Source of the DNA: Escherichia coli | GTDB lineage: Bacteria > Pseudomonadota > Gammaproteobacteria > Enterobacterales > Enterobacteriaceae | DNA: 64,000 nt | Assembly (NCBI RefSeq): GCF_003991155.1 | Contig: NZ_CP031293.1 | Reading direction: 5' to 3' (one strand) | Part shown: positions 1 to 64,000 of the stretch, piece after piece | Layout of the letters: each line of letters begins with the position of its first letter | Position numbering within the stretch: position 1 is the first letter of the stretch | Made by a program: the position numbers and the translations under genes | The notes under the pieces: generated by a model | Database searches by the model: none | What the model saw: only the letters and a program-made list of their open reading frames with translations | What the model was told of the DNA's origin: nothing

Positions 1-57
1 CTTTCACTGCTTTTACCCTCTACCATTAGGCTAATTGCGACGAGAAAGGGACGACCT

Positions 58-186
58 ATGAATACTAACGTTTTTCGACTGCTCCTGCTGGGAAGCCTGT
101 TCAGCCTTAGCGCCTGTGTGCAGCAAAGCGAAGTGCGGCAGATGAAACACAGCGTCAGCACACTGAACCAGGAGATGACGCAACTC
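58..186 (+). pseudogene. yajI: yajI 5' fragment (lipoprotein signal peptide and N-terminus), truncated by IS insertion
   Basis: ORF 58..246 starts with a lipoprotein-type signal (LLLGSLFSLSAC); the YajI-like reading stops matching after ...EMTQL at 186 and runs into IS sequence. The rest of the protein resumes in frame at about 1940. Confidence 0.75.
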
Positions 187-197
187 ATTGACATCCT

Positions 198-217
198 CCA
201 CGCCCTGAAGGACGTGG
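198..217. repeat. IS subterminal imperfect palindrome (right-end hairpin, tnpB side)
   Basis: ccacgccctgaaggacgtgg, about 11 nt inside the inferred end; same loop motif as the hairpin at 1899..1918. Confidence 0.6.
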
Positions 218-230
218 ATCCCTGCTACGT

Positions 231-1439
231 TCAGGCTGTCGCCTGAATCATTTCGGTGGGTTCCTGCTTCAACGGGCGGCCTGACTGCACCATCCCTCCA
301 CAGGCAAGAACGGCGTGCCCCGCCGCTAAAATGTTACGAGCGCCATTTACATCGGCGTTCGCTGTATATCCACATACCTGGCATCTGAATTGACTTTGTG
401 ACAGGCGATTTTCTTTCGCTGTATGACCACAGCACGTGCAACGCTGGCTTGTGTACGCTGGCGGAACAGCAAGCACCTGACCGCCACGCCAGAGCTGCTT
501 GTACTCAAGCTGGCGGCGCATTTCATACCAGCCCTGATCCAGTACCGAACGGTTTAAACCTGATTTTGCCCGGACATTGCGTCCCGGCTGGCTGACCGTA
601 CCCGCTGCTGACTTTGACATGTTGCTGACCTTCAAATCCTCAATGACTATCATTGCGTGGTTTTTGCTGACGGTCGTTGTGACTTTGTGAAGGTAGTCCC
701 TGCGGATATTTGCGATACGGGAATGCAGTCGCTGTATTTTGCGTTTCTGCTTCTGCCAGTTATTGCTGAATTCGACCTTGCGGCTTAACTGTCGCTGAAG
801 TCTCGCCAGCGTCTTCTGGTTTTTCTGAAAACTGTTTACAGGCTCAAAGACTGTGCCATCTGACAGCGTGGCGAGTTTAGCCACGCCAGCATCCAGCCCG
901 ACCATTGATGCTGAAGGGTGAACCGGAGTGGATACTTCACTTTCTGTCTGAATACTGATGTACCACTTACCGCAGGACTGGCTGACAGTGACATTTTTCA
1001 CAACACCCGTGACCTGACGGCTGTTCCGGTAGCGCATCCAGCCCAGTTTCGGCAGAAAAATACGGCTGTTTTCCTGATCGAGCTTAACGCCCTGCGGGTA
1101 GCGGAATGCATCATTCTGTCCCCGCTTTTTGAATCGGGGAAAAGCAGCCCGCTTCTGGAAGAAGTTTTTGTAAGCCCGCTCAAGGTCTTTCAGTGACTGT
1201 TGCAATGGCTGTGAGGGCGAATCTTTAAGCCATTGCGTTCCAGTGGCGTTTTTCCACTCAACCAGCCAGGAAGCCATTTTCCCGTAAGGGATGTATTTAT
1301 TACCGGCCTCATGATTCTCATTCTGAAGCGCCAGAGCACGATTGAAAACGAAACGACATGCGCCTGCGAAGCGCCTCATTTCATGCTCCTGTTGACCACC
1401 GGGTCTTAACTGGAATTTAAATGCCTGTAGTCGTTTCAC
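231..1439 (-). CDS. tnpB: TnpB (OrfB), IS605-family RuvC-like nuclease with C-terminal zinc finger; apparently intact, 402 aa
   Basis: Track ORF 231..1439. N-terminus [13 protein letters not shown] is typical of TnpB/OrfB; C-terminal CTCCGH...[18 protein letters not shown] is the zinc-finger/RuvC-III region. GTG start read at 1439. Confidence 0.85.
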
Positions 1440-1461
1440 AGGTCAAATTATATTTTGGTCT

Positions 1462-1973
1462 GTGAAAAAAGAAACCGATATCCGGCGTGGAAGGCATTGT
1501 GTTTTCCTGATGCATGTTCACCTGGTCTTTGTCCCAAATACCGACGCCAGATTTTTGACCATGACGCGACAGAAAAACTACGCACTTACTTTTCAAATGT
1601 ATGTGCTGATTTTGAAGCTGAACGGGTTGAAATGGATGGCGAACCAGATCACGTCCATTTGTTAATTAACTATCCTCCCAAACTGGCGATATCCAGTCTG
1701 GTAAACAGCCTCAAAGGTGTATCGGGTAGGTGACTGCGACGAGATCGACCAGATATTGCAGTCAGGTATTACTACAAAGGCGTTTTGTGGAGTCCTGGCT
1801 ATTTTGCCAGTAGCTGCGGAGGTGCGCCAATATCCGTCATCCGCCAATACATTGAACAACAGCAAACACCTGGTCAGGTGGAAAACCGCGCCTTATATCC
1901 CCGCCCTGAAGGACGGGGTTTTACGGCGCACCGGATAAAGAAACCGTCAAAATCACTCAGCAAAACAGGCTGA
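1462..1973 (+). pseudogene. tnpA: tnpA (IS200-like Y1 HuH transposase), disrupted by at least two frameshifts
   Basis: Transposase motifs are spread over three frames: HVHLVFVP (1462..1665), PKYRRQ...DHVHLLINYPPKLAISSLVNSLKG (1455..1733), WSPGYFASSCGGAPISVIRQYIEQQ (1785..1973). The first shift sits at the A-run in gtcccaaatacc. Confidence 0.8.
1899..1918. repeat. IS subterminal imperfect palindrome (left-end hairpin, tnpA side)
   Basis: ccccgccctgaaggacgggg, about 20 nt inside the inferred end. Confidence 0.6.
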
Positions 1974-2344
1974 ATGCAAAATCCAGCAGTGGGGTTTACC
2001 TTCTGCCTGGAGCGAAAACACCGGCAAGACTGGAAAGCCAGATCGGTACTTTACGTATGTCGCTAGTGAATATTACGCATGATACAGATGGCACCACCCT
2101 GACGCTACGTATTCAGGGCGAGTCGAATGACCCCTTGCCCGCATTCAGCGGAACTGTTGAATATGGGCAAATTCAGGGAACAATAGACAACTTTCAGGAA
2201 ATCAATTTGCAGAATCAATTGATTAATGCCCCTGCCAGCGTCCTCGTCCCCAGCGATGTTGATATTCCGTTACAGTTAAAGGGGATTTCTGTAGAACAGT
2301 TAGACTTTGTACGTATCCACGACATTCAACCTGTTATGCAGTAA
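1940..2344 (+). pseudogene. yajI: yajI 3' fragment (remainder of lipoprotein YajI)
   Basis: In-frame continuation ETVKITQQNRLNAKSSSGVYLLPGAK... leading into track ORF 2057..2344 (MSLVNITHDTDGTTLTLRIQGESNDPLPAFSG...). Confidence 0.75.
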
Positions 2345-2469
2345 ACGTATAGCGGGGCGATTTTGTGCGTCCCGCAACATCTTTTCCCGTCATTTTGTTA
2401 CTCCGCTTACATCACCTGGATTGATAGTAAAAGTTTGCAACAAGGGTGAAAGTCAGTACAATCCCCGCC

Positions 2470-2560
2470 CGAATGTGTGTAAACGTGAACGCAATCGATT
2501 ACGTAAATGATAGAACTGTGAAACGAAACATATTTTTGTGAGCAATGATTTTTATAATAG
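2470..2560 (+). promoter_or_regulatory. tsx promoter region with CRP/CytR-type TGTGA half-sites
   Basis: TGTGA motifs at about 2517 and 2537 and an AT-rich -10-like stretch upstream of the tsx start; tsx is a known CRP/CytR/DeoR-regulated gene. Confidence 0.45.
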
Positions 2561-2642
2561 GCTCCTCTGTATACGAAATATTTAGAAACGCAATTTGCGC
2601 CTTTTTCACTCCCGCAAGGGATTTTCAAACAGTGGCATACAT

Positions 2643-3527
2643 ATGAAAAAAACATTACTGGCAGCCGGTGCGGTACTGGCGCTCTCTTCGTCTTTTACTG
2701 TCAACGCAGCTGAAAACGACAAACCGCAGTATCTTTCCGACTGGTGGCACCAGAGCGTTAACGTTGTCGGAAGCTATCACACCCGTTTCGGACCGCAGAT
2801 CCGCAACGATACCTACCTTGAGTACGAAGCATTCGCTAAAAAAGACTGGTTCGACTTCTATGGTTATGCGGATGCGCCGGTATTCTTCGGCGGTAACTCC
2901 GATGCAAAAGGTATCTGGAACCACGGTTCTCCGCTGTTTATGGAAATCGAACCGCGTTTCTCCATCGACAAACTGACCAATACTGACCTTAGCTTCGGTC
3001 CGTTCAAAGAGTGGTACTTCGCGAACAACTACATTTACGACATGGGTCGTAATAAAGATGGTCGCCAGAGCACCTGGTACATGGGTCTGGGTACCGACAT
3101 CGATACTGGTCTGCCGATGAGCCTGTCCATGAACGTCTATGCGAAATACCAGTGGCAGAACTATGGCGCAGCGAACGAAAACGAGTGGGACGGTTACCGT
3201 TTCAAAATTAAATACTTTGTGCCGATTACCGATCTGTGGGGCGGTCAGCTGAGCTACATCGGCTTCACCAACTTCGACTGGGGTTCCGATTTAGGGGATG
3301 ACAGCGGTAACGCAATCAACGGTATTAAGACCCGTACTAATAACTCTATCGCTTCCAGCCATATTCTGGCTCTGAACTACGATCATTGGCACTACTCTGT
3401 CGTAGCTCGTTACTGGCACGACGGTGGTCAGTGGAACGACGATGCAGAACTGAACTTCGGCAACGGCAACTTCAACGTTCGCTCTACCGGCTGGGGTGGT
3501 TACCTGGTAGTAGGTTACAACTTCTAA
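2643..3527 (+). CDS. tsx: Nucleoside-specific outer-membrane channel Tsx
   Basis: Track ORF 2595..3527 contains [38 protein letters not shown]...; ATG at 2643 gives the 294-aa precursor ending in GYNF. Confidence 0.95.
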
Positions 3528-3535
3528 TTGTGAGA

Positions 3536-3564
3536 ATGCCGGATTTCATATCCGGCATTTTTTA
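3536..3564 (+). terminator. Intrinsic terminator of tsx (hairpin plus T-run)
   Basis: atgccggatttcatatccggcat followed by tttttt, directly after the tsx stop. Confidence 0.75.
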
Positions 3565-3912
3565 TCACTTCTTCTTGTTCATCATCGCTTTCAGGTCAGC
3601 GAATGGGTTGTACTTCGCTTCACCGACATCTTTCTGCGCATCTTCCCCTGCGATAACGGTCGTACCATACTGATCCGCTTCGGTATATTTCGAATGCTCA
3701 TGATCGTGGCAATAGAGACAAAGCAATTCCCAGTTACTGCCATCTTCCGGGTTATTGGTATGGTCGTGATCAATGTGGTGAACGGTAAGTTCACGCAGGT
3801 TGGAATAAACAAACTCACGGGAACAGCGACCGCAGACCCACGGATAGATTTTTAATGCTTTTTCGCGATAGCCGCTTTCTAACCGCGCATAGTTTTTTGG
3901 GATGATAGCCAT
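3565..3912 (-). CDS. yajD: HNH-nuclease-family protein YajD
   Basis: 115-aa ORF MAIIPKNYARLESGYREKALKIYPWVCGRCSREF... with the HNH His/Cys pattern (HHIDHDH...CLYCHDHEH). Confidence 0.9.
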   Translation of the reverse strand: MAIIPKNYARLESGYREKALKIYPWVCGRCSREFVYSNLRELTVHHIDHDHTNNPEDGSNWELLCLYCHDHEHSKYTEADQYGTTVIAGEDAQKDVGEAKYNPFADLKAMMNKKK

Positions 3913-3999
3913 GAAAAGTTACCTGGATGAAATGTAGGGTTACGCGCAGTTTCCCAAGATGCGGGGATTTTCGCAATCCTGAGTCAAGAAATTCTCACA

Positions 4000-4281
4000 T
4001 TACCAGTGACGGCGAGGTTCCATCAGCTGATGAAGAATGCGCGCAATGAGAATGTCATCGACTCTTATAACGTAATAAACAGTGTGAAACCTAAATGCGA
4101 TCTTCTTTACCTCTGGAATCGCATCATAGTCTTGCCCTATCTCGGGCATTTGAGAGAGTGTATCCAGAAAAATGCCGAGAGAGTCGGTGTAGCGATCCGC
4201 CTGCTCCTCACCAAACTTTCCCAGCGTGTAGTCATAGATCCCTCTGAAATCTTCAACAGCTTTTCCGCTAAGCTTATACAC
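4000..4281 (-). CDS. parE: ParE/RelE-superfamily type II toxin (ParE-like)
   Basis: Track ORF 4000..4314; the likely start is the GTG at 4281 (VYKLSGKAVEDF...), overlapping the antitoxin stop by 8 nt. ParE-like pattern ...YKLS..A..D...IYDY......A.R.......L..MPE.G......P......R...Y.YY.IRVDD.I.IARILH. Confidence 0.75.
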   Translation of the reverse strand: MYKLSGKAVEDFRGIYDYTLGKFGEEQADRYTDSLGIFLDTLSQMPEIGQDYDAIPEVKKIAFRFHTVYYVIRVDDILIARILHQLMEPRRHW

Positions 4282-4516
4282 GATGTTTTTGCTTCCTTTC
4301 TGCTGCGATATCACGAAGCGTCATCGAACTTTCACCGCTCTCAAGACCTTCAATAACAGCATTTCTGACAGCTTCATCCCTGGATTCTTGTTGTTCCAAT
4401 AGACGAAGCGCTGAACGCATTACTTCACTGGCCGAGCCATAACGACCAGACTGGACCATCCGTGTAATAAAACTATCTAATTGTTCGCCAACGCTTACTG
4501 AGGTAATTTTGCGCAT
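4274..4516 (-). CDS. parD: ParD-family (RHH/CopG-like) type II antitoxin
   Basis: 80 aa, MRKITSVSVGEQLDSFITRMVQSGRYGSASEVMRSALRLLEQQE...; ATG at 4516 with a GGAGA ribosome-binding site 7 nt upstream; sits immediately upstream of, and overlapping, the toxin ORF. Confidence 0.8.
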   Translation of the reverse strand: MRKITSVSVGEQLDSFITRMVQSGRYGSASEVMRSALRLLEQQESRDEAVRNAVIEGLESGESSMTLRDIAAERKQKHRV

Positions 4517-4529
4517 AAGCGATCTCCAT

Positions 4530-4546
4530 GTATTAACTATTAATAC
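4530..4546. promoter_or_regulatory. Perfect palindrome upstream of parD (candidate autoregulatory operator)
   Basis: gtattaa-cta-ttaatac, about 15 bp upstream of the parD start codon. Confidence 0.4.
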
Positions 4547-4666
4547 AAAGTATATGTCAGAACTCTTTCTACAACCAAACCGTATTCAGTTGCATGTGAA
4601 ACAGGCAAAAAAAACCGCAGCGCAAATACGCCACGGTTTTTTTAACAGAACGGATTTAAAACACCC

Positions 4667-5638
4667 TTAAGGCAGAATTGACGGCTGATCCGCCCCTTCT
4701 TTTTCCACTTTCTGCTGCAGCATGTGTTCGCGCTTCATACCCAGTTTCAGAGCCAGCGCCGATGCTACGTAGATGGAAGATGCAGTACCGATGGAAACAC
4801 CGATAAGCATGGTCAGCGAGAAGCCTTCCAGTACCGGACCACCGAAGAGGTACAGCATCAGGATAACCATCAAGGTAGTACCGGATGTGATCAAGGTACG
4901 GTGCAGCGTCTGGGTCAAGGACACGTTAAAGATTTCGTAAGGCGTACCGCGACGGATCTTGCGGAAGTTTTCACGAATACGGTCCGATACCACGATACTG
5001 TCGTTAAGCGAGTAACCGATAACTGACATCAACGATGCCACAATGGTCAGGTCAATCTCGATATGGAATAACGACAAAATACCCAGCGTAATGATAACGT
5101 CGTGCGCCAGCGCAATAACAACCCCTGCCGCCAGTCGCCACTCAAAGCGGAAACCTACGTACACGAGGATAGACAGCAGCGCCGCCATCAACGCCATCGC
5201 ACCGGTTTGCGCAAGGTCTGCCCCCACGCTCGGCCCGACGAACTCAATACGCTTCACTGCCGCATTCTGATTGGTGGATTCGTTAATCACCTTCAAGACC
5301 TGGCTGCCCAGCACCTGACCGCCGGTTTCGCCTTCAGCAGGCGGCATACGGACCATGATGTCGTGGCTGCTACCAAAGTTTTGCAGCATCGGCTCTTCAA
5401 AACCGGCTTTTTGCAATGCATCACGCATTACGTCAATTTCAGCCGGTTTTTCGAGCGTAATTTCAATAACCGTACCACCGGTGAAATCCAGCCCCCAGTT
5501 AAAGCCGCGCACGCCCATAATAACGATAGCGGCGATTAACAGCAGACCAGAGATGCCGAAAGCCCAGTAGTCCCAGCGCATAAAGTCATAGACTTTACGG
5601 CCGTGGTTTAGTTGTTCAACAGTATATTCCTGTGCCAC
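4667..5638 (-). CDS. secF: Protein translocase subunit SecF
   Basis: Track ORF 4667..5683; the recognised SecF begins at [29 protein letters not shown] (GTG at 5638). Confidence 0.93.
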
Positions 5639-5648
5639 ATCGCACTCC

Positions 5649-7496
5649 TCAGATTGACAGCTTCTTGACGCGCTTGCCGCCATATAGCAGGTTTACGATG
5701 GCACGCGTACCGACAATCGCGGTAAACATCGACGTCGCCACACCGATACCGGTAGTAATCGCGAACCCTTTAATTGCCCCGGTACCCACTGCGTACAGGA
5801 TGGTGACTTTAATCAGCGTGGTGATGTTCGCATCGAAGATGGAACTGAATGCGCCACGATAACCTTCATCAATTGCCTGTTGAACAGTACGTCCGTTGCT
5901 CAACTCTTCTTTAATACGTTCGTTGATCAGTACGTTCGCGTCGACCGCTACCGCAAGGGTTAAGACGATACCCGCGATACCTGGCATACTCAGCGTTGCG
6001 CCTGGCAACAGCGACATAATACCGACGATCAAGATCAAGTTGGCAATCAGAGCACTGGTCGCAATCAGACCAAACTTCTTATAGAAGATGATCATGAACA
6101 GAATAGAAACCAGCAGACCGGCAAGGCAAGCCTCCAGCCCCTGCTCAATGTTCTGCATACCCAGGGTCGGGCCAATTGTACGTTCTTCAACAATCTGAAT
6201 CGGCGCGATCAACGCACCGGCACGCAGCAGCAGTGACAGCTGACGGGCTTCGTTCGGGTTGTTGATGCCGGTGATACGGAAGCTGTTACCCAGACGAGAC
6301 TGGATGTTAGCGATGTTAATCACCTCTTCCTGTTTCACCAGAACCGCACGACCGTTAGCATCTTTCTTGCCGCTGTCTTTGTACTCCACAAACAGGGTCG
6401 CCATCGGTTTGCCGATGTTGTCCTTGGTGAAGTTAGACATAATGTTGCCACCTGCGCTGTCGAGCGAGATGTTAACCTGCGGCTGGTTGTATTCGTCCTG
6501 GCTGGAAGTGGAGTCGGTGATATGGTCACCGGTCAGAATTACGCGTTTGTACAGCACAACCGGCTGACCTTCGCGGGTCTGTTTCACTTCAGAGTCGCCC
6601 GGTACGCGGCCGGATGCCGCAGCGGCCTGATCAACGTTGGTGTTTACCAGACGGAATTCCAGCGTTGCCGTCGCACCCAGAATCTCTTTCGCACGCGCGG
6701 TGTCCTGAATACCTGGCAGTTCAACAACGATACGGTCAGCACCCTGACGCTGAACCACCGGCTCCGCCACGCCAAGTTGGTTTACACGGTTACGCAGGAT
6801 ATTAATGTTCTGCTGCACCGCATATTCACGCGCTTCACTCAGACGAGCATCGCTCATTACCGCACGCAGCTGGTTGCTGCCCTGGCTGCTAATCACCAGG
6901 TCCGGATGGCGCTTGCTCAGATACGCAATGGCTTCATCACGAGCTTTAGCATCGCGGAAAGTGATGCTCAGGCCGTAGTTGTTTTCTTTACGAACGGTGG
7001 TATACGGGATGCCCTTTTCACGCAGGTCGCTGCGCAGGCTATCGATGTTTTGTTCCTGGAGTTTGCCAAGCGCGGTGTCCATATCCACTTCCATCAGGAA
7101 GTGAACGCCGCCACGCAGGTCAAGGCCGAGCTTCATCGGCTCAGCATGAATAGCTGCCAGCCAGCGCGGCGTTGCCGGGGCAAGGTTAAGCGCCACGACG
7201 TATTTGTCACCCATAACGCCCATTAATGCTTCACGAGCGCGCAGCTGGGTGTCAGTGGAGTCGAAGCGCGCAAGAATAGCGCCCTCTTCCAGTGCCACAG
7301 ACTTAGCAGTTATTTTTTCTTCTTGTAACGTTTTCTGGACCTGGATCAGCGTTTGCTCACTGGCGGCGACTCCGCGCGCACCAGTGATCTGAACAGCCGG
7401 ATCCTCACCAAACAGGTTGGGAAGCGCATACAGCAGACCGATGACAATCACCACGATCAGCATGACGTACTTCCACAAAGGATAACGGTTTAACAC
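5649..7496 (-). CDS. secD: Protein translocase subunit SecD
   Basis: 615 aa, [36 protein letters not shown]...; stop 10 bp upstream of the secF start. Confidence 0.95.
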
Positions 7497-7523
7497 GGCA
7501 ATTCCCTTAGGGAAAAATTTTAA

Positions 7524-7856
7524 TTACAGCGCCTTCATGGTGCCTTTCGGCAGGACGGCAGCTACGAAGTCACGTTTAATAACTACTTCAGTGGTGTCAT
7601 TCAGCGCGATAGCAATGTAGCCGTTTTCCGCTACTTTGGTTACGCGACCAACCAGGCCACCGTTCGTCAGAACTTCATCACCTTTGGCAATGGAGTCCAT
7701 CAGCTTTTTGTGTTCTTTGGTGCGCTTCTGCTGTGGACGCAGGATCATGAAATAGAAAATCAGACCGAATACCACCAGCATCAAAATCAAAGACATCGGG
7801 CTACCTTGCGCCGGTGCACCCGTTGCCGCTACCGCATCAGAAATAAAAAAGCTCAT
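7524..7856 (-). CDS. yajC: Sec translocon accessory subunit YajC
   Basis: Track ORF 7524..7886; the recognised YajC starts at MSFFISDAVAATGAPAQGSPMSLILMLVVFGLIFYFMILRPQQKR (110 aa). Confidence 0.9.
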   Translation of the reverse strand: MSFFISDAVAATGAPAQGSPMSLILMLVVFGLIFYFMILRPQQKRTKEHKKLMDSIAKGDEVLTNGGLVGRVTKVAENGYIAIALNDTTEVVIKRDFVAAVLPKGTMKAL

Positions 7857-7878
7857 TAAATTTCCCTCATTATTAATA

Positions 7879-9021
<1,143 letters not shown>

Positions 9022-9060
9022 TCAGAAAAACAGTCCAACGTTTAAACCAGCGCCGCGGAA

Positions 9061-10131
9061 TTACTCCCCGACGCGCTCATTAATTGCCTGCGGATTGTAC
9101 GTGATAAACATCGCATCACCGTAACTAAAAAAGCGATATTTCTCTTCTACCGCCGCTTTATAGGCGTTCATAGTGTGTTGATAGCCGGCAAATGCCGAAA
9201 CCAGCATAATCAGCGTCGATTCAGGAAGGTGGAAGTTCGTCACCAGCGCATCGACCACTTTGTACTGGAAGCCGGGATAGATAAAGATTTGGGTATCGTC
9301 AAAGAACGGTTCGATGAGATCGTTTTTCGCCGCCTGGGCCGCGCTTTCCAGCGAACGTACCGAGGTGGTGCCAACCGCAATCACCCGGTTACCGCGCGCT
9401 TTCGCCGCCAGTACCGCGTCTACCACATCCTGCGGTACTTCAGCGTATTCCGAGTGCATGATGTGATCTTCAATGGTGTCGACGCGCACCGGCTGGAAGG
9501 TGCCCGCACCAACGTGCAGGGTGACAAACGCCATCTCCACGCCTTTGGCGCGTAATTTTTCCAGCAAAGGTTCGTCAAAATGCAGACCAGCGGTCGGGGC
9601 TGCAACCGCGCCCGGTTTTTCGCTATAAACGGTTTGATAAAGTTCGCGGTCAGCGTCTTCGTCCGGACGGTCGATATACGGCGGCAGCGGCATATGGCCG
9701 ATGCTGTTGAGGATATCCAGTACCGAACGATCATCATTAAATTCGACTTCAAACAGTGCGCCGTGGCGCGCGGTCATTGTTGCGTTAATACTTTCGTCAT
9801 CGCCCAGCAGCAGTTCTGCGCCAGGTTTTGGCGCTTTCGAGGCGCGAATATGCGCAAGAATGCGTTTGTCGTCGAGCATCCGCTCAACCAGCACTTCAAT
9901 CTTGCCGCCGCTGGCTTTACGCCCAAACAGACGCGCCGGGATCACGCGGGTATTATTAAAAACCAGAAGATCGCCGGGGTTGAGCTTATCGAGTAAATCG
10001 GTGAAAGTACCGTGCGTCAGCGCGCCCGTCGGCCCGTCCAGCGACAGTAAACGACAGCTACTGCGTTCAGGCATGGGATAGTGGGCAATCAGGGATTCGG
10101 GCAATTCAAAGGAGAAATCGGTAACGCGCAT
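9061..10131 (-). CDS. queA: S-adenosylmethionine:tRNA ribosyltransferase-isomerase
   Basis: 356 aa, [33 protein letters not shown]... Confidence 0.95.
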
Positions 10132-10223
10132 GACACTGACTCAGACTAAAATAAGAGGCGGGTAGTCTAGTGCCGGGGCGCTCTCCCTGCAACCTTTACC
10201 CCCCTTTGGATAGAATATAATCG

Positions 10224-10805
10224 ATGAATTTTTTAGCTCACCTGCATTTAGCCCATCTCGCGGAAAGCTCGCTTTCCGGCAATTTGCTGGCTGATTTCGT
10301 ACGCGGAAATCCTGAAGAAAGTTTTCCGCCCGACGTCGTGGCTGGCATTCATATGCATCGGCGCATTGATGTACTAACCGACAATCTGCCGGAAGTCCGC
10401 GAAGCACGGGAATGGTTTCGTAGTGAAACGCGCCGCGTTGCGCCTATTACGCTGGATGTCATGTGGGATCACTTTCTTTCCCGCCACTGGTCGCAGCTGT
10501 CGCCGGACTTTCCGCTACAGGAATTTGTCTGTTATGCCCGCGAGCAAGTGATGACGATTTTGCCGGACTCACCGCCACGTTTTATCAATCTGAACAATTA
10601 CTTGTGGTCAGAGCAGTGGCTGGTGCGCTATCGCGATATGGATTTCATCCAGAACGTGTTAAACGGCATGGCAAGCCGTCGCCCACGTCTGGATGCCCTG
10701 CGTGACTCCTGGTACGATTTAGACGCCCATTACGATGCTCTCGAAACCCGCTTCTGGCAGTTTTATCCGCGGATGATGGCGCAGGCGTCACGCAAGGCGC
10801 TCTGA
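10224..10805 (+). CDS. acpH: Acyl carrier protein phosphodiesterase
   Basis: 193 aa, [32 protein letters not shown]... Confidence 0.93.
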
Positions 10806-10825
10806 AACTTCAAGCTCCGGCGTCA

Positions 10826-21039: not shown

Positions 21040-24000
21040 AAATTCTCAGCCTGCGCCTGAAAAACCTGAACTCATTAAAAGGCGAATGGAAGATTGATTT
21101 CACCCGCGAGCCGTTCGCCAGCAACGGGCTGTTTGCTATTACCGGCCCAACCGGTGCGGGGAAAACCACCCTGCTGGACGCCATTTGTCTGGCGCTGTAT
21201 CACGAAACCCCGCGCCTCTCTAACGTTTCACAATCGCAAAATGATCTCATGACTCGCGATACCGCCGAATGTCTGGCGGAAGTGGAGTTTGAAGTCAAAG
21301 GTGAAGCGTATCGCGCGTTCTGGAGCCAGAATCGGGCGCGTAACCAGCCGGACGGTAATTTGCAGGTGCCACGCGTAGAGCTGGCGCGCTGCGCAGACGG
21401 CAAAATTCTCGCCGACAAAGTGAAAGATAAGCTGGAACTGACGGCGACGTTAACCGGACTGGATTACGGGCGCTTCACCCGTTCGATGCTGCTTTCGCAG
21501 GGGCAATTTGCTGCCTTCCTGAATGCCAAACCCAAAGAACGCGCGGAATTGCTCGAGGAGTTAACCGGCACTGAAATCTACGGGAAAATCTCTGCGATGG
21601 TTTTTGAGCAGCACAAATCGGCCCGCACAGAGCTGGAGAAGCTGCAAGCGCAGGCCAGCGGCGTCGCGTTGCTCACGCCAGAACAAGTGCAATCGCTGAC
21701 AGCGAGTTTGCAGGTACTTACTGACGAAGAAAAACAGTTACTTACCGCGCAGCAGCAAGAACAACAATCACTAAACTGGTTAACGCGTCTGGACGAATTG
21801 CAGCAAGAAGCCAGCCGCCGTCAACAGGCCTTGCAACAGGCATTAGCCGAAGAAGAAAAAGCGCAACCTCAACTTGCGGCGCTCAGTCTGGCACAACCGG
21901 CACGAAATCTTCGTCCGCACTGGGAACGCATCGCAGAACACAGCACGGCGCTGGCGCATACTCGCCAGCAGATTGAAGAAGTAAATACTCGCTTACAGAG
22001 CACAATGGCGCTTCGTGCGAACATTCGTCACCACGCGGCGAAGCAGTCTGCAGAATTACAGCAGCAGCAACAAAGCCTGAATGCCTGGTTACAGGAACAC
22101 GACCGTTTCCGTCAGTGGAACAACGAACTGGCGGGTTGGCGTGCGCAGTTCTCCCAACAAACCAGCGATCGCGAGCATCTGCGGCAATGGCAGCAACAGT
22201 TAACCCATGCTGAGCAAAAACTTAATGCGCTTGCGGCGATCACGTTGACGTTAACCGCCGATGAAGTTGCTAGCGCCCAGGCGCAACATGCTGATCAACG
22301 CCCACTGCGTCAGCGCCTGGTCGCGCTGCATGGACAGATTGTTCCCCAACAAAAACGTCTGGCGCAGTTACAGGTCGCTATCCAGAATGTCACTCTGGAA
22401 CAGACGCAACGTAACGCCGCACTTAACGAAATGCGCCAGCGTTATAAAGAAAAGATGCAGCAACTTGCCGATGTCAAAACCATTTGCGAGCAGGAAGCAC
22501 GCATCAAAACGCTGGAAGCCCAGCGCGCGCAGTTACAGGCGGGTCAGCCTTGTCCACTTTGTGGTTCCACCAGCCACCCGGCGGTCGAGGCGTATCAGGC
22601 GCTGGAGCCTGGCGTTAATCAGTCTCGATTACTGGCGCTGGAAAACGAAGTTAAAAAGCTCGGTGAAGAAGGTGCGACGCTACGTGGGCAACTGGACGCC
22701 TTAACAAAGCAACTTCAGCGTGATGAAAACGAAGCGCAAAGCCTCCGACAAGATGAGCAAGCACTTACTCAACAATGGCAAGCCGTCATGGCCAGCCTCA
22801 ATATCACCTTGCAGCCACAGGACGATATTCAACCGTGGCTGGATGCACAAGATGAGCACGAACGCCAGCTGCGGTTACTCAGCCAACGGCATGAATTACA
22901 AGGGCAGATTGCCGCGCATAATCAGCAAATTATCCAGTATCAACAGCAAATTGAACAACGCCAGCAGCAGCTCTTAACGGCATTGGCGGGTTATGCACTG
23001 ACATTGCCACAGGAAGATGAAGAAGAGAGCTGGTTGGCGGCGCGTCAGCAAGAAGCGCAGCGCTGGCAGCAACGCCAGAACGAATTAACCGCGCTGCAAA
23101 ACCGTATTCAGCAACTGACGCCGATTCTGGAAACGTTGCCGCAAAGTGATGAACTCCCGCACAGCGAAGAAACTGTGGTGCTGGAAAACTGGCGGCAGGT
23201 TCATGAACAATGTCTCGCATTACACAGCCAGCAGCAGACGTTACAGCAACAGGACATTCTGGCGGCGCAAAGTCTGCAAAAAGCCCAGGCGCAGTTTGAC
23301 ACCGCGCTACAGGCCAGCGTCTTTGACGATCAGCAGGCGTTCCTTGCGGCGCTAATGGATGAACAAACACTAACGCAACTGGAACAGCTCAAGCAGAATC
23401 TGGAAAACCAGCGCCGTCAGGCGCAAACGCTGGTCACTCAGACAGCAGAAGCGCTGGCACAGCATCAGCAACACCGACCTGACGGCCTGGATCTCAGTGT
23501 GACGGTGGAGCAGATTCAGCAAGAGTTAGCGCAAACTCAGCAAAAGTTGCGTGAAAATACCACCAGTCAGGGCGAGATTCGCCAGCAGCTGAAGCAGGAT
23601 GCAGACAACCGTCAGCAACAACAAACCTTAATGCAGCAAATTGCTCAAATGACGCAGCAGGTTGAGGACTGGGGATATCTGAATTCGCTAATAGGTTCCA
23701 AAGAGGGCGATAAATTCCGCAAGTTTGCCCAGGGGCTGACGCTGGATAATTTAGTCCATCTCGCTAATCAGCAACTTACCCGGCTGCACGGGCGCTATCT
23801 GTTACAGCGCAAAGCCAGCGAGGCGCTGGAAGTCGAGGTTGTTGATACCTGGCAGGCAGATGCGGTACGCGATACCCGTACCCTTTCCGGCGGCGAAAGT
23901 TTCCTCGTCAGTCTGGCGCTGGCACTGGCGCTTTCAGATCTGGTCAGCCATAAAACGCGTATTGACTCGCTGTTCCTTGATGAAGGTTTTGGCACACTGG

Positions 24001-24179
24001 ATAGCGAAACGCTGGATACCGCCCTTGATGCGCTGGATGCCCTGAATGCCAGTGGCAAAACCATCGGTGTGATTAGCCACGTTGAAGCGATGAAAGAGCG
24101 TATTCCGGTGCAGATCAAAGTGAAGAAGATCAACGGACTGGGCTACAGCAAACTGGAAAGTGCGTTTGCAGTGAAATAA
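21036..24179 (+). CDS. sbcC: SbcCD nuclease ATPase subunit SbcC
   Basis: 1047 aa, [55 protein letters not shown]...; Walker A, long coiled coil, CPLCGS zinc hook; start overlaps the sbcD stop (ATGA). Confidence 0.95.
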
Positions 24180-24304
24180 CTATTCAGCAGGATAATGAAT
24201 ACAGAGGGGCGAATTATCTCTTGGCCTCGCTGGTCGTTATCCTGCAAGCTATCACTTTATTGGCTACGGTGATTAGTAGCCGTTCTGGTGGTTGTGATGG
24301 TGGT

Positions 24305-25489
24305 ATGAAAAAAGTCATTTTATCTTTGGCTCTGGGCACGTTTGGTTTGGGAATGGCCGAATTTGGCATTATGGGCGTGCTCACGGAGCTGGCGCATAAC
24401 GTAGGAATTTCGATTCCTGCCGCCGGGCATATGATCTCGTATTATGCGCTGGGGGTGGTGGTCGGTGCGCCAATCATCGCACTCTTTTCCAGCCGCTACT
24501 CACTCAAACATATCTTGTTGTTTCTGGTGGCGTTGTGCGTCATTGGTAACGCCATGTTCACGCTCTCTTCGTCTTACCTGATGCTCGCCATTGGTCGGCT
24601 GGTTTCCGGCTTTCCGCATGGTGCATTTTTTGGCGTCGGCGCGATCGTGTTATCAAAAATTATCAAACCCGGCAAAGTCACCGCCGCCGTGGCAGGGATG
24701 GTTTCCGGGATGACAGTCGCCAATTTGCTGGGCATTCCACTGGGAACGTATTTAAGTCAGGAATTTAGCTGGCGCTACACCTTTTTGTTGATCGCTGTTT
24801 TTAATATTGCGGTGATGGCATCGGTCTATTTTTGGGTGCCGGATATTCGCGACGAGGCGAAAGGAAAACTACGCGAACAATTTCACTTTTTACGCAGCCC
24901 TGCCCCGTGGTTAATTTTCGCCGCTACGATGTTTGGCAACGCAGGTGTGTTTGCCTGGTTCAGCTACGTAAAGCCATACATGATGTTTATTTCCGGTTTT
25001 TCGGAAACGGCGATGACCTTTATTATGATGTTAGTGGGGCTAGGGATGGTGCTGGGGAATGTGCTAAGTGGCCGGATTTCAGGACGTTATTCACCACTGC
25101 GCATTGCAGCAGTGACTGACTTTATCATTGTACTGGCACTGCTGATGCTTTTTTTCTGCGGCGGCATGAAAATAACGTCGCTTATTTTTGCTTTTATTTG
25201 TTGCGCGGGATTATTTGCCCTTTCAGCACCTCTGCAAATATTGTTACTGCAAAACGCCAAAGGCGGAGAGTTATTAGGTGCCGCAGGTGGGCAAATAGCG
25301 TTTAACCTCGGTAGCGCCGTCGGCGCATATTGCGGTGGTATGATGCTGACGCTGGGGCTGGCATATAATTACGTGGCGCTGCCTGCCGCCCTGCTTTCGT
25401 TTGCTGCGATGTCGTCGTTGCTGCTGTATGGTCGCTATAAGCGCCAGCAAGCGGCGGATAGTCCGGTGCTGGCGAAACCAGTGGGGTAG
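24305..25489 (+). CDS. araJ: MFS transporter AraJ
   Basis: Track ORF 24221..25489; the recognised start is MKKVILSLALGTFGLGMAEFGIMGVLTELAHNVG (394 aa). Confidence 0.9.
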   Translation: MKKVILSLALGTFGLGMAEFGIMGVLTELAHNVGISIPAAGHMISYYALGVVVGAPIIALFSSRYSLKHILLFLVALCVIGNAMFTLSSSYLMLAIGRLVSGFPHGAFFGVGAIVLSKIIKPGKVTAAVAGMVSGMTVANLLGIPLGTYLSQEFSWRYTFLLIAVFNIAVMASVYFWVPDIRDEAKGKLREQFHFLRSPAPWLIFAATMFGNAGVFAWFSYVKPYMMFISGFSETAMTFIMMLVGLGMVLGNVLSGRISGRYSPLRIAAVTDFIIVLALLMLFFCGGMKITSLIFAFICCAGLFALSAPLQILLLQNAKGGELLGAAGGQIAFNLGSAVGAYCGGMMLTLGLAYNYVALPAALLSFAAMSSLLLYGRYKRQQAADSPVLAKPVG

Positions 25490-25517
25490 ATTGCAGTCAC
25501 GTTGCGCGTTGCTTATT

Positions 25518-25600
25518 GCCGGATGCGGCATGAACGCGTTATCGGCCTGCGGTTCCGGCACATTTTGCAGGCCTGATAAGACGCGGCAAGCATGATGCGC
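25518..25600. repeat. REP/BIME extragenic palindromes between araJ and mak
   Basis: gccggatgcggcatgaacgcgttatcggcctgc... and ...gcaggcctgataagacgcggcaagcatgatgcgcc, typical REP sequences. Confidence 0.7.
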
Positions 25601-25616
25601 CAATTGCCTGGGTTTT

Positions 25617-26525
25617 TTACTCTTGTGGCCATAACCACGCAGCGCCGCGTACGCCGCTGGAATCACCGTGCTTCGCCTTACGCACCGGCGTTTCACATTC
25701 GCCGCCGAAGACAAATTGTTTAATCAACTGCGGAACCGTTTGATATAAACGGTCTACATTGCTCATCCCGCCCCCCAGGACAATCACATCCGGATCGAGA
25801 ATATTCACGACATGTGCCAGCGATTTTGCCAGCCGCAGCTCGTAGCGACGCAATGCCAGTTCCGCTACCGGATCGCTTTCTTCAACCAGGCGGATAATTT
25901 CACTGCCTTTCAGCGCATGTCCGCTCAAACGACGATAATCCGTCGCGAATCCCGTGCCCGAAATAAAGGTTTCAATACAACCTTGTTTACCGCAATAACA
26001 AGGGACTTCCTCGCGATAACGCAGTTCGTCTTCGTCCATCCACGGTAGCGGATTGTGTCCCCACTCACCTGCCGTGCCATTGCCGCCGATATGCGCCCGC
26101 CCATTGAATGCCACGCCCGCGCCGCATCCCGTGCCGATAATCACGGCAAATACCGTCTGCGCTCCCGCTGCCGCGCCATCTACTGCTTCTGAAACCGCCA
26201 GACAGTTGGCGTCATTTGCCAGCCGCACTTCCCGCTGCAACCTCGCGCTTAAGTCTTTATCGAATGGCTGACCGTTGAGCCAGGTTGAATTGGCATTCTT
26301 CACCACGCCGGTGTAAGGCGAAATTGAGCCAGGAATGCCCATACCTACCGTTCCGCGCTGCCCTGTCGCCTGCTCCGCCATATCAACCAACGTGGCGATC
26401 GTTTCAATAGTCTGCCGGTAATCATCACGCGGCGTGGGCAGACGATGGCGGTACAACTGCTCCCCTGCATCGCCCAGTGCAATCACTTCAGTTTTGGTGC
26501 CGCCTAAATCGATACCTATACGCAC
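25617..26525 (-). CDS. mak: Fructo/mannokinase Mak (ROK family)
   Basis: Track ORF 25617..26663; the recognised protein starts at [37 protein letters not shown] (GTG at 26525, 302 aa). Confidence 0.9.
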
Positions 26526-26649
26526 GGTACTCTCCTTATTTTTTTCAATATCAATAGCGTAGAGACGGACAACCGGATTGGCAATGCAAGGCCGCCGACA
26601 ATTCGTTATCATGCCCGCTAAATTTAACGACAAGGCCGTGGAAATTATC

Positions 26650-27561
26650 ATGCTGTGGTTCAAAAATTTAATGGTTTACCGTCTTAGCCGCGAGATTTTG
26701 CTGCGTGCAGAAGAGATGGAAAAACAGCTAGCCTCGATGGCATTTACCCCATGCGGCAGCCAGGACATGGCGAAGATGGGCTGGGTTCCTCCGATGGGAT
26801 CGCACAGCGATGCGTTAACGCACGTTGCCAATGGTCAAATTGTTATCTGCGCGCGCAAAGAAGAAAAAATCCTCCCGTCTCCGGTGATTAAACAGGCGCT
26901 GGAAGCGAAAATCGCCAAACTGGAAGCGGAACAGGCGCGTAAGCTGAAGAAAACCGAAAAAGATTCGCTGAAAGACGAAGTGCTGCACTCTCTGCTACCG
27001 CGTGCTTTCAGCCGTTTTAGCCAGACAATGATGTGGATCGACACGGTTAACGGTTTGATTATGGTGGACTGCGCCAGCGCCAAAAAAGCGGAAGATACGC
27101 TGGCACTGTTGCGTAAAAGCCTGGGGTCGTTACCGGTTGTACCATTGAGCATGGAAAACCCGATTGAACTGACGCTGACCGAATGGGTACGTTCCGGCAG
27201 CACGGCACAGGGTTTCCAGCTGCTTGATGAAGCCGAGCTGAAATCGTTGCTGGAAGATGGCGGCGTGATCCGCGCGAAGAAACAAGATCTGACCAGCGAA
27301 GAGATCACCAACCACATTGAAGCCGGAAAAGTGGTGACTAAACTGGCGCTTGACTGGCAGCAGCGCATTCAGTTTGTGATGTGCGACGATGGTTCGCTCA
27401 AGCGTCTGAAGTTTTGCGACGAGCTGCGCGATCAAAACGAAGATATCGACCGTGAAGATTTCGCCCAGCGCTTTGATGCCGATTTCATCCTGATGACTGG
27501 TGAACTGGCAGCGTTAATTCAAAACCTGATTGAAGGATTAGGTGGCGAAGCACAACGTTAA
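26650..27561 (+). CDS. rdgC: Recombination-associated protein RdgC
   Basis: Track ORF 26578..27561; the recognised start is [36 protein letters not shown] (303 aa). Confidence 0.93.
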
Positions 27562-27580
27562 TTGCTGATTTGCCTTTAAT

Positions 27581-27617
27581 GCCGGATGCGACGCCTGCGG
27601 CGTCTTATCCGGCGTAC
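27581..27617. repeat. REP element downstream of rdgC
   Basis: gccggatgcgacgcctgcggcgtcttatccggcgtac. Confidence 0.7.
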
Positions 27618-27638
27618 GAATCCACACCAGGCATATAA

Positions 27639-28094
27639 TCATTCGCTACGGCGGGCAATAATTTTTAGCGCAGCAATATTATGCGTCTTACGCCGTAACT
27701 GATCTAATCGTCTCATCCCTATTCGCCTGTCAGCAGCACGCAGAATATTCACTAACCCCCATTTATCGCTGGTAAATTGTTTTGTTAACAGCTCCGCTTT
27801 TGGGGTATCAATATATTCACGCAATAAATCTGAAATTGAACAAATATCCGTCAGGTATGGATACCAGCAAGTTTCACCGTGAAAATTACGCACTCCACCG
27901 TTACCTGCAATAAAGTCTTTCGGGTAATCCCAGACCACGTTTTTATCCAACGTGATCCAATAACGAGGTAAATCGGTGCTTCCACCATTTTGGCTGCGCA
28001 TGGGATAACGGGTACAGTGAATTTGCAGGTTGATCGTTGGCGTCAGTATGTCATAGATCTCCCGTTGTAACTTGCTCCATGGGCGTTGTGTCAT
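27639..28094 (-). CDS. Conserved hypothetical protein, 151 aa (likely the ykiA-locus gene)
   Basis: ATG at 28094 with a GAGGA ribosome-binding site (gaggaaaaacaATG); MTQRPWSKLQREIYDILTPTINLQIHCTRYPMRSQNGG...; sits where I recall ykiA between rdgC and ppnP; function unknown. Confidence 0.55.
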   Translation of the reverse strand: MTQRPWSKLQREIYDILTPTINLQIHCTRYPMRSQNGGSTDLPRYWITLDKNVVWDYPKDFIAGNGGVRNFHGETCWYPYLTDICSISDLLREYIDTPKAELLTKQFTSDKWGLVNILRAADRRIGMRRLDQLRRKTHNIAALKIIARRSE

Positions 28095-28579
28095 TGTTTT
28101 TCCTCAAGCCGGTGACGCGCTTCACTGCGAATTTTCCGCGTTGCCCCGGTTTTCACTAAATCACGTAACAGCGAAAGATCGGGTTGATCGACAAATAAGA
28201 GTAATGATGGATCCTCTTTTAATCACATCGTTTTCACATCGGCAGCCAACTGTGGATTATTAATAACCAACGCCCGATCCTGAGGCTCAGTCAATGTCGT
28301 TAACAAAGACGCCGGGGTATGTGCGTTGCGCAATGCCGTTTGGCGCAAATGATCATTGCGACTTTGCAGCAATGCACGCCACCATTCATCATCTGATTTA
28401 TCTTTTATCGTCGCCAGTTCCGCAACAATATCTGGAGATCTTCGCTGATATTTATATCAACCTTGATGAATTATGAATATATCGGAAATCGAAAAAATCC
28501 TAGCAAAGGAAATATTATTATGGGTTAAAGAGAGGACATTTCAGAAAAATGCCCTCCCGTTCAAGGGGAAGGCGAGAAA

Positions 28580-28864
28580 TTACAGATAGCGGCACAGATA
28601 AGAGGTGGGTTCGGCAACTTGCAGATGAAACTCGCTGTGACCGGGAACATTAAACACCGAACCGGCTTCATACACTTGCCAGTCGGTCGCGTCAGGCAGT
28701 AACACATTCAGCGCGCCACTGATTACCGTCATCTCTTCAGGCTCAGCGGTGCTGAAGGTGTATTCGCCTTCAACCATAACACCCACGCTGGCGCGACCAG
28801 TGCTGCTGCTGGAAAAGCCGATCGATTTCACTTTGCCGGAAAAGTACTCATTACTTTGAAGCAT
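28580..28864 (-). CDS. ppnP: Pyrimidine/purine nucleoside phosphorylase PpnP (YaiE)
   Basis: 94 aa, [68 protein letters not shown]... Confidence 0.93.
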
Positions 28865-28935
28865 AAACTGGCCCTGTCTGGTAGTTGAACATCTACTTCA
28901 CTATAGGGGCCAGAGGCGCTGGCTGTCACGCAAAA

Positions 28936-29613
28936 TTACACCAGTAATTCCGCAGCCAGCCGTGCAATCAATACGTTAGAGAGCAAGACAGGAACATCGA
29001 GCTGTTTTTGCAGTAAATCGCGATGACGCTGGTTAAATCCCAAACAATCCAGCATGATGACATCTGCACCTTTTGCCAGTAATTCTTTCCCGGCATCAAT
29101 GATTTTTTGTTCCGAATCATGAATGGGGTTACCCAATGAAAATACTGGCGGTTTCTGCAAAATTTGCCATTTTTGCGCCTGAACGGTCAGCAACTCCTCA
29201 ACCGGTACGATAACCCCCACCTGATGATCTTCAACAATAGAGGAAACCAGCGGAGGCAATATTCGCGACGGCTCAAGAAAGATCGTATTACGCGCAGTCA
29301 TACTACTAATGTTTGCTGTACTCATTAATAAAATGACGTCATAACCCTGATTATCGAGCACTTCAACCACACCTTGCAGGTCTCGTTCCACTTTGCGACG
29401 CGAAACATGGGCCAGCTGGTTGTCATTTAATAATGTGAGAATTGTGTCTTCACCTGCTTCTGGCGCGTACTCCGCCATCACTTCTTCGCGGCTTAACTTC
29501 CCCAGCAGGCTATGATGGGAAATATTATCTTCGTCAATGTATTCTGTCAGGAGCGGCAAAACTTCCTGCATAGGTACAATGCCGATGGTCAGGATCGCCA
29601 ACGACGCACTCAT
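28936..29613 (-). CDS. aroM: Protein AroM
   Basis: 225 aa, [51 protein letters not shown]... Confidence 0.9.
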
Positions 29614-29870
29614 TGTTCTTCCACCTTACTTTTATTTCGTCGTTAATTACCGGGCAAGCGCTAAGCACCACTGCTGACACTTACCTGTGCTACAAATGAC
29701 AAAAAGCGTAGCAGCAGACCTGCACGGCATAATGTAAAGATTCCAAATGATTCCAGTAATGGATTGTTATTGTTTAATATTCTAATTATTTGAAAAACAT
29801 GAATTGTGAAAAATGTGACGCAGATCCCTTGTGGTGGCACTCAGAATCCCTTCCGAGCAGTCTGATGCGG

Positions 29871-30071
<201 letters not shown>

Positions 30072-30111
30072 TTATTTCACGGGATGAACGTTAAGTATAG
30101 GCGCTCGAAAA

Positions 30112-30636
30112 TCAACAATTGATCGTCTGTGCCAGGGCACTGCGAATTTCAGAAATCACCTGGCTGGGTTCGTTTGTTGCGTCGATAATAATATGCGCAA
30201 CTTCGCGATATAGCACATCGCGTTCTTCCAGCACTTCCTGAACTTCTTCGCTCAGCGGTTTTCCCGTTAAGGTTGGCCGTAAATCTTCTTCCGGTGCAGC
30301 TTGCAGTCGGTTAACCAGGACTGATACTGGCGCACACAAATAAACCACGATCCCGTTATTTTGCATGAAGTGACGATTAAATTCCGTCAGAATAATGCCG
30401 CCGCCTGTAGCGATAACGGTGGATGGCGCAGTTACCGCTTCCAGCGCCGCCGTTTCTCTGGCACGGAATCCCGCCCACTCTTCCCTTTCGACGATCTCCG
30501 CGACCGTCATATTGAGCTGTGATTGCAACCACTGATCGGTATCAACAAACCGACGGTTAAGCGAATCGGCAAGGGCCATTCCGACCGTTGTTTTACCACA
30601 GCCCCGAGGCCCGATCAGAAAAAGAGGTTGTGTCAT
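30112..30636 (-). CDS. aroL: Shikimate kinase II
   Basis: 174 aa, [40 protein letters not shown]...; Walker A motif. Confidence 0.95.
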
Positions 30637-30818
30637 CGTGGGTTTTCCCCAATAGGTCGCAATGCGGCGAAAGCCGGTGTCATGAGAATAGCGATCATAC
30701 CATCAAACTAGTACAATTTCGATTGTAAAGAAAAAATTCCACTTAAGGTGGAAATCTCAATACATCCCTTACTATACCAATAAATATTCAAGAATGAAGT
30801 GTAAATAATAAATTACAT

Positions 30819-31277
30819 TTAGCCACGACTACGTTGCACTTCCAGCCACCACTTCTCCAGCTCCGCGGCAAAGGCCTGGCGGTCACGTTGTGAAAGGCTA
30901 TCTGGTCCCCCGGTCTGGATCCCACTGGCACGTAAGGTATCCATAAAATCGCGCATCGTCAGGCGCTCACGAATGGTCGCTGGCGTATAACGTTCGCCGC
31001 GAGGATTAAGCGCCGCCGCGCCTTTCTCGATGGCTTCAGCAGCCAAAGGTATATCTGCGGTGATCACCAAATCGCCCGCTTCACACTGCCGGACAATTTC
31101 GTTATCGGCAACGTCGAAACCTGCCGCGACGCGCAGCGTACGAATAAATCGCGATGGCGGCACGCGTAAACTCTGGTTTGCTACCAGTACCAGCGGCATC
31201 TGCATACGTTCCGCCGCGCGATACAAAATCTCTTTAATTACATTGGGACACGCGTCGGCATCCACCCAAATTGTCAT
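30819..31277 (-). CDS. yaiI: UPF0178 protein YaiI
   Basis: Track ORF 30819..31397; the recognised start is [42 protein letters not shown]... (152 aa; start placed by track arithmetic). Confidence 0.88.
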
Positions 31278-31396
31278 AAAGTCATCCTTTGTTGGGTAAT
31301 CCTCTATTGTGTCGCGCTTTTGCCTTCCGGCATAGTTCTGTTTATGCTTCTGCCAGCGATTATCAAAACAATGAATTTCACGGCAGGAGTGAGGCA

Positions 31397-32206
31397 ATGG
31401 AAAAGAAAATCGGTTTTATTGGCTGCGGCAATATGGGAAAAGCCATTCTCGGCGGTCTGATTGCCAGCGGTCAGGTGCTTCCAGGGCAAATCTGGGTATA
31501 TACCCCCTCCCCGGATAAAGTCGCCGCCCTGCATGACCAGTTCGGCATCAACGCCGCAGAATCGGCGCAAGAAGTAGCGCAAATCGCCGACATCATTTTT
31601 GCCGCCGTTAAACCTGGCATCATGATTAAAGTGCTTAGCGAAATCACCTCCAGCCTGAATAAAGACTCTCTGGTCGTTTCTATTGCTGCAGGTATCACAC
31701 TCGACCAGCTTGCCCGCGCGCTGGGCCATGACCGGAAAATTATCCGCGCCATGCCGAACACTCCCGCGCTGGTTAATGCCGGGATGACCTCCGTAACGCC
31801 AAACGCGCTGGTAACCCCAGAAGATACCGCTGATGTGCTGAATATTTTCCGCTGCTTTGGCGAAGCGGAAGTAATTGCCGAGCCGATGATCCACCCGGTG
31901 GTCGGTGTGAGCGGTTCTTCGCCAGCCTACGTCTTTATGTTTATCGAAGCGATGGCCGACGCCGCCGTGCTGGGCGGGATGCCACGCGCCCAGGCGTATA
32001 AATTTGCCGCTCAGGCGGTAATGGGTTCCGCAAAAATGGTGCTGGAAACGGGAGAACATCCAGGGGCACTGAAAGATATGGTCTGCTCACCGGGAGGCAC
32101 CACCATTGAGGCGGTACGCGTACTGGAAGAGAAAGGCTTCCGTGCCGCAGTGATCGAAGCGATGACGAAGTGTATGGAAAAATCAGAAAAACTCAGTAAA
32201 TCCTGA
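31397..32206 (+). CDS. proC: Pyrroline-5-carboxylate reductase
   Basis: Track ORF 31289..32206; ATG at 31397 gives [41 protein letters not shown]... (269 aa). Confidence 0.95.
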
Positions 32207-32222
32207 TGACTTTTGCCGGACG

Positions 32223-33338
32223 TCAGGCCGCCACTTCGGTGCGGTTACGTCCGGCTTTCTTTGCTTTGTAAAGCGCCAAATCTGCCGATTTCAACCACTC
32301 ACGATAGTGACTCATTTGTGGGTTCAGCGGCGCAACCCCAACACTAATCCGTAAAGTTACCTGTGGCGTATTCGGCAGACGTAATGTATTTAGCCCTTCA
32401 TGCACTCGTAACATGGCGGTAATGGCGCTCTCAGCTGGCGTACCGGACATGATTACCGCAAACTCATCGCCGCCAAACCGACCAATCACATCGCTACCGC
32501 GCAGGGTTATTTGTAACTGTCGGGTAAGCGCCACAATCGCTTCATCGCCCACATCATGGCCCCAGGTATCGTTGATGCTCTTGAAATGGTCGATATCGAT
32601 AATCAGTAATGTCGCATCGCGGTTATGCCGCCGACAGTTATCAAATTCATTGCGTAACATAGTTTCCCAATGACGTCGGTTATACACGCCCGTCATACCG
32701 TCGCGGGTACTCATGACCTGCAACCTGCGTTTATGTTCCGCCAGTTTAGTCGCCGTCTGGTAGCTGACCCAGCCAAACAGCAGAGGATAAATGACGATAA
32801 TGGGAAGGGAGAGCCACCATTCCAGCGGCGCACTATTGAACGACACGGTGATGCCCGTCAGTTCGAGGGTGACAAGGCAGGAAACCACCATCAACAATAG
32901 ACCCGCGACAAACAGACGGGGGCCGCCTGCCCCCATCAAATTCAGACACATAATCATCAACATCGCGGTGGAAGGCAGCACGTTTACGCCCATTACGCCT
33001 ACCCACATTCCCGCTAATACTGCATCGGTTTTTAAGTTGTAAATTTCCCGGCTAAGCGGATCGACGGCCCTGCTCGCTATCTGCCAGGCTAAATGCGGCC
33101 AGACGAACGCCCAGCCGACCAACACCAGCCACCACCAGCCCGGCGGCGGGTGCGAAACCAGCGTTGAAGCAATCGGTAAGAACATGCCAGCCAGGCCAAC
33201 CGCGCGGGGTAGTCTGACGCGACGGGCGAAGCGCAGCCCGGATCGCTGATGTTCGTTTTGAGGAGTTAAAGGAGGTTCCTCCCCATGCGCCGCCGCTTTT
33301 TTGAAAAAGTTTTCATCATTCATTATTTTTGGGAACAT
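32223..33338 (-). CDS. dgcC: Diguanylate cyclase DgcC (AdrA/YaiC), MASE2-GGDEF
   Basis: 371 aa, MFPKIMNDENFFKKAAAHGEEPPLTPQNEHQRSGLRFARR...; GGDEF motif (RFGGDEF). Confidence 0.93.
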   Translation of the reverse strand: MFPKIMNDENFFKKAAAHGEEPPLTPQNEHQRSGLRFARRVRLPRAVGLAGMFLPIASTLVSHPPPGWWWLVLVGWAFVWPHLAWQIASRAVDPLSREIYNLKTDAVLAGMWVGVMGVNVLPSTAMLMIMCLNLMGAGGPRLFVAGLLLMVVSCLVTLELTGITVSFNSAPLEWWLSLPIIVIYPLLFGWVSYQTATKLAEHKRRLQVMSTRDGMTGVYNRRHWETMLRNEFDNCRRHNRDATLLIIDIDHFKSINDTWGHDVGDEAIVALTRQLQITLRGSDVIGRFGGDEFAVIMSGTPAESAITAMLRVHEGLNTLRLPNTPQVTLRISVGVAPLNPQMSHYREWLKSADLALYKAKKAGRNRTEVAA

Positions 33339-33439
33339 TCAGAAACAATTTTCCCAAATTATAGAGACGGGGCTAAAGGCAGAAGTATGAAATTTCGGGT
33401 GAGCCATTTTCGTAGCTCACCCGTTAGCACTATCAGGTA

Positions 33440-33760
33440 TCAGGCGGCTTTCTTGAGGCAGGCGCTCATAAACTTATTACGATCATCCCCTTTCAGAGAT
33501 TGTTGCGTTGCTTGATTATTACATTCGCGCATCTTTTGCTGCTGTGGCGTCAAACTTTTTTCACCAGGCGCAGACTTGCTGTTCTTCAGGCAATCACTCA
33601 TGTAGGTCTTACGAGCATCCCCTTTCAACGCCTGCGCCGTCGCCTGCTGATTACAGGAGGTCATACGCTGTTGTTGCGGGGTTAAGGTTCTCTCGGCAGC
33701 GCCGACGGTGGTTAAAAAAACCAGTCCGAAAAGCAAGGTAACCAGTAATGTTATTTTCAT
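33440..33760 (-). CDS. psiF: Phosphate-starvation-inducible protein PsiF
   Basis: Track ORF 33440..33778; the recognised start is MKITLLVTLLFGLVFLTTVGAAERTLTPQQQRMTSCNQQ... Confidence 0.9.
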   Translation of the reverse strand: MKITLLVTLLFGLVFLTTVGAAERTLTPQQQRMTSCNQQATAQALKGDARKTYMSDCLKNSKSAPGEKSLTPQQQKMRECNNQATQQSLKGDDRNKFMSACLKKAA

Positions 33761-33878
33761 AGCACCATCCCTCTTCATGTTTTAACCATGAGCGTTTGCG
33801 CCCGTGATCTGCCATTAAGTCTGGTTGCTAACAGCAAAAAAACCACCCGACAGCGAAAATTCACCGCCGGGCGCGGTT

Positions 33879-35294
33879 TTATTTCAGCCCCAGGGCGGCT
33901 TTCATGGTGTAGAAGAGATCGGTCTGGTCGGTCAGTCCAACGACATTGGCGGCATGTGGGCCATACGCTGCAATACGCAACTGACTGCCGGTATGTTCTT
34001 GTGAATCCTCTTCGGAGTTCCCGTAACTCATCACCATCACTGCGCCATCTTTGGTATTTAGCGCCTGGGTGAGGCCCGGCGCTTTGGTGTCCGGCGCGAC
34101 AATCTGGCTGGCGTGGGCGTGATCAGCGGTGACTATGACCAGCGTGTTGCCATCCTTTTTAGCGAATTCCAGCGCACGTTGTACGGCTTCATCGAGATCG
34201 ACCGTCTCGCCAATTTGCCCACAAGGATTCGCAGCGTGATCCTGTTTATCGATTGATGCACCTTCAACTTGCAGGAAAAAGCCTTTCTCATTTTTACTCA
34301 ACAATTCAATGGCTTTGTCGGTCATCTGCGCCAGGGTCGGTACGCTGTCATTACGTTGCGGATTAGGTGTACAGGTGACTGCGGACTTATCTATATTACC
34401 GTGGTACGTTGCTTTCGGTCCTTGCCAGCGCACTGGCATATTGCCGTCAGCAAACAGTCCTAATAGGGGTTTTTGCTGATTCGCTTCCGTCACCGCATTT
34501 AGCGAGGCAGCATCGCTCACCAACTGATAACCACGCGCCAGTGCCTGTTCACGCAGCGTTTTTCCCTGCCATTCACCGGCGGTTGCCGTTTCAGCAAAGG
34601 TTTTTGCACCGCCGCCAAGCGTAACATCGGCACGGGCGTTAAGCAGCTGTTCGGTAATCGATCCTTTTCCGCCTTTTTCCAGAGCGTTACCCGGACATTT
34701 TTCACTGGTCGCACTCGGACCGTAGCATTTGCGCGAGGTCACATGCGCCACCAGCGCAGCGGGCGTGGCATCCTGCAACTCTGCGGTAGAAACGTTACCG
34801 GTCGCCAGACCTGCGGCTTTTGCCATTTCCAGAATCGTTGGGTGATCTTTTTCGTGAATATCGACGCCCAGCGCGCCGTTATAGGTTTTGACACCAGTTG
34901 ACCAGGCGGTTGCTGATGCAGCCGAGTCGGTGACGTAGTCCGGTTTGCCGGTTTTTTTATTCAGCGCATAGTGTGTGTATTGTCCGGTAAGCGGTAAGGC
35001 ATCGATACCTTTAAAAAAGCCGCCCGCACCTTCGGCATAATTGCGTGCGGCAGTAATTTCCGAGTCCCCCATCCCATCGCCAATCAGCAAAATAATATTT
35101 TTTGCAGGTTTATCGCTAAGAGAATCACGCAGAGCGGCGGTCTGATCACCCGTTAAGCGGCGAGCACCGCCGGGCGCAGTAATATCGCCCTGAGCAGCCC
35201 GGTTTTCCAGAACAGGCATTTCTGGTGTCCGGGCTTTTGTCACAGGGGAAAACAGTAACGGTAAGAGTGCCAGTGCAATAGTGCTTTGTTTCAC
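33879..35294 (-). CDS. phoA: Alkaline phosphatase precursor
   Basis: 471 aa starting [52 protein letters not shown]... Confidence 0.95.
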
Positions 35295-35355
35295 TTTATT
35301 TTCTCCATGTACAAATACATTAAAAATAAAAACAAAGCGACTATAAGTCTCGGCC

Positions 35356-35373
35356 GTGACAGCTTTATGACAG
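35356..35373 (-). promoter_or_regulatory. Pho box of the phoA promoter
   Basis: The minus strand reads CTGTCATAAAGCTGTCAC about 60-80 bp upstream of the phoA start, between iraP and phoA. Confidence 0.7.
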
Positions 35374-35393
35374 CTGTTGAAAAGATTAACTTT

Positions 35394-35654
35394 TTACTGA
35401 CGAGGATGCTTCAATAACTTCTTTACATAATTGCGCAGCAGCTCCGTATCGTCGTCAGGAATGCTGGCATCGGGCTTTACCTCGTACAGCGCCCCCTCTA
35501 CCTGATCAATCAACCTCTGTTGGTCATTTTGCGCCATATTGCGAAGCATTGCCGTGACGATAATCTCCAAAGCTTCTACCTGCGCACACAGTTCTTTCGA
35601 CTCTTCTTCTTTTTGGGCAAGCTTAAATAACAACTCAGCAATGAGATTTTTCAT
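35394..35654 (-). CDS. iraP: Anti-adaptor protein IraP (YaiB)
   Basis: 86 aa, [59 protein letters not shown]... Confidence 0.92.
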
Positions 35655-36116
35655 GTCTGTATTTCCTTATCCAAAGTATGGAGAAGTTAACATTATGTTT
35701 CACAACTTCATAGTGTCTGGAAGTATTATTTTTATGACAAAGGAAATACTTTGCGCAAATATTTTTTGTTTGATTACCAGCGAAACGTTTCTCTTATTTT
35801 AATAATTACCCACACAAAATATAGGCTTTTAATTATCAACCTTTATTATAAATAAAAGTTATGAAATATATTCTCTTCGTTAACTTATAATTAAGAGAAA
35901 AAAACTCACTGCATGGCCATACAAGCCAGGAATAAATTAGCTTCCCGTTCATCATTTTTGTGATCTTGCGCACATCATTGAGATAACGCACTTTCTTCAC
36001 CAGTACGTTGCACGCTTTGTCAGCAGAAGATTGCAACATTCTGTCAGAAGGCCGCGAATCCCCCGTTTTGTCGTGGTAATGTATGCACTTTGTGTTAGAC
36101 GGGATAGGTTTTTAAG

Positions 36117-37211
36117 ATGGAAAAACTGCGGGTAGGAATCGTTTTTGGTGGTAAATCAGCGGAACATGAAGTGTCTCTGCAATCGGCAAAAAACATTGTC
36201 GATGCCATTGATAAAAGTCGCTTCGACGTTGTGCTGCTGGGCATTGATAAACAAGGGCAATGGCACGTCAGCGATGCCAGCAATTATCTGCTAAATGCAG
36301 ACGATCCTGCCCATATTGCGTTGCGCCCTTCGGCGACCAGCCTTGCGCAGGTGCCTGGTAAACATGAACATCAGCTTATCGACGCGCAAAACGGTCAGCC
36401 GTTGCCGACGGTGGATGTCATTTTCCCGATTGTCCACGGTACGCTGGGCGAAGATGGTTCCTTGCAGGGAATGCTGCGGGTCGCCAATTTACCGTTTGTA
36501 GGTTCTGATGTTCTGGCTTCAGCGGCCTGTATGGATAAAGATGTCACCAAACGTCTGCTGCGCGATGCCGGGCTGAACATTGCGCCATTTATTACCCTGA
36601 CGCGCGCTAATCGTCACAACATCAGTTTTGCCGAAGTGGAGTCTAAACTGGGGTTACCGCTGTTTGTAAAACCGGCTAATCAGGGCTCTTCTGTTGGTGT
36701 CAGCAAAGTAACCAGTGAAGAACAGTACGCAATTGCCGTCGATCTGGCGTTCGAGTTCGACCATAAAGTGATCGTTGAGCAAGGGATCAAAGGTCGTGAG
36801 ATCGAATGCGCAGTTCTGGGCAACGACAATCCGCAAGCCAGCACCTGTGGCGAGATCGTACTAACCAGCGATTTTTATGCCTACGACACCAAGTACATTG
36901 ACGAAGATGGCGCGAAAGTGGTTGTTCCGGCAGCCATTGCGCCAGAAATCAACGATAAGATCCGGGCGATTGCCGTTCAGGCCTATCAAACGTTGGGATG
37001 CGCAGGCATGGCGCGTGTAGACGTGTTTTTAACCCCAGAGAACGAAGTGGTGATCAACGAGATCAACACCCTGCCTGGCTTCACCAACATCAGTATGTAT
37101 CCGAAGTTGTGGCAAGCCAGCGGTCTGGGTTACACCGACCTGATCACGCGTTTGATTGAGCTGGCGCTGGAGCGTCACGCTGCAGATAACGCACTGAAAA
37201 CCACAATGTAA
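36117..37211 (+). CDS. ddlA: D-alanine--D-alanine ligase A
   Basis: 364 aa, [51 protein letters not shown]... Confidence 0.95.
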
Positions 37212-37234
37212 TATTCAAACGCCCGGTAATATTC

Positions 37235-37447
37235 TTATTGGGCGTTTTCAGTTTCTTCATCGCGACGACGAATAATCAACCCCGCCAGCCAGAAACTAAT
37301 CACCCACGTCACCAGACCGACGGCATAGGTCTGCCAACCTTTTGCTTCAAATCCCAGTAACCCCACCACGCCATTAAGAATGAATATAAGGCCAATGGCG
37401 AACGCATAGTAGTGCCAGTCACGGCGGATTTTTACAGGCAAGTTCAT
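37235..37447 (-). CDS. yaiZ: Small inner-membrane protein YaiZ
   Basis: Track ORF 37235..37579; the recognised protein is MNLPVKIRRDWHYYAFAIGLIFILNGVVGLLGFEAKGWQTYAVGLVTWVISFWLAGLIIRRRDEETENAQ (70 aa). Confidence 0.85.
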   Translation of the reverse strand: MNLPVKIRRDWHYYAFAIGLIFILNGVVGLLGFEAKGWQTYAVGLVTWVISFWLAGLIIRRRDEETENAQ

Positions 37448-37706
37448 GGCAGCTCCGTTAACGAAAAACAACATCCTTGCATATTCTGTAACAACTGTCT
37501 GTGGGGTAGACAACACTTTCGCATTTGTTAATAAATTTAACTTAAGGTTGCCATTTTGTGACTCACAACGAAGATTCACGCTTCGGGAATATTCCCAACA
37601 TCAATTTACCATGATTCTGATATTGACAATCTTAATGACCTGTCAGACTTGCCATAAGCCGCTGGTATCACACCAGAAGAGAAGCAGATGACTTCCGGAG
37701 GTTTTT

Positions 37707-38015
37707 ATGGCTGATTTCACCCTGTCAAAATCGCTGTTTAGCGGAAAATATCGCAATGCCTCTTCAACGCCTGGCAATATTGCCTATGCGTTGTTTGTGC
37801 TGTTTTGCTTTTGGGCTGGGGCGCAATTGCTGAACCTGCTAGTGCATGCGCCCGGCGTCTATGAGCGTTTAATGCAGGTCCAGGAAACAGGTCGCCCACG
37901 GGTGGAAATTGGTTTAGGTGTCGGCACCATTTTCGGGCTGATCCCGTTTTTAGTTGGCTGCCTCATTTTTGCAGTAGTGGCGCTATGGCTGCACTGGCGA
38001 CATCGCCGCCAGTAA
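37707..38015 (+). CDS. yaiY: Inner-membrane protein YaiY
   Basis: 102 aa, [57 protein letters not shown]... Confidence 0.88.
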
Positions 38016-38072
38016 GATTTACTTGCCAGATAGGACCTAAAACGCTTTATCTGGCATGACATTCCTGTTTGA

Positions 38073-39167
38073 TCACTGTTTCATACAACGCGCCCGCCGT
38101 TCGTCTACGCGCTTCGCAAACCAGGCCGTAGTCAGGTTGCGGGTGATTTTCGGGCTTTCCAGTTGAATGCCAGGCAACATTTCGCGGGGTAGTGATTTAC
38201 CCGTTTTCGCTTCGGCAAGTTGATAAACTTTCTTGTACAGCGCCGTCTCCTCAAAAGAGAAGCTGTCCCCTTTCTCTAACTGGCGGCGAATTTCACTGTC
38301 GCTCATCCCCAGTTTTCCCGCCAGTTTGCGCGTTGCCAGTTCGGTTTTCCCGGGCTCTTTACTGTCGTAACGAATTAAATCACCGTCCAGTGCCAGCTTC
38401 ACGCCGCTGACCTTACTGACCGCGTTCTGAAACGCGGCATTACGGCTGGCGTACCAGCCAGCGTTAAAATCAGCAAAACGGTATATCGGCGCGCTATAGC
38501 TGGCGGGATAATTCAGTAAATGGTAAGTACCAAACCACAACCCGCCGCGACGACTGAAGACTTCCTGACGGACTGTACCGTCCATTTTCCACGGATACCC
38601 TTTGGTATGCTGTTCGGCAAAGGCAATGCTGACCTGCATCGGCCCACCGGTGCGCACCGGATTAAGCGAACCAAACAACGTCTGCCCCATTGGCACCATG
38701 CTGATCAGATCGTCAAAAATCGCGCTCAATTGCTTTTCAGTACGCACCGAATCTAACCGTTCGCTATAGCTTTTGCCGTTTGGCGATTTGATTTTTAGCG
38801 CGGTATGCACCAGAAAAGCAGGAATGTGCATCCGTTCAGCACGACGGTCAATCTCTTGCCAGGCGATCTTGCTTAAGCCCGGAACAGCCGGATCTGCCTG
38901 ATAATTTGACTCCTGCTGCGCCACCGCCAGCACCGAGCAGACGTTTTCCAGCGTCGGTGCCAGCCCCTGACTTTCAAACGTGGTGGCGAGATCTTTCGCC
39001 CAGGCATCGCGGTCTTTCACGCTCGCAGGCATCTTCTGCCGCACGACGCTCGCCACATCTATCGCTTTTTCGCCCTTTTTCAACGGTTGCGGAGCCTGAC
39101 TACTACACCCCGCTAAAACCAGAACCGCCAACAATGACAGCGAAGATAGATGATTGACGCGCGACAT
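38073..39167 (-). CDS. yaiW: Lipoprotein YaiW
   Basis: 364 aa, MSRVNHLSSLSLLAVLVLAGCSSQAPQPLKKGEKAIDVASVVRQ...; lipobox LAGC. Confidence 0.9.
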   Translation of the reverse strand: MSRVNHLSSLSLLAVLVLAGCSSQAPQPLKKGEKAIDVASVVRQKMPASVKDRDAWAKDLATTFESQGLAPTLENVCSVLAVAQQESNYQADPAVPGLSKIAWQEIDRRAERMHIPAFLVHTALKIKSPNGKSYSERLDSVRTEKQLSAIFDDLISMVPMGQTLFGSLNPVRTGGPMQVSIAFAEQHTKGYPWKMDGTVRQEVFSRRGGLWFGTYHLLNYPASYSAPIYRFADFNAGWYASRNAAFQNAVSKVSGVKLALDGDLIRYDSKEPGKTELATRKLAGKLGMSDSEIRRQLEKGDSFSFEETALYKKVYQLAEAKTGKSLPREMLPGIQLESPKITRNLTTAWFAKRVDERRARCMKQ

Positions 39168-39179
39168 TACTTCTCCTTT

Positions 39180-40400
39180 TTAGCTCAAGGTATGGGTTAC
39201 TTCCTGAATTTTGTCACCATCCAGCTCATGTTCAAAGCTGCGCAGACGTTTGTAGATAGACATCAACTCAACCAGTGTGGTCCATGAGTTAATCAGGTAC
39301 TGGAAAGCTCCGCGAACCTGACCAAAAACGTTGGTAATCTGCGTCATCAGGCCGAGCGTAATCGTACCGGCAACAATTGACGGAAACAGCAAGAACAAAC
39401 CGAAAACGTTATCGACCTGCAAATAGAGAATGCGGGCGATATTGAAATACATATAGTGAAAATAGAGGCGGAAATAGTTTTTCCGTACGGCGCTAAAAAG
39501 CTCGCGTACCGTAGGCGGCGTCGCGCGCGTGGCATCGTCTTCACCATAAACCAGCTCTTTACGGTAGGCAGCCTCTACACGCTGGTTTTTAAACTCCAGC
39601 CCCGGCAGTTTGATCCCTACCACTGCCAGTAATCCGGTCCCCATCAGCGACCAGACGATAGCGGCAATCACCAGACCATACGGAATGTGCCCGACAATCG
39701 GCAGCTCCGGCACATGCGCGGAGAGCGTGACCAGCACCGGCAGGAAGGCGATCAACGTCATGATGGCGTTGATAAAACTGACGCCCATATTCTCCAGCGT
39801 TGAAGCAAAACGCATGGTGTCTTCCTGCACACGCTGTGCGGCACCTTCGATATGACGCAGTTGTTGCCAGTTCGCCATGTAATATTCGTTCATCGCTGTA
39901 CGCCAGCGGAACACGTAGTGACTGACAAAGAAGTTGTTCAGCACACTGATCACTACCGCGATCAGCGCAATCCCCAGAAAGACGCCCACTTCGCGGTAAA
40001 ATTGTTCGATGGTGACTTTATGCGGCGAACTTAGCGCGGTTTGAATCAGATCATAGAACGGCGCATACCAGGCGTTGACGGCGACCCCGACTTCCACCAA
40101 AAACCAGGTGACGAAGATGATCAGTGCAGTACCGAGTATTGACCAATATTGCCAACGATGCGGGCTATAGATAAACCAGAACAATGCAAAAAGTCCTACG
40201 CAAACAATGTAGTAAGCGTAAAAAATCAGGAAATCCAACGACCAGAAACGCGCGGCGCTAATCGGGATCTGCCCGGAAGCTCCGGTGATACGCGCCACCC
40301 AGTCACCCCCACCGGCTTGCCAGAAGATAACGGCAATCAATGCCCAAACAAAGGCCGAGAGAAAAAACGTTCCCGGCTTTGGGAAAAAAGACTTAAACAT
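39180..40400 (-). CDS. sbmA: Peptide antibiotic / microcin transporter SbmA
   Basis: Track ORF 39180..40406; the recognised start is [40 protein letters not shown]... (406 aa). Confidence 0.93.
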
Positions 40401-40751
40401 ATGCACTCCTGCTAACTTCTTATCGTTTTAACAACTGCTGTGTATTAACCGCATGACCGCTACAAAGCGTCAGCCAAATGAAACCGCCCATTGTGACCCA
40501 TAGCAAGGCGCTTAGTTCGCCAGCCTGAGCATAAGAATTGTTTCGACGGATTTCACAAACCAAAGATTGTTTACATAAGCGGATTAACACGCGCAGGATC
40601 ACAAATGCAGGCATTGGTGAGCAGGAAAAAGATCGTGTTTACGCGCCGTTACGTTTTTAACACTATTATTGCACTAATTCGCCCTTTGCAATCCATCAAT
40701 GAGTAGTATAAATACGCTCAGTTACCTTCATTCAATTTATGGACACCACCG

Positions 40752-41909
40752 TTGAAACGTAGTCTGCTTTTTTCTGCCGTGCTGTGTGCGGCGTCATTGA
40801 CCTCCGTCCATGCGGCGCAGCCGATCACTGAACCGGAGTTTGCCTCTGATATTGTCGATCGTTATGCCGATCATATTTTTTACGGCAGCGGTGCCACGGG
40901 GATGGCGCTGGTTGTTATCGACGGTAACCAGCGCGTCTTTCGCAGTTATGGCGAAACGCGACCTGGTAATAACGTTCGCCCGCAGCTGGATTCGGTCGTG
41001 CGTATTGCTTCCCTCACCAAGCTAATGACCAGTGAAATGCTGGTGAAATTGCTCGACCAGGGGACCGTGAAGTTAAACGATCCGCTAAGTAAATATGCTC
41101 CGCCAGGCGCACGCGTGCCAACCTACAATGGGACGCCCATTACGCTGGTGAATCTAGCAACCCATACCAGCGCCCTGCCCCGTGAACAGCCCGGTGGCGC
41201 GGCACATCGTCCGGTATTTGTCTGGCCAACGCGCGAGCAACGCTGGAAATACCTTTCCACTGCCAAACTAAAAGCCGCGCCAGGCAGTCAGGCGGCGTAC
41301 TCTAACCTTGCGTTCGACCTGCTGGCAGATGCACTGGCGAATGCGTCCGGCAAGCCTTATACCCAGTTGTTTGAAGAGCAGATTACCCGTCCATTGGGGA
41401 TGAAAGACACCACCTACACCCCCTCACCGGATCAGTGCCGCCGTTTAATGGTTGCTGAGCGCGGTGCCAGTCCGTGCAATAACACGCTGGCGGCAATTGG
41501 CAGCGGCGGCGTCTATTCCACGCCTGGCGATATGATGCGCTGGATGCAGCAGTATTTGTCATCTGATTTTTATCAGCGCAGTAATCAGGCAGATCGCATG
41601 CAGACGTTGATTTATCAGCGCGCGCAGTTTACGAAAGTGATTGGCATGGATGTCCCCGGCAAAGCGGATGCGCTTGGTTTAGGCTGGGTATATATGGCCC
41701 CGAAAGAGGGTCGTCCGGGGATTATTCAGAAGACAGGCGGTGGTGGCGGTTTCATTACCTATATGGCGATGATCCCGCAGAAGAATATTGGCGCATTTGT
41801 GGTGGTCACTCGTTCGCCATTGACGCGCTTTAAAAATATGAGCGATGGCATCAATGACCTGGTGACCGAACTGAGCGGGAATAAGCCGTTGGTCATCCCC
41901 GCGTCCTGA
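40752..41909 (+). CDS. ampH: Penicillin-binding protein AmpH (class C beta-lactamase-like)
   Basis: 385 aa, MKRSLLFSAVLCAASLTSVHAAQPITEPEFASDIVDRYADHIFYGSGATGMALVV...; SxxK motif (SLTK). Confidence 0.93.
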   Translation: MKRSLLFSAVLCAASLTSVHAAQPITEPEFASDIVDRYADHIFYGSGATGMALVVIDGNQRVFRSYGETRPGNNVRPQLDSVVRIASLTKLMTSEMLVKLLDQGTVKLNDPLSKYAPPGARVPTYNGTPITLVNLATHTSALPREQPGGAAHRPVFVWPTREQRWKYLSTAKLKAAPGSQAAYSNLAFDLLADALANASGKPYTQLFEEQITRPLGMKDTTYTPSPDQCRRLMVAERGASPCNNTLAAIGSGGVYSTPGDMMRWMQQYLSSDFYQRSNQADRMQTLIYQRAQFTKVIGMDVPGKADALGLGWVYMAPKEGRPGIIQKTGGGGGFITYMAMIPQKNIGAFVVVTRSPLTRFKNMSDGINDLVTELSGNKPLVIPAS

Positions 41910-42592
<683 letters not shown>

Positions 42593-42606
42593 AACCTATT
42601 TCTTCA

Positions 42607-45570
<2,964 letters not shown>

Positions 45571-46095
45571 TTGTCATCCCTCCTCAGGGACGTAATAAGT
45601 TGATCCATCAATTATCAATGCATAGAAAACATATTATGTTTCGCGTTTACGATTATGCGGCGTTATAGAGGAATGGTTCAATTATTCTTTCCTCTAAGTC
45701 CGATTGCGGACATATATAAAGCACGTGAACACACACAAAGAAAGAAATAACAAAAACACAATATTTCAATACGTTAATGAAAGCGTTAATTTTAAAATAT
45801 AGACCATGAAAATACAAAACACACAAAACAGACAAATAATGTATCAATAAGCAATGAACTTTAAGTCATTCACTTTTTGAAAACGTCACCAAATCTCCAA
45901 AAACAATAATCTATAGCTATAAATAAAAATTAAAAATATTTTCAATGAATATAAATTTATTGCTATTTCTATTACAAAGATGTCCTGACCTCTCATTCAT
46001 TCTCTTCTTGTCAACATCGCGACAACTTTCGTAAAACATCCCCACCCTGCTTCAGGTATACTATGCCCCTCGATTCCACAAACATCAGGCAGACC

Positions 46096-47070
46096 ATGAC
46101 CGACTTAATCCAACGCCCTCGTCGCCTGCGCAAATCTCCTGCGCTGCGCGCTATGTTTGAAGAGACAACACTTAGCCTTAACGACCTGGTGTTGCCGATC
46201 TTTGTTGAAGAAGAAATTGACGACTACAAAGCCGTTGAAGCCATGCCAGGCGTGATGCGCATTCCAGAGAAACATCTGGCACGCGAAATTGAACGCATCG
46301 CCAACGCCGGTATTCGTTCCGTGATGACTTTCGGCATTTCCCACCATACCGATGAAACCGGCAGCGATGCCTGGCGGGAAGATGGACTGGTGGCGCGGAT
46401 GTCGCGCATCTGCAAGCAGACTGTGCCAGAAATGATCGTTATGTCAGACACCTGCTTCTGTGAATACACATCTCACGGTCACTGCGGTGTTCTGTGCGAG
46501 CATGGCGTCGACAACGACGCGACTCTGGAAAATTTAGGCAAGCAAGCTGTGGTTGCAGCTGCTGCAGGCGCAGATTTCATCGCCCCTTCCGCTGCGATGG
46601 ATGGTCAGGTACAGGCGATTCGCCAGGCGCTGGACGCTGCGGGCTTTAAAGATACGGCGATTATGTCGTATTCGACCAAGTTCGCCTCCTCCTTTTATGG
46701 CCCGTTCCGTGAAGCTGCTGGAAGCGCATTAAAAGGCGACCGCAAAAGCTATCAGATGAACCCAATGAACCGTCGTGAGGCGATTCGTGAGTCACTGCTG
46801 GATGAAGCCCAGGGCGCAGACTGCCTGATGGTTAAACCTGCTGGAGCGTACCTCGACATCGTGCGTGAGCTGCGTGAACGTACTGAATTGCCGATTGGCG
46901 CGTATCAGGTGAGCGGTGAGTACGCGATGATTAAGTTCGCCGCGCTGGCGGGTGCTATAGATGAAGAGAAAGTTGTGCTCGAAAGCTTAGGTTCGATTAA
47001 GCGTGCGGGTGCGGATCTGATTTTCAGCTACTTTGCGCTGGATTTGGCTGAGAAGAAGATTCTGCGTTAA
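46096..47070 (+). CDS. hemB: Porphobilinogen synthase (delta-aminolevulinic acid dehydratase)
   Basis: Track ORF 46063..47070; the recognised start is [40 protein letters not shown]... (324 aa). Confidence 0.95.
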
Positions 47071-47080
47071 TGATCATTAT

Positions 47081-47100
47081 GCCGGGTTATCCAACCCGGC
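47081..47100. terminator. Hairpin between the convergent hemB and tauD genes (likely bidirectional terminator)
   Basis: gccgggtt-atcca-acccggc immediately after the hemB stop. Confidence 0.6.
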
Positions 47101-47109
47101 ATTTCTCCC

Positions 47110-47961
47110 TTACCCCGCCCGATAAAACGGTTTATCCCCAAGAATCGTCGCCCGATGCATAATCCGCCGCTGTGGCAGGTAATCCGCATTGGCATAGTGC
47201 TGGGTCACGCGGTTATCCCAAATCGCGATATCATTTGGCTGCCAGCGCCAGCGCACCTGAAACTCCGGTTTGGTGATATGGGCAAACAAAAAACCTAACA
47301 AGGCTTCGCTCTCTTTCTCGCTGACATCAACAATTCGCGTGGTAAAGCCTTCATTCACAAACAGCGCCTGTTTACCGCTCACCGGATGCGTTCGCACCAC
47401 CGGATGTAGCAACGGCGGATTTTTCGCGACCGCCTCGCGCCAGCGTTGATGCTCCTCCTCGGTTTTGCGGTATTTGTATTCCGGGAACGATTTACGGAAA
47501 TCATGCTCCGCACGCAACCCGCTCAGCAGCTGGCGGAAGGGAACAGAGAGCGCCTCATAGGCCGCAATACCGCTGGTCCAGAGCGTATCGCCGCCGGTCG
47601 AGGGTAACTCTTTTGCCGCCAGAATCGCCCCTGCGGGTGGCGTTTCAATAAATGTCACATCGGTATGCCAGTTGTCGTTATCCGGCGGATTATCGTTATG
47701 AGTATCCAGGACGATGATCTCGTCAACCCCTTCGGCATGAGGGTAAACAGGATGAATATGCAGTTCGCCAAAACGTTGGGCCAGCGCGCGTTGCTGCTGC
47801 GGCGTAATAGCTTGATCGCGCAGAAACACCACCTGATGGCGCAGCACCGCATGGTAAAGCTGTTCAAACTGATTATCGCTTAACGGGCGCGTCAGGTCGG
47901 CACCCGAAATTTGTGCGCCAATATACGGCCCCAGCGGGGTAATGCTCAGACGTTCACTCAT
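47110..47961 (-). CDS. tauD: Taurine dioxygenase (alpha-ketoglutarate-dependent)
   Basis: 283 aa, [56 protein letters not shown]... Confidence 0.95.
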
Positions 47962-48785
47962 TGTACTTCTCCATGCCAGGGCGTCAGGCGGCGCTGTAAC
48001 GCGCGCAAACCCAGTTCTAAAAGAAAAGCGATAATCGCAATCACCGCGATCCCCGCCAGCACCACGTCAGTCGCGAGAAATTCACCCGCTGACTGAACCA
48101 TAAATCCTAAACCGCGCGTCGCGGCAATCAGCTCCGCCGCTACCAGCGTAGACCAGCCCACACCCAGACCAATGCGTAATCCGGTGAGGATTTCCGGCAG
48201 CGCACCGGGCAAAATAACAAACCACAGCACCTGCGCACGACTGGCACCCAGCGACTGGGCGGCACGAATGCGAACCTGCTGCGCGCTTTTCACCCCCGCC
48301 AGCGCCGACATCGCCACAGGTGCAAAAATCGCTAAATAGATCAGTAAGATCTTCGAGGTTTCGCCAATACCAAACCAGATCACCATCAGCGGCAAATAAG
48401 CCAGCGGCGGCACCGGACGATAAAGCTCGATTATCGGATCCAGAATGCCGCGCACCGTCGGGCTTAGCCCCATGGCGATCCCGACCGGAATACCGATCAA
48501 CACCGCCGCGAGTAGCGCCAGCAAAATGCGCGTCAGGCTGGCTGCCAGATGCTGCCACAGCGTGGCGTCCATAAATCCCTGCGGTCCGGCAATGGTGAGC
48601 AGTTTTGCCAGGACCTGTTGCGGTGGCGGCAAAAACAGCGGGCTAATCAGTTGCAGCGCCGCCACCGCCCACCATACAGTGAGTAAAACCGCTAACGTGC
48701 CAATGCTTAAGGTCACCTGACGCGAGAGCGGCCAGCGCCATTTCAGCCGATGCGAATGCAGTTTTTCATTAATGAGCACACTCAT
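47958..48785 (-). CDS. tauC: Taurine ABC transporter permease
   Basis: 275 aa, [58 protein letters not shown]... Confidence 0.93.
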
Positions 48786-49549
48786 GAGAATGCCTCCCGT
48801 TGCTCAAATACGCGGCTTAAAACATATTCGCGCATGGCGATGAATTGTGGATCGGACTTGATGCTGCGGCTCGGTTCCCCGGCAACAAAGCGGCGAGCAA
48901 AGTTGAGCGGCAGCCGCTCCAGCACGCGGCCAGGGCCGGATGAAAGCAGAACCAGTTCAGTCGCCATAAACACCGCTTCTTCTATATCGTGGGTAATCAA
49001 CAGCACCTGCTTGCCCGTCTCCTGCCAGAGTTTCAGCAGCAGGGTTTGCATCTGATCGCGGGTGAAGGCGTCCAGCGCGCCAAACGGTTCGTCGAGTAAT
49101 AACAGCTGGGGATTCGCCGCCAGCGCGCGGGCAATCCCTACCCGCTGACGTTGACCGCCGGAAAGCTGCCAGATATAGCGTTTTTCTGCGCCTTCCAGCC
49201 CCACTTTTTTCAGCATCTGGTGCGCGATTTCCAGTCGCTGTACTTTCTCTACACCTGCCAGTTGCAGGCCGAATGCCACGTTGTCCTGTACATTGCGCCA
49301 CGGTAGTAGCCCTTCATTCTGAAAAACTACGCCACGCTCTGCTCCCGGTCCCTCAATACGCTTACCCGCCAGTTGAATGCTGCCATGCTGATAAGGCACA
49401 AAACCGGCAATCAGATTCAGCAAGGTGGTTTTGCCGCAGCCAGACGGCCCCAGCACCACCAGTAGCTCGCCGCTTTCCAGCGTCAGGTTGATATCTTCCA
49501 GTGCCGGTTTGCCGCCATAATCGGCGTAAAGATGAGAGATTTGCAGCAT
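48782..49549 (-). CDS. tauB: Taurine ABC transporter ATP-binding protein
   Basis: 255 aa, [50 protein letters not shown]...; Walker A and LSGGQ signature. Confidence 0.95.
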
Positions 49550-49561
49550 CTGCGCCTCCTT

Positions 49562-50524
49562 TTATTGCACGAAGCGCGAGGTCACGTACTGGCTGTAATC
49601 ATTCGCCACGGCAGGGACTTTGCCCTGATCTTTCAAAAACTGCGCGGTGTCGATGATCGCTTTGTTCACCGATCCGGTCAGTTCTGCCGTTTGCTGCTGC
49701 GGCGTCAGATAGGTATTCCCCTTCACCAGCCCCGGAACGTCACCTTCAGGCACGCCGCTTAACCGCGCCAGTTTGCTGATGTTTTCCGGCTGTTTCAGCC
49801 ACGCGTCTGGGTTAGCAATGTACGGTTGCTGAGCATCGATGGCGCTTTTAGCGAACGCTTTCACGACCTCAGGATGTTTCTCGGCAAAATCTTTGCGCAC
49901 TACCCAGACATCCAGCGTCGGCGCACCCCACTGCCCGACCTGTTCAGAATCGGTCAGCACCTTGCCGTCTTTTTCCAGGGCGTTAACCGCCGGTGCCCAG
50001 ACATAAGCACCATCAATGTCTCCCCGCTGCCATGCAGCGATAATCGCGGGCGGCTGCAGGTTCACAATCTCCACTTGCCCGGGTTTAATACCCCAGTGTT
50101 TCAGCGCCGCCAGCAGGCTGTAGTGGGTGGTGGAGATAAACGGTACGGCGATGCGCTTGCCAATCAGATCTTCCGGTTTGCTGATAGTTTTCTTCACCAC
50201 CAGCGCTTCGGAGTTACCCAGTTTTGACGCCAGCAAGAAGACTTCAATCGGCACCTGTTGGCTGGCTGCAACCGCTAACGGGCTGGAACCGAGGTTACCG
50301 ATTTGGACATCGCCTGAAGCCAGCGCCCGCACGATGCTGGCTCCGCTGTCAAACTTACGCCAGTCCACGGTTGCTCCGCTTTCTTTAGCAAAGGTGTTGT
50401 CGGCCTGAGCCACTTTCGCCGGTTCGGCTGAGGTTTGATAGGCCACGGTGACGTTCACCGCCTGTGCCTGAAAAGCGATGAATGCCAGTGCGGCAAGAAG
50501 TGTGTTACGCGATGAAATTGCCAT
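49562..50524 (-). CDS. tauA: Taurine ABC transporter periplasmic binding protein
   Basis: Track ORF 49562..50581; the recognised start is MAISSRNTLLAALAFIAFQAQAVNVTVAYQTSAEPAKV... (ATG at 50524, 320 aa). Confidence 0.93.
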   Translation of the reverse strand: MAISSRNTLLAALAFIAFQAQAVNVTVAYQTSAEPAKVAQADNTFAKESGATVDWRKFDSGASIVRALASGDVQIGNLGSSPLAVAASQQVPIEVFLLASKLGNSEALVVKKTISKPEDLIGKRIAVPFISTTHYSLLAALKHWGIKPGQVEIVNLQPPAIIAAWQRGDIDGAYVWAPAVNALEKDGKVLTDSEQVGQWGAPTLDVWVVRKDFAEKHPEVVKAFAKSAIDAQQPYIANPDAWLKQPENISKLARLSGVPEGDVPGLVKGNTYLTPQQQTAELTGSVNKAIIDTAQFLKDQGKVPAVANDYSQYVTSRFVQ

Positions 50525-51139
50525 GATTGTCTGCTCCCCTGTCTTGTTATGGGAGCAGTATTCAGGAATAAAAACATTCATTAAAAGAATTAGTCGTTAT
50601 CGCACAGATGATTTTATTCTTAGCAAAAAAACGGCAAAGGAAAGATTAAATATGCAATGACTCCGTTCTAACAATTGGGAAAATTACTACACTTCATTTT
50701 AGTGATGCATAAACAACCACATTACGAGATTTATTACTTCATTATTTCTATCAATATCAATACATATAATAAAACTATTATATTCGCATTATATATATCA
50801 CTGTATCATTCTCAATCACTCGCATATTACATTCACATAATGTATATAAACAATACTTGTTCACAGAACATATTTTTTAAATGCAATTAATTGACAAACT
50901 AAATCACATCTAAATACAATGTATAAAACAAAATAACTATACATACCAAACACACAAACACTTAACATATGAATTGCATAAAAACATTAACCAGTCGCCC
51001 CCCCGGATCTGAAAGCCCTGGCTTTTCAATTATTAGCAACATTTAACACTTATAAATTAGCATCTGGCTGCGCCAGAGATTACGTCTCTGAGTGCATCGT
51101 TGTGCTTGTAGTATAATAAATAAAATGGAGTGTCATTAA

Positions 51140-51811
51140 GTGGATAAGGTTTTAGATTCAGCCCTCCTTTCTTCGGCAAATAAAAGAAAGGGTATCCTTG
51201 CTATTGGCGCACATCCTGACGATATAGAATTAGGCTGTGGCGCATCGCTTGCTCGTCTTGCGCAAAAAGGAATTTATATCGCAGCCGTGGTGATGACTAC
51301 CGGCAACTCTGGCACAGATGGAATAATCGATCGCCATGAAGAATCGCGCAACGCCCTAAAGATATTAGGGTGCCACCAAACTATTCATCTTAATTTTGCT
51401 GACACCCGCGCTCATTTACAGCTCAATGATATGATTTCCGCCCTGGAAGACATCATTAAAAATCAAATTCCGTCTGATGTAGAAATCATTCGTGTATACA
51501 CCATGCATGATGCTGACCGCCATCAGGATCATCTTGCAGTCTATCAAGCCTCAATGGTTGCCTGCCGAACTATTCCACAAATTCTCGGCTACGAAACCCC
51601 AAGTACCTGGCTTTCATTTATGCCTCAGGTTTTTGAATCCGTTAAAGAAGAATATTTCACAGTCAAACTTGCTGCATTAAAAAAACATAAAAGCCAGGAA
51701 CGACGCGATTATATGCGTCATGATCGCCTGCGTGCAGTTGCACAATTTCGCGGGCAACAGGTCAATAGCGATCTGGGTGAAGGCTTTGTAATTCATAAAA
51801 TGATTCTTTGA
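51140..51811 (+). CDS. yaiS: PIG-L/LmbE-family deacetylase YaiS
   Basis: GTG at 51140 preceded by GGAG; MDKVLDSALLSSANKRKGILAIGAHPDDIELGCGASLARLAQKG... shows the PIG-L AHPDDxE motif. Confidence 0.88.
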   Translation: MDKVLDSALLSSANKRKGILAIGAHPDDIELGCGASLARLAQKGIYIAAVVMTTGNSGTDGIIDRHEESRNALKILGCHQTIHLNFADTRAHLQLNDMISALEDIIKNQIPSDVEIIRVYTMHDADRHQDHLAVYQASMVACRTIPQILGYETPSTWLSFMPQVFESVKEEYFTVKLAALKKHKSQERRDYMRHDRLRAVAQFRGQQVNSDLGEGFVIHKMIL

Positions 51812-51820
51812 GCAAATTGC

Positions 51821-53017
51821 ATGAAAACCTGGATATTTATCTGTATGGCCGTAGCAATATTGCTATGGTTCCTGAGTACGTTAAGGCGTAAGCCCAGCCA
51901 AAAAAAAGGCTGTATTGACGCCATTATACCTGCGTATAACGAAGGCCCGTGTCTGGCGCAGTCACTGGATAATCTGCTGCGTAACCCTTATTTTTGCCGG
52001 GTAATTTGCGTTAACGACGGCTCCACGGACAATACCGAAGCGGTCATGGCGGAAGTCAAACGCAAATGGGGCGACCGCTTTATTGCCGTCACGCAAAAAA
52101 ATACCGGTAAAGGTGGTGCGCTGATGAATGGCCTCAATTACGCCACCTGCGACCAGGTTTTTTTAAGTGATGCCGACACCTATGTTCCGCCCGATCAAGA
52201 CGGAATGGGCTATATGCTGGCAGAAATAGAGCGCGGTGCTGATGCCGTAGGCGGCATTCCCTCTACTGCGTTGAAAGGCGCGGGTCTGTTACCGCACATC
52301 CGCGCGACCGTAAAGTTGCCGATGATTGTTATGAAGCGCACGCTACAGCAGCTCCTGGGCGGCGCACCGTTTATTATCAGCGGTGCCTGCGGGATGTTCC
52401 GTACTGATGTATTGCGTAAGTTCGGTTTCTCTGATCGTACTAAAGTCGAAGACCTTGATCTCACCTGGACATTGGTGGCAAACGGCTATCGTATTCGGCA
52501 GGCGAATCGCTGCATCGTATACCCACAGGAATGCAACAGCCCGCGTGAGGAATGGCGTCGCTGGCGGCGTTGGATTGTGGGCTACGCGGTCTGTATGCGC
52601 CTGCATAAAAGACTTTTATTTAGCCGCTTCGGTATCTTCAGTATATTTCCTATGCTGTTGGTTGTGCTTTATGGCGTTGGGATTTATCTCACTACCTGGT
52701 TTAATGAATTCATCACCACCGGGCCGCATAGTGTGGTGTTGGCAATGTTTCCGCTTATCTGGGTCGGCGTAGTTTGTGTTATTGGTGCTTTTAGCGCCTG
52801 GTTTCATCGTTGCTGGTTGTTGGTGCCTTTAGCGCCGCTTTCCGTTGTGTATGTATTATTAGCTTATGCCATCTGGATTATTTATGGACTTATTGCCTTT
52901 TTTACTGGACGCGAACCTCAGCGCGACAAACCCACCCGCTATTCCGCACTGGTGGAAGCGTCAACCGCTTATTCCCAACCTTCTGTCACAGGAACTGAAA
53001 AACTTTCTGAAGCTTAA
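51821..53017 (+). CDS. yaiP: Family-2 glycosyltransferase with C-terminal membrane domain, YaiP
   Basis: 398 aa; N-terminal GT2 fold (IPAYNEG...VICVNDGSTDNT...DAD); transmembrane segments at the N- and C-terminal ends. Confidence 0.85.
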   Translation: MKTWIFICMAVAILLWFLSTLRRKPSQKKGCIDAIIPAYNEGPCLAQSLDNLLRNPYFCRVICVNDGSTDNTEAVMAEVKRKWGDRFIAVTQKNTGKGGALMNGLNYATCDQVFLSDADTYVPPDQDGMGYMLAEIERGADAVGGIPSTALKGAGLLPHIRATVKLPMIVMKRTLQQLLGGAPFIISGACGMFRTDVLRKFGFSDRTKVEDLDLTWTLVANGYRIRQANRCIVYPQECNSPREEWRRWRRWIVGYAVCMRLHKRLLFSRFGIFSIFPMLLVVLYGVGIYLTTWFNEFITTGPHSVVLAMFPLIWVGVVCVIGAFSAWFHRCWLLVPLAPLSVVYVLLAYAIWIIYGLIAFFTGREPQRDKPTRYSALVEASTAYSQPSVTGTEKLSEA

Positions 53018-53576
53018 TGTTAAAGAGAAAAATATTCAGATTGCAGACCAGGTAATTATTGATGAAACTGCAGGTGAAGTTGTTATCGGCGCGAATACCC
53101 GTATTTGTCACGGTGCCGTTATTCAGGGTCCGGTAGTGATTGGCGCAAACTGCCTGATAGGTAATTATGCGTTTATTCGTCCTGGCACAATAATCAGCAA
53201 TGGCGTAAAAATTGGTTTCGCCACCGAAATTAAAAATGCGGTTATTGAAGCGGAAGCAACGATTGGTCCGCAATGTTTTATTGCCGACTCGGTAGTCGCA
53301 AACCAGGCATATTTGGGCGCACAAGTACGTACCAGTAATCATCGTCTGGATGAACAGCCCGTGTCTGTTCGAACTCCAGAGGGAATTATCGCTACCGGAT
53401 GCGATAAATTAGGTTGTTATATCGGACAGCGTTCACGCCTTGGCGTACAAGTTATTATTTTGCCTGGGCGAATTATTTCCCCGAACACGCAACTTGGCCC
53501 GCGCGTGATTGTAGAACGTAATTTACCTACCGGAACTTATTCACTCCGACAAGAACTTATCCGTACAGGAGATTAA
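52866..53576 (+). CDS. yaiX: Hexapeptide-repeat (left-handed beta-helix) acyltransferase YaiX, apparently intact; start uncertain
   Basis: Track ORF 52866..53576, with hexapeptide repeats in ...VVIGANTRICHGAVIQGPVVIGANCLIGNYAFIRPGTIISNGVKIGFATEIKNAVI.... It overlaps the yaiP 3' end by about 150 nt if the ATG at 52866 or 52884 is used. Confidence 0.75.
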   Translation: MPSGLFMDLLPFLLDANLSATNPPAIPHWWKRQPLIPNLLSQELKNFLKLNVKEKNIQIADQVIIDETAGEVVIGANTRICHGAVIQGPVVIGANCLIGNYAFIRPGTIISNGVKIGFATEIKNAVIEAEATIGPQCFIADSVVANQAYLGAQVRTSNHRLDEQPVSVRTPEGIIATGCDKLGCYIGQRSRLGVQVIILPGRIISPNTQLGPRVIVERNLPTGTYSLRQELIRTGD

Positions 53577-53577
53577 A

Positions 53578-54351
53578 ATGATAAAACGGACGTTATTAGC
53601 GGCGGCCATTTTTAGCACATTGCCCGCTTATGCCGGGTTAACTTCCATTACCGCGGGCTACGATTTTACCGATTATTCTGGCGATCATGGCAATCGTAAT
53701 TTAGCGTATGCTGAACTGGTGGCGAAAGTTGAAAACGCAACGCTGCTTTTTAATCTTTCCCAGGGGCGTCGTGATTATGAAACTGAACATTTCAATGCCA
53801 CTCGCGGTCAGGGTGCGGTCTGGTATAAATGGAATAACTGGCTGACAACCCGAACGGGTATTGCCTTTGCGGATAATACGCCGGTCTTTGCCCGCCAGGA
53901 TTTTCGTCAGGATATTAACCTGGCACTGTTGCCAAAAACGCTTTTCACGACCGGTTATCGCTACACTAAATATTACGATGATGTCGAAGTCGATGCCTGG
54001 CAAGGCGGCGTATCCCTCTATACTGGCCCGGTGATCTCCAGCTACCGCTATACCCATTATGACTCCAGCGATGCAGGTGGTAGTTACAGCAATATGATTT
54101 CCGTGCGTCTGAATGACCCGCGCGGCACTGGTTATACGCAACTATGGCTAAGCCGCGGAACAGGCGCTTACACCTATGACTGGACGCCAGAAACACGCTA
54201 CGGCAGCATGAAGAGCGTCAGTTTGCAACGTATTCAACCGCTGACTGAGCAACTTAATCTCGGGCTGACGGCAGGTAAAGTGTGGTACGACACCCCAACC
54301 GATGATTATAACGGTCTGCAACTTGCAGCCCATCTGACCTGGAAATTCTAA
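53578..54351 (+). CDS. yaiO: Outer-membrane beta-barrel protein YaiO
   Basis: 257 aa, MIKRTLLAAAIFSTLPAYAGLTSITAGYDFTDYSGDHGNRNLAYAELVAK...; signal peptide and C-terminal ...HLTWKF. Confidence 0.9.
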   Translation: MIKRTLLAAAIFSTLPAYAGLTSITAGYDFTDYSGDHGNRNLAYAELVAKVENATLLFNLSQGRRDYETEHFNATRGQGAVWYKWNNWLTTRTGIAFADNTPVFARQDFRQDINLALLPKTLFTTGYRYTKYYDDVEVDAWQGGVSLYTGPVISSYRYTHYDSSDAGGSYSNMISVRLNDPRGTGYTQLWLSRGTGAYTYDWTPETRYGSMKSVSLQRIQPLTEQLNLGLTAGKVWYDTPTDDYNGLQLAAHLTWKF

Positions 54352-54457
54352 TTCCTTCTGCCGCCCGCTATCCGGGGCGGCCTTCCCTGCCGATTAGCCC
54401 CCCCTTTCCTCTTTGTTTTCCGACCACATTCACCGGATAAATTTTATTCTCCAGTGT

Positions 54458-54510
54458 TATATACTATAGGGGGGTATGCATTGACATATAGCATACCCCC
54501 CTATAGTATA
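54458..54510. promoter_or_regulatory. frmRAB promoter/operator: long inverted repeat with G6/C6 tracts (FrmR/RcnR-type site)
   Basis: tatatactataggggggtatgc ...attgacatat... gcatacccccctatagtata, 25-80 bp upstream of the frmR start. Confidence 0.7.
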
Positions 54511-54535
54511 TTGCGTGCAGATGATGAGGTGCGAA

Positions 54536-54811
54536 ATGCCCAGTACTCCGGAAGAGAAGAAAAAGGTCCTTACTCGAGTTCGTCGTATTCGGGGGCAAAT
54601 TGATGCTCTGGAACGGTCGCTGGAGGGTGATGCCGAATGCCGTGCCATACTCCAACAGATCGCTGCCGTTCGGGGCGCGGCTAACGGGCTGATGGCAGAA
54701 GTGCTTGAAAGCCATATCCGGGAAACGTTTGACCGAAATGACTGCTACAGCCGCGAAGTCAGCCAATCCGTTGACGACACTATTGAACTGGTTCGTGCCT
54801 ATCTTAAATAG
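54536..54811 (+). CDS. frmR: Formaldehyde-responsive repressor FrmR (CsoR/RcnR family)
   Basis: Track ORF 54515..54811; the recognised start is [60 protein letters not shown]... (91 aa). Confidence 0.92.
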
Positions 54812-54815
54812 CTGA

Positions 54816-55955
<1,140 letters not shown>

Positions 55956-56046
55956 TTTCCCGCAGGTTTACCCGTCCAGTTCAGACGGGGTTCTTAATAC
56001 TCTCCCCGGGCAGCCGCCCGGGGGATTAACCGTGAGATAATGACTG

Positions 56047-56880
56047 ATGGAACTCATTGAAAAACATGCTAGCTTTGGCGGCTGGCAAAATGTGTATCGG
56101 CATTATTCCCAATCACTGAAATGTGAAATGAATGTCGGCGTCTATCTCCCACCAAAAGCCGGGAATGAAAAATTACCGGTGCTGTACTGGCTTTCGGGCC
56201 TGACCTGCAACGAGCAGAATTTCATTACTAAATCGGGGATGCAACGTTACGCGGCGGAGCACAACATTATTGTTGTTGCGCCAGACACCAGTCCGCGAGG
56301 CAGTCATGTCGCAGATGCCGACCGTTACGATCTCGGGCAAGGTGCCGGGTTTTACCTGAACGCAACGCAAGCGCCGTGGAATGAACATTACAAAATGTAT
56401 GATTATATCCACAACGAGCTGCCGGATTTAGTGATGCAACATTTTCCGGCAACGACCAGAAAGTCTATCTCAGGTCATTCTATGGGCGGGCTGGGCGCGC
56501 TGGTGCTGGCGTTACGTAATCCAGATGAATATGTCAGCGTCTCGGCATTTTCGCCCATTGTCTCCCCATCGCAAGTACCGTGGGGACAGCAAGCCTTTGC
56601 CGCATATCTTGGTGAAAATAAAGAGGCCTGGTTGGATTACGATCCGGTGAGCCTTATTTCACAAGGTCAACGCGTTGCGGAAATCATGGTTGATCAGGGG
56701 TTGAGTGATGATTTTTACGCAGAACAGCTGCGGACTCCAAATCTTGAAAAGATCTGCCAGGAGATGAATATCAAGACGTTAATCCGTTATCACGAGGGTT
56801 ACGACCACAGCTATTATTTTGTCTCCAGTTTTATTGGCGAGCATATTGCGTACCACGCCAATAAACTGAATATGCGTTGA
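56047..56880 (+). CDS. frmB: S-formylglutathione hydrolase
   Basis: 277 aa, MELIEKHASFGGWQNVYRHYSQSLKCEMNVGVYLPPKAGNEKLPVLYWLSGLTC...; GHSMGG esterase motif. Confidence 0.95.
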   Translation: MELIEKHASFGGWQNVYRHYSQSLKCEMNVGVYLPPKAGNEKLPVLYWLSGLTCNEQNFITKSGMQRYAAEHNIIVVAPDTSPRGSHVADADRYDLGQGAGFYLNATQAPWNEHYKMYDYIHNELPDLVMQHFPATTRKSISGHSMGGLGALVLALRNPDEYVSVSAFSPIVSPSQVPWGQQAFAAYLGENKEAWLDYDPVSLISQGQRVAEIMVDQGLSDDFYAEQLRTPNLEKICQEMNIKTLIRYHEGYDHSYYFVSSFIGEHIAYHANKLNMR

Positions 56881-56882
56881 TA

Positions 56883-56985
56883 ATGCCGGATGCGGCGTGA
56901 ACGCCTTATCCGCCTACATTTCGCCTGGAAACCGTAGGCATGATAAGACTCGCAAAGCGTCGCATCAGGCATCTGCACATGATTT
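56883..56985. repeat. REP/BIME elements between frmB and yaiL
   Basis: gccggatgcggcgtgaacgccttatccgcctac ... gataagactcgcaaagcgtcgcatcaggcatctgcaca. Confidence 0.7.
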
Positions 56986-56993
56986 ATCAATGT

Positions 56994-57533
56994 TTACCAC
57001 ATCAAATCATCAGGCACTTTGAAGTCAGCATACGGATCGTCTTCATCCTGCTCTTCGGCGCTGAGCGCGCTGTGCAACACAATACTGCTGGCATCACGCT
57101 GAGCAATTTTATCGGCAACGCTGGCGGGAATAATGGCGTATTCACCCTCACTATTGTTATCGACCAACAAGCGGGCAATAGCCAGACGACCATTAATCAA
57201 CTGCGTTTGCGTGAGCTTATCGACAAAAATCTTCTTAATCAGATTGCCGTCAGTGAAGTTAAAACCAATATCGCCATTGGCAATGGTAATTCGGTTCATT
57301 TCAATGAGCTGCTTCACCTGGGCTTTATATTCTTTCGCCAACGCCGCTTGTTTTTGTTGCTCGCTAAGCTGTTTATCACGCTCAAGCTGTGCCTTTTTAT
57401 TTTCTTCTACCGCCGCCCGAGCTTCACGCGCCTGAACACGCGATTTTTTCGCCGTTCTCTCGACCTTCGCCGCTTTTTTGCTGGTGACTAATCCTGCTTT
57501 GAGCAACTGCTCTTGTAAGGTAAGTTTTGCCAT
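56994..57533 (-). CDS. yaiL: DUF2058-family protein YaiL
   Basis: Track ORF 56994..57650; the recognised start is MAKLTLQEQLLKAGLVTSKKAAKVERTAKKSRVQAREARAAVEENKKAQ... (179 aa). Confidence 0.88.
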   Translation of the reverse strand: MAKLTLQEQLLKAGLVTSKKAAKVERTAKKSRVQAREARAAVEENKKAQLERDKQLSEQQKQAALAKEYKAQVKQLIEMNRITIANGDIGFNFTDGNLIKKIFVDKLTQTQLINGRLAIARLLVDNNSEGEYAIIPASVADKIAQRDASSIVLHSALSAEEQDEDDPYADFKVPDDLMW

Positions 57534-57634
57534 CTTTGTTTCCAAACCCGCTGAATAATTTTTAGCGAGTATACCTGTAAACGCCGTAGGTGTATTGGGG
57601 GGAAGTCCCTTTCGCCCCTGCTTAATAAGGCGCG

Positions 57635-58846
57635 TCAGGCATCTGCACACGGCTGCATTCGTGATCTCCGGCTCATCAAAATAAACACTGCCAGGCCGGC
57701 AACAAGAATACCCGGCGCAGAAGCGGCCATTACGCCAACCGTGCCAGTGCCTAATGCCAGCATTTTCCCGGCCAGTAACGGACCGCTCATAGCCCCCAGA
57801 CGCCCTACCGCCACGGCTGTTCCCACACCTGTTGCGCGGATCTGCGAGCTGTAAAACAACGGTGCCAATGCATACAAAACGCTTTGCCCACCTGTCGCAA
57901 ACAACCCCGCGACGAATCCCGCCAGCAACATACCGTTAAATGACGACACCGTTCCCAGCGCCAGCAGCGAAGCTAACATGTCGCTATAAATCAGTAGCGA
58001 CATGGTTACTGGACGCAGCTTATCCATCAATGCGCCCAACATTAACGTCCCGCTTGCCGCCCCCATTTGCAGTGCAAACATCACCCCTGCCGCCTGCGAT
58101 GGCTGGAATCCTTGCTCCACCAAAAGCAGCGGTAGCCAGTTGATCAACATGTAGACCACCAGCAGAGTGAAGAAATAACACAACCACAGCAGCAGCGTCG
58201 CGGTGGCCGTTTCTGGCGCAAATAACGCACGCAGTGGTGGCGCAGCCTGTTTTTCGCCAGCGAACACCGCCGACTCCGGCAGCCAGCGCATTAATAGCGG
58301 CACCAGAATCAACGGCACCACACCACCTACCCAAAACACCGTTTGCCATGCTAAGTTTGCCCCCGCGAAACCCAGTGTCGCCGCCAGCGCCGCGCCAATG
58401 GGAACACCGCAATACATCAGGCTCACTGCCGTCCCACGAAAACGTGGACCCGCGGCTTCAGACGTCAGGGCGATCAGATTCGGCAACGCCGCCCCCAGCC
58501 CGACACCGGTCATCAGCCGCGCAAAGACCAGTGAGGGGAAATCCCAGGCAATCGCCGTTGCCAGTGAGAACAAACCAAACAGCGCAACTGAGCCAATCAA
58601 AATGCGCTTGCGACCATAACGGTCCGCCAGCATTCCGCCAACCAACGCGCCGGGTAGCAAACCGAGTATTCCGGCGCTGAATATCCAGCCCATTTGCATT
58701 TTATCGAGTGCAAAAGCCTGGGCGATGCCACCCGCCGCAATGCCAGCCGCCTGAAGATCCAGCCCTTCCATCAGAGCGACCAAAAAACAAAGCCCGATGG
58801 TCAGCATCAGGCGGGATGAAGATGATGAAGGGGTACGAGTCGACAT
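57635..58846 (-). CDS. mhpT: 3-(3-hydroxyphenyl)propionate transporter MhpT (MFS)
   Basis: Track ORF 57635..58915; the recognised start is MSTRTPSSSSSRLMLTIGLCFLVALMEGLDLQAAGIAAGG... (403 aa). Confidence 0.92.
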   Translation of the reverse strand: MSTRTPSSSSSRLMLTIGLCFLVALMEGLDLQAAGIAAGGIAQAFALDKMQMGWIFSAGILGLLPGALVGGMLADRYGRKRILIGSVALFGLFSLATAIAWDFPSLVFARLMTGVGLGAALPNLIALTSEAAGPRFRGTAVSLMYCGVPIGAALAATLGFAGANLAWQTVFWVGGVVPLILVPLLMRWLPESAVFAGEKQAAPPLRALFAPETATATLLLWLCYFFTLLVVYMLINWLPLLLVEQGFQPSQAAGVMFALQMGAASGTLMLGALMDKLRPVTMSLLIYSDMLASLLALGTVSSFNGMLLAGFVAGLFATGGQSVLYALAPLFYSSQIRATGVGTAVAVGRLGAMSGPLLAGKMLALGTGTVGVMAASAPGILVAGLAVFILMSRRSRMQPCADA

Positions 58847-58929
58847 AAGATGAACCTCGTTGCGAGTACAGGTGAGTCGCGGCTGATACATTGCCAGCCG
58901 CGTAATCAGAACCATTTAATGACTGCCTA

Positions 58930-58975
<46 letters not shown>

Positions 58976-59021
58976 TCGTGCTGGGATGGGCATACAAAAT
59001 GCACGTTCTCGGCAGTCATCA

Positions 59022-60031
59022 TTATTTGTTGTTGCGCAGATCCAGCGCCACGTCGACGATCATATCCTCCTGGCCGCCAACCATCCGGCGTTTGCCCAGC
59101 TCAACGAGAATATCCACCGCGCTTAAGCCATAACGCGCCGCCGCCGTTTCACAGTGACGCAGGAAGCTGGAGTAAACACCAGCGTATCCCAGCGCCAGCG
59201 TTTCGCGATCGACTCGTACCGGTCGATCCTGCAACGGACGCACCAGGTCGTCAGCGGCATCCATTAACGCATAGAGATCGGTCCCATGCTGCCAACCCAG
59301 TTTATCCGCGGCAGCAATAAACACTTCCAGCGGCGCGTTACCTGCGCCCGCCCCCATTCCCGCGAGACTGGCATCGATGCGGTCACAGCCCTCTTCCACC
59401 GCCGCGATAGAGTTCGCCACACCAAGACTCAGGTTATGGTGAGCATGCATGCCAGTTTGCGTTTCCGGTTTCAGCACCGCTTTCAGGGCGCGGAAACGGT
59501 CACGGATATCGCTCATGTTCATCGCTCCGCCAGAATCCACCACATAAATACAGGTCGCACCGTAGCCTTCCATCAGCTTTGCCTGCTTTGCGAGATTCTC
59601 CGGCGTGGTCATATGGCTCATCATCAGAAAACCAACGGTGTCCATTCCGAGCTCGCGGGCATACTGAATATGCTGGGCGGAAACATCAGCTTCGGTACAG
59701 TGCGTTGCCACACGAACCACCCGCGCGCCAGCCTGCCAGGCATTTTTCAAATCGTGAATAGTGCCGATTCCTGGCAGCAACAACGTCGCGATTTTGGCGT
59801 GCTTCACCACATCCGCCGCCGCTTCAATCCATTCAAGGTCGCTATGTGCGCCGAAACCATAGTTAAAGCTGGAACCCTGCAAACCGTCGCCGTGGGCCAC
59901 TTCAATCGAATCCACGCGGGCATCGTCCAGTGCTTTGGCAACCTGGCGAACGTTTTCCAATGAATACTGATGACGAATGGCGTGCATACCATCACGCAAC
60001 GTGACGTCCGAGATATAAAGTTTTTTATCGT

Positions 60032-60035
<4 letters not shown>
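59022..60035 (-). CDS. mhpE: 4-hydroxy-2-oxovalerate aldolase
   Basis: 337 aa, [52 protein letters not shown]... Confidence 0.95.
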
Positions 60036-61797
<1,762 letters not shown>

Positions 61798-62664
61798 TTA
61801 AGGGCGTGCGAGGAAATTCAGCACCAGTTGATTGAAAGCGTCGGCATGTTCCCACTGCGCCCAGTGACCACAGTCGCGGAAGATATGCAGTTCAGAACCG
61901 GCAATGCCGGACAGCAGACGCAGACCCGCATCCATCGGCACAAAGCGGTCGTTGCGCCCCCAGACAATCAGGGTTTGCGCTTTGATTTCCGCCAGACGTG
62001 GGCCAAAATCCGGGAACTGTTTCGGATTGGCTTCCAGGCTCTTAACGAAGTTTTCCAGGTGATCGCGGCGCGACAGCATATTATTCAGGCGCGCTTCAAA
62101 CAGGGCGTCGGTCAAATCGCTGGTATCAAAAACGAAGATATCCATCATCAGCTTCAGGTTTTCGATAGTCGGCTGACGATAAAGCTGATTCAGTCGCTTA
62201 ATACCTTCGGTTGGCATCGGCGTAAACAAACTCATGCCGCCCGTACCGCCGCCCATCAGCACCAGTTTGCCGACGCGCTCCGGCCAGTTAAGGGTGAACG
62301 CCACAGAACTGTGGCCGCCCATCGAGTTGCCCAGCAGGTGGATTTTGGCGATATCCAGTTGATCCACCACGCTTTTCAGGATTTGCGCATTAAGATCCGA
62401 TCGCGAACCACTATTAACGATCGAATCGCTCTTACCCCAACCCGGACAATCCAGCAGGATCACCCGATAGCCCGCCTCTACCAGCGGATCGATATTGCGG
62501 CTGAAGTTCGCCCAGCCAGTAGCACCCGGGCCGGAACCATGCAGCAGGACAACAGTTTCGTCGCCTTGTCCGCAGTCATTAAAATGGATGCGCAGCGTTT
62601 TACCCGCTTCTTCTACATTCAGAAAACGGCTGGTGGCGGCTTCGGTTTGTGGCTGATAACTCAT
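61798..62664 (-). CDS. mhpC: 2-hydroxy-6-ketonona-2,4-dienedioate hydrolase (alpha/beta hydrolase)
   Basis: Track ORF 61798..62727. I place the start at [47 protein letters not shown]...; the exact start is uncertain (alternative in-frame Met codons lie upstream at about 62667 and 62679). Confidence 0.9.
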
Positions 62665-62681
62665 CATCTTCTCCTGCATAT

Positions 62682-64000: not shown

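Follow-up and report, generated by a model that had tools for sequence, protein, structure and literature searches.

TnpB proteins are reportedly RNA-directed nucleases that cleave DNA in a motif-dependent manner, a biology said to have been established by Karvelis and by Altae-Tran in 2021, and the ends of IS200/IS605 elements act as folded single-stranded DNA, as in IS608. Further TnpB biology on which the mechanism proposed below draws is described in the preprint of Meers et al. The omega RNA of ISDra2 from Deinococcus radiodurans has a scaffold of 116 nt, made up of stems 1-4 together with a pseudoknot in which positions -5..-3 pair with -105..-103 in the loop of stem 1 (PMC10097598). RAGATH-18 RNAs form the scaffold core of the guide RNAs (reRNA) of IS607 TnpB proteins (PMC11061315), and sotRNAs are sense transcripts over tnpB 3' ends whose right-end-like hairpin is also present in HgcC; the same 2015 study observed E. 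coli K-12 RNA-seq reads over the tnpB 3' end (PMC4615843). An 'IS609' TnpB ortholog has been purified and assayed (NAR 2026, PMC12781874), and Tables S1-S3 of that publication list a 206-nt 'IS609 omega RNA scaffold' and the TAM TTAT, both predicted rather than mapped. The kind of feature discussed here, the scaffold of the lineage and the motif TTAT are already in the literature as predictions, and a literature search on InsQ plus TnpB found nothing relevant. In the window (the whole 64-kb stretch of E. coli DNA analysed), a catalogued insertion sequence interrupts yajI, in an ordinary copy that has the guide RNA to be expected for its TnpB. It is very probable that the right end of this copy carries the omega RNA of the IS609 TnpB nuclease, with a guide derived from yajI; the sequence-only reading had placed a guide RNA at the tnpB 3' end and right end, and comparative structure, suppression of synonymous change, homology to ISDra2 and the publication on the IS609 ortholog all support that placement.

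The IS609 copy in yajI and its genes

Positions 1..2400 of the window correspond to the yajI-tsx region of E. coli, in which yajI is interrupted (parts at 58..187 and 1935..2344) by an IS609 copy of the IS200/IS605 family at 188..1934 (1,747 bp), with no target duplication. These limits are set by the fact that independent insertions diverge there and that empty alleles are the exact join of 187 to 1935. Six independent E. coli insertions, from compared loci at yedK, ydcO, a TetR gene and the yeaQ/yeaR region, share the window sequence from TTGACATCCTCC (188) to ...GCGCACCGG (1934) and diverge directly outside 188 and 1934, and the ends agree across these six and about 20 copies of other genera. 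Uninterrupted yajI in CFSAN018748, CB7453 and 16-9255 reads CAACTCA/ATAAAGAAAC, that is, window position 187 joined to 1935 (CAACTCA/ATAAAG), and the minus, tnpB-sense strand of the empty site reads ...GTTTCTTTAT/TGAGTTGCGTCATCTC.... A right end at about 187 had been proposed from the letters, which correctly made it adjoin yajI, but the last element base is 188 and the flank starts at 187. Elsewhere in the window, an ORF of 104 aa (4000..4314, minus strand), in which Pfam identifies a ParE toxin domain (E = 7e-14), adjoins yajD, and K-12 is without such a ParE-domain gene between yajD and secF. The genes and ends of the element are as follows.

231..1439, minus strand: tnpB, an intact InsQ/TnpB gene of 402 aa (Pfam), with its TGA stop at 233..231
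1447..1878, plus strand: tnpA pseudogene, Y1 transposase (Pfam Y1_Tnp), by comparison with the intact tnpA of O157:H7 IS609 (locus L069)
1890..1934, minus strand: left end with subterminal hairpin (1918..1899), last element base 1934, the ends agreeing across copies
188..191, minus strand: terminal TCAA of the right end, the cleavage-site tetranucleotide, invariant in nearly all copies and situated at the motif position of the donor junction

The copy displays what characterizes IS200/IS605 elements, namely Y1 TnpA and TnpB genes (divergently oriented in IS609), subterminal hairpins at both ends, neither inverted repeats nor target duplication, and insertion 3' of a short conserved motif. It is 97.9% identical in nucleotides, over 1..1747, to the insQ/IS609 copy of K-12, whose insQ we take to be the only tnpB of that strain; the insert is labelled IS609 in several genomes, and the yajI insertion is carried by about 340 of 5,426 complete E. 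coli genomes. The tnpB stop at 231 given by the sequence-only reading is confirmed by the TGA, and the product, labelled 'RNA-guided endonuclease InsQ/TnpB family protein' in RefSeq, contains the Pfam domains HTH_OrfB_IS605, OrfB_IS605 and Cas12f1-like TNB and matches the ISDra2 TnpB structures 8bf8, 8exa and 8h1j at E = 1e-53. As judged from sequence, TnpB would be catalytically competent, with a RuvC D-E-D triad (D183, E267 and D363, aligned to the ISDra2 active-site positions) and zinc-finger CxxC pairs at C334/C337 and C353/C356.

Relative to the O157:H7 gene, tnpA is without a start codon (ATT for ATG at 1449), bears a frameshift from a 1-bp deletion near 1534 and acquires a premature TGA by a T to G change at 1732; RefSeq likewise marks it frameshifted with an internal stop. 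With tnpA dead, the element is unable to excise or move by itself, and in most E. coli IS609 copies examined tnpA is annotated as a pseudogene while tnpB stays intact. It is therefore conceivable that the scaffold is a relic, kept by recent descent and no longer made or used, in an immobile element whose tnpB is a decaying passenger. The state of tnpA here and in most other E. coli copies would fit this, as would the 98% identity among E. coli IS609 copies and the outcome of a simple scan for sigma-70-like promoters, which revealed no such site on the element's minus strand, a result that is also compatible with processing from the tnpB mRNA and proves nothing. However, tnpB is full length with its catalytic residues intact, its pN/pS, computed from seven E. 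coli copies, is about 0.33, each of the 42 pairs in the structure described below is canonical in the window copy, and transcripts of the tnpB 3' end have been reported for the K-12 copy (PMC4615843), such that a relic is unlikely and an omega RNA still maintained with its nuclease is the preferred reading.

Extent and fold of the predicted scaffold

Judging from sequence comparison, the last ~100 nt of tnpB together with 43 nt of non-coding right end constitute a conserved structured RNA on the minus strand, composed of the following parts.

188..334, minus strand: core of the predicted omega RNA scaffold, 147 nt, or 139 nt when counted from stem 1 (326), ending ...GGAGGAUGUCAA; from alignment A2 and pair counts
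310..326, minus strand: stem 1, GCGGCG-GGGCA-CGCCGU; from alignment A2
261..304, minus strand: stem 2, CCUGU at 304..300 with GCAGG at 267..263, enclosing stem 3; from alignment A2 and the RAGATH-18 match
296..274, minus strand: stem 3, three pairs with compensatory changes
221..256, minus strand: P_d, an additional stem-loop that separates stem 2 from the right-end hairpin and contains the tnpB stop codon (233..231)
197..218, minus strand: subterminal hairpin of the right end, UCCACGUCCUUCAGGGCGUGGA, after which comes GAGGAUGUCAA; compensatory changes in four pairs

The fold is based on 29 Enterobacterales copies (alignment A2); 57 related loci had been collected, one genome per species, and in about 30 of them, from many genera, homology to the window minus strand stops exactly at ...GGAGGATGTCAA (188). 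In a curated structure of 49 pairs, 96.5% of cells across the 29 copies hold standard pairs, against 39-50% in controls in which partners were slid by 1-3 columns. Eleven pairs are changed on both sides, amounting to 49 such cells, and the covariation score is 0.227 versus at most 0.086. For four of the five measures, none of 500 shuffles attained the value of the real alignment; for the remaining one, further pair types, 187 of them did. In alignment columns, pair 116:122 of stem 1 occurs as G-C (14 sequences) or A-U (13) and joins two third codon positions at which the change is synonymous (Ala GCG/GCA, His CAC/CAU); pair 190:214 of P_d is A-U in 15 and G-C in 13, with changes in the TnpB tail (EMI to EAS) accompanying changes in the non-coding 3' strand; and pair 199:206, also in P_d, is G-U, A-U or G-C. 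These compensatory splits divide the sequences differently and thus do not reflect one inherited event. The structure belongs to the tnpB-sense strand, as the antisense pairs less well (79% of cells versus 96.5% for the sense, with 257 G·U cells).

Synonymous-codon identity over 17 full-length orthologs reveals the same region from the coding side. The last 34 codons of tnpB (335..234) reach 0.81 against 0.54 in the gene body, the block ranking first of 335 with the next highest at 0.73, and in 10-codon bins the value rises from 0.61 (359..330) to 0.73 (329..300) and 0.88-0.89 (299..240). As identity drops to background upstream of about 330, the constrained RNA begins near 326-334, not at 420. 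The sequence-only reading had envisaged a structured RNA within 171..420 and a scaffold of about 230 nt from roughly 420 to 187; a conserved structure indeed lies there and the location of the scaffold was right, but the core is ~140-147 nt and extends only to about 326-334. The longer form, up to 420, was rejected, synonymous conservation being at background upstream of ~330 and a hairpin at 357..341 being almost without compensatory change. A second synonymous peak occurs at 630..689 (tnpB codons 251-270; bins of 0.86 and 0.73 over a background of ~0.54), surrounding the region of the catalytic E267, and the sole promoter-like match in 1..1600 (625..653, plus strand, antisense to tnpB) lies within it.

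Conservation at a transposon end could also reflect DNA-level transposition signals only, the right end serving as a single-stranded substrate for TnpA with no functional RNA. The right-end hairpin, which resembles the left-end hairpin (UCCACGUCCUUCAGGGCGUGGA and CCCCGTCCTTCAGGGCGGGG, respectively) and covaries, is what this explanation would predict, as its conservation is expected for TnpA anyway; it would be at once stem 4 of the omega RNA and the DNA hairpin recognized by TnpA. However, compensatory changes and suppressed synonymous variation reach 60-140 nt into tnpB (stems 1 and 3 and P_d), beyond the hairpin, an omega RNA whose structure was solved by experiment has a matching fold, and tnpB remnants elsewhere keep the whole scaffold and not merely the hairpin. 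A purely DNA-level origin is accordingly very unlikely, and a guide RNA scaffold that shares its 3' hairpin with the transposition machinery is the reading retained here.

The pairing of the 3' terminus is more equivocal. The loop of stem 1 (GGCA, 319..316) could form a pseudoknot with UGUC (193..190), in which 99.1% of cells are paired and the variable loop base is always a purine (G·U or A-U), and the 42-pair version of the structure that includes it gives the same covariation picture as the curated one. A nested helix between ACAUUU (334..329) and GGAUGU (196..191) is an equally good fit, and no compensatory changes were found in alignment A2 for either. By homology to ISDra2, we favour the pseudoknot. 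The single 147-nt sequence folds at -63.5 kcal/mol (z = -3.24), its minimum-energy fold keeping P_d but differing from the comparative model in the 5' half. Columns 112-118 had been paired with 134-140 in the RNAalifold consensus; in view of the nearly perfect covariation of pair 116:122 and a motif order like that of ISDra2, a local stem 1 and a RAGATH-like stem 2 were adopted in place of that pairing.

Variants of the scaffold occur beside and beyond this lineage. Within the window copy, a near-repeat (GAAGCAGGAACCCAC, 270..256, and GUAGCAGGGAUCCAC, 228..214, minus strand) lies on either side of P_d, which is absent from ISDra2 and may have arisen by internal duplication. In Photorhabdus and Klebsiella pneumoniae (L029-L034, L043, L044 and L059), a TnpB subfamily of 61-63% protein identity is 85-88% identical in DNA to window 449..259 (stems 1-3) and ends in the same GGAGGATGTCAA; its P_d module differs and its right-end hairpin is longer, which looks like modular exchange of the 3' part of the scaffold. 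Finally, tnpB remnants in E. whittamii (L058), Photorhabdus tasmaniensis (L062), a Gammaproteobacteria MAG (L064) and two further loci (L054, L038) keep only the last 34-100 codons, yet retain a complete scaffold and right end with pairing intact; these are possibly stand-alone omega RNA loci or simply decay products.

Predicted guide, target-adjacent motif and possible role

Directly beyond the scaffold, the minus strand crosses the right end into yajI as ...GGAGGAUGUCAA/UGAGUUGCGUCAUCUCCUGG, the flank beginning at 187, the same point at which the flanks of all other copies diverge. Two features follow from these boundaries.

172..187, minus strand: predicted guide of 16 nt, 5'-UGAGUUGCGUCAUCUC-3', the yajI sequence directly 3' of the right end
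1935..1938, minus strand: target- or transposon-adjacent motif 5'-TTAT-3' (plus-strand ATAA), in flanking yajI DNA, all copies being flanked by TTAT/TTAC

The guide length is taken by analogy from ISDra2 (PMC10097598), and a 20-nt version would extend to 168. The yajI flank had been named as the source of the guide by the sequence-only reading, which is upheld; its first base is U187 (UGAGUUGCG...), one base earlier than the 'gagttgcg' given there. In the empty yajI allele the minus strand reads TTAT/TGAGTTGCGTC, and as the sequence after the motif (TTAT/TGAGTTGCGTCATCTC) is that of the flank after the right end, the guide equals the DNA beside the motif. TTAT or TTAC stands directly 5' of the left end in all E. 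coli copies and in about 20 copies elsewhere (Serratia, Yersinia, Morganella, Xenorhabdus, Citrobacter, Pantoea and other genera), and the motif is thus given as TTAY; with the next base included, that of the window copy is TTTAT (1939..1935). The motif GTTTC (1940..1944) previously suggested lies five bases too far out and gives way to TTAT, since TTAT/TTAC flanks every copy and the empty allele places the insertion directly 3' of TTAT. For this IS609 copy, the corrected and testable pair is TTAT plus UGAGUUGCGUCAUCUC. The sole match to motif plus guide in the 64-kb window is the element's own junction, with TCAA replacing TTAT, and neither a second target nor a second scaffold copy was found in the window. 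The insertion target is polymorphic in E. coli, window-like alleles having TTTAT and K-12 yajI (L001) having TTGAT at the place of window 1935..1939; the four motif bases of the K-12 allele are TGAT, and an empty allele of this type might escape the guide RNA if the motif is strict.

A model may be constructed in which a minus-strand transcript would span the last ~100 nt of tnpB and the 43-nt right end and run into yajI. By analogy with ISDra2, the omega RNA would be cut from the tnpB mRNA. Its fold would consist of stem 1, whose loop would contact the 3'-terminal UGUC in a pseudoknot, a stem 2/3 core like that of RAGATH-18, the lineage-specific stem-loop and, last, the right-end hairpin. Once it carries this RNA, TnpB would cut DNA in which TTAT is followed by UGAGUUGCGUCAUCUC, that is, an uninterrupted yajI allele or the donor joint after excision, and such cleavage would favour retention of the element. 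The occupied site would be spared because TCAA sits in place of TTAT. For this strain, transcription, RNA processing, TnpB loading and DNA cleavage are proposed by analogy with described TnpB systems. Beyond the right end by 22 nt, a terminator-like hairpin (CAGTGTGCTGACGCTG then TGTTTCATCT; 150..165, minus strand, antisense to yajI) could set the 3' end of read-through, terminator-like sites being modestly above chance (6 found versus 2.0 expected).

As tnpA is dead, a role in retention or homing would matter only with TnpA in trans or with an incoming empty allele, and the canonical excision-coupled role may be idle here. An alternate scenario is a fixed, allele-specific nuclease, in which TnpB and its omega RNA would cut incoming uninterrupted yajI alleles with TTAT, but not those of the K-12 type with TGAT, during conjugation or transduction. 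This idea is prompted by the observation that tnpB and the scaffold have stayed intact under purifying selection although tnpA is inactivated, both in this copy and in most others from E. coli; we regard it as improbable, and if true it would bias inheritance towards the insertion or form a small recombination barrier, independent of transposition.

Comparison with known guide RNAs

The sequence-only reading had also proposed a covariance-model search for omega RNA scaffolds, and at a permissive E-value Rfam returned three weak TnpB-related matches, all on the expected minus strand, with no family at its gathering score: RAGATH-18 (RF03064; 304..261, 28.1 bits, E = 0.016, gathering score 44.9), HgcC (RF00062; 298..175, 23.8 bits, gathering score 50) and sot0042 (RF02656; 358..197, 17 bits, gathering score 88). 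By sequence, the scaffold appears to resemble the RAGATH-18 motif while falling short of family membership by score. The IS609 core CCUGUGGAG...CGUUGAAGCAGGAA can be aligned from one end to the other with the consensus of RAGATH-18, but its internal stem-loop is 17 nt rather than about 44, and IS609 has a Y1 (IS200/IS605) TnpA, whereas RAGATH-18 has been reported only with IS607 (serine TnpA) TnpBs (PMC11061315). The sotRNA and HgcC matches agree in strand and place and in a right-end-like hairpin near the 3' end; however, RF02656 and RF00062 are archaeal families and IS609 scores far under their gathering scores. As given in its tables, the scaffold of PMC12781874 is identical to a homolog from a Pantoea plasmid (L025) in alignment A2 and ends in GGAGGAUGUCAA like the window; its TnpB is ~84% identical to that of the window, and the window scaffold differs from it at several covarying positions. 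What is added here is a covariation-supported secondary structure for the IS609-lineage omega RNA, with P_d over the tnpB stop and a RAGATH-18-like core in an element with a Y1 transposase, which may be of use in annotation and in engineering of IS609 TnpB and leaves the understanding of TnpB systems unchanged.

The fullest correspondence is with ISDra2, for which the published scaffold was numbered and the structures 8EXA, 8BF8 and 8H1J were used. In both, the RNA lies over the tnpB 3' end and right end, the guide is taken from the flank directly after ...UCAA, and the left end is preceded on its 5' side by the motif; residues 3-376 are covered by the alignment of the two TnpB proteins. Stems 1-4 map onto IS609 by sequence motif and order. 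In ISDra2 the loop of stem 1 pairs with 3'-terminal nucleotides, as it may in IS609. In both elements, the stem 2/3 core has the form YYNRUGGAGG...GAAGNNRGAAYC (CUCAUGGAGG...GAAGUGAGAAUC in ISDra2, CCUGUGGAGGG...GAAGCAGGAACC in IS609), and the right-end hairpin, whose loop is U-rich, makes up stem 4. However, the motif is TTGAT in ISDra2 and TTAT/TTAC in IS609, stem 3 of IS609 is shorter, and tnpA and tnpB are divergently oriented in IS609. The 3' tail is GAGGUUCAA in ISDra2 and GGAGGAUGUCAA (hairpin then GAGGAUGUCAA) in IS609, and ISDra2 is without P_d, the extra stem-loop of ~36 nt (256..221) that IS609 places between stems 2 and 4.

Follow-up and report, generated by a model that had tools for sequence, protein, structure and literature searches.

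An IS609 copy with an intact tnpB and a decayed tnpA within the lipoprotein gene yajI of Escherichia coli

The 64,000-nucleotide stretch of E. coli DNA analyzed here (the window) starts in the nrdR-yajI-tsx region, and its positions 188 to 1934 (1747 bp, minus strand when oriented by tnpB) are occupied by a copy of IS609 lying within the lipoprotein gene yajI. When the first 2400 bp of the window were used as a query, 100% identity was found in many complete E. coli chromosomes. In these identical genomes the RefSeq annotation divides the locus into two fragments of yajI (DUF3251), a full-length TnpB ('RNA-guided endonuclease InsQ/TnpB family protein') and a pseudogene of tnpA marked 'frameshifted; internal stop'. 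The insertion is already known and annotated, and it shows no departure from the description of its family. The features of the locus are the following:

58 to 187, plus strand: yajI 5' fragment, codons 1 to 43 and the first base of codon 44
172 to 187, minus strand: guide of 16 nt predicted from the ISDra2/Geobacillus mechanism, 5'-TGAGTTGCGTCATCTC, directly 3' of TTTAT in the empty site
188 to 1934, minus strand: IS609 element, left end at 1934 and right end at 188
188 to 336, minus strand: predicted guide-RNA (omega RNA) scaffold, overlapping the tnpB 3' end and the right end
198 to 217, minus strand: right-end hairpin CCACGTCC-TTCA-GGGCGTGG (read on the same strand), separated from the end by 10 nt, with compensatory changes
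231 to 1439, minus strand: tnpB (insQ), 402 aa, intact, divergent from tnpA
1434 to 1467, no strand assigned: palindrome of 17+17 nt, 82% complementary, covering the 22-bp tnpB/tnpA gap and both start codons
1462 to 1877, plus strand: tnpA pseudogene with a 1-bp deletion, an in-frame TGA and a lost stop
1899 to 1918, minus strand: left-end hairpin CCCCGTCC-TTCA-GGGCGGGG (read on the same strand), separated from the end by 16 nt
1935 to 1939, minus strand: target or transposon-adjacent motif, ATAAA on the plus strand and TTTAT on the tnpB strand
1935 to 2344, plus strand: yajI 3' fragment, remainder of codon 44 to the stop

Joining position 187 to position 1935 yielded a 540-nt ORF, an intact yajI of 179 codons that agrees at every base across the junction with the unbroken gene of strain 88-3493. 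A preliminary description of this DNA had noted that the match to yajI breaks off after codon 43 and resumes in frame beyond the insert, and the join bears this out. The two halves do make up a known intact gene, as the site is uninterrupted in 5083 of 5426 complete E. coli genomes and carries this insertion in exactly 340. No target-site duplication was present, the empty-site join being exact. The ends were set by aligning seven copies at five sites together with the empty site, the six other copies coming from ydcO, yedK, yeaQ/yoaG and the TetR gene beside ytfB (four further sites). Similarity among the aligned copies starts at window position 188 (TTGACATCC...) and every copy is followed by ATAA(A/G). 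In plasmid-borne relatives with 78-95% identity, too, the match breaks off precisely at 188. The seven-copy alignment and the exact empty-site join thus place the limits of the element at 188 and 1934 and not at 187 and 1939 as first proposed, the ATAAA at 1935-1939 being the target.

The truncated yajI leaves an open frame of 62 codons (58..246, plus strand) that ends inside the IS right end, and this 62-aa remnant keeps the signal peptide and the lipobox (LSAC). Transcription from the yajI promoter would be antisense to the predicted guide RNA and to the tnpB 3' end.

On the tnpB strand the element is preceded by TTTAT and finishes in ...GGAGGATGTCAA, that is, in TCAA. The TTAT at the left end is invariant at the five independent insertion sites and is preceded by T or C (YTTAT). 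We looked for terminal inverted repeats in the element and found none, in agreement with the preliminary description. The two subterminal hairpins that it had pointed out at 198-217 and 1899-1918 were recovered as well: the CGCCCTGAAGGACG that they share occurs at these two places and nowhere else in the 64-kb window, where chance alone would give 0.36 matches. The hairpins form a 19/21 direct repeat in the same orientation, with folding z-scores of -2.9 and -2.8 on the minus strand, and they fold better on that (tnpB) strand because a T-G pair there replaces an A-C mismatch. With the ends at 188 and 1934, the hairpins stand 10 and 16 nt from them instead of the 11 and 20 nt previously estimated. 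Hairpins of this kind, the lack of inverted repeats and a motif at the left end are defining features of the IS200/IS605 family.

With the inserted DNA alone as query, 5015 of the 5426 complete E. coli genomes gave matches, most of them of 95-99% identity. These copies bear the names insQ or 'IS609 family transposase' and include the single K-12 IS609 (ydcO-ydcL). Over its full length the window copy is 97.2-98.5% identical to copies that RefSeq names IS609 or insQ, and the name IS609 used here rests on those labels, including that of the single K-12 copy (PMC5009759). The comparison supports the assignment of the insertion interrupting yajI to the IS200/IS605 family, and specifically to IS609, with tnpA (plus) and tnpB (minus) divergent as previously described. 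The K-12 ydcO-ydcL copy, composed of insQ and a tnpA pseudogene, shows 97.9% identity to the window copy over all 1747 bp and shares with it the divergent tnpA/tnpB layout, the ends, the TTAT target and the TGA codon in tnpA. The window copy differs in its location in yajI, in an extra 1-bp deletion in tnpA and in six private amino-acid changes in TnpB. As in IS609, the right end of IS608 finishes in TCAA; the IS608 target is TTAC. Relative to IS608 and ISGst, IS609 has TTAT rather than TTAC as target, and its tnpA and tnpB are divergent rather than co-directional. Peel-and-paste transposition, a scarless donor joint and subterminal hairpins are nevertheless common ground with these elements of Helicobacter pylori (IS608) and Geobacillus stearothermophilus (ISGst) (10.1101/2023.03.14.532601).

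Based on comparison with the ISDra2 TnpB structures, the 402-aa product of tnpB is homologous over residues 3-376 (E=1.3e-53). Residues D183, E267 and D363 align to the RuvC triad of ISDra2 TnpB (D191, E278 and D361), and C334, C337, C353 and C356 align to its zinc-finger cysteines C331, C334, C351 and C354. The protein matched NF040570 with 386 bits and three Pfam domains, HTH_OrfB_IS605, OrfB_IS605 and Cas12f1-like TNB. The earlier reading of a full-length TnpB with RuvC and zinc-finger regions holds, no inactivating changes being seen in the RuvC residues. The tnpB gene is intact and, as judged from these alignments, encodes an RNA-guided RuvC-type nuclease. In comparison with ISDra2 of Deinococcus radiodurans (TnpB structures 8exa, 8h1j and 8bf8), the catalytic D-E-D and the zinc cysteines are conserved in IS609 TnpB, whereas the motif is TTTAT/YTTAT in place of TTGAT (PMC8612924). 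Our literature search on the function of IS609 or InsQ TnpB returned only routine mentions, and the one paper in which an IS609 TnpB had been purified reported no details for it.

Concerning tnpA, the reference was the O157:H7 copy, which carries the annotation of an intact IS609 transposase of 143 aa and matched NF033573 (transpos_IS200) with 145.7 bits, as fits the Y1 (HUH) tyrosine transposase of the family. Against this reference, one A is missing from the window copy between 1533 and 1534 (GTCACCAAA changed to GTCCCAAA), and the frameshift that results lies upstream of HVHLL, the HUH motif. At 1731-1733 an in-frame TGA stands in place of TTA, and at 1875-1877 the ancestral stop TAG reads CAG, so that the frame continues across the left end and into the DNA beside it. 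The preliminary description was right in calling the gene decayed; its 'at least two frameshifts', the first placed at an A-run, resolve into one deletion, the TGA and the lost stop, and the missing A is a single base located beside a run and outside it. The general pattern that it recognized, a dead transposase accompanied by a preserved RNA-guided nuclease as described for the family, stands, with tnpA a pseudogene and tnpB intact.

The stop position of tnpA reads CAG in nine of the ten copies examined, and TAG is kept only in the O157:H7 copy. The yajI copy has its TTA-to-TGA codon in common with the ydcO copy of K-12 DH1, which could be due to shared ancestry, gene conversion or recurrence. 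The palindrome at 1434-1467 may, from its sequence and position, be a shared operator, promoter element or other regulatory site of tnpB and tnpA; a promoter scan near the tnpA/tnpB intergenic region gave nothing above chance.

We then considered the right end of the element as a source of guide RNA. In an alignment with the diverged plasmid homologues (78-95% identity), the last ~150 nt (188-336) are better conserved than the coding sequence just upstream. The consensus fold of 188-336 has 49 pairs, five of them with changes on both sides, among these some of the right-end hairpin and of the stem beside it, and paired cells amount to 95.9% as compared with 36-45% when the partners are slid; as these figures come from 10 related sequences and the fold was derived from the same sequences, the covariation is supportive only. 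The region 188-336 is thus predicted to fold as a guide-RNA scaffold with modest covariation. Rfam matches on the minus strand at 175-358 (HgcC, sot0042 and RAGATH-18) were all below gathering scores, and the RNA is therefore not assigned to any named family. In ISDra2 the right end is the source of the guide RNA, and the nuclease uses the motif at the left end as its target-adjacent motif (PMC8612924), and in Geobacillus elements the donor joint is cut by TnpB (10.1101/2023.03.14.532601). By analogy, a guide RNA formed from the tnpB 3' end and the right end of this copy would carry the flank 187..172 as its guide.

A putative history of the locus can be drawn on these grounds. Single-strand 'peel-and-paste' transposition very probably put IS609 immediately 3' of TTTAT in yajI, and the tnpB 3' end together with the right end would give a guide RNA having the adjacent 16 nt of yajI as guide. 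After excision, the restored yajI site (TTTAT followed by the same 16 nt) would be cut by TnpB, and repair from the sister chromosome would put the element back at the cut yajI. As the guide flank lies directly after TTTAT only in the empty site, TnpB could cut restored yajI and not the occupied locus, a distinction that we infer by analogy with the systems above. The proposal that the host has instead domesticated TnpB for a function of its own, such as nuclease-dead, RNA-guided regulation of the kind known from TldR proteins, could appeal to the several copies that keep tnpB without a working tnpA, yet we consider it extremely improbable. Neither the RuvC D-E-D triad nor the zinc finger is damaged, tnpB still lies between intact transposon ends, and the guide is whatever flanks each copy, with no conserved non-flank guide seen.

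Genome NZ_CP029747.1, identical to the window, was used to search for other IS609 copies. BLAST gave three IS609 'places' in this genome, of which two were located, the yajI and ydcO copies, and the tnpA check that the preliminary description had called for on all copies thus covers these two. In the ydcO copy insQ is intact and tnpA contains an internal stop. The yeaQ, yedK and TetR/ytfB sites were also examined in NZ_CP029747.1 for IS609 and all three are empty. A partial IS609 at yedK, considered during the search, belongs to another strain and is irrelevant to the genome of the window. As tnpA is dead in the window copy and in the only other located copy, the element is probably immobile in this genome. 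In mutation-accumulation lines of K-12 no IS609 transposition was observed (PMC5009759).

It is quite unlikely, in our judgment, that the element still moves by means of a TnpA supplied in trans from another IS609 or related copy, with TnpB retained in active use. In its favour, neither the ends nor the hairpins are damaged, and they hardly differ from those of other copies; an intact IS609 tnpA is present in the species (O157:H7, for instance), IS609-like elements are common on plasmids, and the third BLAST place in the same chromosome, additional to the located yajI and ydcO copies, may hold a working tnpA. However, the tnpA of the ydcO copy carries a stop, the three sites named above are empty and the insertion is fixed in 340 genomes belonging to two sequence clades. 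We regard yajI::IS609 as most likely immobile, a fixed lineage marker in those 340 sequenced genomes, and its TnpB may have nothing to act on in the genome of the window.

By sequence, the 340 genomes carrying the left junction form two groups, one of 95 genomes at 99% identity or more and one of 245 at 98.3%. Strain 222, of the second group, carries both the 1-bp deletion and the TGA in tnpA, and its tnpB is cut to 385 aa. The two tnpA lesions that it shares with the clade of the window indicate that the death of tnpA preceded the split of the groups. We considered whether the two clades had acquired the insertion independently at this site and rejected this, since the junctions are identical and the deletion and TGA are common to the window clade and strain 222. 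The yajI copy of strain 190693 has neither of these two lesions, and its tnpA shows instead a TAT-to-TAA stop, as does the ydcO copy in the genome of the window. Strains 190693 and 222 show no differences in the 540 nt of their yajI flanks and 28 differences inside the IS. Identical flanks around a differing IS interior, together with the shared TAA stop, indicate, at the level of sequence comparison, gene conversion between IS609 copies.

The whole element could also be an inert fossil in which tnpB is open merely for want of time, TnpB and the guide RNA being non-functional here, a reading that we find doubtful while granting it some weight. The tnpB changes private to the window copy are six non-synonymous and one synonymous, so purifying selection on tnpB is seen for the family with no sign of it in this copy. 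TnpB was unlisted under the junction in 10 of 40 sampled rows from yajI::IS609 genomes, about a quarter, and the one such genome inspected, strain 222, has the truncated TnpB mentioned above. With no working tnpA found in the same genome, there is perhaps no donor joint to cut. On the other hand, the tnpB frame has at least 385 codons in all ten copies, whereas tnpA has a stop, a frameshift or a lost stop in eight of the ten. The pairwise dN/dS of tnpB among copies is 0.19-0.67, the catalytic and zinc residues are intact, and the scaffold region shows zero differences between the window copy and that of strain 190693. We hold it very probable that yajI::IS609 arose by peel-and-paste transposition and now consists of a dead tnpA and an intact tnpB with a putative guide RNA derived from the flank, the element being most likely immobile.

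A stronger proposal, that IS609 tnpB and its guide RNA are kept by selection in E. coli lineages devoid of a working IS609 transposase, seems to us very unlikely. If true, it would imply a role independent of transposition, such as driving gene conversion between IS609 copies or guarding the occupied locus, and the repeated independent knock-outs of tnpA (TGA, TAA, 1-bp deletion) would be part of the transition.

Beyond annotation, the insertion has little importance. It shows that 340 of the 5426 sequenced E. coli genomes can do without yajI, and it can serve as a clean marker of lineage. This copy also illustrates, in a natural setting, the general tendency of tnpB to outlive tnpA, and its exact ends, YTTAT motif and predicted 16-nt guide make it a handy copy for testing native E. 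coli TnpB activity.

Two other observations were made in the surroundings. A ParE/RelE-family toxin gene (4000-4314, minus strand) and a ParD antitoxin gene (4274-4516, minus strand) lie between yajD and secF and are annotated as such in an identical RefSeq genome; K-12 is not known to have a ParE/ParD pair between these two genes. Finally, at 1.95-2.0 Mb of NZ_CP029747.1 the gene order around the replication terminus, from sodC to pntB, is inverted with respect to K-12.

Follow-up and report, generated by a model that had tools for sequence, protein, structure and literature searches.

Does the tnpA gene of the insertion element in yajI still encode a transposase, and if it does not, which mutations have removed it and what follows for the mobility of the element? 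These questions are raised by a stretch of 64,000 nucleotides from Escherichia coli, the whole of which is referred to here as the window. An IS609 copy sits within the lipoprotein gene yajI in this region, and a first-pass annotation had proposed that its tnpA was inactivated by a -1 frameshift. Our analysis leads to the view, to which we assign a probability of about 95%, that tnpA of this IS609 copy is a multiply damaged pseudogene of a known element and that the copy is non-autonomous.

Positions 187-1945 of the window are 100% identical to the corresponding region of at least 40 complete E. coli genomes, including those of IAI39, 2016C-3878 and TCM3e1, and nearly all other E. coli match this region at 95-99%. 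Likewise, the 25 kb between positions 30001 and 55000 are 100% identical to 2016C-3878, MRY15-131 and other genomes. The element was named with the K-12 copy as comparison sequence and with the PGAP names, rather than with the ISfinder reference. It is 97.9% identical to the K-12 copy over 1753 bp, and PGAP names the intact homologues 'IS200/IS605-like element IS609 family transposase'. The gene content agrees with this assignment, as the element carries a gene for a Y1 (HuH, single-tyrosine) transposase, here a pseudogene, together with the accessory tnpB that characterises the IS605 group, present as an open reading frame of 402 codons.

The boundaries of the element were defined by comparison with empty sites. 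Empty yajI alleles read ...CAACTCA ATAAA GAAAC... with a single ATAAA (the site is CAACTCA|ATAAAGAAAC, and uninterrupted yajI across the insertion point is CAACTCAATAAAGAAAC). The occupied site in the window reads CAACTCA, followed by the element (TTGACATCC ... GCACCGG) and then by ATAAA GAAAC. IS609 was thus inserted directly 3' of 5'-TTTAT-3' (minus strand, 1939-1935) without duplication of the target, with its left end (LE) on the right in the window and its right end (RE) on the left, 3' of tnpB. The same ends were found at six further loci, namely ydcL-ydcO, yfeD-gltX, a tetR-like gene by ytfB, yeaQ-DUF1869, yfaV-yfaY and yedK, and at each of the seven loci the flank is ATAAA or ATAAG, which gives a TTAT core. 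A conserved tetra- or pentanucleotide at LE and the lack of a target-site duplication are as in the IS200/IS605 family. The exact ends and the TTTAT target are now defined for the yajI copy. We also considered an end at 1939 combined with a 5-nt deletion of the target, which was excluded by the real empty sites, where ATAAA is host sequence. The element at 188-1934 is fixed in yajI of an E. coli lineage to which, among others, IAI39, 2016C-3878 and TCM3e1 belong. All features are listed in the Table.

Table. Features of the yajI IS609 locus in the window, and nucleotide differences between its tnpA region and the intact gene WP_024170849.1.
Feature	Position	Strand	Basis or comparison
IS609 copy (IS200/IS605 family), 1747 bp	188..1934	minus ('top' strand)	empty-site and other-locus comparison
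Target pentanucleotide 5'-TTTAT-3' abutting LE, not duplicated	1935..1939	minus	host yajI sequence
yajI 5' fragment (lipoprotein signal peptide and first 43 codons)	58..187	plus	
yajI 3' fragment	1935..2344	plus	
tnpB (insQ-like RNA-guided endonuclease), intact, 402 aa	231..1439	minus	Pfam and NCBIfam
Predicted omega-RNA region (tnpB 3' end, RE and yajI-flank guide)	168..358	minus	inferred
RE subterminal hairpin, TCCACGTCC-TTCA-GGGCGTGGA	197..218	minus	DNA folding
LE subterminal hairpin, CCCCGTCC-TTCA-GGGCGGGG	1899..1918 (extended stem 1888-1929)	minus	DNA folding
tnpA pseudogene (Y1 HuH transposase)	1462..1877	plus	Pfam, NCBIfam, RefSeq note
Sole translatable tnpA remnant, 67-aa ORF	1462..1665	plus	ORF listing
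1-nt deletion, A of codon Thr25 (ACC) lost, GTCACCAAA -> GTCCCAAA	1533..1534	plus	alignments
Single HuH motif His64-Val65-His66 (cac gtc cat)	1650..1658	plus	alignment to solved Y1 transposases
In-frame nonsense TGA replacing Leu91 (TTA)	1731..1733	plus	alignments
Catalytic Tyr130 codon (in RQYIEQQ)	1848..1850	plus	alignment to 2f4f and 2ec2 (KKYIEEQ)
Stop-loss CAG, TAG in intact copies	1875..1877	plus	alignments
G>T, ATG>ATT at the annotated start (codon 1447-1449)	1449		WP_024170849.1
C>T, inside the 5' extension (MILWS)	1453		WP_024170849.1
A deleted, frameshift at Thr25	after 1533		WP_024170849.1
T>G, L55R, sole missense	1624		WP_024170849.1
C>T, synonymous	1718		WP_024170849.1
T>G, TTA>TGA at Leu91	1732		WP_024170849.1
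T>C, TAG>CAG, native stop lost	1875		WP_024170849.1

In the lineage of the window, yajI, which encodes a lipoprotein of the DUF3251/SadB family, is split by IS609. Consistent with an interrupted yajI, about 340 of 5,424 genomes have no contiguous yajI match at this site. At the identical locus of IAI39, RefSeq places tnpB and tnpA between two halves of the DUF3251/YajI lipoprotein gene. A further observation on the neighbourhood concerns a RelE/ParE-ParD type II toxin-antitoxin pair at 4000-4516 (minus strand), which lies between yajD and secF as in IAI39 and is presumably lacking between these genes in K-12.

That the damaged gene is a tnpA is well supported. Pfam Y1_Tnp matches the plus strand in two parts (E-values of 1.1e-20 for 1455-1730 and 7.7e-09 for 1734-1940), and the repaired TnpA protein scores 148 bits against NCBIfam transpos_IS200 (cutoff 55), covering 2-126 of the 126 model positions. 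The GTG at 1462 corresponds to Met1 of relatives of 138 aa, and at the start annotated by PGAP, 1447, the ATG of intact copies is replaced by ATT. The two reading frames described in the first-pass annotation, one with HVHLVFVP and one continuing from PKYRRQ, are both there upon translation. The first, from 1462, reads MKKETDIRRGRHCVFLMHVHLVFVP, and the second reads PKYRRQ...DHVHLLINYPPK...LKGVSGR*. The 67-aa ORF contains 24 native residues followed by out-of-frame sequence, and neither the HuH motif nor the catalytic tyrosine is part of it.

The lesions were called from an alignment of the window with 14 other IS609 sequences, one of which is the identical IAI39 locus. Three IS609 copies with an ordinary, non-pseudo tnpA of 143 aa were added later. 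Altogether, the compared copies (L001-L021) come from yajI, yfeD-gltX, ydcL-ydcO, the tetR-like gene, DUF1869, yfaV and yedK. The nearest intact gene, WP_024170849.1 at yfeD-gltX of Z1323CEC0015, differs from the tnpA region of the window at 7 nt of about 430. A comparison with intact tnpA of the same family had been proposed as a check on the frameshift, and it bears the frameshift out, as one base is missing from the window relative to every intact relative.

The position of the missing base is of interest, since the first-pass annotation had placed the -1 frameshift at a homopolymer. The segment gtcccaaatacc is located at 1531-1542, and the window sequence over the deletion site, within 1525-1545, is GTCCCAAAT. 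In the nine non-deleted IS609 copies, the corresponding codons are GTC ACC AAA/AGA TAC CGA, encoding V-T-K/R-Y-R (a reading as CTT TGT... is in the wrong frame). The window has GTC-CCAAATACCGA, so that GTC ACC AAA has become GTC CCA AA. The lost base is therefore the lone A of ACC. L019, which is intact, and the other copies of the AAA type have an AAA run just as long as that at 1536-1538 of the window. Slippage in the A run is thereby excluded by the alignment. Accordingly, the frameshift itself stands, but its attribution to a homopolymer does not. The same applies to the statement that one more A would restore VPKYRR: an additional A would indeed mend the frame, but the ancestral peptide is VTKYRR, with Thr rather than Pro. 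Residue 25 is Thr, sometimes Ala and never Pro in relatives from Salmonella, Proteus, Photorhabdus, Klebsiella, Yersinia and other bacteria, and Lys26 is invariant in the relatives.

The second break was likewise read differently at first. The first-pass account of the two breaks would be slippage of an A run from AAAA to AAA within VPKYRR, combined with a second frameshift between LKGVSGR and WSPGYF. The listing of two separate ORFs, and the fact that an extra A in the AAA run would also restore the frame, are in line with such a history. However, the ORFs at 1455-1733 and 1785-1973 lie in one and the same frame, where they are split by a TGA that is followed by LRRDRPDIAVRYYYKGVLWSPGYF, and PGAP reports an 'internal stop'. 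The break after LKGVSGR is therefore an in-frame nonsense codon (TTA>TGA) at 1731-1733 and not a second shift. Leu91 is conserved, and the relatives read RLLRRDRPD in this region. Taken together with the nine non-deleted copies, in which the base missing from the window is an A between GTC and CC, and with the Thr or Ala of the relatives, this makes a history of slippage and double frameshifting very improbable.

Two further changes were not part of the first-pass annotation, namely the loss of the native stop codon and the ATG>ATT change at 1447-1449. The latter may not matter, because the GTG at 1462 marks where the 138-aa relatives begin. As a result of the TAG>CAG stop-loss, the tnpA ORF continues across the LE hairpin and terminates within yajI at 1973, which also explains the 'missing C-terminus' note of PGAP. 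Relatives in Salmonella, Proteus, Photorhabdus, Klebsiella and Yersinia end directly after QQQTPG/S. As a separate observation, the native stop is lost in most sampled E. coli IS609 copies, L009, L011 and L019-L021 being those that differ in this respect. The stop-loss copies have a predicted C-terminal TnpA tail that is site-specific, as it is read through the LE hairpin into the flank.

Whether any remaining product could act as a transposase depends on the catalytic residues. The tnpA product aligns with solved Y1 transposases with E-values from 6e-21 to 2e-17 (2f4f, 2ec2, 2a6m/2vhg and 2xm3). In these alignments PDHVHLL pairs with PDHIHLF, and the HuH positions are invariant in relatives, as is the position of Tyr130. 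HVHLVFV had been taken for a first HuH motif. This identification has to be given up: HVHLVFV is strand beta-1, lying opposite YHFVWIPK (MHVHLVFVTKYRR on this strand is aligned to CNYHFVWIPKHRR), its H-V-H is coincidental, and the sole HuH motif lies in DHVHLL, at 1650-1658. Tyr130 is downstream of the deletion as well as of the TGA, whereas the HuH motif is downstream of the deletion but upstream of the TGA. No product thus holds both HuH (H64/H66) and Tyr130, which indicates that no TnpA is made from this copy. A UGA stop is leaky when the next base is C. Trace amounts of full-length TnpA may arise, but these would require two rare events, a leak at the TGA and a slip at C-CCA-AAT. On the basis of sequence, we infer that tnpA activity is lost, where 'inactivated' refers to the inferred functional state of the intact gene.

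The C-CCA-AAT sequence deserves closer consideration. The deletion has, as a by-product, created a heptamer of the X XXY YYZ type in the zero frame (C CCA AAT, 1533-1539), and programmed -1 ribosomal frameshifting at this site would yield ...VFVPNYRRQ... and hence a low, regulated level of TnpA. The persistence of the deletion allele in 240 genomes, and its occurrence as the only lesion in O145:H28, where TTA and TAG are kept, could be seen in this light. However, there is no downstream RNA structure (1530-1610, -9.5 kcal/mol, z of -0.23), and AAU slips poorly as an A-site codon in E. coli. Moreover, intact members of the family are in frame without conservation of the heptamer, the product would lose the invariant Lys26, and its translation in the window would still stop at the TGA at 1731, short of Tyr130. 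We therefore give programmed frameshifting virtually no chance, and the heptamer is probably a coincidence.

A single-base indel is a common assembly error, and one might ask whether tnpA is really intact and the lesion an artefact of sequencing or assembly. The frequencies of the alleles were therefore determined in 5,426 genomes, which contain roughly 11,000 IS609 places, by megablast with allele-specific 41-mers, in which the central difference leaves no 28-nt seed. The deletion allele was found at 327 places in 240 genomes and the native TAG stop at 1583 places in 1411 genomes. For Leu91, 2726 genomes have the TGA allele (3369 places) and 2531 have the TTA allele (4480 places). As the same 41-mer is present in 240 complete genomes, the deletion is a real inherited allele. 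An artefact would have to recur exactly at 327 places in 240 independent assemblies and at two different loci, with the deletion lying outside any homopolymer. The TGA allele is also carried by K-12, where it has been published (PMC2891674). The idea of an artefact, against which the independent assemblies and the PGAP call constitute our case, is thus almost certainly wrong.

The reading of tnpA as a multiply damaged pseudogene is in line with existing annotation. At the identical IAI39 locus, RefSeq lists tnpB and a tnpA pseudogene that is 'frameshifted; internal stop; incomplete'. The dead yajI tnpA is, in this sense, already known and an ordinary pseudogene. The first-pass conclusion that tnpA is inactivated is upheld by the 1-nt deletion at codon 25, the nonsense codon at Leu91 and the matching RefSeq terms 'frameshifted; internal stop'. 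The correction to be made concerns the nature of the damage, the true lesions being a 1-nt deletion outside a homopolymer, a nonsense codon and a stop-loss. For biology at large these findings carry little weight, since they represent routine decay of an insertion sequence, which RefSeq already flags and which, in the case of the K-12 copy, is partly covered in the literature. For annotation, the disruption of yajI in this lineage is of value.

We then asked what the loss of tnpA implies for mobility. Without TnpA, the element would neither be excised as a top-strand circle nor be reinserted 3' of TTTAT by 'peel and paste', and the yajI copy would behave as a fixed, non-autonomous element unless TnpA were supplied in trans. 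No second IS609 or other Y1 transposase was found in the window. IAI39 has IS609 at two places, both with the deletion allele. In TCM3e1, the yajI copy, which is 100% identical to the window, has the deletion and TGA; the copy at yfeD-gltX has both lesions and a decayed tnpB as well; and the copy at ydcL-ydcO lacks the deletion and retains TTA, but has TAA at Tyr71. With all three TCM3e1 copies lacking TnpA, the element is stranded in such genomes. Several genomes match the window at 100%, and an intact helper copy elsewhere in its own genome is still conceivable. Intact 143-aa IS609 tnpA genes are present in other E. coli strains, so that help could reach such genomes only via horizontal transfer. 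An alternative helper would be a cross-reacting Y1 transposase. The designation 'non-autonomous' therefore stands. The accompanying statement, which makes any movement depend on TnpA from another copy, is reasonable; for genomes such as TCM3e1 and IAI39, however, that copy would have to come from elsewhere.

The LE and RE hairpins, the TTTAT target and tnpB are intact, and for this reason we infer that the yajI copy stays a potential substrate for mobilisation in trans. Occasional mobility of the dead copy, driven by the TnpA of a different IS609 or by a related Y1 transposase, with the shared lesions reflecting transposition of the dead copy, is nonetheless unlikely in our judgement. It would account for the joint occurrence of the deletion and TGA at two loci, yajI and yfeD-gltX, and besides the intact ends and target it can draw on the intact IS609 tnpA genes in the species. 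However, gene conversion or recombination between copies would account at least equally well for the mosaic distribution of the lesions, there are 54 differences between the yajI and yfeD copies of TCM3e1, and none of the three TCM3e1 copies has a working tnpA. That a copy with the TGA but without the deletion is inactive is illustrated by K-12, for which a stop in the transposase gene and a lack of transposition have been described (PMC2891674). In mutation-accumulation lines, none of the 758 new insertions was attributable to IS609 (PMC5009759). Our literature search found no demonstration of transposition of IS609 itself or of activity of an intact E. coli IS609 tnpA.

The mosaic character of the lesions is apparent from the fact that all four combinations of the deletion and TGA occur among the IS609 copies, which thus fail the four-gamete test. 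In addition, TAA at Tyr71 is common to the yajI copy of fS10a and the ydcO copy of TCM3e1, and the yfeD-gltX locus alone provides a decay series with intact, stop-loss-only, deletion-only, deletion plus TGA, and deletion plus TGA plus dead-tnpB alleles. This suggests recombination or gene conversion between copies, or else mobilisation of dead copies. At least three different inactivating tnpA lesions (the A deletion, TGA at Leu91 and TAA at Tyr71) were found among the 14 distinct copies. The tnpB ORF is open in 13 of the 15 aligned sequences, corresponding to 12 of the 14 distinct copies, and the pooled pairwise pN/pS was about 0.32 for tnpB and about 0.83 for tnpA, these being crude values from a small sample of non-independent pairs. 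Judging from the open tnpB reading frames and the lower pN/pS, tnpB seems to be maintained while tnpA decays. It is conceivable, if rather doubtful, that IS609 persists in E. coli mainly as a TnpB/omega-RNA element for which tnpA is dispensable. If this were true, dead tnpA alleles would spread between loci by ectopic gene conversion or trans-mobilisation, and selection, be it for selfish homing or for a host function, would keep tnpB. The intact and decayed alleles at the same loci thus offer a modest lead for studies on TnpB retention.

The tnpB product contains the Pfam domains OrfB_IS605, Cas12f1-like_TNB and HTH_OrfB_IS605, and it scores 386 bits against NCBIfam guided_TnpB (cutoff 100). 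The LE hairpin has a folding energy of -17.3 kcal/mol (z of -2.7; DNA folding) and falls within the read-through tail of the tnpA ORF. The RE and LE hairpins are near-identical, and the ends are thus marked by subterminal hairpins rather than terminal inverted repeats, as is typical of the family. It should be noted that the GTG start codons of tnpB (1439, minus strand) and tnpA (1462) are divergent and only 22 bp (1440-1461) apart, which means that each promoter must fall inside the coding sequence of the opposite gene.

A scan of window positions 1-2600 with Rfam returned no curated omega-RNA or other RNA family above threshold. Sub-threshold matches within 175-358 (minus strand) were obtained for HgcC (23.8 bits, gathering score 50), sot0042 (17 bits, gathering score 88) and RAGATH-18 (28 bits, gathering score 44.9), which at these scores are a weak hint only. 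HgcC and sot RNAs are associated with tnpB 3' ends, and on account of this association the 175-358 segment is probably the omega-RNA scaffold of IS609 TnpB. The guide would then correspond to the yajI flank from 187 down to about 168, and TTTAT would be the presumed TAM of TnpB, a role deduced from the known IS200/IS605 mechanism. In analogy to the TnpB systems of ISDra2 and the IS605 family, an omega-RNA that covers the 3' end of tnpB and RE and continues into the yajI flank would, together with TnpB, recognise TTTAT and the adjoining yajI sequence. This target, TTTAT with the yajI flank (TGAGTTGCGTCATCTC...), is the empty yajI site. The yajI copy probably still expresses TnpB and omega-RNA, as the same analogy would predict. 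A literature search on the function of E. coli InsQ/IS609 TnpB returned nothing specific.

Lastly, the yajI copy was compared with known systems. The closest is the IS609 of K-12, located at ydcL-ydcO, with the pseudogene insP/yncK and the tnpB gene insQ/ydcM. It shares with the window the divergent gene order, the ends and the ATAAA flank, and it likewise shows TTA>TGA and TAG>CAG with an intact tnpB of 402 aa. However, it differs in its locus, which is not yajI, in the absence of the 1-nt deletion and in the presence of ATG at the annotated start. The intact IS609 copies at yfeD-gltX (Z1323CEC0015, WP_024170849.1) and at the tetR-like locus of O157:H7 FRIK944 (WP_000604943.1) represent the same element with the same ends, but their 143-aa tnpA is uninterrupted, ends in the native TAG and is not flagged as a pseudogene. 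Beyond E. coli, the Y1 HuH sequence of the window matches the TnpA structures of IS608 (2a6m/2vhg) and ISDra2 (2xm3) with E-values of 1e-18 to 1e-20. IS605 and IS608 of Helicobacter pylori and ISDra2 of Deinococcus radiodurans share with IS609 the presence of TnpB, the subterminal hairpins and the lack of a target duplication, they likewise insert 3' of a short specific sequence, and the divergent layout of tnpA and tnpB in the window is that of IS605. The targets are TTAC for IS608 and TTGAT for ISDra2. Compared with these reference elements, the similarity of the window sequence is distant and the target is TTTAT, with a TTAT core.

Follow-up and report, generated by a model that had tools for sequence, protein, structure and literature searches.

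The window analysed here, a stretch of 64,000 nucleotides of Escherichia coli DNA (GCF_003991155.1, NZ_CP031293.1), carries tgt, yajC, secD, secF, two small open reading frames (ORFs) and yajD in that order on its minus strand, and tsx on the plus strand. The yajD gene occupies 3565-3912(-) and secF ends at 4667(-), with the spacer between them at 3913-4666 (754 bp). The first-pass annotation had put this spacer at about 750 bp, with two ORFs co-oriented with secDF-yajD; the measured length agrees, all the features it described are there, and both genes do lie on the minus strand with their neighbours. From secF towards yajD, the locus holds the following features.

4605-4646, minus strand: secF intrinsic terminator of the strains that carry the cassette, a hairpin followed by U8
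4549-4578, minus strand: candidate parDE promoter, weak, with TTGGTT (4578-4573), 18 nt and TATACT (4554-4549)
4529-4547: putative parDE operator, a perfect 8-3-8 dyad, TGTATTAA cta TTAATACA, 13-31 nt upstream of the parD ATG
4524-4527, minus strand: Shine-Dalgarno motif GGAG, read from the sequence, 7 nt before the parD ATG
4274-4516, minus strand: parD, 80 aa, ATG start, ribbon-helix-helix (RHH) ParD-family antitoxin (RefSeq WP_001226938.1)
4000-4281, minus strand: parE, 93 aa, GTG start, ParE-branch toxin of the RelE/ParE superfamily (RefSeq WP_000277485.1)
3979-4666: variable segment of 688 bp, comprising parE, parD, the operator/promoter and the terminator, in place of 61 bp
3913-3978: shared part of the spacer, 66 bp upstream of yajD, identical in occupied and empty sites

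The toxin ORF could extend at most over 4000-4314(-), and the in-frame GTG at 4281 gives a product of 93 aa and an 8-nt overlap with parD. RefSeq sets both genes at the same coordinates in strain 2016C-3878, whose sequence matches the window at 100% identity along the 1436 bp searched, and names the products 'type II toxin-antitoxin system ParD family antitoxin' (WP_001226938.1) and 'RelE/ParE family toxin' (WP_000277485.1). Of 13 loci compared, 11, among them the two E. coli alleles, combine a GTG start with an 8-nt overlap, and the remaining two start with ATG; the GTG at 4281 that had been chosen as the toxin start in the first-pass annotation is therefore well supported. [quoted passage not shown]

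ParD matches the NCBIfam model TIGR02606 with 95.7 bits (curated cut-off 46.2) over profile positions 2-69 of 70, and Pfam PF03693 (ParD_antitoxin) with an E-value of 1.9e-22. Its best solved relative is ParD2 of Vibrio cholerae (7b22/7r5a; E 2.9e-19, residues 1-69), followed by ParD1 of Caulobacter and then ParD1 of Mycobacterium tuberculosis. Residues K3, T5 and S6 are identical to those of V. cholerae ParD2 (7b22) in the sequence alignment, and these are the residues of the VcParD2 ribbon that contact DNA (PMC10776004); the protein is thus predicted to have an N-terminal RHH domain with the conserved Lys/Thr/Ser ribbon. It is 70-84% identical to the ParD proteins of close homologues, several of which are on IncX5 and IncFII plasmids, and 54% identical to the IncT type.

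ParE matches Pfam PF05016 (ParE_toxin; E 5.2e-14), with residues 2-88 aligned to model positions 1-88 of 89. No curated NCBIfam model was matched by the toxin at an E-value of 0.01 or better, and neither ParD nor ParE was matched by the PADLOC defence models. A single-sequence search matched four solved ParE toxins (7ycs, 8c24, 3kxe and 7r5a), and a profile built from six family members and run against the PDB returned 7ycs, 3kxe (ParE1), 8c24 (ParE1) and 7r5a (VcParE2) with E-values of 1.5e-15 to 1.6e-9, the match to VcParE2 going from 5.3e-4 with the single sequence to 1.6e-9 with the family profile. The same profile found no RelE, YoeB, HigB or YafQ chain up to an E-value of 10; since the only significant matches are ParE toxins, this assigns the toxin to the ParE branch of the superfamily and not to that of the RNases. 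The alignment spans the alpha1-alpha2 hairpin, the structural hallmark of ParE toxins (bioRxiv 10.1101/2025.07.24.666505). By homology, ParE would be toxic and would have gyrase as its target. Across the six family members aligned, 48 of the 93 residues are invariant, including Phe23, which aligns with Trp25 of VcParE2. In VcParE2 the W25F substitution lowers toxicity without abolishing it and only Tyr fully substitutes, and some ParE toxins, such as PaParE1, are reported to be non-toxic (bioRxiv 10.1101/2025.07.24.666505). E. coli ParE is 56-63% identical to its homologues (45% for the IncT type) and E. coli ParD up to 84%; comparisons between other loci show a toxin at least as well conserved as the antitoxin, for example 72% for ParD and 79% for ParE between Xenorhabdus and IncFII. 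The divergence of the E. coli toxin could reflect faster evolution of the toxin, a swap of modules, or relatives that have not been sampled.

A 7-3-7 palindrome (gtattaactattaatac, 4530-4546) had been put forward in the first-pass annotation as the operator of an autoregulated operon. The palindrome is exact and extends to the 8-3-8 dyad at 4529-4547, with GTAT as the outer portion of both arms; the dyad occurs once in the 64-kb window, compared with an expectation of 0.00 from 100 shuffles, and 4530-4546 is invariant among the E. coli alleles compared. Of the 19 plasmid and chromosomal homologues examined, 17 have a matching dyad at a distance of 10-32 nt upstream of parD, preceded in the plasmid copies by canonical promoters, for example TTGACA-17-TATCAT. 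The form of the dyad varies with the N-terminal strand of ParD.

ParD strand MRKITS(V/I)S: dyad TGTATTAA-N3-TTAATACA, 7 loci, the window included
ParD strand (A/S/P)RTTSVT: dyad TGTGTT(A/G)A-N3-TTAACACA or a near variant, 10 loci

The ParD of IncX5, for example, begins MARTTSVT and has the corresponding dyad TGTGTTGA..TTAACACA, and that of the Salmonella plasmid starts MGKITTVS and its dyad differs. An A-to-G change in one arm is mirrored by a T-to-C change in the other and tracks the N-terminal strand of ParD, a covariation which comes from just two or three independent clades. The positional conservation and the mirrored changes are good comparative support, though not proof, for the dyad being the operator, and to this extent the idea of an autoregulatory palindrome is upheld. 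The GTATT and GTGTT half-sites, with their two ParD strands, would also offer a ready-made specificity swap for studying how RHH proteins read DNA.

The dyad directly follows the TATACT hexamer of the candidate promoter, which itself aligns with the TTGACA-17-TATCAT promoter of the plasmid homologues. A consensus promoter and terminator scan of 3850-4750 returned nothing at a threshold of 9 of 12, below which the candidate falls, so the parDE promoter at 4549-4578, read from the sequence, is put forward as a weak candidate. In strain TCM3e1, 12 of the 23 differences in the secF-yajD spacer fall within about 28 bp (4579-4606), between the secF terminator and the candidate -35 hexamer, with the coding sequences and the dyad conserved; in O157 this stretch holds another 8-3-8 palindrome, TTGCCTGT ttc ACAGGCAA.

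Occupied and empty sites were compared by alignment of the window with C41(DE3) and O157. The empty-site spacer of C41(DE3) is 127 bp long, in line with the figure of about 130 bp given for K-12 in the first-pass annotation, and a two-piece match of the same kind (about 810 bp) was obtained for S17-1 and other K-12 derivatives. The 61 bp particular to the empty site (K-12/B type) contain the secF terminator of those strains, with a predicted fold of -24.3 kcal/mol, and show no homology to the cassette (local alignment score 11, compared with 10.8 +/- 1.5 in shuffles). As these 61 bp have no counterpart in the occupied site, the event was a replacement and not a clean insertion; the description of the module as inserted is correct in that extra DNA is present and incorrect in implying a simple insertion, 61 bp having given way to 688 bp. 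No direct repeats, target-site duplication or mobility genes were found flanking the cassette, whose GC content is 0.41-0.47 compared with 0.49-0.57 in the flanks. The cassette brings a secF terminator of its own at 4605-4646, which was also detected as an inverted repeat and was missed by the consensus scan; its RNA fold of -25.4 kcal/mol (z -5.4) was equalled by none of 200 shuffles. So strong a terminator between secF and parD sets the cassette apart from the secDF operon. The locus is a natural example of a TA cassette that replaces, rather than interrupts, the terminator-bearing spacer of an essential operon.

At the other end of the cassette, the scan found no terminator in the interval from the stop of parE (4000) to the start of yajD (3912), and the fold of 3913-4010 is no better than that of shuffled sequences (z -0.32), so that parDE transcripts may read into yajD. 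In K-12-type strains yajD directly follows the secF terminator, and in carriers it may be co-transcribed with parDE. The Rfam search gave nothing in the cassette and only sub-threshold matches at the tsx terminator, one of which, to SorX at 3500-3563, probably reflects the terminator hairpin. The tsx-yajD spacer is itself variable, being 37 bp long (3528-3564) in the window and in TCM3e1 and 176 bp long in C41(DE3) (L002, 1325-1500), O157:H7 and strain N3, the longer form having about 139 bp extra with REP-like palindromes (gccggatgcggcg..., aggcctgataagcgtagcgcatcaggc). Further along the window, at 58-2344, yajI (DUF3251) is split into N- and C-terminal fragments by an IS200/IS605-type element with an intact TnpB/InsQ of 402 aa (231-1439(-)) and a frameshifted tnpA remnant at about 1455-1900(+); RefSeq annotates the same arrangement in 2016C-3878, and it is also present in TCM3e1.

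Among 5426 complete E. coli genomes, 5424 of which match the flanking genes, the contiguous order yajD-parE-parD-secF was found in 424 (approximately 8%), including O157:H7 strains EDL933, TW14359 and FRIK944, which makes the module accessory and not universal. Searched for by itself, the cassette was present in 426 genomes, always on the chromosome, never elsewhere and in no plasmid location, and parDE, with its parE ORF, is intact in 424 of these 426 carriers. With significant matches to the ParD and ParE family profiles for the two proteins and a comparison of the spacer across strains that finds it empty in most genomes, the identification made from the sequence stands on both points. In strain E105 an IS3-family element lies between parD and parE (L008, 2680-3998), parE being apparently intact but cut off from the promoter and parD slightly shortened (231 nt).

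Beyond E. coli, a scan of one genome per species with the ParD motif back-translated into a DNA pattern recovered 14 homologous loci, in Enterobacter, Pantoea, Erwinia, Serratia, Yersinia, Pectobacterium, Xenorhabdus, Shimwellia and other genera. Neither secF nor yajD was found near any of these 14 loci within the flanks examined, and there is thus no sign that the site is used outside E. coli. A peptide-pattern scan for the toxin in 100,044 species-representative genomes gave 49 pattern matches, none of which was confirmed; the E. coli representative evidently does not carry the cassette, and no other species in that scan has a close ParE. A tblastn search found no match among 50,697 phage records. 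One of the two closest ParD proteins found (84% identical) is on p1 of Pseudomonas silvicola, a megaplasmid of 953 kb (L012/L024), which has the same TGTATTAA..TTAATACA dyad and where parE is broken across three reading frames beside an intact parD. The patchy spread in E. coli, the lower GC content and the loci in other species that lack secF and yajD are consistent with horizontal acquisition.

The four allele types compared share 96.7-100% nucleotide identity with the window and have the same junctions. Across the 517 coding bases of parD and parE, 7-8 sites differ from the window (about 1.5%), and in secF 16-18 of 972 bases differ in N3 and O157 (1.7-1.9%) and 4 in TCM3e1. Each comparison of parD gives 3-4 differences, all of them synonymous; one accession covers the protein in every strain compared. 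The parE gene of the window has four differences from that of N3 and TCM3e1, all silent, and four from that of O157, of which two change amino acids (E25D and I37T). Allele differences that are so largely silent point to purifying selection and long residence rather than decay.

With the family membership, gene architecture, distribution and operator conservation described above, we consider it highly probable that the locus is a parDE type II TA cassette that was acquired horizontally, has become fixed in the chromosome and works by the standard parDE mechanism. What we infer from these observations is the toxicity of ParE, its action on gyrase, the repression of the operon and a biological role in selfish persistence, local stabilisation or anti-addiction. 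In the mechanism that we propose, transcription from a weak promoter immediately after the secF terminator would give a bicistronic parD-parE message, in which the 8-nt overlap and the GTG toxin start would couple the translation of the two genes. ParD would form an RHH dimer whose N-terminal beta-strand reads TGTATTAA-N3-TTAATACA, and since this dyad would overlap the transcription start, the operon would repress itself. The C-terminal half of ParD would wrap around ParE and neutralise it; should the labile antitoxin not be replenished, ParE would be set free and would most likely poison DNA gyrase, like its solved relatives.

The explanation that comes closest to competing with this, although we consider it improbable, is that the locus is a domesticated or attenuated remnant, in which ParD has been kept as a regulator or as an anti-addiction antidote and ParE has mostly lost its toxicity. 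The lower identity of ParE than of ParD to their homologues, the weak -35 hexamer compared with the TTGACA of the plasmid copies, the circulation of close plasmid homologues in Enterobacteriaceae and the natural variants in which the toxin is uncoupled or decayed (the IS3-family element in E105 and the frameshifted parE of the Pseudomonas silvicola plasmid) could all be accommodated by such a history. The Phe at the position equivalent to Trp25 would fit it as well, but this residue is invariant across the six family members and so is a family trait and not a lesion of the chromosomal copy. The parE ORF has moreover stayed intact in nearly all carriers, and although two of its four differences from O157 alter the protein, all four from N3 and TCM3e1 are silent. 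A related proposal, which we also regard as unlikely if a shade less so, is that the module acts as an anti-addiction device: chromosomal ParD would neutralise the ParE of plasmids, its own ParE having diverged and perhaps being attenuated. If this were true, O157:H7-type carriers could lose parDE plasmids (IncX5, IncFII) without being killed. The cassette might in addition, given the lack of a terminator after parE, place the HNH nuclease gene yajD under ParD/ParE-controlled read-through transcription.

That the toxin might be a RelE-like, ribosome-dependent mRNA endonuclease and not a gyrase poison is suggested by the Pfam model PF05016 and the RefSeq product name, both of which span the whole RelE/ParE superfamily. 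However, the family profile separates the two branches, the partner is a ParD-type antitoxin (TIGR02606) nearest to V. cholerae ParD2, and the toxin alignment runs through the hairpin that is the hallmark of ParE (bioRxiv 10.1101/2025.07.24.666505), which leaves an endonuclease very improbable. Chance ORFs in a non-coding spacer variant without TA function, for which there is the small size of the ORFs and nothing else, are refuted by the profile matches to the two families, at HMM E-values between 1e-14 and 1e-27, with the synonymous-only variation of parD and a paired architecture conserved in many genera also against them, and their probability is negligible.

The locus, read as a chromosomal parDE cassette, is an ordinary accessory TA module that is already annotated, belongs to a well-understood family and occurs in the O157:H7 reference strains. 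A table published in 2009 lists a chromosomal ParE homologue for EDL933 (PMC2654758), an entry which may mean the prophage copies. No paper characterising this specific module was found in the literature searched. Both genes are already named in public annotation and the finding is thus already known, its significance being small beyond bookkeeping.

The founding member of the family is the ParDE system of RK2/RP4, which reportedly combines a gyrase-poisoning ParE with an autorepressing RHH ParD (Jiang et al. 2002 and Johnson et al. 1996, cited in PMC7167474). The E. coli module shares its family names and general logic with that system as a matter of established knowledge, and no RK2 protein was among the solved-structure matches listed. 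The closest relatives are the parDE modules of enterobacterial plasmids (IncX5 pKPC-bca9, IncFII pRHBSTW-00452_4, Serratia EBP3064_p1, Salmonella pRM11060-2 and IncT pT-OXA-181), which belong to the same subfamily with 74-78% identity for ParD and 56-63% for ParE (54% and 45% in IncT). In common with the E. coli module they have ParD proteins of 80 aa and a gene overlap of 8 nt; outside the IncT class the toxin starts with GTG, and a dyad is found at the same distance upstream of parD everywhere but on the Salmonella plasmid. They differ in being mostly plasmid-borne and beside parA/parG or repA with TTGACA promoters, whereas the E. coli copy is chromosomal only and has a weak -35, and their half-site is GTGTT instead of the GTATT found here, matching a different N-terminal strand of ParD. 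Since the closest relatives lie beside parA/parG or repA on plasmids, the module fits a plasmid stability module that is now a chromosomal resident.

ParD2-ParE2 of V. cholerae (PDB 7B22, 7R5A; PMC10776004) also has an 80-aa antitoxin, the antitoxin-then-toxin order and an operator of GTA(C/T)-type motifs next to the promoter. Its operator, however, consists of three GGTA boxes and binds a 6:2 complex, whereas the E. coli module has one perfect 8-3-8 dyad with GTAT outermost; Trp25 of its toxin corresponds to Phe23 of E. coli ParE, and it is located in the superintegron of chromosome II and not between core genes. O157:H7 strains also contain a ParE-family toxin in the three-component PaaR2-PaaA2-ParE2 system of prophage CP-933P (PMC7167474), which is prophage-borne and uses a PaaA antitoxin and a separate PaaR regulator, in contrast to the two components and RHH ParD found here outside a prophage. 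A three-component PaaR-PaaA-ParE system was ruled out for the present locus, its antitoxin being an RHH ParD and no third gene being present.

The position between secF and yajD had been called unusual in the first-pass annotation, a view that is not borne out, as chromosomal TA cassettes typically lie in intergenic spacers between core genes (PMC7167474) and a strong terminator here separates the cassette from secDF. Residence in a variable spacer of this kind is the norm, as for mazEF between relA and mazG, ccdO157 between folA and apaH, and parDE of Salmonella between relA and mazG (PMC7167474, PMC3184786). Like mazEF and ccdO157, the E. coli module is a small cassette in a variable spacer, present in some strains only and without recognisable mobility genes, although those two encode toxins of another family. 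ccdO157 has been reported to be decaying in many strains, whereas parDE of E. coli is intact in 424 of its 426 carriers.

Follow-up and report, generated by a model that had tools for sequence, protein, structure and literature searches.

A decayed two-gene islet between rdgC and ppnP of Escherichia coli, comprising the ykiA pseudogene and an intact gene of the SF0329 family

The locus between rdgC and ppnP in the window, that is, the whole 64,000-nucleotide stretch of Escherichia coli DNA (contig NZ_CP031293.1) analyzed here, is very probably a decayed two-gene islet in which ykiA is a pseudogene and the SF0329-family gene is intact, conserved and probably still expressed. The ancestral Escherichia islet would have consisted of a gene for a 759-aa protein followed by an overlapping SF0329 gene. 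A single deletion would have removed everything between the ATG of the 759-aa gene and approximately codon 645, leaving the upstream region untouched, and a TGG-to-TGA change would afterwards have broken the leftover ykiA frame.

Positions 27500–28900 of the window are 100% identical to the genome of E. coli strain 2016C-3878, and the gene order is mak, rdgC (plus strand), the ykiA/SF0329 locus, and then ppnP, aroM, yaiA and aroL (minus strand). The SF0329 gene (27639–28094, minus strand, stop codon included), supported by the list of open reading frames, HMM matches and RefSeq, is separated from the ppnP stop (28580) by a spacer of 485 bp (28095–28579). As the initial annotation of this DNA had it, the gene is an intact frame of 151 aa with an ATG and a ribosome-binding site; the Shine-Dalgarno core GAGG (28105–28102, minus strand) lies 7 nt before the ATG. 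In the identical strain 2016C-3878, RefSeq labels this frame "SF0329 family protein" and the remnant a DUF2773 domain-containing pseudogene ("internal stop; incomplete; missing N-terminus"). Public annotation thus already describes both the ykiA remnant and the SF0329 gene, each under a named family, and the two are largely ordinary. The islet is bounded by a probable ppnP terminator just past the ppnP stop (28551–28573, minus strand), formed by a hairpin of 8 pairs, including 6 G-C pairs, and a T-run (ATTTTTCTGA). At the other end, the stop codons of rdgC and SF0329 are 77 bp apart, and this gap contains a 15-nt imperfect palindrome (GCCGGATGCGACGCC / GGCGTCTTATCCGGC, 27581–27613) that looks like a REP element; its tail motif, CTTATCCGGCCTAC, is present in 4 copies in the window as against 0.17 expected.

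The 151-aa protein, which had been thought to belong to no recognizable family, matches both NCBIfam NF049912 (SF0329_fam; 93.7 bits, cutoff 60) and Pfam PF25753 (80.7 bits, cutoff 27). Its residues 6–148 align with positions 2–160 of the 161-position NF049912 profile, and all 19 invariant columns of a 49-sequence SF0329 alignment, in which many invariant residues are polar, are present in it. By these matches, it is an SF0329-family protein over its full length. A characterized family would have overturned the initial annotation; SF0329 is one in name but has no assigned function. Our literature searches on ykiA, ykiD, SF0329 and DUF2773 returned nothing on function. The dN/dS ratio of the gene is 0.06 in the comparison with E. 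albertii and ranges from 0.06 to 0.23, values by which SF0329 is under purifying selection.

Upstream of SF0329, we identified an open minus-strand frame of 77 codons that begins after a stop codon at 28457–28459 and extends to a TGA at 28223–28225, with ATG, GTG and TTG all absent from the frame until its last codons and no ribosome-binding site at its 5' end. Past the TGA, this frame runs for 43 further codons (LKEDPSLLLFVDQPDLSLLRDLVKTGATRKIRSEARHRLEEKQ*), up to a stop that shares an ATGA with the start of SF0329. Since the TGA is in frame and the same frame continues to the ATGA overlap, ykiA is a single remnant (28091–28456). The start-less frame noted earlier is present, with its upstream stop and the peptide quoted for it, but the TGA had not been recognized as lying in frame, and the remnant extends to 28091. 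Its translation, conceptual and with the stop read as X, matches Pfam PF10971 (DUF2773) with 141.6 bits (cutoff 25) over positions 1–81 of 81, and on this score the match is homology and not chance. Together with the translation, an alignment with positions 6592–6933 of the O145:H28 contig (L004) delimits the pseudogene proper to 28091–28432 on the minus strand, which corresponds to the last 113 codons and the stop of the 759-aa gene. The codon that is TGA in the window (minus strand) encodes Trp in the K-12-like, O145, O157 and Escherichia sp. MOD1-EC7003 alleles, and the presence of TGG in all of these marks the TGA as a later change, private to the lineage of the window. Translation ending there would lack the C-terminal 43 residues and with them roughly half of DUF2773. 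What would be a functional gene for the DUF2773 solenoid protein thus has its start and ~645 codons deleted and carries an in-frame TGA; the ykiA frame is a pseudogene remnant.

The view that this frame is what remains of the upstream gene in a unit that once had two genes was borne out by comparison with other strains, in which the longer intact gene was found. E. coli O145:H28 RM13514 has at this site a 2280-bp gene (759 aa) with SF0329 directly after it, and O157:H7 likewise has the intact 759-aa gene and SF0329. The intact pair lies between rdgC and ppnP, overlaps as ATGA, and is ~97% identical to the window at the DNA level in the shared parts. In pairwise blastn, window positions 27500–28432 correspond to 6001–6933 of the O145:H28 contig and 28438–28900 to its positions 8873–9335. 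These two blocks show that the window lacks positions 6934–8872 of that contig (1.94 kb), a segment beginning with the A of the start codon (gene start 8871, minus strand) and reaching approximately codon 645. The deletion junction consists of 5 nt, CTCCA (28433–28437, minus strand), to which neither flank of the intact allele aligns. On the far side of the junction, the 113 bp 5' of the lost ATG (28438–28550, minus strand), which comprise the native promoter and leader region of the destroyed gene, are retained at ~98% identity to O145:H28. They include a sigma-70-like site (minus strand; –35 at 28544–28539, –10 at 28522–28517) assigned by consensus match only.

Other lineages show further stages and separate instances of this decay. 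In STEC005-type genomes, the ykiA remnant is gone as well and the leader is joined directly to the SF0329 ATG. In E. albertii NBRC 107761 (L012, ~7750–8000), the MNR start of the large gene is kept but is followed by a different internal deletion and stop codons, while SF0329 is intact and 86% identical to the window protein; from this arrangement, E. albertii lost the large gene independently. Among 5426 complete E. coli genomes, the deletion junction with the ykiA remnant is present in 4545, the body of SF0329 in 920 (~17%), 80% or more of the intact pair of genes in 444, and at least 80% of the window-type query in 53. By subtraction, and only approximately, some 4500 genomes are K-12-like and 420 have SF0329 otherwise arranged. 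The SF0329 alleles found beside the intact large gene look slightly damaged in their sequences: that of O157:H7 (L095, 1446–1895) ends in ...ALKNYCPP instead of ...ALKIIARRSE, and that of O145 (L004, 6140–6595) carries I13N, Q24H, S86P and L130F at positions conserved in the family.

The census also bears on the suggestion that the ykiA frame encodes a working small protein, translated from a non-canonical start or by read-through. Its persistence in ~4545 of the 5426 genomes, the regulated promoter ahead of it in K-12 and the open frame of the K-12-like alleles would be in keeping with such a protein, as would pN/pS values among alleles of 0.24–0.6, which are not clearly 1 but rest on substitution counts too low to tell neutrality from constraint. 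We nevertheless regard it as very improbable, and this option, which the initial annotation had offered, is not supported. The frame has neither a start codon nor a ribosome-binding site at its 5' end, it is broken by the TGA in the window strain at the cost of the C-terminal 43 residues, the STEC005-type strains have deleted it entirely, RefSeq labels it a pseudogene, and, in the model of the intact protein described below, the alpha-solenoid is continuous and the surviving piece comes out of its middle.

SF0329 itself is probably still expressed in the window strain, to judge from its upstream sequence, because the native 5' region is kept, the ribosome-binding site and ATG are as in K-12, and in K-12 this start yields YkiD. 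The 45 nt around the ribosome-binding site and ATG are identical in the window and the K-12-like allele, where a deletion within SF0329 leaves the 27-aa MTQRPWSKLQRKTHNIAALKIIARRSE. This peptide is YkiD, made of the first 11 and the last 16 residues of SF0329, and YkiD is among the small proteins that were detected by chromosomal tagging (PMC6001520, Table 1). In K-12, a promoter within the ppnP–ykiA intergenic fragment responds to activation by BglJ-RcsB, which is the only regulation examined for ykiA in that study (PMC3950696). Transcription of SF0329 in the window strain would start from the retained ykiA promoter, and translation from its own GAGG and ATG. The ykiA and YkiD of K-12 are thus two leftovers of one two-gene islet, which cautions against taking YkiD for a purpose-built small protein. 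In the literature that we searched, no paper states that YkiD is a deletion stub of the SF0329 gene.

Close relatives of the 759-aa protein were found only in Escherichia. An exhaustive HMMER search retrieved 172 relatives, of which ~35 are 750–810 aa long and 25–35% identical over their full length; the relatives match Pfam LRV, LRV_2 and HEAT. An AlphaFold2 model built from a 41-sequence alignment (pLDDT 91.5) consists of an N-terminal hydrophobic helix, a beta-solenoid (~68–176) and an alpha-solenoid (186–758), the last 81 residues of the protein being Pfam DUF2773. On this model, the alpha-solenoid runs without a break, and the remnant in the window is a piece out of its middle. Foldseek searches of the PDB with the model returned only HEAT/ARM scaffolds (PP2A A subunit, importins; TM-scores 0.1–0.36). 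The N-terminus, MNRINILVICMVVFFMTGNACA|TEW, is predicted to be a Sec signal peptide, a comparable hydrophobic N-terminal stretch is seen in 30 of the 41 relatives, and no catalytic domain was found in the protein. From its sequence and model, we infer that the 759-aa protein may be an exported binding scaffold.

SF0329 is spread far more widely. A word-indexed search gave 540 matches, with 55–66% identity among the best 120, and genome matches at 45–66% identity come from Leminorella, Photobacterium, Campylobacter, Leptospira, Bacteroidales, many Bacillota, Deferribacteraceae and spirochaetes. The AlphaFold2 model of the protein is confident (pLDDT 89), and this fold has no match among solved structures. 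Neither SF0329 nor the solenoid protein gave anything meaningful against PDB chain sequences (best E 0.15 and 0.54), and neither matches a catalogued defence protein in PADLOC-DB 2.0 at E up to 1. SF0329 is compact, very conserved, widely transferred and endowed with a confidently predicted fold that lacks a solved counterpart, and E. coli strains differ in it naturally.

The overlap of the two genes in E. coli raises the question of whether SF0329 serves the solenoid protein specifically, as a chaperone, a regulator or an immunity factor, and has been orphaned in the window. Besides the ATGA overlap, this reading can draw on one contig from a different enterobacterium, where the order is the same, with a diverged solenoid gene of 755 aa between ppnP and SF0329, the solenoid protein being ~30% and SF0329 77% identical to their E. 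coli counterparts. Beyond that contig, the pair was found only beside ppnP in Escherichia, and SF0329 occurs in 70 or more further genomes with no solenoid relative nearby; the solenoid relatives, for their part, also occur without SF0329. The solenoid protein has a predicted signal peptide and SF0329 has none, and the large gene has been lost twice independently with SF0329 still intact and under constraint. With these observations, a dedicated partnership is quite unlikely, and the distribution of SF0329 is independent of that of the solenoid gene. An enterobacterial contig from run SRR28530750 (L093, 5001–7241) encodes a 746-aa solenoid relative (49% identity) between sprT and a sugar transporter gene, with no SF0329 gene; a solenoid relative at the sprT site without SF0329 indicates that the large gene also moves alone.

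We also looked for other partners. In 80 genomes from many phyla, SF0329 has no conserved neighbour, and an all-against-all comparison of 534 neighbouring proteins revealed no partner conserved across taxa, the only synteny being within Campylobacter. The larger genes found upstream of SF0329 elsewhere were considered as partners and rejected as housekeeping genes (gltX, purL and genes for isocitrate dehydrogenase, acyl-CoA dehydrogenase, an aminotransferase and a chitinase).

What the neighbourhoods do share, in part, is their architecture. Of 74 loci, 33 place SF0329 in a run of five or more small co-directional genes, and 10 in a run of at least eight. Pfam searches with 149 neighbours from 23 loci detected Imm17 (twice), SUKH-1 (twice) and SUKH_6 (twice), along with DUF4240 (three times), DUF4261 (twice), DUF6985 (twice), DUF2314 and DUF1963. 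Apart from DUF2314, we take these DUFs to be typical of polymorphic-toxin loci. Imm17 and DUF2314 both appear in the survey of polymorphic toxins by Zhang et al. 2012 (PMC3482391). On two metagenomic contigs (L009, 1726–12483, and L010, 635–8756), a tyrosine integrase gene is followed by ~20 small co-directional genes, most of them with no Pfam match, that include Imm10, a macro-domain protein, DUF7716 and SF0329. These two arrays are ordered differently, as if their cassettes had been shuffled. In Mediterranea sp. An20 (L055, 8713–13905), the gene just downstream of SF0329 encodes a 1731-aa protein in which TPR repeats are joined to DUF4261, DUF7832 and DUF4253, domains that elsewhere are separate small proteins in similar arrays.

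SF0329 is usually accompanied by arrays of small genes, known immunity families among them, and may be a self-sufficient, cytoplasmic and horizontally spread cassette of the conflict type that, for example, neutralizes an incoming toxin; we offer this as the leading but tentative reading, one that leaves considerable room for doubt. The protein would act alone in the cytoplasm and would not need the solenoid protein. Arrays with known immunity families are found in a subset of loci only; against this reading, SF0329 stands alone among housekeeping genes in 26 of the 74 loci, and no toxin gene adjoins it in any locus, in the sample of neighbours scanned. Nor does it lie directly downstream of a toxin in E. 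coli, where the upstream domain is an alpha-solenoid repeat. Its identity of 50–66% across phyla is above what is usual for immunity proteins, PADLOC gave no match, and the many invariant polar residues would fit an enzyme too.

An enzyme, or a small nucleic-acid handler tied to RNA 2'-phosphate or ADP-ribose chemistry, is indeed another way to read SF0329, with its ~20 invariant residues, many of them polar, and its high conservation across phyla. In an uncultured Bacilli MAG (L081, 2162–3199), a 345-aa ORF joins SF0329 in frame with a KptA/Tpt1 RNA 2'-phosphotransferase domain (PF01885), and five loci have macro-domain genes in the vicinity of SF0329. The fusion is confined to one lineage, a single 90%-identity cluster (44 sequences) among 3617 matches, and was rejected as a recurrent architecture for that reason; the macro-domain neighbours are not independent of one another, since all are in related Bacteroidales-type arrays. 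As no fold or sequence similarity of SF0329 to any enzyme was found, we consider this chemistry an unlikely function.

Returning to the conflict-type cassette, a more specific form of it is that SF0329 is a self-sufficient protective protein, anti-toxin or anti-phage, which has escaped cataloguing, has a predicted fold without a solved counterpart, and has spread horizontally through gut and environmental bacteria; we put this forward as a speculation with a minor share of our belief. If it were true, carrying SF0329 (~17% of complete E. coli genomes) or, in the rest, the YkiD stub could alter which competitors or phages a strain withstands. In the literature searched, no paper states that SF0329 occurs among immunity-type genes or that it lacks a structural match.

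Among known systems, SF0329 can be compared with the orphan immunity genes in polyimmunity or recombinase-associated arrays of polymorphic toxin systems (Zhang et al. 2012, PMC3482391), being likewise small, cytoplasmic and patchy across phyla. Like them, it varies in presence among strains of one species and is often found in small co-directional runs with Imm10, Imm17 and SUKH genes, and, as with those in recombinase-associated arrays, it lies once beside a tyrosine integrase. Unlike them, it has no cognate toxin in the sample of neighbours scanned, is unusually conserved and has many solitary copies, and it is absent from the named Imm families. The solenoid protein resembles the LRV/HEAT scaffolds (PP2A A subunit, importins) in its alpha-solenoid (residues 186–758), including the part that survives in the window, but the likeness is one of fold class only, as the bacterial protein has a predicted signal peptide and an N-terminal beta-solenoid and, unlike those scaffolds, is probably exported.

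At the level of the locus, ykiA of K-12 (b0392) shares with the window its position, the 1.94-kb deletion junction, the promoter region, and the ribosome-binding site and ATG of SF0329. K-12 has an additional 372-bp in-frame deletion within SF0329, whereas the window keeps all 151 aa; conversely, the ykiA remnant of the window has the TGA that is lacking in the K-12-like alleles. The O157:H7 and O145:H28 pair, in contrast, keeps the whole 759-aa gene, of which the window has lost codons 1 to ~645.

Follow-up and report, generated by a model that had tools for sequence, protein, structure and literature searches.

The 64,000-nucleotide stretch of Escherichia coli DNA analysed here (the window) contains tauA on the minus strand and yaiS on the plus strand, which therefore form a divergent pair. 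The annotated start codon of tauA is the ATG at 50524, in RefSeq as well as in K-12, and that of yaiS is the GTG at 51140. The whole spacer between the two genes (50525..51139) comprises 615 bp with a GC content of 30.7%. The initial annotation had described a divergent, AT-rich spacer of about 560 bp beginning at 50582. The spacer is indeed long, AT-rich and divergent, whereas its length and left border had to be revised: because tauA starts at 50524, the spacer measures 615 bp and begins at 50525. The border at 50582 follows an in-frame upstream ATG, and the published transcription start of tauA (50550 in the window) falls within the coding sequence that this border assumes.

The spacer is the longest intergenic gap in the surrounding 50 kb of annotation (approximately 50 genes), the runner-up being the hemB-ehaB gap of 525 bp, and it contains the lowest-GC 300-bp stretch of the 64 kb, which begins at 50691 (23.3% GC). 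It was thus rightly regarded as unusually long and AT-rich. The same annotation had reported that every ORF in this region is shorter than 60 codons. Two such ORFs were found, a 71-codon ORF with a TTG start at 50675-50890 on the plus strand, and a 60-codon ORF at 50478-50660 that overlaps the left border; both are almost certainly noncoding. The 71-codon ORF spans a 9-bp gap that is present in the second of the two E. coli allele families compared below. In addition, a small ORF of 25 codons (50969-51046), located downstream of the promoter P+ described below, was considered and rejected: a frameshift disrupts it in the second allele family, and its changes in K-12 are mostly amino-acid replacements. 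No gene is annotated within the spacer in K-12, small-RNA genes included.

The spacer consists of three parts: the tauA promoter (50525-50650), a core (approximately 50651-50990), and P+, which is an exception inside the core. The GC content of the core is 24.5% over 50661-50990 versus 50.8% in the window, TpA steps occur at 13.9 per 100 bp versus 4.7 in the window, and its plus strand contains 61 C versus 20 G. The two longest G-free runs of the window, 50729-50785 and 50922-50970, both lie in the spacer.

For the tauA side, Cappable-seq detected a single start on the strand of the spacer that faces tauA. It is located at 384430 of U00096.2, 26 nt before the tauA ATG, and the interval 383338-384430 is otherwise free of reported starts on this strand (PMC4782308 supplement). 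This start corresponds to 50550 and defines a 26-nt 5' UTR (50525..50550, minus strand), which carries the Shine-Dalgarno sequence GGGGAG at 50539..50534 and is identical across all E. coli copies examined. The promoter (50551..50650, minus strand) has the -10 hexamer AATACT at 50562..50557. The sequences upstream of tauA were aligned for E. coli (both types), an E. fergusonii-like contig, Enterobacter, Citrobacter, Raoultella, Klebsiella, and Kluyvera, and three motif blocks were found to be kept across six genera: the -10 AATACT; the block around the -35, CTAATTCTTTTAAT (50593..50580, minus strand); and an upstream block, TCTTTCCTTTGCCGTTTTTTTGCTAAGAAT, at -95 to -66 from the start (50645..50616, minus strand). 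The start site itself lies in CATAACAA, which does not vary among the six genera. No conservation was seen beyond about -100 in the six-genus alignment. Between the E. coli allele families, the promoter block diverges by 3-4.5%, compared to 13.5% at the four-fold degenerate sites of tauA. Between the conserved blocks, the non-critical positions of yaiS-type E. coli show strong differences from those of the ancestral type, with a higher AT content.

The upstream block is likely to be a Cbl/CysB activator site; we take it to be the Cbl site, in view of its conservation and of the Cbl and CysB footprints that van der Ploeg et al. 1997 reportedly mapped on this promoter. The region resembles the Cbl/CysB promoters (tauABCD, ssuEADCB) in its weak -10, its poor -35 matches, and its conserved upstream activator block, and, as is characteristic of this promoter type, its core and activator elements are conserved and transcription begins a short distance before tauA. 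It differs in that the tauABCD promoter here takes up only one fifth of the spacer. A tauABCD sulfate-starvation promoter had been assigned to the spacer, and the start at -26 together with the three conserved blocks supports this assignment; the promoter is, however, compact and fills only ~126 bp beside tauA (50525-50650).

The tauA start site lies inside an inverted repeat, CTGCTCCC-N12-GGGAGCAG. In IS10 and IS50, a fold-back of this kind protects against outside transcription. The likeness is that only RNA reading through from upstream has both arms, which would hide the tauA Shine-Dalgarno; the predicted accessibility of the latter falls from 0.51 to 0.12 in the E. coli read-through RNA. 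The effect here, however, is marginal relative to shuffles, since the hairpin exceeds only 96% of the shuffled-upstream controls (4% in E. coli), and it is not kept in relatives: in the E. fergusonii-like and Citrobacter sequences, it is either missing or runs in the opposite direction. The fold-back hairpin is accordingly not claimed.

For the core, most of the sequence corresponds to a published promoter island. The tauA-yaiS spacer is listed as entry 383994_309, yaiS(-)/tauA(+), among 78 E. coli promoter islands (PMC3661553 Table 1), and the island maps from K-12 U00096.2 to 50678..50986 of the window, an AT-rich, G-poor, H-NS-bound stretch. In the H-NS column, the entry carries the letter 'A', which denotes all of the compiled ChIP studies (Grainger, Kahramanoglou, Oshima), and its genes were called foreign by three predictors (PMC3661553). 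The spacer also holds a SELEX peak of the RpoD holoenzyme, which carries an 'HNS' flag and names both of the near-consensus promoters recovered here (PMC3946193), and an RpoS SELEX peak was reported within the same spacer (PMC5493296). In spite of these polymerase-binding peaks, the only start on the tauA-facing strand is that of tauA, and the low-depth start-site data of Kim 2012 report no yaiS start inside the spacer. Neither yaiS nor tauA appears in the SMRT-Cappable-seq and 3'-end mapping supplements, which cover the yaiS-facing strand only in part. The suggestion that the region may hold a nucleoid-protein silencing region was therefore correct and had already been published: the spacer is an ordinary and known H-NS-bound promoter island beside the tauA promoter.

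A simple scan, which is our own and not the authors' PlatProm, gave 4.9 promoter-like sites per kb in the spacer versus 0.84 in the window, and 40.7 versus 8.1 -10-like hexamers per kb. The island extends over at least 300 bp, is one of the 78 on the published list, and has horizontally acquired neighbours. However, neither the promoter-like nor the -10-like density exceeds that of composition-matched shuffles (4.2 +/- 2.1 promoter-like sites), and the 'island' therefore follows from AT-richness. The spacer resembles the promoter islands of Shavkunov, Panyukov, and Ozoline in being AT-rich, in its dense promoter-like sites, in its reported RNA polymerase and H-NS binding, in its foreign-gene neighbours, and apparently in yielding little productive transcription, but differs in that base composition fully accounts for its site density.

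The composition is also that of an H-NS region, with a GC content well below the genome average and many TpA steps; the high-affinity 10-bp H-NS motif TCGATAAATT has one match at up to two mismatches in the spacer, which is not above shuffles. As in H-NS xenogeneic silencing, low-GC, TpA-rich DNA with reported H-NS occupancy lies at the border of a sporadic cluster, and the genes beside the spacer appear to be silent under standard conditions. In contrast to that model, the silenced stretch abuts a core-genome, activator-dependent promoter, that of tauA, whose own start remains in use.

Only two promoter sites in the 64 kb match the consensus at 11 of 12 positions, and both are in the tauA-yaiS spacer. 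Since only 0.5% of the composition-matched shuffles contain at least two such sites, this pair is not due to composition. The yaiS-facing site, P+, consists of TTGACA at 50891-50896, an 18-nt spacer, and TACAAT at 50915-50920, lies in a conserved block (50870..50945, plus strand), and has a predicted start at ~50927, which corresponds to 384053 in K-12 U00096.2 and 384829 in U00096.3. P+ is the probable promoter of the yaiS operon, with a predicted leader of ~213 nt. The tauA-facing site (50788..50815, minus strand; TTGAGA-16-TATAAT) is a near-consensus sigma-70 promoter-like site with a start predicted at ~50781. Its -10 reads TACAAT in K-12 and has decayed to TGCAAT in the second allele family; in the E. 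fergusonii-like copy, the site could not be aligned. It appears to be silent in vivo.

Downstream of P+, the putative transcript would begin with a G-free, CA-rich stretch of 49 nt (50922..50970, plus strand). This is followed by a variable, less AT-rich segment (50976..51069, plus strand), which contains a C7 tract and a strain-specific hairpin, GAAAGCC-CT-GGCTTTTC, and by a yaiS-proximal block (51070..51139, plus strand), which is conserved within E. coli and lies ahead of the yaiS GTG. The elements of this block (51074-51130, plus strand) are CAGAGA-N5-TCTCTG at 51074-51090, TATAAT at 51112-51117, and the Shine-Dalgarno sequence GGAG at 51127-51130. The true yaiS promoter could be not P+ but the proximal TATAAT, which is kept within E. 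coli. No usable -35 was seen, on reading the sequence, at 16-18 nt from it, and it is changed to CATAAC in the E. fergusonii-like copy. In addition, yaiS is placed among the sigma-54 promoters in RegulonDB, as quoted in PMC3118216. With a GG-N10-GC core resembling TGGCACG-N4-TTGCW as the consensus, scanning both strands of the spacer from this strain and from K-12 revealed neither a GG-N10-GC nor a match at 9 or more of 12 positions, and a sigma-54 promoter for yaiS was rejected.

The conservation of these segments was compared in three lineages, namely the two E. coli allele families and the E. fergusonii-like copy. At four-fold degenerate sites, the allele families differ by 25% in yaiS and 13.5% in tauA. 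The core-left segment (50661-50780) and the variable segment (50976-51069) diverge by 23-33%, near the neutral value of yaiS; for the variable segment the range is 23-26%, and it differs by 10.5% even from K-12. In contrast, the P+ block (50880-50975) diverges by only 5-6% versus ~25% neutral. Against the E. fergusonii-like copy, 19% of the P+ block differs, whereas the neighbouring segments differ by 47-68%, and the two hexamers and the 18-nt spacing are exactly kept. The yaiS-proximal block shows 4-9% divergence between the allele families and 53% against the E. fergusonii-like copy. Judged from these alignments, P+ (50891-50920) is under selection amid DNA that otherwise drifts neutrally, and the spacer core (~50651-50990), P+ excepted, seems to evolve at a roughly neutral rate. 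A recombination mosaic could mimic such an alternation of conserved and diverged blocks among three lineages. As P+ is apparently maintained by purifying selection, the spacer also differs from the promoter islands in that its promoters are not uniformly 'excess' ones.

The initial annotation had further noted CA-rich repeats similar to a region upstream of yaiT. The spacer contains a single exact copy of the motif ACACAAACA. When one mismatch was tolerated, 19 matches were found in the whole window versus 17.8 expected, and a repeat search returned only 11-nt two-copy families at chance level. The several copies above composition that characterise a repeat family are thus missing, and what had been described as CA-rich repeats is one exact motif copy plus a local base-composition bias, the excess of C over G on the strand being real. 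The similarity to the other region holds only for a single match. The two longest A/C-only runs of the window, 50945-50961 and 45814-45830, are 17 nt each, lie one in each of the tauA-yaiS and hemB-ehaB spacers, and align over 16 nt with 94% identity (E = 0.011 in a tiny search space). The sharing of 7- and 8-mers between the two AT-rich regions exceeds composition-matched controls only marginally (p ~0.05), and homology of the two spacers was rejected, nothing being found apart from the 16-nt match. The run at 50945-50961, which lies within the G-free stretch downstream of P+, is kept in both E. coli allele families but not in the E. fergusonii-like copy, in which 37% of the columns differ.

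A CAAACACACAAAC-like CA motif might, in principle, be a site for a regulator shared by the tauA-yaiS and hemB-ehaB (yaiT) spacers, as the location of the two longest runs in exactly these spacers, their 94% identity, the marginal k-mer enrichment, and the retention of the run in both E. coli families would suggest. We consider this highly improbable, since the window shows no enrichment of the motif, each spacer has one exact copy, the run is lost in the E. fergusonii-like copy, and such runs are likely given the strong excess of A over T and of C over G in both regions.

With regard to the gene neighbourhood, the closest YaiS outside E. coli among 100,044 species representatives is that of Citrobacter sp. 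FP75 (81%), followed by Stenotrophomonas (48%) and then by proteins at no more than 39%. Citrobacter FP75 has the same yaiS operon beside a different gene. Its upstream region is AT-rich but non-homologous; a homology of the E. coli and FP75 upstream regions was rejected, no similarity being detected apart from the start-codon area. In Enterobacter, Citrobacter, and Raoultella, the position opposite tauA is occupied by a response regulator and a MASE1 kinase, and this two-component system is also the neighbour of tauA in 1077 E. coli genomes. By gene order, the ancestral neighbour of tauA is evidently the two-component system, and yaiS-yaiP-acetyltransferase-yaiO is evidently a horizontally acquired, sporadic, lower-GC cluster of the polysaccharide type. 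The locus is a mosaic, with four-fold divergence of 3% in yaiP, 25% in yaiS, and 11-13% in tauAB, and the tauA junction exists in three alternative states within E. coli.

The anatomy and composition of the spacer, the tauA start, the binding of H-NS and RNA polymerase, the conservation pattern, and the history of the neighbourhood are all taken from the observations above or from the literature. The reading that we prefer, to which we assign a probability of about 0.8, is that the spacer is a composite of two regulatory regions joined by horizontal transfer, with P+ silenced by H-NS. Two unrelated regulatory regions would have been brought together through horizontal gene transfer. On the tauA side, 126 bp would constitute a complete sulfate-starvation promoter that starts 26 nt before the ATG. 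On the yaiS side, the other ~490 bp would belong with the yaiS-yaiP-acetyltransferase-yaiO cluster, which in most E. coli occupies the site of the ancestral two-component system of the related genera. The AT- and TpA-rich composition of the core alone would generate many promoter-like hexamers and a good platform for H-NS. H-NS is bound to this core in the published ChIP data and RNA polymerase binds it in vitro by SELEX, yet the start-site maps show almost no productive transcription, which would correspond to the promoter-island or xenogeneic-silencing state. P+ would be the real promoter of the yaiS operon, held off by H-NS in the laboratory, and its leader of ~213 nt would be C-rich, G-poor, and unstructured in the first 100 nt. 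We infer that P+ drives yaiS and that H-NS is the agent that silences P+.

Alternatively, everything beyond the tauA promoter may be functionless junction DNA, with incidental H-NS binding and with the conservation of P+ arising from mosaicism or chance. The near-neutral rate of most of the core, the promoter-like density at the composition expectation, the restriction of the comparison to three lineages, and the clear mosaicism of the locus are all in keeping with such an explanation. It is nevertheless distinctly unlikely, because the P+ hexamers and the 18-nt spacing are exact where the flanks differ by 47-68% with many indels, because two 11/12 promoters arise in so few of the composition-matched shuffles, and because the spacer was selected in vitro by RNA polymerase holoenzyme (PMC3946193). 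Another alternative would be that the product of P+ is an unannotated small RNA, or a brief leader terminating inside the spacer, and not the yaiS mRNA. P+ is near-consensus and strongly conserved, the conservation spans the promoter and the first 20-50 transcribed nt and then falls, and in this strain the hairpin followed by TTTTCAATTATT lies ~85-105 nt downstream. The features of a small-RNA gene, namely a promoter, a defined 3' end, and a transcript, are represented by the candidate promoter P+ only: no Rfam match was found in the spacer at E up to 10, no terminator-like site was found by scan, the folding energy is unremarkable (z = -1.42 for the 219-nt region and +0.19), and no matching RNA ends are present in the published transcript-end data sets, in which the yaiS-facing strand is not fully covered. 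The hairpin GAAAGCC-CT-GGCTTTTC (~51009-51025) was rejected as a small-RNA 3' end or intrinsic terminator, as neither K-12 nor the second allele family has kept its arms. K-12 has no small-RNA annotation here, and yaiS and tauA are missing from the 3'-end supplements. The unannotated small RNA proposed in the initial annotation is thus not borne out, and we regard a small RNA driven by P+ as very unlikely.

The composition of the P+ leader raises another reading, which extends the composite explanation without excluding it: the C-rich, G-poor first 100 nt may be a Rho loading site that ends transcripts escaping H-NS before they reach yaiS. In three lineages whose sequences differ greatly, the C/G ratio of the leader is 2.8-4.0 over +1 to +100 and ~0.9 after that, and the leader length is constant at 212-213 nt. 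The 49-nt G-free run is predicted to be fully unpaired, as are the first 32 nt of the leader, and, as stated in a preprint, many H-NS-silenced genes are activated on Rho inhibition. However, this evidence concerns composition only; the excess of C over G and of A over T runs upstream of the predicted start through the whole core and is also present in the hemB-ehaB spacer, so that it may be unrelated to the P+ transcript. Rho loading seems unlikely to us. It is rather unlikely that P+ and its ~213-nt leader form a two-layer switch for the surface-polysaccharide cluster, in which H-NS would block initiation and Rho would terminate transcription, with H-NS perhaps also tuning tauA. If such a switch were real, expression of the yaiS cluster would need an anti-silencing signal, and the neighbouring H-NS filament could tune the response of the tauA promoter to sulfur starvation.

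With the composite reading, the region needs no new annotation, as no small RNA, repeat family, or new element is called for, and the junction would be a textbook-style case of acquired DNA parked beside a core operon. The present analysis adds a cleaner map of the spacer, in which a short promoter serves tauA, one strong island promoter appears to be selected, and the rest appears to be drifting. This map can be used in studies of yaiS-yaiO expression and in the choice of tauA promoter fragments as sulfur-starvation reporters.

The tauA-yaiS divergent spacer extends from 50525 to 51139, because the RefSeq and K-12 annotations place the tauA start at an ATG at 50524 (- strand) and the yaiS start at a GTG at 51140 (+ strand). 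Its length of 615 bp is equal to that of the K-12 spacer, to which the window is opposite in map orientation, and strain 2016C-3878 shows 100% identity to the window over the query. The initial annotation, which had placed the spacer at 50582-51139 (about 560 bp), was correct for the right end but not for the left end: position 50582 derives from an in-frame ATG upstream of the annotated tauA start, and the published transcription start falls within the supposed tauA coding stretch. Its sequence description was largely right. The spacer is the longest intergenic gap among about 50 annotated neighbour genes and has a GC content of 30.7% (24.5% in the core, 50661-50990), compared to 50.8% for the window, and the 300-bp stretch with the lowest GC content in the whole 64 kb begins at 50691. 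The claim that no ORF of at least 60 codons exists was mechanically wrong, since an ORF scan identified a 71-codon ORF with a TTG start (50675-50890), which spans a 9-bp gap of the second E. coli allele family, and a 60-codon ORF that crosses the spacer's left border. The K-12 annotation contains no gene within the spacer.

The spacer is entry 383994_309 (yaiS(-)/tauA(+)) in the catalogue of 78 E. coli "promoter islands" by Panyukov and Ozoline, in which it is scored as H-NS-bound in all of the ChIP studies compiled and its associated genes are foreign according to three methods (PMC3661553). In window coordinates, the island corresponds to 50678-50986. Thus, the silencing region proposed in the initial annotation was right and had already been published. 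Shimada et al. observed a SELEX peak of the RpoD holoenzyme in the spacer, flagged HNS, and named the sites TTGACA-18-TACAAT, directed to yaiS, and TTGAGA-16-TACAAT, directed to tauA (PMC3946193); an RpoS peak was observed in the same spacer in a later study (PMC5493296). Our consensus scan recovered exactly both SELEX-named sites, at 50891..50920 (+; TTGACA-N18-TACAAT, referred to as P+, with a predicted start at about 50927) and at 50815..50788 (-; TTGAGA-16-TATAAT).

Promoter-like sites were about six times denser in the spacer than in the window (4.9 vs 0.84 per kb), as were -10-like hexamers at 40.7 vs 8.1 per kb. Shuffling the spacer at matched composition reproduced both densities, indicating that the promoter-like density is a by-product of AT-richness. 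Sites matching 11 of 12 consensus positions differ in this respect: just two were found in the 64 kb, both in the spacer, and two or more occurred in only 0.5% of the shuffles. The frequency of TpA steps was three times the window average, and the published 10-bp high-affinity H-NS motif was not enriched in the spacer.

The proposed CA-rich repeats were not supported: ACACAAACA is present as a single exact copy in the spacer, and its one-mismatch matches in the window were not commoner than expected (19 vs 17.8). The strand bias is genuine, with 61 C vs 20 G on the + strand of the core, and the two longest G-free runs of the window are both in the spacer. The two longest A/C-only runs of the window (17 nt each) are at 50945-50961 and, in the hemB-ehaB(yaiT) spacer, at 45814-45830; they align over 16 nt with 94% identity, and the k-mers common to the two spacers were marginal overall (p ~0.05). 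Another long AT-rich gap is this hemB-ehaB(yaiT) spacer (45571-46095; 525 bp, 31% GC, core 25% GC). It contains several A/C-only runs, its + strand is likewise biased (A>T and C>G), and it is missing from the published promoter-island list (PMC3661553).

On the tauA-facing strand, Cappable-seq detected a single start in the spacer, at U00096.2 position 384430 (PMC4782308 supplement), and no start was reported for the TTGAGA-16-TATAAT site. The detected start corresponds to window 50550, 26 nt before the tauA ATG, and therefore the -10 hexamer is AATACT at 50562..50557. The tauA upstream regions of both E. coli types, the E. fergusonii-like contig, Enterobacter, Citrobacter, Raoultella, Klebsiella, and Kluyvera were aligned, and exhibited three conserved blocks: the -10 and start region (AATACTGC...CATAACAA), -43 to -30 (TTAATTCCTTTATC), and -95 to -66 (CTAnCCnTTGCCGnTTTTTTTCTAAAAAC). 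No conservation was observed in this alignment beyond about -100, and therefore the working tauA promoter is located at about 50525-50650. The -95 to -66 block fits the Cbl footprint, which van der Ploeg et al. in 1997 reportedly placed at about -112 to -68. The tauABCD promoter anticipated in the initial annotation is thus real and already in the literature. The tauA start site falls within a perfect 8-bp inverted repeat, CTGCTCCC-N12-GGGAGCAG (50532-50559, - strand), in which the tauA Shine-Dalgarno sequence forms the second arm; both arms would be present only in RNA begun upstream. The predicted masking by this repeat was marginal compared to controls and is not kept across genera.

The yaiS-type spacers fall into two sharply separated allele families: 3261 genomes share at least 95% identity with the window, 1039 share 80-90%, and hardly any lie between these ranges. 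The four-fold degenerate sites differ between the families by 25% in yaiS, 13.5% in tauA, 11% in tauB, and 3% in yaiP. By this measure, the segments 50661-50780 (30-33% divergence) and 50976-51069 (23-26%) look neutral. Constraint is indicated by these comparisons for the tauA promoter, with 3-4.5% divergence, for the region surrounding P+ (50880-50975), with 5-6%, and for the 70 bp next to yaiS, with 4-9%. The E. fergusonii-like copy is far more distant: columns of the flanking spacer differ at a rate of 47-68%, vs only 19% in the P+ block (50870-50945), and the TTGACA, the 18-nt spacing, and the TACAAT of P+ are all exact. This copy does not retain the tauA-facing site, the CA run, or the proximal TATAAT. 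In all three lineages, P+ and the yaiS GTG are 212-213 nt apart (50927-51139 here, with equivalents in the compared loci L004 and L090), despite differences in about half of the aligned columns and several insertions and deletions. In the three lineages, the C/G ratio of this leader is 2.8-4.0 over the first 100 nt and about 0.9 over the remainder. We infer that P+ is the yaiS operon's own promoter, held off by H-NS; going by its composition, which is C-rich and G-poor, the leader could also serve as a Rho loading site.

A possible operator or leader hairpin is the inverted repeat CAGAGA-TTACG-TCTCTG (51074-51090, +), which precedes the proximal yaiS TATAAT by about 25-40 bp. It is conserved within E. 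coli, where CAGAGG in the second family would still pair (G-U in RNA), and is not retained by the E. fergusonii-like copy.

The yaiS and yaiP products are a PIG-L-family deacetylase and a family-2 glycosyltransferase, respectively, and an acetyltransferase and then the outer-membrane barrel protein YaiO are encoded downstream. Among 100,044 species (one genome each), the closest YaiS outside E. coli was that of Citrobacter sp. FP75 (81%), followed by Stenotrophomonas (48%), with all others at 39% or less. In Citrobacter FP75, the same operon follows a cytochrome c peroxidase gene, and the region upstream of it is AT-rich and non-homologous. Opposite tauA, Enterobacter, Citrobacter, and Raoultella carry a response regulator with a MASE1 sensor kinase; this arrangement was also found in 1077 E. 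coli genomes, O157:H7 and O145:H28 among them, and looks ancestral. The yaiS arrangement, present in 4301 E. coli genomes and one E. fergusonii-like contig, is derived. Between the tauA ATG and the -10, the two E. coli types have the same sequence; further upstream, they share only the conserved promoter blocks.

Most probably, the spacer joins a compact, activator-dependent tauABCD promoter to AT-rich DNA that is reported to bind H-NS and lies upstream of a polysaccharide-type operon acquired by horizontal transfer. The greater part of this AT-rich DNA appears to drift neutrally, and its numerous promoter-like sites are a composition effect; the one near-consensus promoter facing yaiS, P+, is the exception. 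An unannotated small RNA, as had also been suggested, was not supported: an Rfam search of the spacer gave no match up to E = 10, a terminator scan yielded no terminator-like site, and the two candidate transcripts folded no better than shuffles (z = -1.42 and +0.19). Kim et al. (2012) assigned yaiS only one start, with two reads, inside tauA, and both yaiS and tauA are absent from the SMRT-Cappable-seq and 3'-end mapping supplements. RegulonDB, as quoted in a paper, lists yaiS among the sigma-54-dependent promoters (PMC3118216); this candidate was rejected, as 50525-51160 contains no GG-N10-GC core on either strand in this strain or K-12.

Three E. coli junction states (50525-53017 and the compared loci L003, L004, and L087-L089) are present in 3261, 1039, and 1077 genomes, the first two being the deeply diverged yaiS-type allele families and the last a two-component-system/uhpC island. 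Between the yaiS-type families, divergence is highest at the spacer and in yaiS (25% at four-fold sites) and falls to 3% in yaiP, pointing to a segment imported long ago or to a polymorphism of long standing. In strain JNEC-KY203 (locus L005), an IS1 element within the AT-rich core joins tauA to ehaB, with a breakpoint equivalent to window ~50906, indicating that an IS1-mediated rearrangement used the spacer. The yaiS gene of this strain is an intact 223-codon ORF (51140-51811, +), 95% identical to a full-length annotated copy, and that of K-12 has a nonsense codon at position 186 (KKHKS* vs KKHKSQ in this strain). RefSeq labels this strain's yaiS a pseudogene "missing C-terminus" despite the intact ORF, which looks like an annotation artefact linked to a small ykiC-like gene on the opposite strand.

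Follow-up and report, generated by a model that had tools for sequence, protein, structure and literature searches.

What do the neighbouring genes yaiS, yaiP, yaiX and yaiO of Escherichia coli make together? Several hundred genes of this bacterium are still of unknown function, and among them yaiSPXO represents a complete, conserved and mobile four-gene pathway. A preliminary description of the locus, made on a 64,000-nucleotide stretch of an E. coli genome (contig NZ_CP031293.1 of assembly GCF_003991155.1, here called the window), stated that it has no assigned product. This is supported by full-text literature searches, which found no functional study, product, phenotype or transcript map for the cluster. 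The same description cautiously likened the gene set to a small exopolysaccharide or glycolipid pathway of synthesis, modification and export. This reading is supported by the linkage of the genes in 27 of 27 loci, by purifying selection, and by the homology of YaiP to PgaC together with its hyaluronan synthase (HAS)-like fold. The probable output of the cassette is an amino-sugar glycan or glycolipid, which its proteins would synthesise, modify chemically and export. The reading of the locus as one operon for a self-contained and horizontally mobile pathway, whose product would be a GlcNAc-derived glycan of the envelope or a secreted one, has a little less than an even chance of being correct. 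The features of the locus are the following:

yaiS: 51140-51811, + strand, GTG start, 223 aa; full-length PIG-L/LmbE-type zinc de-N-acetylase, predicted to be cytoplasmic
yaiP: 51821-53017, + strand, 398 aa; membrane GT2, distant homologue of PgaC
yaiX: 52884-53576 (drawn from the ATG, 230 aa), + strand; left-handed beta-helix (LbH) transferase family
yaiO: 53578-54351, + strand, 257 aa; outer-membrane beta-barrel of 14 strands; signal peptide, C-terminal Phe
ykiC-like ORF: 51677-51796, - strand, 39 codons; antisense to the 3' part of yaiS
sigma-70 promoter-like site: 50891-50920, + strand; TTGACA-18-TACAAT, about 220 nt upstream of yaiS
GC-rich hairpin: 54360-54381, + strand; 9 nt past the yaiO stop, a possible but weakly supported transcript end

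The four co-oriented ORFs at 51140-54351 are uninterrupted, and profile matches (PIG-L, GT2, Hexapep/LbH and TIGR04390) place their products in the families first proposed. The cassette region of E. coli 2016C-3878 is 100% identical. YaiX aligns end to end with its homologues, free of any frameshift or insertion sequence (IS), and the IS that splits this gene in K-12 is IS2. The cluster had been presented as a complete version. All four ORFs are indeed intact, but such intactness is typical of E. coli and not special to the window: of 5426 complete E. coli genomes, 4466 have an uninterrupted yaiX and 4799 contain 80% or more of the cassette. K-12 is the exception, with IS2 in yaiX and an amber codon in yaiS (CAG to TAG at codon 186, window position 51695), which falls on Gln186, invariant among YaiS homologues. 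These two lesions may help explain the absence of a phenotype. Most omics resources, like K-12 itself and the Keio collection, sample a doubly broken version of the cassette; an ATCC 8739-type locus or the window's own locus are alternatives for its study. Other losses comprise an IS1 deletion in E. coli C, a replacement in O157:H7 and further IS insertions. Disruption by IS elements or deletion of the cassette is frequent in individual strains and counts against the main pathway reading.

The genes may form a single operon, judging by their spacing (9 nt between yaiS and yaiP, an overlap of yaiP with yaiX, and 1 nt between yaiX and yaiO), their conserved order and a promoter site upstream that agrees with RNAP SELEX data from the literature. 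This site shows 11 of 12 consensus matches in a sigma-70 scan and sits in a spacer of 27-33% GC common to the divergent tauA promoter. A genomic SELEX study (PMC3946193) assigns these hexamers to the promoter of yaiS and flags the site for H-NS. Expression of the cassette is probably repressed by H-NS via this AT-rich region. Inside the cassette, promoter and terminator matches in the consensus scan are rarer than expected by chance. The hairpin downstream of yaiO has a minimum free energy of -16.8 kcal/mol with a z-score of only -1.18; it is not followed by a T run, and the terminator scan made no call there.

The gene order S-P-X-O is kept in all 27 loci carrying a YaiP orthologue, in Gamma- and Alphaproteobacteria from Escherichia to Sphingomonas, and loci without the partner genes all carried unrelated GT2 genes instead of such an orthologue. 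The cassette travels as a unit, into genomic islands and onto conjugative IncF plasmids bearing cnf2. That extra copies lie beside cnf2 on Vir-type plasmids, and others in islands, may point to involvement in host interaction. A reading of the cassette as a relic, acquired horizontally, silenced by H-NS and functionless in E. coli, with four genes that are mere neighbours, is very improbable. Such a relic would agree with the AT-rich promoter region, its H-NS flag and the frequent losses, but all four genes are under strong purifying selection (dN/dS 0.03-0.15, Escherichia versus Citrobacter), most E. coli genomes have the cassette as counted above, neither the order nor the linkage of the genes varies between proteobacterial classes, and the extra copies are maintained.

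In the proposed glycan pathway, synthesis would fall to YaiP, a PgaC/HAS-like inner-membrane GT2 that may add HexNAc to a growing sugar acceptor at the cytoplasmic membrane face. The donor would most likely be UDP-GlcNAc, supplying GlcNAc; this sugar, the length of the chain and the order of deacetylation before re-acylation are what we infer here. YaiP matches Pfam Glycos_transf_2 with 97.6 bits, and its best NCBIfam match is PgaC_IcaA. Aligned by hhalign with E. coli PgaC (probability 99.45, E 4.9e-22, 28% identity over 280 columns), it proves to be a true distant homologue in which the DxD, ED and xxxRW motifs correspond (DAD with DGD, VED with TED, RWRRW with QRLRW). The processive-GT2 motifs NDGSTD, DAD, VED and RWRRW, the last with R for the first Q of QxxRW, are intact and invariant in 38 orthologues. 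An assignment as equivalog of the PNAG synthase PgaC/IcaA (TIGR03937) was rejected at 100.7 bits against a cut-off of 422.3. The RxxRW variant also occurs in lipid glucosyltransferases (GT21), and its presence in YaiP instead of QxxRW counts against the main polymer reading.

The AF2 model of YaiP (pLDDT 80.6) gives as top Foldseek matches hyaluronan synthases, with a TMq of 0.62-0.66 and a fold that includes the membrane helices. The class I enzymes Cv-HAS and Xl-HAS1 are the best whole-protein match among solved structures (about 400-460 columns), and HAS, too, is a GlcNAc-transferring membrane GT2. Identity is only 14-18%, however, with no match at the sequence level; YaiP falls short of HAS by about 100 residues and has fewer helices in the membrane, and HAS acts alone, without tailoring enzymes or a barrel. 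YaiP is predicted to have a hydrophobic helix at its N-terminus, three more towards the C-terminus and a 20-aa tail that is disordered. With only four such helices and no PgaD-like partner, its translocation channel remains putative. Its AFDB neighbours include PNAG-synthase-like proteins, often fused to GlcNAc de-N-acetylase domains (GT2-NodB fusions).

ArnC, GtrB and DPMS are also found among the sequence and fold matches of YaiP, and PHROGs labels its N-terminal half GtrB-like. These matches would suit a polyprenyl-phosphate route in which YaiP forms undecaprenyl-P-GlcNAc (as ArnC, GtrB or LgmA do), YaiS deacetylates it (as ArnD or LgmC) and an enzyme from elsewhere transfers the sugar to LPS, ECA or another envelope acceptor. 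The Arn pathway is a precedent for a GT2 followed by a cytoplasmic deacylase. Even so, this route is improbable. The matches are confined to the nucleotide-binding GT-A half (TMq 0.35-0.41 versus 0.62-0.66 for HAS), and the score of 34.3 bits against 529 for NF007986 likewise led to the rejection of YaiP as a GT2 of the ArnC/GtrB/DPMS type. In alignment with PgaC, YaiP retains an acceptor motif of the QxxRW type, which polyprenyl-P transferases are not known to have. No GT-C transferase or flippase lies alongside the cassette in any of the 27 loci, and an outer-membrane barrel would be unexpected in such a route.

In the glycan pathway, YaiS would remove the N-acetyl group from a GlcNAc unit in the cytoplasm, its target being the donor, the primer or a terminal residue. 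It matches Pfam PIG-L (PF02585; 88.6 bits, E ~6e-25) and carries the zinc/catalytic motifs AHPDD and HQDH (HxDH) of the PIG-L/LmbE family; H25, D27, D28, H128, D130 and H131 are, like Gln186, invariant in homologues. No signal peptide was found in the protein. Its nearest solved relatives are archaeal diacetylchitobiose deacetylases, and the nearest solved enzymes remove the acetyl group of terminal GlcNAc (chitobiose, GlcNAc-malate). As in the PIG-A/PIG-L (GPI anchor), BshA/BshB and MshA/MshB pathways, a glycosyltransferase would add GlcNAc and a PIG-L-family zinc enzyme would then deacetylate in the cytoplasm. In contrast to the membrane GT2 YaiP, PIG-A, BshA and MshA are soluble or peripheral GT4 enzymes (GT-B), and the GPI-anchor, bacillithiol and mycothiol pathways have no outer-membrane component. 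YaiS as a bacillithiol or mycothiol deacetylase was rejected: it covers positions 4-223 of the 226 of the BshB1 profile with 80.4 bits, below the cut-off of 182.5, and reaches at most 28 bits against cut-offs of at least 195 for BshB2, MshB and Mca.

The longest ORF of yaiX (52866-53576, ATG start, 236 aa) overlaps yaiP by 152 nt, in agreement with the roughly 150 nt first noticed. Many gene calls use ATG 52884 (230 aa, 134-nt overlap) and RefSeq uses CTG 52995 (193 aa, 23-nt overlap), so that databases carry 230-, 193- and 236-aa versions of YaiX. Sequence comparison favours ATG 52884 over the RefSeq CTG as the likely start. Ahead of 52995, the yaiX frame encodes a conserved WW-R-(L/I)(I/T)P-L-K-(F/Y)LKL segment, the tail of YaiP that overlaps it in the other frame is not conserved, and non-enteric orthologues begin with ATG-TGG-TGG, overlapping yaiP by 14 nt.

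YaiX, a GlmU-C/LpxD-like beta-helix transferase, may re-acylate the freed amine or act as an O-acylating enzyme. Its LbH fold is indicated by Pfam Hexapep (3.3e-9) and LbH_EIF2B (6e-10). Its closest profile relations are domains of GlcN-1-P N-acetyltransferases, and LpxD-family profiles match more weakly. The Pfam matches include non-catalytic LbH domains, which counts against a catalytic reading. The best PDB match is the LbH acetyltransferase domain of archaeal ST0452 (E 1e-22, 158 ungapped residues). In this alignment, YaiX retains positions matching the Glu/Lys and Asn of GlmU, but Pro135 stands at the catalytic His (His308 of ST0452, His363 of GlmU), and the surrounding G134-P135-Q136-C137 is invariant in YaiX orthologues. 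As its score against TIGR03992 (C-terminal domain) is also below the cut-off (130.2 versus 292.1 bits), YaiX was rejected as a GlcN-1-P N-acetyltransferase of the GlmU/ST0452 type. Lacking the canonical His, it is best called a putative acyltransferase. A logic of deacetylation followed by N-acylation through an LbH transferase, as proposed here, is shared with LpxC-LpxD, GlmU and ST0452. Unlike these systems, YaiX scores below the cut-off for every profile and stands alone as a protein, its N-terminal segment with the WW being conserved.

The proposed steps resemble those of NodC-NodB-NodA/NodL, where a membrane GT2 that is likewise short (about 400 aa, 1+3 hydrophobic helices) makes a product whose terminal GlcNAc is de-N-acetylated in the cytoplasm and acylated on the freed amine, and where NodL is an LbH acetyltransferase. 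YaiP, however, scores 29.5 bits against a cut-off of 550 for the NodC profile, the folds of NodB and NodA (CE4 and NodA) are unrelated to PIG-L and LbH in YaiS and YaiX, and the cassette has an outer-membrane barrel instead of a NodIJ-type exporter. Both tailoring enzymes being cytoplasmic, whereas the modifiers of PNAG, Pel and alginate are periplasmic, counts against the main reading, for which access to a chain under extrusion is a difficulty.

The cytoplasmic location of YaiS and YaiX would be expected if the product were a glycolipid. YaiP would then place a single GlcNAc on a membrane lipid (diacylglycerol or phospholipid), YaiS would de-N-acetylate it at the inner leaflet in the way that PIG-L acts on GlcNAc-PI, YaiX would N-acylate it like LpxD, and a FadL/Omp33-like YaiO would aid delivery to the surface. 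This possibility is rather unlikely, although several observations speak for it. PIG-L acts, in the archetypal case, on a membrane glycolipid, the transmembrane helices of YaiP are few, and the LpxD-family matches of YaiX, though weak, point the same way. The RxxRW form of the YaiP motif is accompanied by a weak Glyco_transf_21 match (31.9 bits), but PgaC scores higher on this profile (46.9 bits), so the match does not discriminate. Some AFDB neighbours of YaiP are labelled monoglucosyl-diacylglycerol synthase, but by automatic annotation, and its best profile and pairwise relations are with polysaccharide synthases. YaiO lacks the hatch domain of FadL and is shorter (257 versus 427 aa), and the cassette encodes no flippase.

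YaiO may let the glycan product pass the outer membrane as a plug-less barrel. It begins with MIKRTLLAAAIFSTLPAYA/G (signal peptide ...PAYA/G), ends with ...TWKF, and passes TIGR04390 with 183.9 bits against a cut-off of 32 (PF19413 at 1.5e-25). Its AF2 model (pLDDT 93.5) is a closed, channel-sized barrel of 14 strands resembling CymA, OmpG, KdgM and FadL, which are generic 14-strand channels for diffusion or hydrophobic substrates. These nearest folds are not exopolysaccharide exporters, an observation that counts against the main reading. Homology to PgaA was not detected (hhalign probability 0.3), YaiO contains no TPR domain, and no TPR-fused relatives occur among 117 representatives. Since YaiO is unrelated to known polysaccharide exporters, its presumed export role derives from linkage only.

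The best structural matches of YaiO, the sugar-uptake channels CymA, OmpG and KdgM, and the catabolic diacetylchitobiose deacetylases related to YaiS could instead suggest uptake or salvage, with YaiO importing chito-oligosaccharides or similar compounds, YaiS acting as a catabolic chitobiose-type deacetylase, and YaiP and YaiX having unrelated or regulatory roles. This is hardly credible, given that conservation within the cassette is highest (52-98% identity) for YaiP, which has the intact catalytic motifs of a membrane synthase and is never absent, and that a linked inner-membrane importer, kinase or hydrolase was found in none of the loci examined.

Like PgaABCD and IcaADBC (PNAG), the latter with an acyl modifier as well, the glycan pathway would combine a synthase with a de-N-acetylase and a barrel in the outer membrane. 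In contrast to Pga, whose deacetylase is a periplasmic CE4 enzyme, it would use a cytoplasmic PIG-L protein, and the 14-stranded YaiO differs from PgaA, BcsC and PelB, which join TPR to a 16-strand porin. The cassette also lacks PgaD and has an extra LbH transferase. A pgaABCD-type synthase-dependent secretion system was rejected because YaiO has neither TPR nor PgaA homology and YaiS is a PIG-L protein without a signal peptide.

Tentatively, and with some doubt, the product can be imagined as an undescribed molecule on the surface of E. coli and further Proteobacteria. It would be based on glucosamine, as an oligomer, polymer or lipid, N-remodelled by deacetylation and re-acylation, and different from PNAG, cellulose, colanic acid, ECA and LPS. 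It would be made by a new architecture of PgaC-like synthase, cytoplasmic PIG-L/LbH tailoring and minimal 14-strand channel, spread by islands and cnf2 virulence plasmids, and would have escaped notice through the two natural lesions of K-12, in yaiS and yaiX, and the silencing of the locus by H-NS. If true, this would be the first synthase-type system with cytoplasmic tailoring by PIG-L and LbH enzymes, and a new amino-sugar glycan or glycolipid would join the known surface polymers of enterobacteria that matter for biofilm, phage and immune recognition.

The ykiC-like ORF opposite yaiS is an overlapping feature with no known membership in the pathway. Its translation is intact in the window, and RefSeq annotates ykiC in a strain identical to the window in this region. 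The YkiC protein of K-12 has been detected by epitope tagging (PMC6001520).

The yaiS-yaiP-yaiX-yaiO cassette occupies positions 51140-54351 of the window on the + strand, flanked by the divergent tauABCD genes on one side and by frmRAB on the other. Region 50600-54500 is 100% identical to E. coli 2016C-3878 and 98.2% identical to K-12. The four co-oriented reading frames lie exactly where the preliminary description had placed them, and the three junctions, from yaiS to yaiO, are a 9-nt gap, an overlap and a 1-nt gap:

50891-50920: promoter-like site TTGACA-18-TACAAT, from a consensus scan
51140-51811, + strand: yaiS, GTG start, 223 aa
51677-51796, - strand: ykiC-like ORF of 39 codons, antisense to the 3' part of full-length yaiS; annotated in 2016C-3878
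51821-53017, + strand: yaiP, 398 aa
52866-53576, + strand: yaiX, longest ORF, 236 aa
53578-54351, + strand: yaiO, 257 aa

The spacer upstream of yaiS has a GC content of 27-33%, and its promoter-like site has been reported as the yaiS promoter, flagged for H-NS, by genomic SELEX (PMC3946193). Within the cluster, matches to consensus promoters and terminators stay below chance expectation. A GC hairpin 3' of yaiO was rejected as a terminator because it lacks a T run and is not significant (z = -1.18). No credible Rfam match to a regulatory RNA was obtained in the 220-nt leader or elsewhere.

The genes for the PIG-L deacetylase, the GT2 glycosyltransferase, the left-handed-beta-helix (LbH) protein and YaiO occur in that order on every contig examined, the contigs being drawn from YaiO homologues at 35-60% identity and YaiP homologues at 62-68%. 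A scan with YaiP motifs, using one genome per species, yielded 18 orthologous loci. By tblastn, the same order and tight packing were found in 27/27 loci, and the partner genes were absent at two loci whose GT2 genes were unrelated. The hosts include Escherichia, Citrobacter, Superficieibacter, Salmonella, Ignatzschineria, Acinetobacter and Pseudomonas viridiflava, as well as Stenotrophomonas, Lysobacter, Pseudoxanthomonas and Sphingomonas-type MAGs, and the flanks of the cassette differ from host to host. E. coli R2 carries a second, mosaic island copy (L003 4965-8171) next to IS66 and ibrAB-like genes, two copies of the cassette are present in the assembly of Citrobacter braakii ATCC 51113, and the mosaic island copy of Salmonella (L005/L006) is accompanied by a PapB-like regulator, ccdAB and an integrase. 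The cassette is also found on conjugative IncF plasmids, 115-156 kb in size. The plasmid copy L035 (NZ_AP024124.1 29768-32966) lies about 4 kb from cnf2 and near a giant DUF3491 protein; the whole cassette is present at 91-93% identity in this and about 25 other plasmid records, from E. coli of cattle, buffalo and human origin. Regarding the neighbourhood of the island copies, those of both E. coli R2 and Salmonella adjoin IbrA/IbrB-like (PAPS-reductase/DUF3440) genes, and the PapB-like regulator of the Salmonella copy lies upstream together with a YadA-anchor protein. Searches for a defence-system origin of the cassette (PADLOC) gave zero matches, and the PHROGs matches were uninformative as to a phage origin.

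Between Escherichia and Citrobacter, dN/dS is 0.03-0.15 for each of the four genes. The four genes are functional and co-inherited, and the possibility that the cassette is a silent relic is less likely.

At least 80% of the region was found in 4799 of 5426 complete E. coli genomes. The preliminary description had given yaiX as split by an insertion sequence in K-12; this is indeed the case, the element being IS2. Among the 5426 genomes, the IS2 site is uninterrupted in 4466 and interrupted in about 372. The same description had presented the window as carrying an intact, complete version; intact it is, but with 4466 genomes having yaiX uninterrupted, this is not a special feature of the window, and K-12 is the exception. 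K-12 carries a second lesion, a TAG at yaiS codon 186 (window 51695), where the window has CAG. K-12 YaiS (185 aa) is thus a nonsense-truncated form of the 223-aa protein, and since yaiX is split as well, two genes of the cassette are mutated in K-12. Gln186 is invariant among YaiS homologues, and the final 38 residues are conserved. The TAG allele occurs in 355 genomes, the five matches listed being mainly K-12 laboratory strains, and the CAG allele with identical flanks occurs in at least 2221. Other lesions and replacements were found as well: E. coli C (L033) has an IS1-associated deletion that removed yaiS-yaiX and left yaiO alone, other insertion sequences disrupt the cassette in further strains, and the site in O157:H7 (L032) holds a different island with a MASE1 histidine kinase, a UhpC-like transporter and an Fbp/Afu-type ABC transporter. 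The latter island is found directly downstream of the cassette in Citrobacter braakii.

In the RefSeq annotation of 2016C-3878 (L001 4541-4903, window 51140-51502), yaiS is called a pseudogene with an incomplete C-terminus. We rejected this assignment, as the reading frame is continuous and full length and shows neither a gap nor a stop codon when compared with K-12 or homologues. Because there is no lesion and at least 1000 contigs are annotated with an identical 223-aa YaiS, the call is probably an annotation artefact. The K-12 ykiC protein has been seen by epitope tagging (PMC6001520). In K-12, the ykiC-like ORF owes its "intergenic" look solely to the truncation of yaiS.

The start of yaiX deserves separate treatment. 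At non-enteric loci, the LbH gene begins with ATG-TGG-TGG and overlaps the GT2 stop codon by 14 nt (ATGTGGTGGnnTGA). This ATG has been lost in Escherichia, Citrobacter, Superficieibacter and Ignatzschineria (CAC in the window), where YaiP is extended by 20-25 residues that are variable and disordered. Past the two tryptophans, the yaiX frame keeps the pattern WW-x-R-x-x-(L/I)(I/T)P-x-x-L-x-x-x-(L/V)K-x-(F/Y)LKL across loci, whereas the YaiP tail, read in the other frame, shows no conservation across the same loci. This makes a YaiX start at or upstream of position 52950 very probable, in place of the RefSeq CTG at 52995. ATG 52884, which has a GGA in front of it at a spacing of 6 nt, is the sole ATG conserved in 8/8 enteric loci; ATG 52866 is missing from Citrobacter. 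As judged from this comparison, the yaiX start has moved in the enteric lineage. The databases hold YaiX versions of 230 aa (530 contigs), 193 aa (at least 1000) and 236 aa (2). The overlap with yaiP, previously put at about 150 nt, would be approximately right in size (134 or 152 nt, depending on the candidate ATG). Fifteen database sequences (P0111) encode an in-frame YaiP-YaiX fusion, one A being lost from the A5 run at 52998-53002. If real, these fusions would mean that YaiX and the C-terminal end of YaiP both face the cytoplasm. The existence of this variant led us to consider a programmed frameshift that would join the two proteins at the A5 run, which was rejected because it would need a +1 shift and no known slippery motif is present there.

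YaiP matches only generic GT2 families in Pfam. Its best NCBIfam match is PgaC_IcaA (100.7 bits against a cut-off of 422), and a PDB profile search with the YaiP alignment returned only generic N-terminal halves of GT2 proteins. Compared directly with E. coli PgaC at profile level, YaiP aligned with a probability of 99.45, an E-value of 4.9e-22 and an identity of 28% over 280 columns, and the alignment matched the PgaC/YaiP motif pairs DGD/DAD, TED/VED and QRLRW/RWRRW. The DAD, VED and RWRRW residues of YaiP are invariant in 38 orthologues. On these alignments, YaiP is homologous to PgaC. The AlphaFold model (pLDDT 80.6) has an N-terminal hydrophobic helix, a GT-A domain, an amphipathic helix with RWRRW and three C-terminal hydrophobic helices, and is disordered from residue 375. 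The best whole-protein structure matches are hyaluronan synthases (TMq 0.62-0.66), followed by BcsA (0.55) and ArnC/GtrB (at most 0.40); a polyprenyl-phosphate route for the YaiP product is less likely. The AFDB neighbours (TMq about 0.7) are PNAG-synthase-like, many with a fused NodB-type GlcNAc deacetylase domain. An invariant F-T-G-R-E-P-x-R-D-K-P-T-R-Y stretch (residues 361-374, window 52910-52942) follows the last hydrophobic helix; it bears some resemblance to the gating loops found in BcsA and HAS.

YaiS, a PIG-L family protein, lacks a signal peptide and keeps the AHPDD and HQDH motifs intact; among solved structures it is closest to archaeal diacetylchitobiose deacetylases, TT1542, BcZBP and BshB1. 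YaiX, a stand-alone LbH protein, has its closest relatives among archaeal GlmU-type enzymes, in their C-terminal domain, an amino-sugar-1-phosphate acetyltransferase (TIGR03992, 130 bits, below cut-off; ST0452, E 1e-22), with weaker matches to LpxD. In the ungapped alignment with ST0452, Pro135, inside an invariant GPQC, takes the position of His308, the catalytic base and the counterpart of GlmU His363. YaiX is thus not strictly a GlmU-type enzyme; the invariant residues C81-H82, E121, K123 and N158-H159 could form an alternative active site. YaiO has a signal peptide, a C-terminal Phe and a TIGR04390 score well over cut-off. Its confident model (pLDDT 93.5) is a barrel of 14 strands that has short loops and lacks a plug. 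YaiO is not related to the known EPS porins, and no TPR-fused relatives were found among 117 representatives (phmmer, 1.8 billion proteins).

Taken from sequence and models, the four family assignments most likely point to a GlcNAc-based product. YaiP would act as a PgaC/HAS-like synthase, YaiS, whose relatives act on terminal GlcNAc, would free the amine of the product in the cytoplasm, and YaiX, whose relatives N-acylate glucosamine phosphates, would probably re-acylate it there. The channel-sized barrel of YaiO would offer a route across the outer membrane; a role of the cassette in uptake is less likely. The cassette matches the synthase, deacetylase and porin logic of PNAG and the deacetylate-then-N-acylate logic of Nod factor and LpxC/LpxD, and is by prediction a variant of a synthase-type glycan pathway, whose product may be a polymer, a short oligomer or a glycolipid. 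The glycolipid alternative is alive, favoured by the fact that the tailoring enzymes, YaiS and YaiX, are both cytoplasmic, and by the few membrane helices and the RxxRW motif of YaiP. The weak Glyco_transf_21 (GT21) match of YaiP was discarded as evidence for a lipid acceptor, since PgaC matches this family more strongly and the match is not discriminating.

The exopolysaccharide or glycolipid pathway proposed at the outset was reasonable and is now better supported by the invariant linkage, the low dN/dS and the YaiP-PgaC homology. The feature is real, was correctly described and is of moderate interest. The four genes have long been annotated, and our literature search found no paper giving the cassette a product, phenotype or functional study; yaiO is mentioned as a PCR marker for E. 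coli, is listed among outer-membrane proteins and accounts for one transposon hit in a screen on type 1 fimbriae in CFT073. New are the cassette as an invariant, mobile unit, the double lesion of K-12, the homology of YaiP to PgaC, the 14-strand YaiO, the YaiX lacking the catalytic His and the enteric shift of the yaiX start.

Two sequences near promoters may be added. On the - strand, 50867-50889 has two mismatches to a predicted NsrR site of low score that lies upstream of c0470 in CFT073 (PMC5320621) and adjoins the -35 element of the yaiS promoter; set in AT-rich DNA, it is a weak lead. At 54459-54511, a perfect 21-nt inverted repeat (ATATACTATAGGGGGGTATGC / GCATACCCCCCTATAGTATAT) surrounds the -35 element of the frmR promoter and is presumably the FrmR operator.

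Follow-up and report, generated by a model that had tools for sequence, protein, structure and literature searches.

The long inverted repeat in the yaiO-frmR intergenic spacer of E. coli is very probably the frmRAB operator, made up of two mirror-image type I sites (ATAC-N9-GTAT) at which FrmR blocks sigma-70 RNA polymerase and from which formaldehyde releases FrmR. The identity of this palindrome as the FrmR operator of Pfrm is already known from published work; the present analysis establishes its anatomy, its overlap with the promoter, and the wide conservation of the dyad. All positions refer to the window, the whole stretch of 64,000 nucleotides that was analyzed (contig NZ_CP031293.1), and the features are collected in Table 1.

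Anatomy of the palindrome and the frmRAB promoter

Of 5,426 complete E. coli genomes, 5,415 had a match at ≥95% identity to the 521 nt surrounding the palindrome; in every case yaiO lay on one side of it and frmR-frmA-frmB on the other. The gene downstream of the palindrome encodes FrmR. Its product contains Pfam domain PF02583 (3e-23) and matches, from end to end, 5LBM, the solved structure of E. coli FrmR; RefSeq annotates the operon as frmR-frmA-frmB. The window was identical to strain 2016C-3878 up to about position 56,900, and the sole indel between them lies there, at or just past the frmB-yaiL spacer. That spacer (56883-56975) carries REP-like palindromic units (gccggatgcggcgtgaacgccttatccg... 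and ...gcgtcgcatcaggcat).

Table 1. Features of the palindrome and the frmRAB operon, in window coordinates
Feature	Coordinates	Strand	Description	Basis
Whole palindrome	54459..54511	.	Operator-promoter core of Pfrm	Repeat search, shuffles, PMC5146963
Left arm	54459-54479		ATATACTATAGGGGGGTATGC	
Right arm	54491-54511		GCATACCCCCCTATAGTATAT	
Distal FrmR site	54461..54477	.	ATAC-TATAGGGGG-GTAT, type I, with G6	Exact ATAC-N9-GTAT match
G6 tract	54469-54474			
-35 hexamer	54481..54486	+	TTGACA, inside the spacer between the arms	Promoter scan
Proximal FrmR site	54493..54509	.	ATAC-CCCCCTATA-GTAT, with C6, overlaps the -10	Exact ATAC-N9-GTAT match
C6 tract	54496-54501			
-10 hexamer	54504..54509	+	TAGTAT, inside the proximal site, 17 nt from the -35	Promoter scan
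Shine-Dalgarno of frmR	54526..54529	+	GAGG	Read from sequence; same in all 10 Escherichia sequences
frmR	54536..54811	+	DUF156/CsoR-RcnR family formaldehyde-sensing repressor, 91 aa, Pro2, Cys35 and His60; ATG at 54536	Pfam, structure match, RefSeq
frmA	54846..55955	+	S-(hydroxymethyl)glutathione dehydrogenase	
frmB (fghA)	56047..56880	+	S-formylglutathione hydrolase	

A repeat finder returned 21-nt arms that are 100% complementary and separated by an 11-nt spacer, the palindrome ending 25 nt upstream of the frmR start codon. This agrees with the sequence-only reading, which had noticed a long perfect inverted repeat with G6 and C6 tracts upstream of frmR; the span it gave, 54458-54510, captured the element but missed each end by one base, as T54458 is unpaired (opposite T54512) and T54511 pairs with A54459. 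Among perfect inverted repeats with a loop of ≤60 nt, this is the longest in the window, the runner-up having 13-nt arms. When the whole window was shuffled 200 times with dinucleotides preserved, the longest repeat measured 9 to 15 nt, and the number of repeats with arms of ≥21 nt expected by chance was ~9e-7; a chance origin is thus ruled out. A repeated or mobile element is ruled out as well: exact ATAC-N9-GTAT occurs just twice in the window, once in each arm, and the palindrome region was matched in 5,409 of 5,426 E. coli genomes, the median being one place in each.

The only sigma-70-like promoter between 54300 and 54900 was TTGACA-17-TAGTAT (10 of 12 matches), with a start site predicted near 54515-54517, downstream of the palindrome. 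The distal site stops 3 bp short of the -35 hexamer, and the proximal site spans the promoter spacer together with the -10 hexamer; the site centers are 32 bp apart (54469 to 54501). We used the definition of a type I operator given in PMC5146963 for tract length and flanking repeat. By that definition, a CsoR/RcnR (DUF156) operator has a G/C tract of 3 to 8 bp within an AT-rich inverted repeat, and here both the G6 and the C6 tract are enclosed by ATAC...GTAT; a cognate DUF156 repressor gene, that of the PF02583 protein, lies 25 nt downstream, and the sites cover its promoter. The earlier proposal that the palindrome sits over the likely frmRAB promoter was therefore borne out, with the -35 in the spacer and the -10 in the right arm. 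So was its proposed role as the probable FrmR operator, given the FrmR gene downstream, the covered promoter, and the description of an identical repeat as FrmR sites in PMC5146963. The picture of one long palindromic site gave way to two sites, one per arm.

Three other features of the window were recorded in passing. The second-longest perfect inverted repeat (42551-42580; 13-nt arms TAATGCCCGTCAA/TTGACGGGCATTA, 4-nt loop) lies just downstream of a minus-strand autotransporter gene (42619-45570) and is probably its terminator. Mapping of coordinates to the annotated record placed an IS200/IS605 element at 231-1871, where it splits a DUF3251 gene and consists of a frameshifted tnpA pseudogene and an intact TnpB/InsQ gene. 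A ParD/ParE-type toxin-antitoxin pair, likewise mapped from annotation, lies between secF and yajD (4000-4516).

Conservation across frmR operons and variation within E. coli

We compared 80 loci encoding FrmR relatives (52 to 100% identical, one genome per species) from Alpha-, Beta-, and Gammaproteobacteria. Pro2 and Cys35 were kept in all 80, and a frmA-like gene lay directly downstream in 76; we therefore regard these loci as true frmR operons. An exact ATAC-N9-GTAT was found within 130 nt upstream of the start codon in 65 of the 80, so that the motif is conserved upstream of orthologs with the formaldehyde-sensing residues, as an FrmR operator should be. In most loci lacking the exact dyad, the dyad was a near match or was shortened by 1 bp, or else the site ran into the start codon. 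The consensus of 63 distinct proximal sites was ATACT-CCCC-NNN-AGTAT-A, and positions outside the selected motif were still conserved (T5, 1.43 bits; C6, 1.29; C7, 1.19; A13, 1.34; A18, 1.27). The G/C run was typically 4 to 5 long. Since a run of six occurred in just 3 of the 63 proximal sites, the G6/C6 of E. coli is the long extreme of this range and not a requirement.

The second site is less widespread. Compared with the proximal-equivalent site (65 of 80 loci), a distal-equivalent site was present in 27 to 28, namely, in Escherichia, Providencia, Morganella, Aeromonas, Serratia, Pantoea, Erwinia, Deefgea, and Paraburkholderia and also in the plasmid-type operon of Enterobacter and Edwardsiella; 41 of the 80 relatives had a single site and no long repeat. 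Most two-site promoters had TTGAC between sites spaced 32 to 35 bp apart, with a spacing of 23 bp in Paraburkholderia, and the spacer between the arms ranged from 11 to at least 25 nt. The two sites were usually mirror images that co-varied by lineage (GGGGGG/CCCCCC in Escherichia versus GTGGAG/CTCCAC in Enterobacter, Edwardsiella, and Morganella). Because a second site is found in some lineages only, what is widely conserved is the site itself, and its pairing in two copies as a long perfect palindrome is lineage specific. This comparison may be of use in the engineering of Pfrm. It identifies the ATACT/AGTAT dyad, with a C-run of 4 to 5 bp beside one half-site, as the conserved determinant; a G6 tract, a second site, and a perfect palindrome belong to particular lineages and are not required.

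Several loci departed from this layout. In Erwinia endophytica (L016:1400-1503) the two sites are in direct, not mirror, orientation (ATACTGGGATATAGTAT and ATACTGGTGTATAGTAT) and have a G-run beside ATACT where other genera have a C-run. In the Lysobacter/Thermomonas group (L030, L034-L036, L053, L056, and L078) the site, ATACTCCCCCCCACT, occupies the last ~20 nt before the frmR ATG and abuts it, so that either the transcript is leaderless, the true start codon is another one, or the operator overlaps the start codon. Three loci (1777-3273), from a Citrobacter metagenome-assembled genome (L006), Klebsiella grimontii (L009), and Maribrevibacterium (L011), have a 91%-identical frmR that is not followed by frmA. 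In K. grimontii, the one of the three that was inspected downstream of the gene, frmR is followed by ~0.85 kb without open reading frames and then by an iron-type alcohol dehydrogenase gene. The distal site of these loci is an ATAC-N10-GTAT variant, and their upstream regions are almost identical across unrelated hosts, which suggests that this frmR region is a mobile cassette.

Variation within the species was examined in 10 Escherichia sequences and 96 metagenomic E. coli copies. The 17-nt sites were nearly invariant in both samples; the left (distal) site, which the search probe did not constrain, was identical in 91 of the 96 copies. Substitutions were concentrated in the spacer and in those arm pairs that lie innermost. 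Changes at 54479, 54491, and 54492, seen in 19 of the 96 copies, were not matched by a compensating substitution in the opposite arm, and in about a quarter of E. coli copies an innermost-pair substitution shortened the perfect arms to 19 to 20 nt. Such uncompensated inner-pair substitutions suggest that the sites are constrained and the length of the stem is not, a statistically weak indication given that little varies in the neighboring flank either. The low diversity of the arms within E. coli agreed with constraint but, with the flank at 54426-54454 equally invariant, was not significant as a test of it.

Repression by FrmR and alternative readings

Each site has a G/C tract between the halves of an AT-rich dyad. 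In the mechanism that we favor, tetrameric FrmR would occupy both sites when formaldehyde is absent, bracketing the -35 and covering the -10, and sigma-70 RNA polymerase would be excluded; occlusion is expected because the spacer contains the -35 and the right site contains the -10. Formaldehyde would cross-link Pro2 of one subunit to Cys35 of another and remodel the DNA-binding face, whereupon FrmR would leave and frmR-frmA-frmB would be transcribed. With frmR at the head of the operon, this is a negatively autoregulated circuit. The exact contacts, and the choice between two tetramers and one that bridges both sites, we infer.

Published experiments have shown FrmR binding to Pfrm DNA, its release by formaldehyde, and repression both in vitro and in vivo. 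Denby et al. (2016, Sci Rep 6:38879; PMC5146963) described a long inverted repeat with its center near -29 in E. coli K-12 Pfrm as tandem type I FrmR sites, ATAC-N9-GTAT, an assignment based on sequence and modeling, not on a footprint. They reported that FrmR binds Pfrm DNA with a Kd of ~220 nM, that formaldehyde makes it dissociate in bio-layer interferometry, that FrmR specifically represses frmRAB transcription in vitro, and that it works through a Pro2-Cys35 methylene bridge (PMC5146963). The hybrid promoter J23100M derives from the constitutive promoter J23100 and has ATAC-N9-GTAT sites both upstream of its -35 and between the -35 and the -10; FrmR repressed it fully, and induction exceeded 40-fold (PMC11127321). 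Transplanted sites are thus sufficient for FrmR repression (PMC11127321). A truncated PfrmR without the DNA upstream of the sites lost repression though both sites were kept (PMC11127321), and DNA upstream of the palindrome (window ~54380-54458) may therefore contribute, perhaps by wrapping as proposed for RcnR. The Pfrm operator is already in use in formaldehyde and methylglyoxal biosensors, so the palindrome carries little weight as a discovery.

Rohlhill et al. reportedly identified a pair of 19-bp repressor sites, the first upstream of the -35 and the second over the -10. According to PMC8601185 and PMC8899819, which cite it, that Sort-Seq mutagenesis study (Rohlhill et al. 2017) located repressor sites of Pfrm within the palindromic region. 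The nucleotide-level necessity of the E. coli sites accordingly rests on these secondary citations.

It is possible, though we think it somewhat doubtful, that the promoter-proximal site alone is essential. The distal arm would then be an accessory copy that makes repression stronger, whether by cooperativity, by DNA wrapping, or by a bridge formed with the second face of one tetramer. The near-universal proximal site compared with the patchy distal one favors this reading, as does the range of site spacings (32 to 35 bp, and 23 bp in Paraburkholderia), which argues against a single strict geometry. Denby et al. raised bridging by a single tetramer alongside binding by two tetramers (PMC5146963), and in Salmonella a single-tract operator is enough for repression (PMC4528141, PMC5016687). 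Against it, the distal and proximal sites were equally invariant across the E. coli sample, and J23100M, which worked, carried both sites (PMC11127321).

One genome raised a different idea about the spacer. In E. coli FJ_Ec_21 (NZ_CP143627.1, 3528776-3528846; L086:61-131), the 11-nt spacer is reverse-complemented within the segment matching window 54478-54492: TATATGTCAAT replaces ATTGACATATA, together with G54478T. Comparison of its 53-nt element with the window gave 10 mismatches in the forward orientation and 1 after reverse complementation. With the normal sequence as a control, the TTGACA-17-TAGTAT promoter (10/12) was found on the minus strand, directed toward yaiO, and a 9/12 match was left toward frmR. 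Each arm has a TAGTAT -10 on its own strand and the arms form a perfect palindrome, so spacer orientation alone sets the direction of the promoter. The flipped version appeared in at most two records at ≥99% identity among 5,348 genomes matched and in none of the metagenome contigs, compared with 96 normal copies; it may reflect a hairpin-templated mutation or an assembly artifact. We consider it very improbable that the flip is a recurrent, hairpin-templated event by which the operator would also serve as a rare mutational switch, on/off or directional, for formaldehyde detoxification. If it were, the same copying could explain how the arms stay identical within a lineage.

A function for the hairpin or cruciform itself, with protein recognition secondary, is highly improbable. 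Under this reading an RNA stem would end or stabilize the yaiO transcript, or an extruded DNA cruciform would control the promoter. A single strand does fold into a 21-bp stem of -21.5 kcal/mol (z = -7 versus shuffles), and the arms co-vary between lineages in the way noted above. However, no T-run follows the stem on either strand, 54300-54900 contains no terminator-like site, and Rfam 15 gave no match at the gathering score in the whole window, which together rule out an intrinsic terminator or RNA element. The predicted start site also places the palindrome outside the frmRAB mRNA. The many single-site relatives, the direct sites of Erwinia, the uncompensated inner-pair changes, and the variable spacer length argue further against this reading.

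Binding or cross-regulation by RcnR, the paralogous nickel/cobalt sensor, is extremely unlikely: both arms fit a TACT-N7-AGTA dyad with 1 mismatch each and have a G6 tract, but the literal RcnR motif TACT-G6-N-AGTA (TACTGGGGGGNAGTA) had no match with ≤3 mismatches at 54459-54511, the G/C tract is at the opposite end of the 7-bp interval between half-sites, and Pfrm in cells responded to formaldehyde and not to metals (PMC4528141, PMC5146963). The sequence-only reading had assigned the palindrome to the TACT-G6-N-AGTA type; the TACT-N7-AGTA geometry of that assignment stood, while the literal motif, with 4 mismatches per arm when counted by hand, did not.

Comparison with known operators

The palindrome is the same element as the E. 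coli K-12 Pfrm operator (PMC5146963), and nothing of substance differs between them; we measured 32 bp between site centers, compared with the 31 given in PMC5146963.

The Salmonella frmRA operator-promoter (Osman et al. 2015, 2016; PMC4528141, PMC5016687) resembles Pfrm in having a C6 tract within a T/A-rich inverted repeat upstream of frmR, and formaldehyde relieves binding in both. The flanking repeat is needed in Salmonella, where mutation of one T/A-rich repeat abolished binding (PMC4528141, PMC5016687). It differs in that a single tract, on a 33-bp probe, binds two FrmR tetramers (PMC4528141, PMC5016687). Salmonella FrmR is only 52% identical, and its operon lacks frmB and lies elsewhere in the genome; the authors of the Salmonella work called the operator-promoter sequences distinct (PMC4528141, PMC5016687).

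The RcnR operator in the E. coli rcnR-rcnA spacer shares the type I DUF156 layout, with a TACT/AGTA-type dyad 7 bp apart around a G/C tract. In the account of it given in PMC5146963, it has, like Pfrm, two sites per promoter with one tetramer modeled per site, and the site centers are 19 bp apart, whereas those of Pfrm are separated by 32 bp. The effectors differ as well: RcnR responds to nickel and cobalt, and FrmR responds to formaldehyde.
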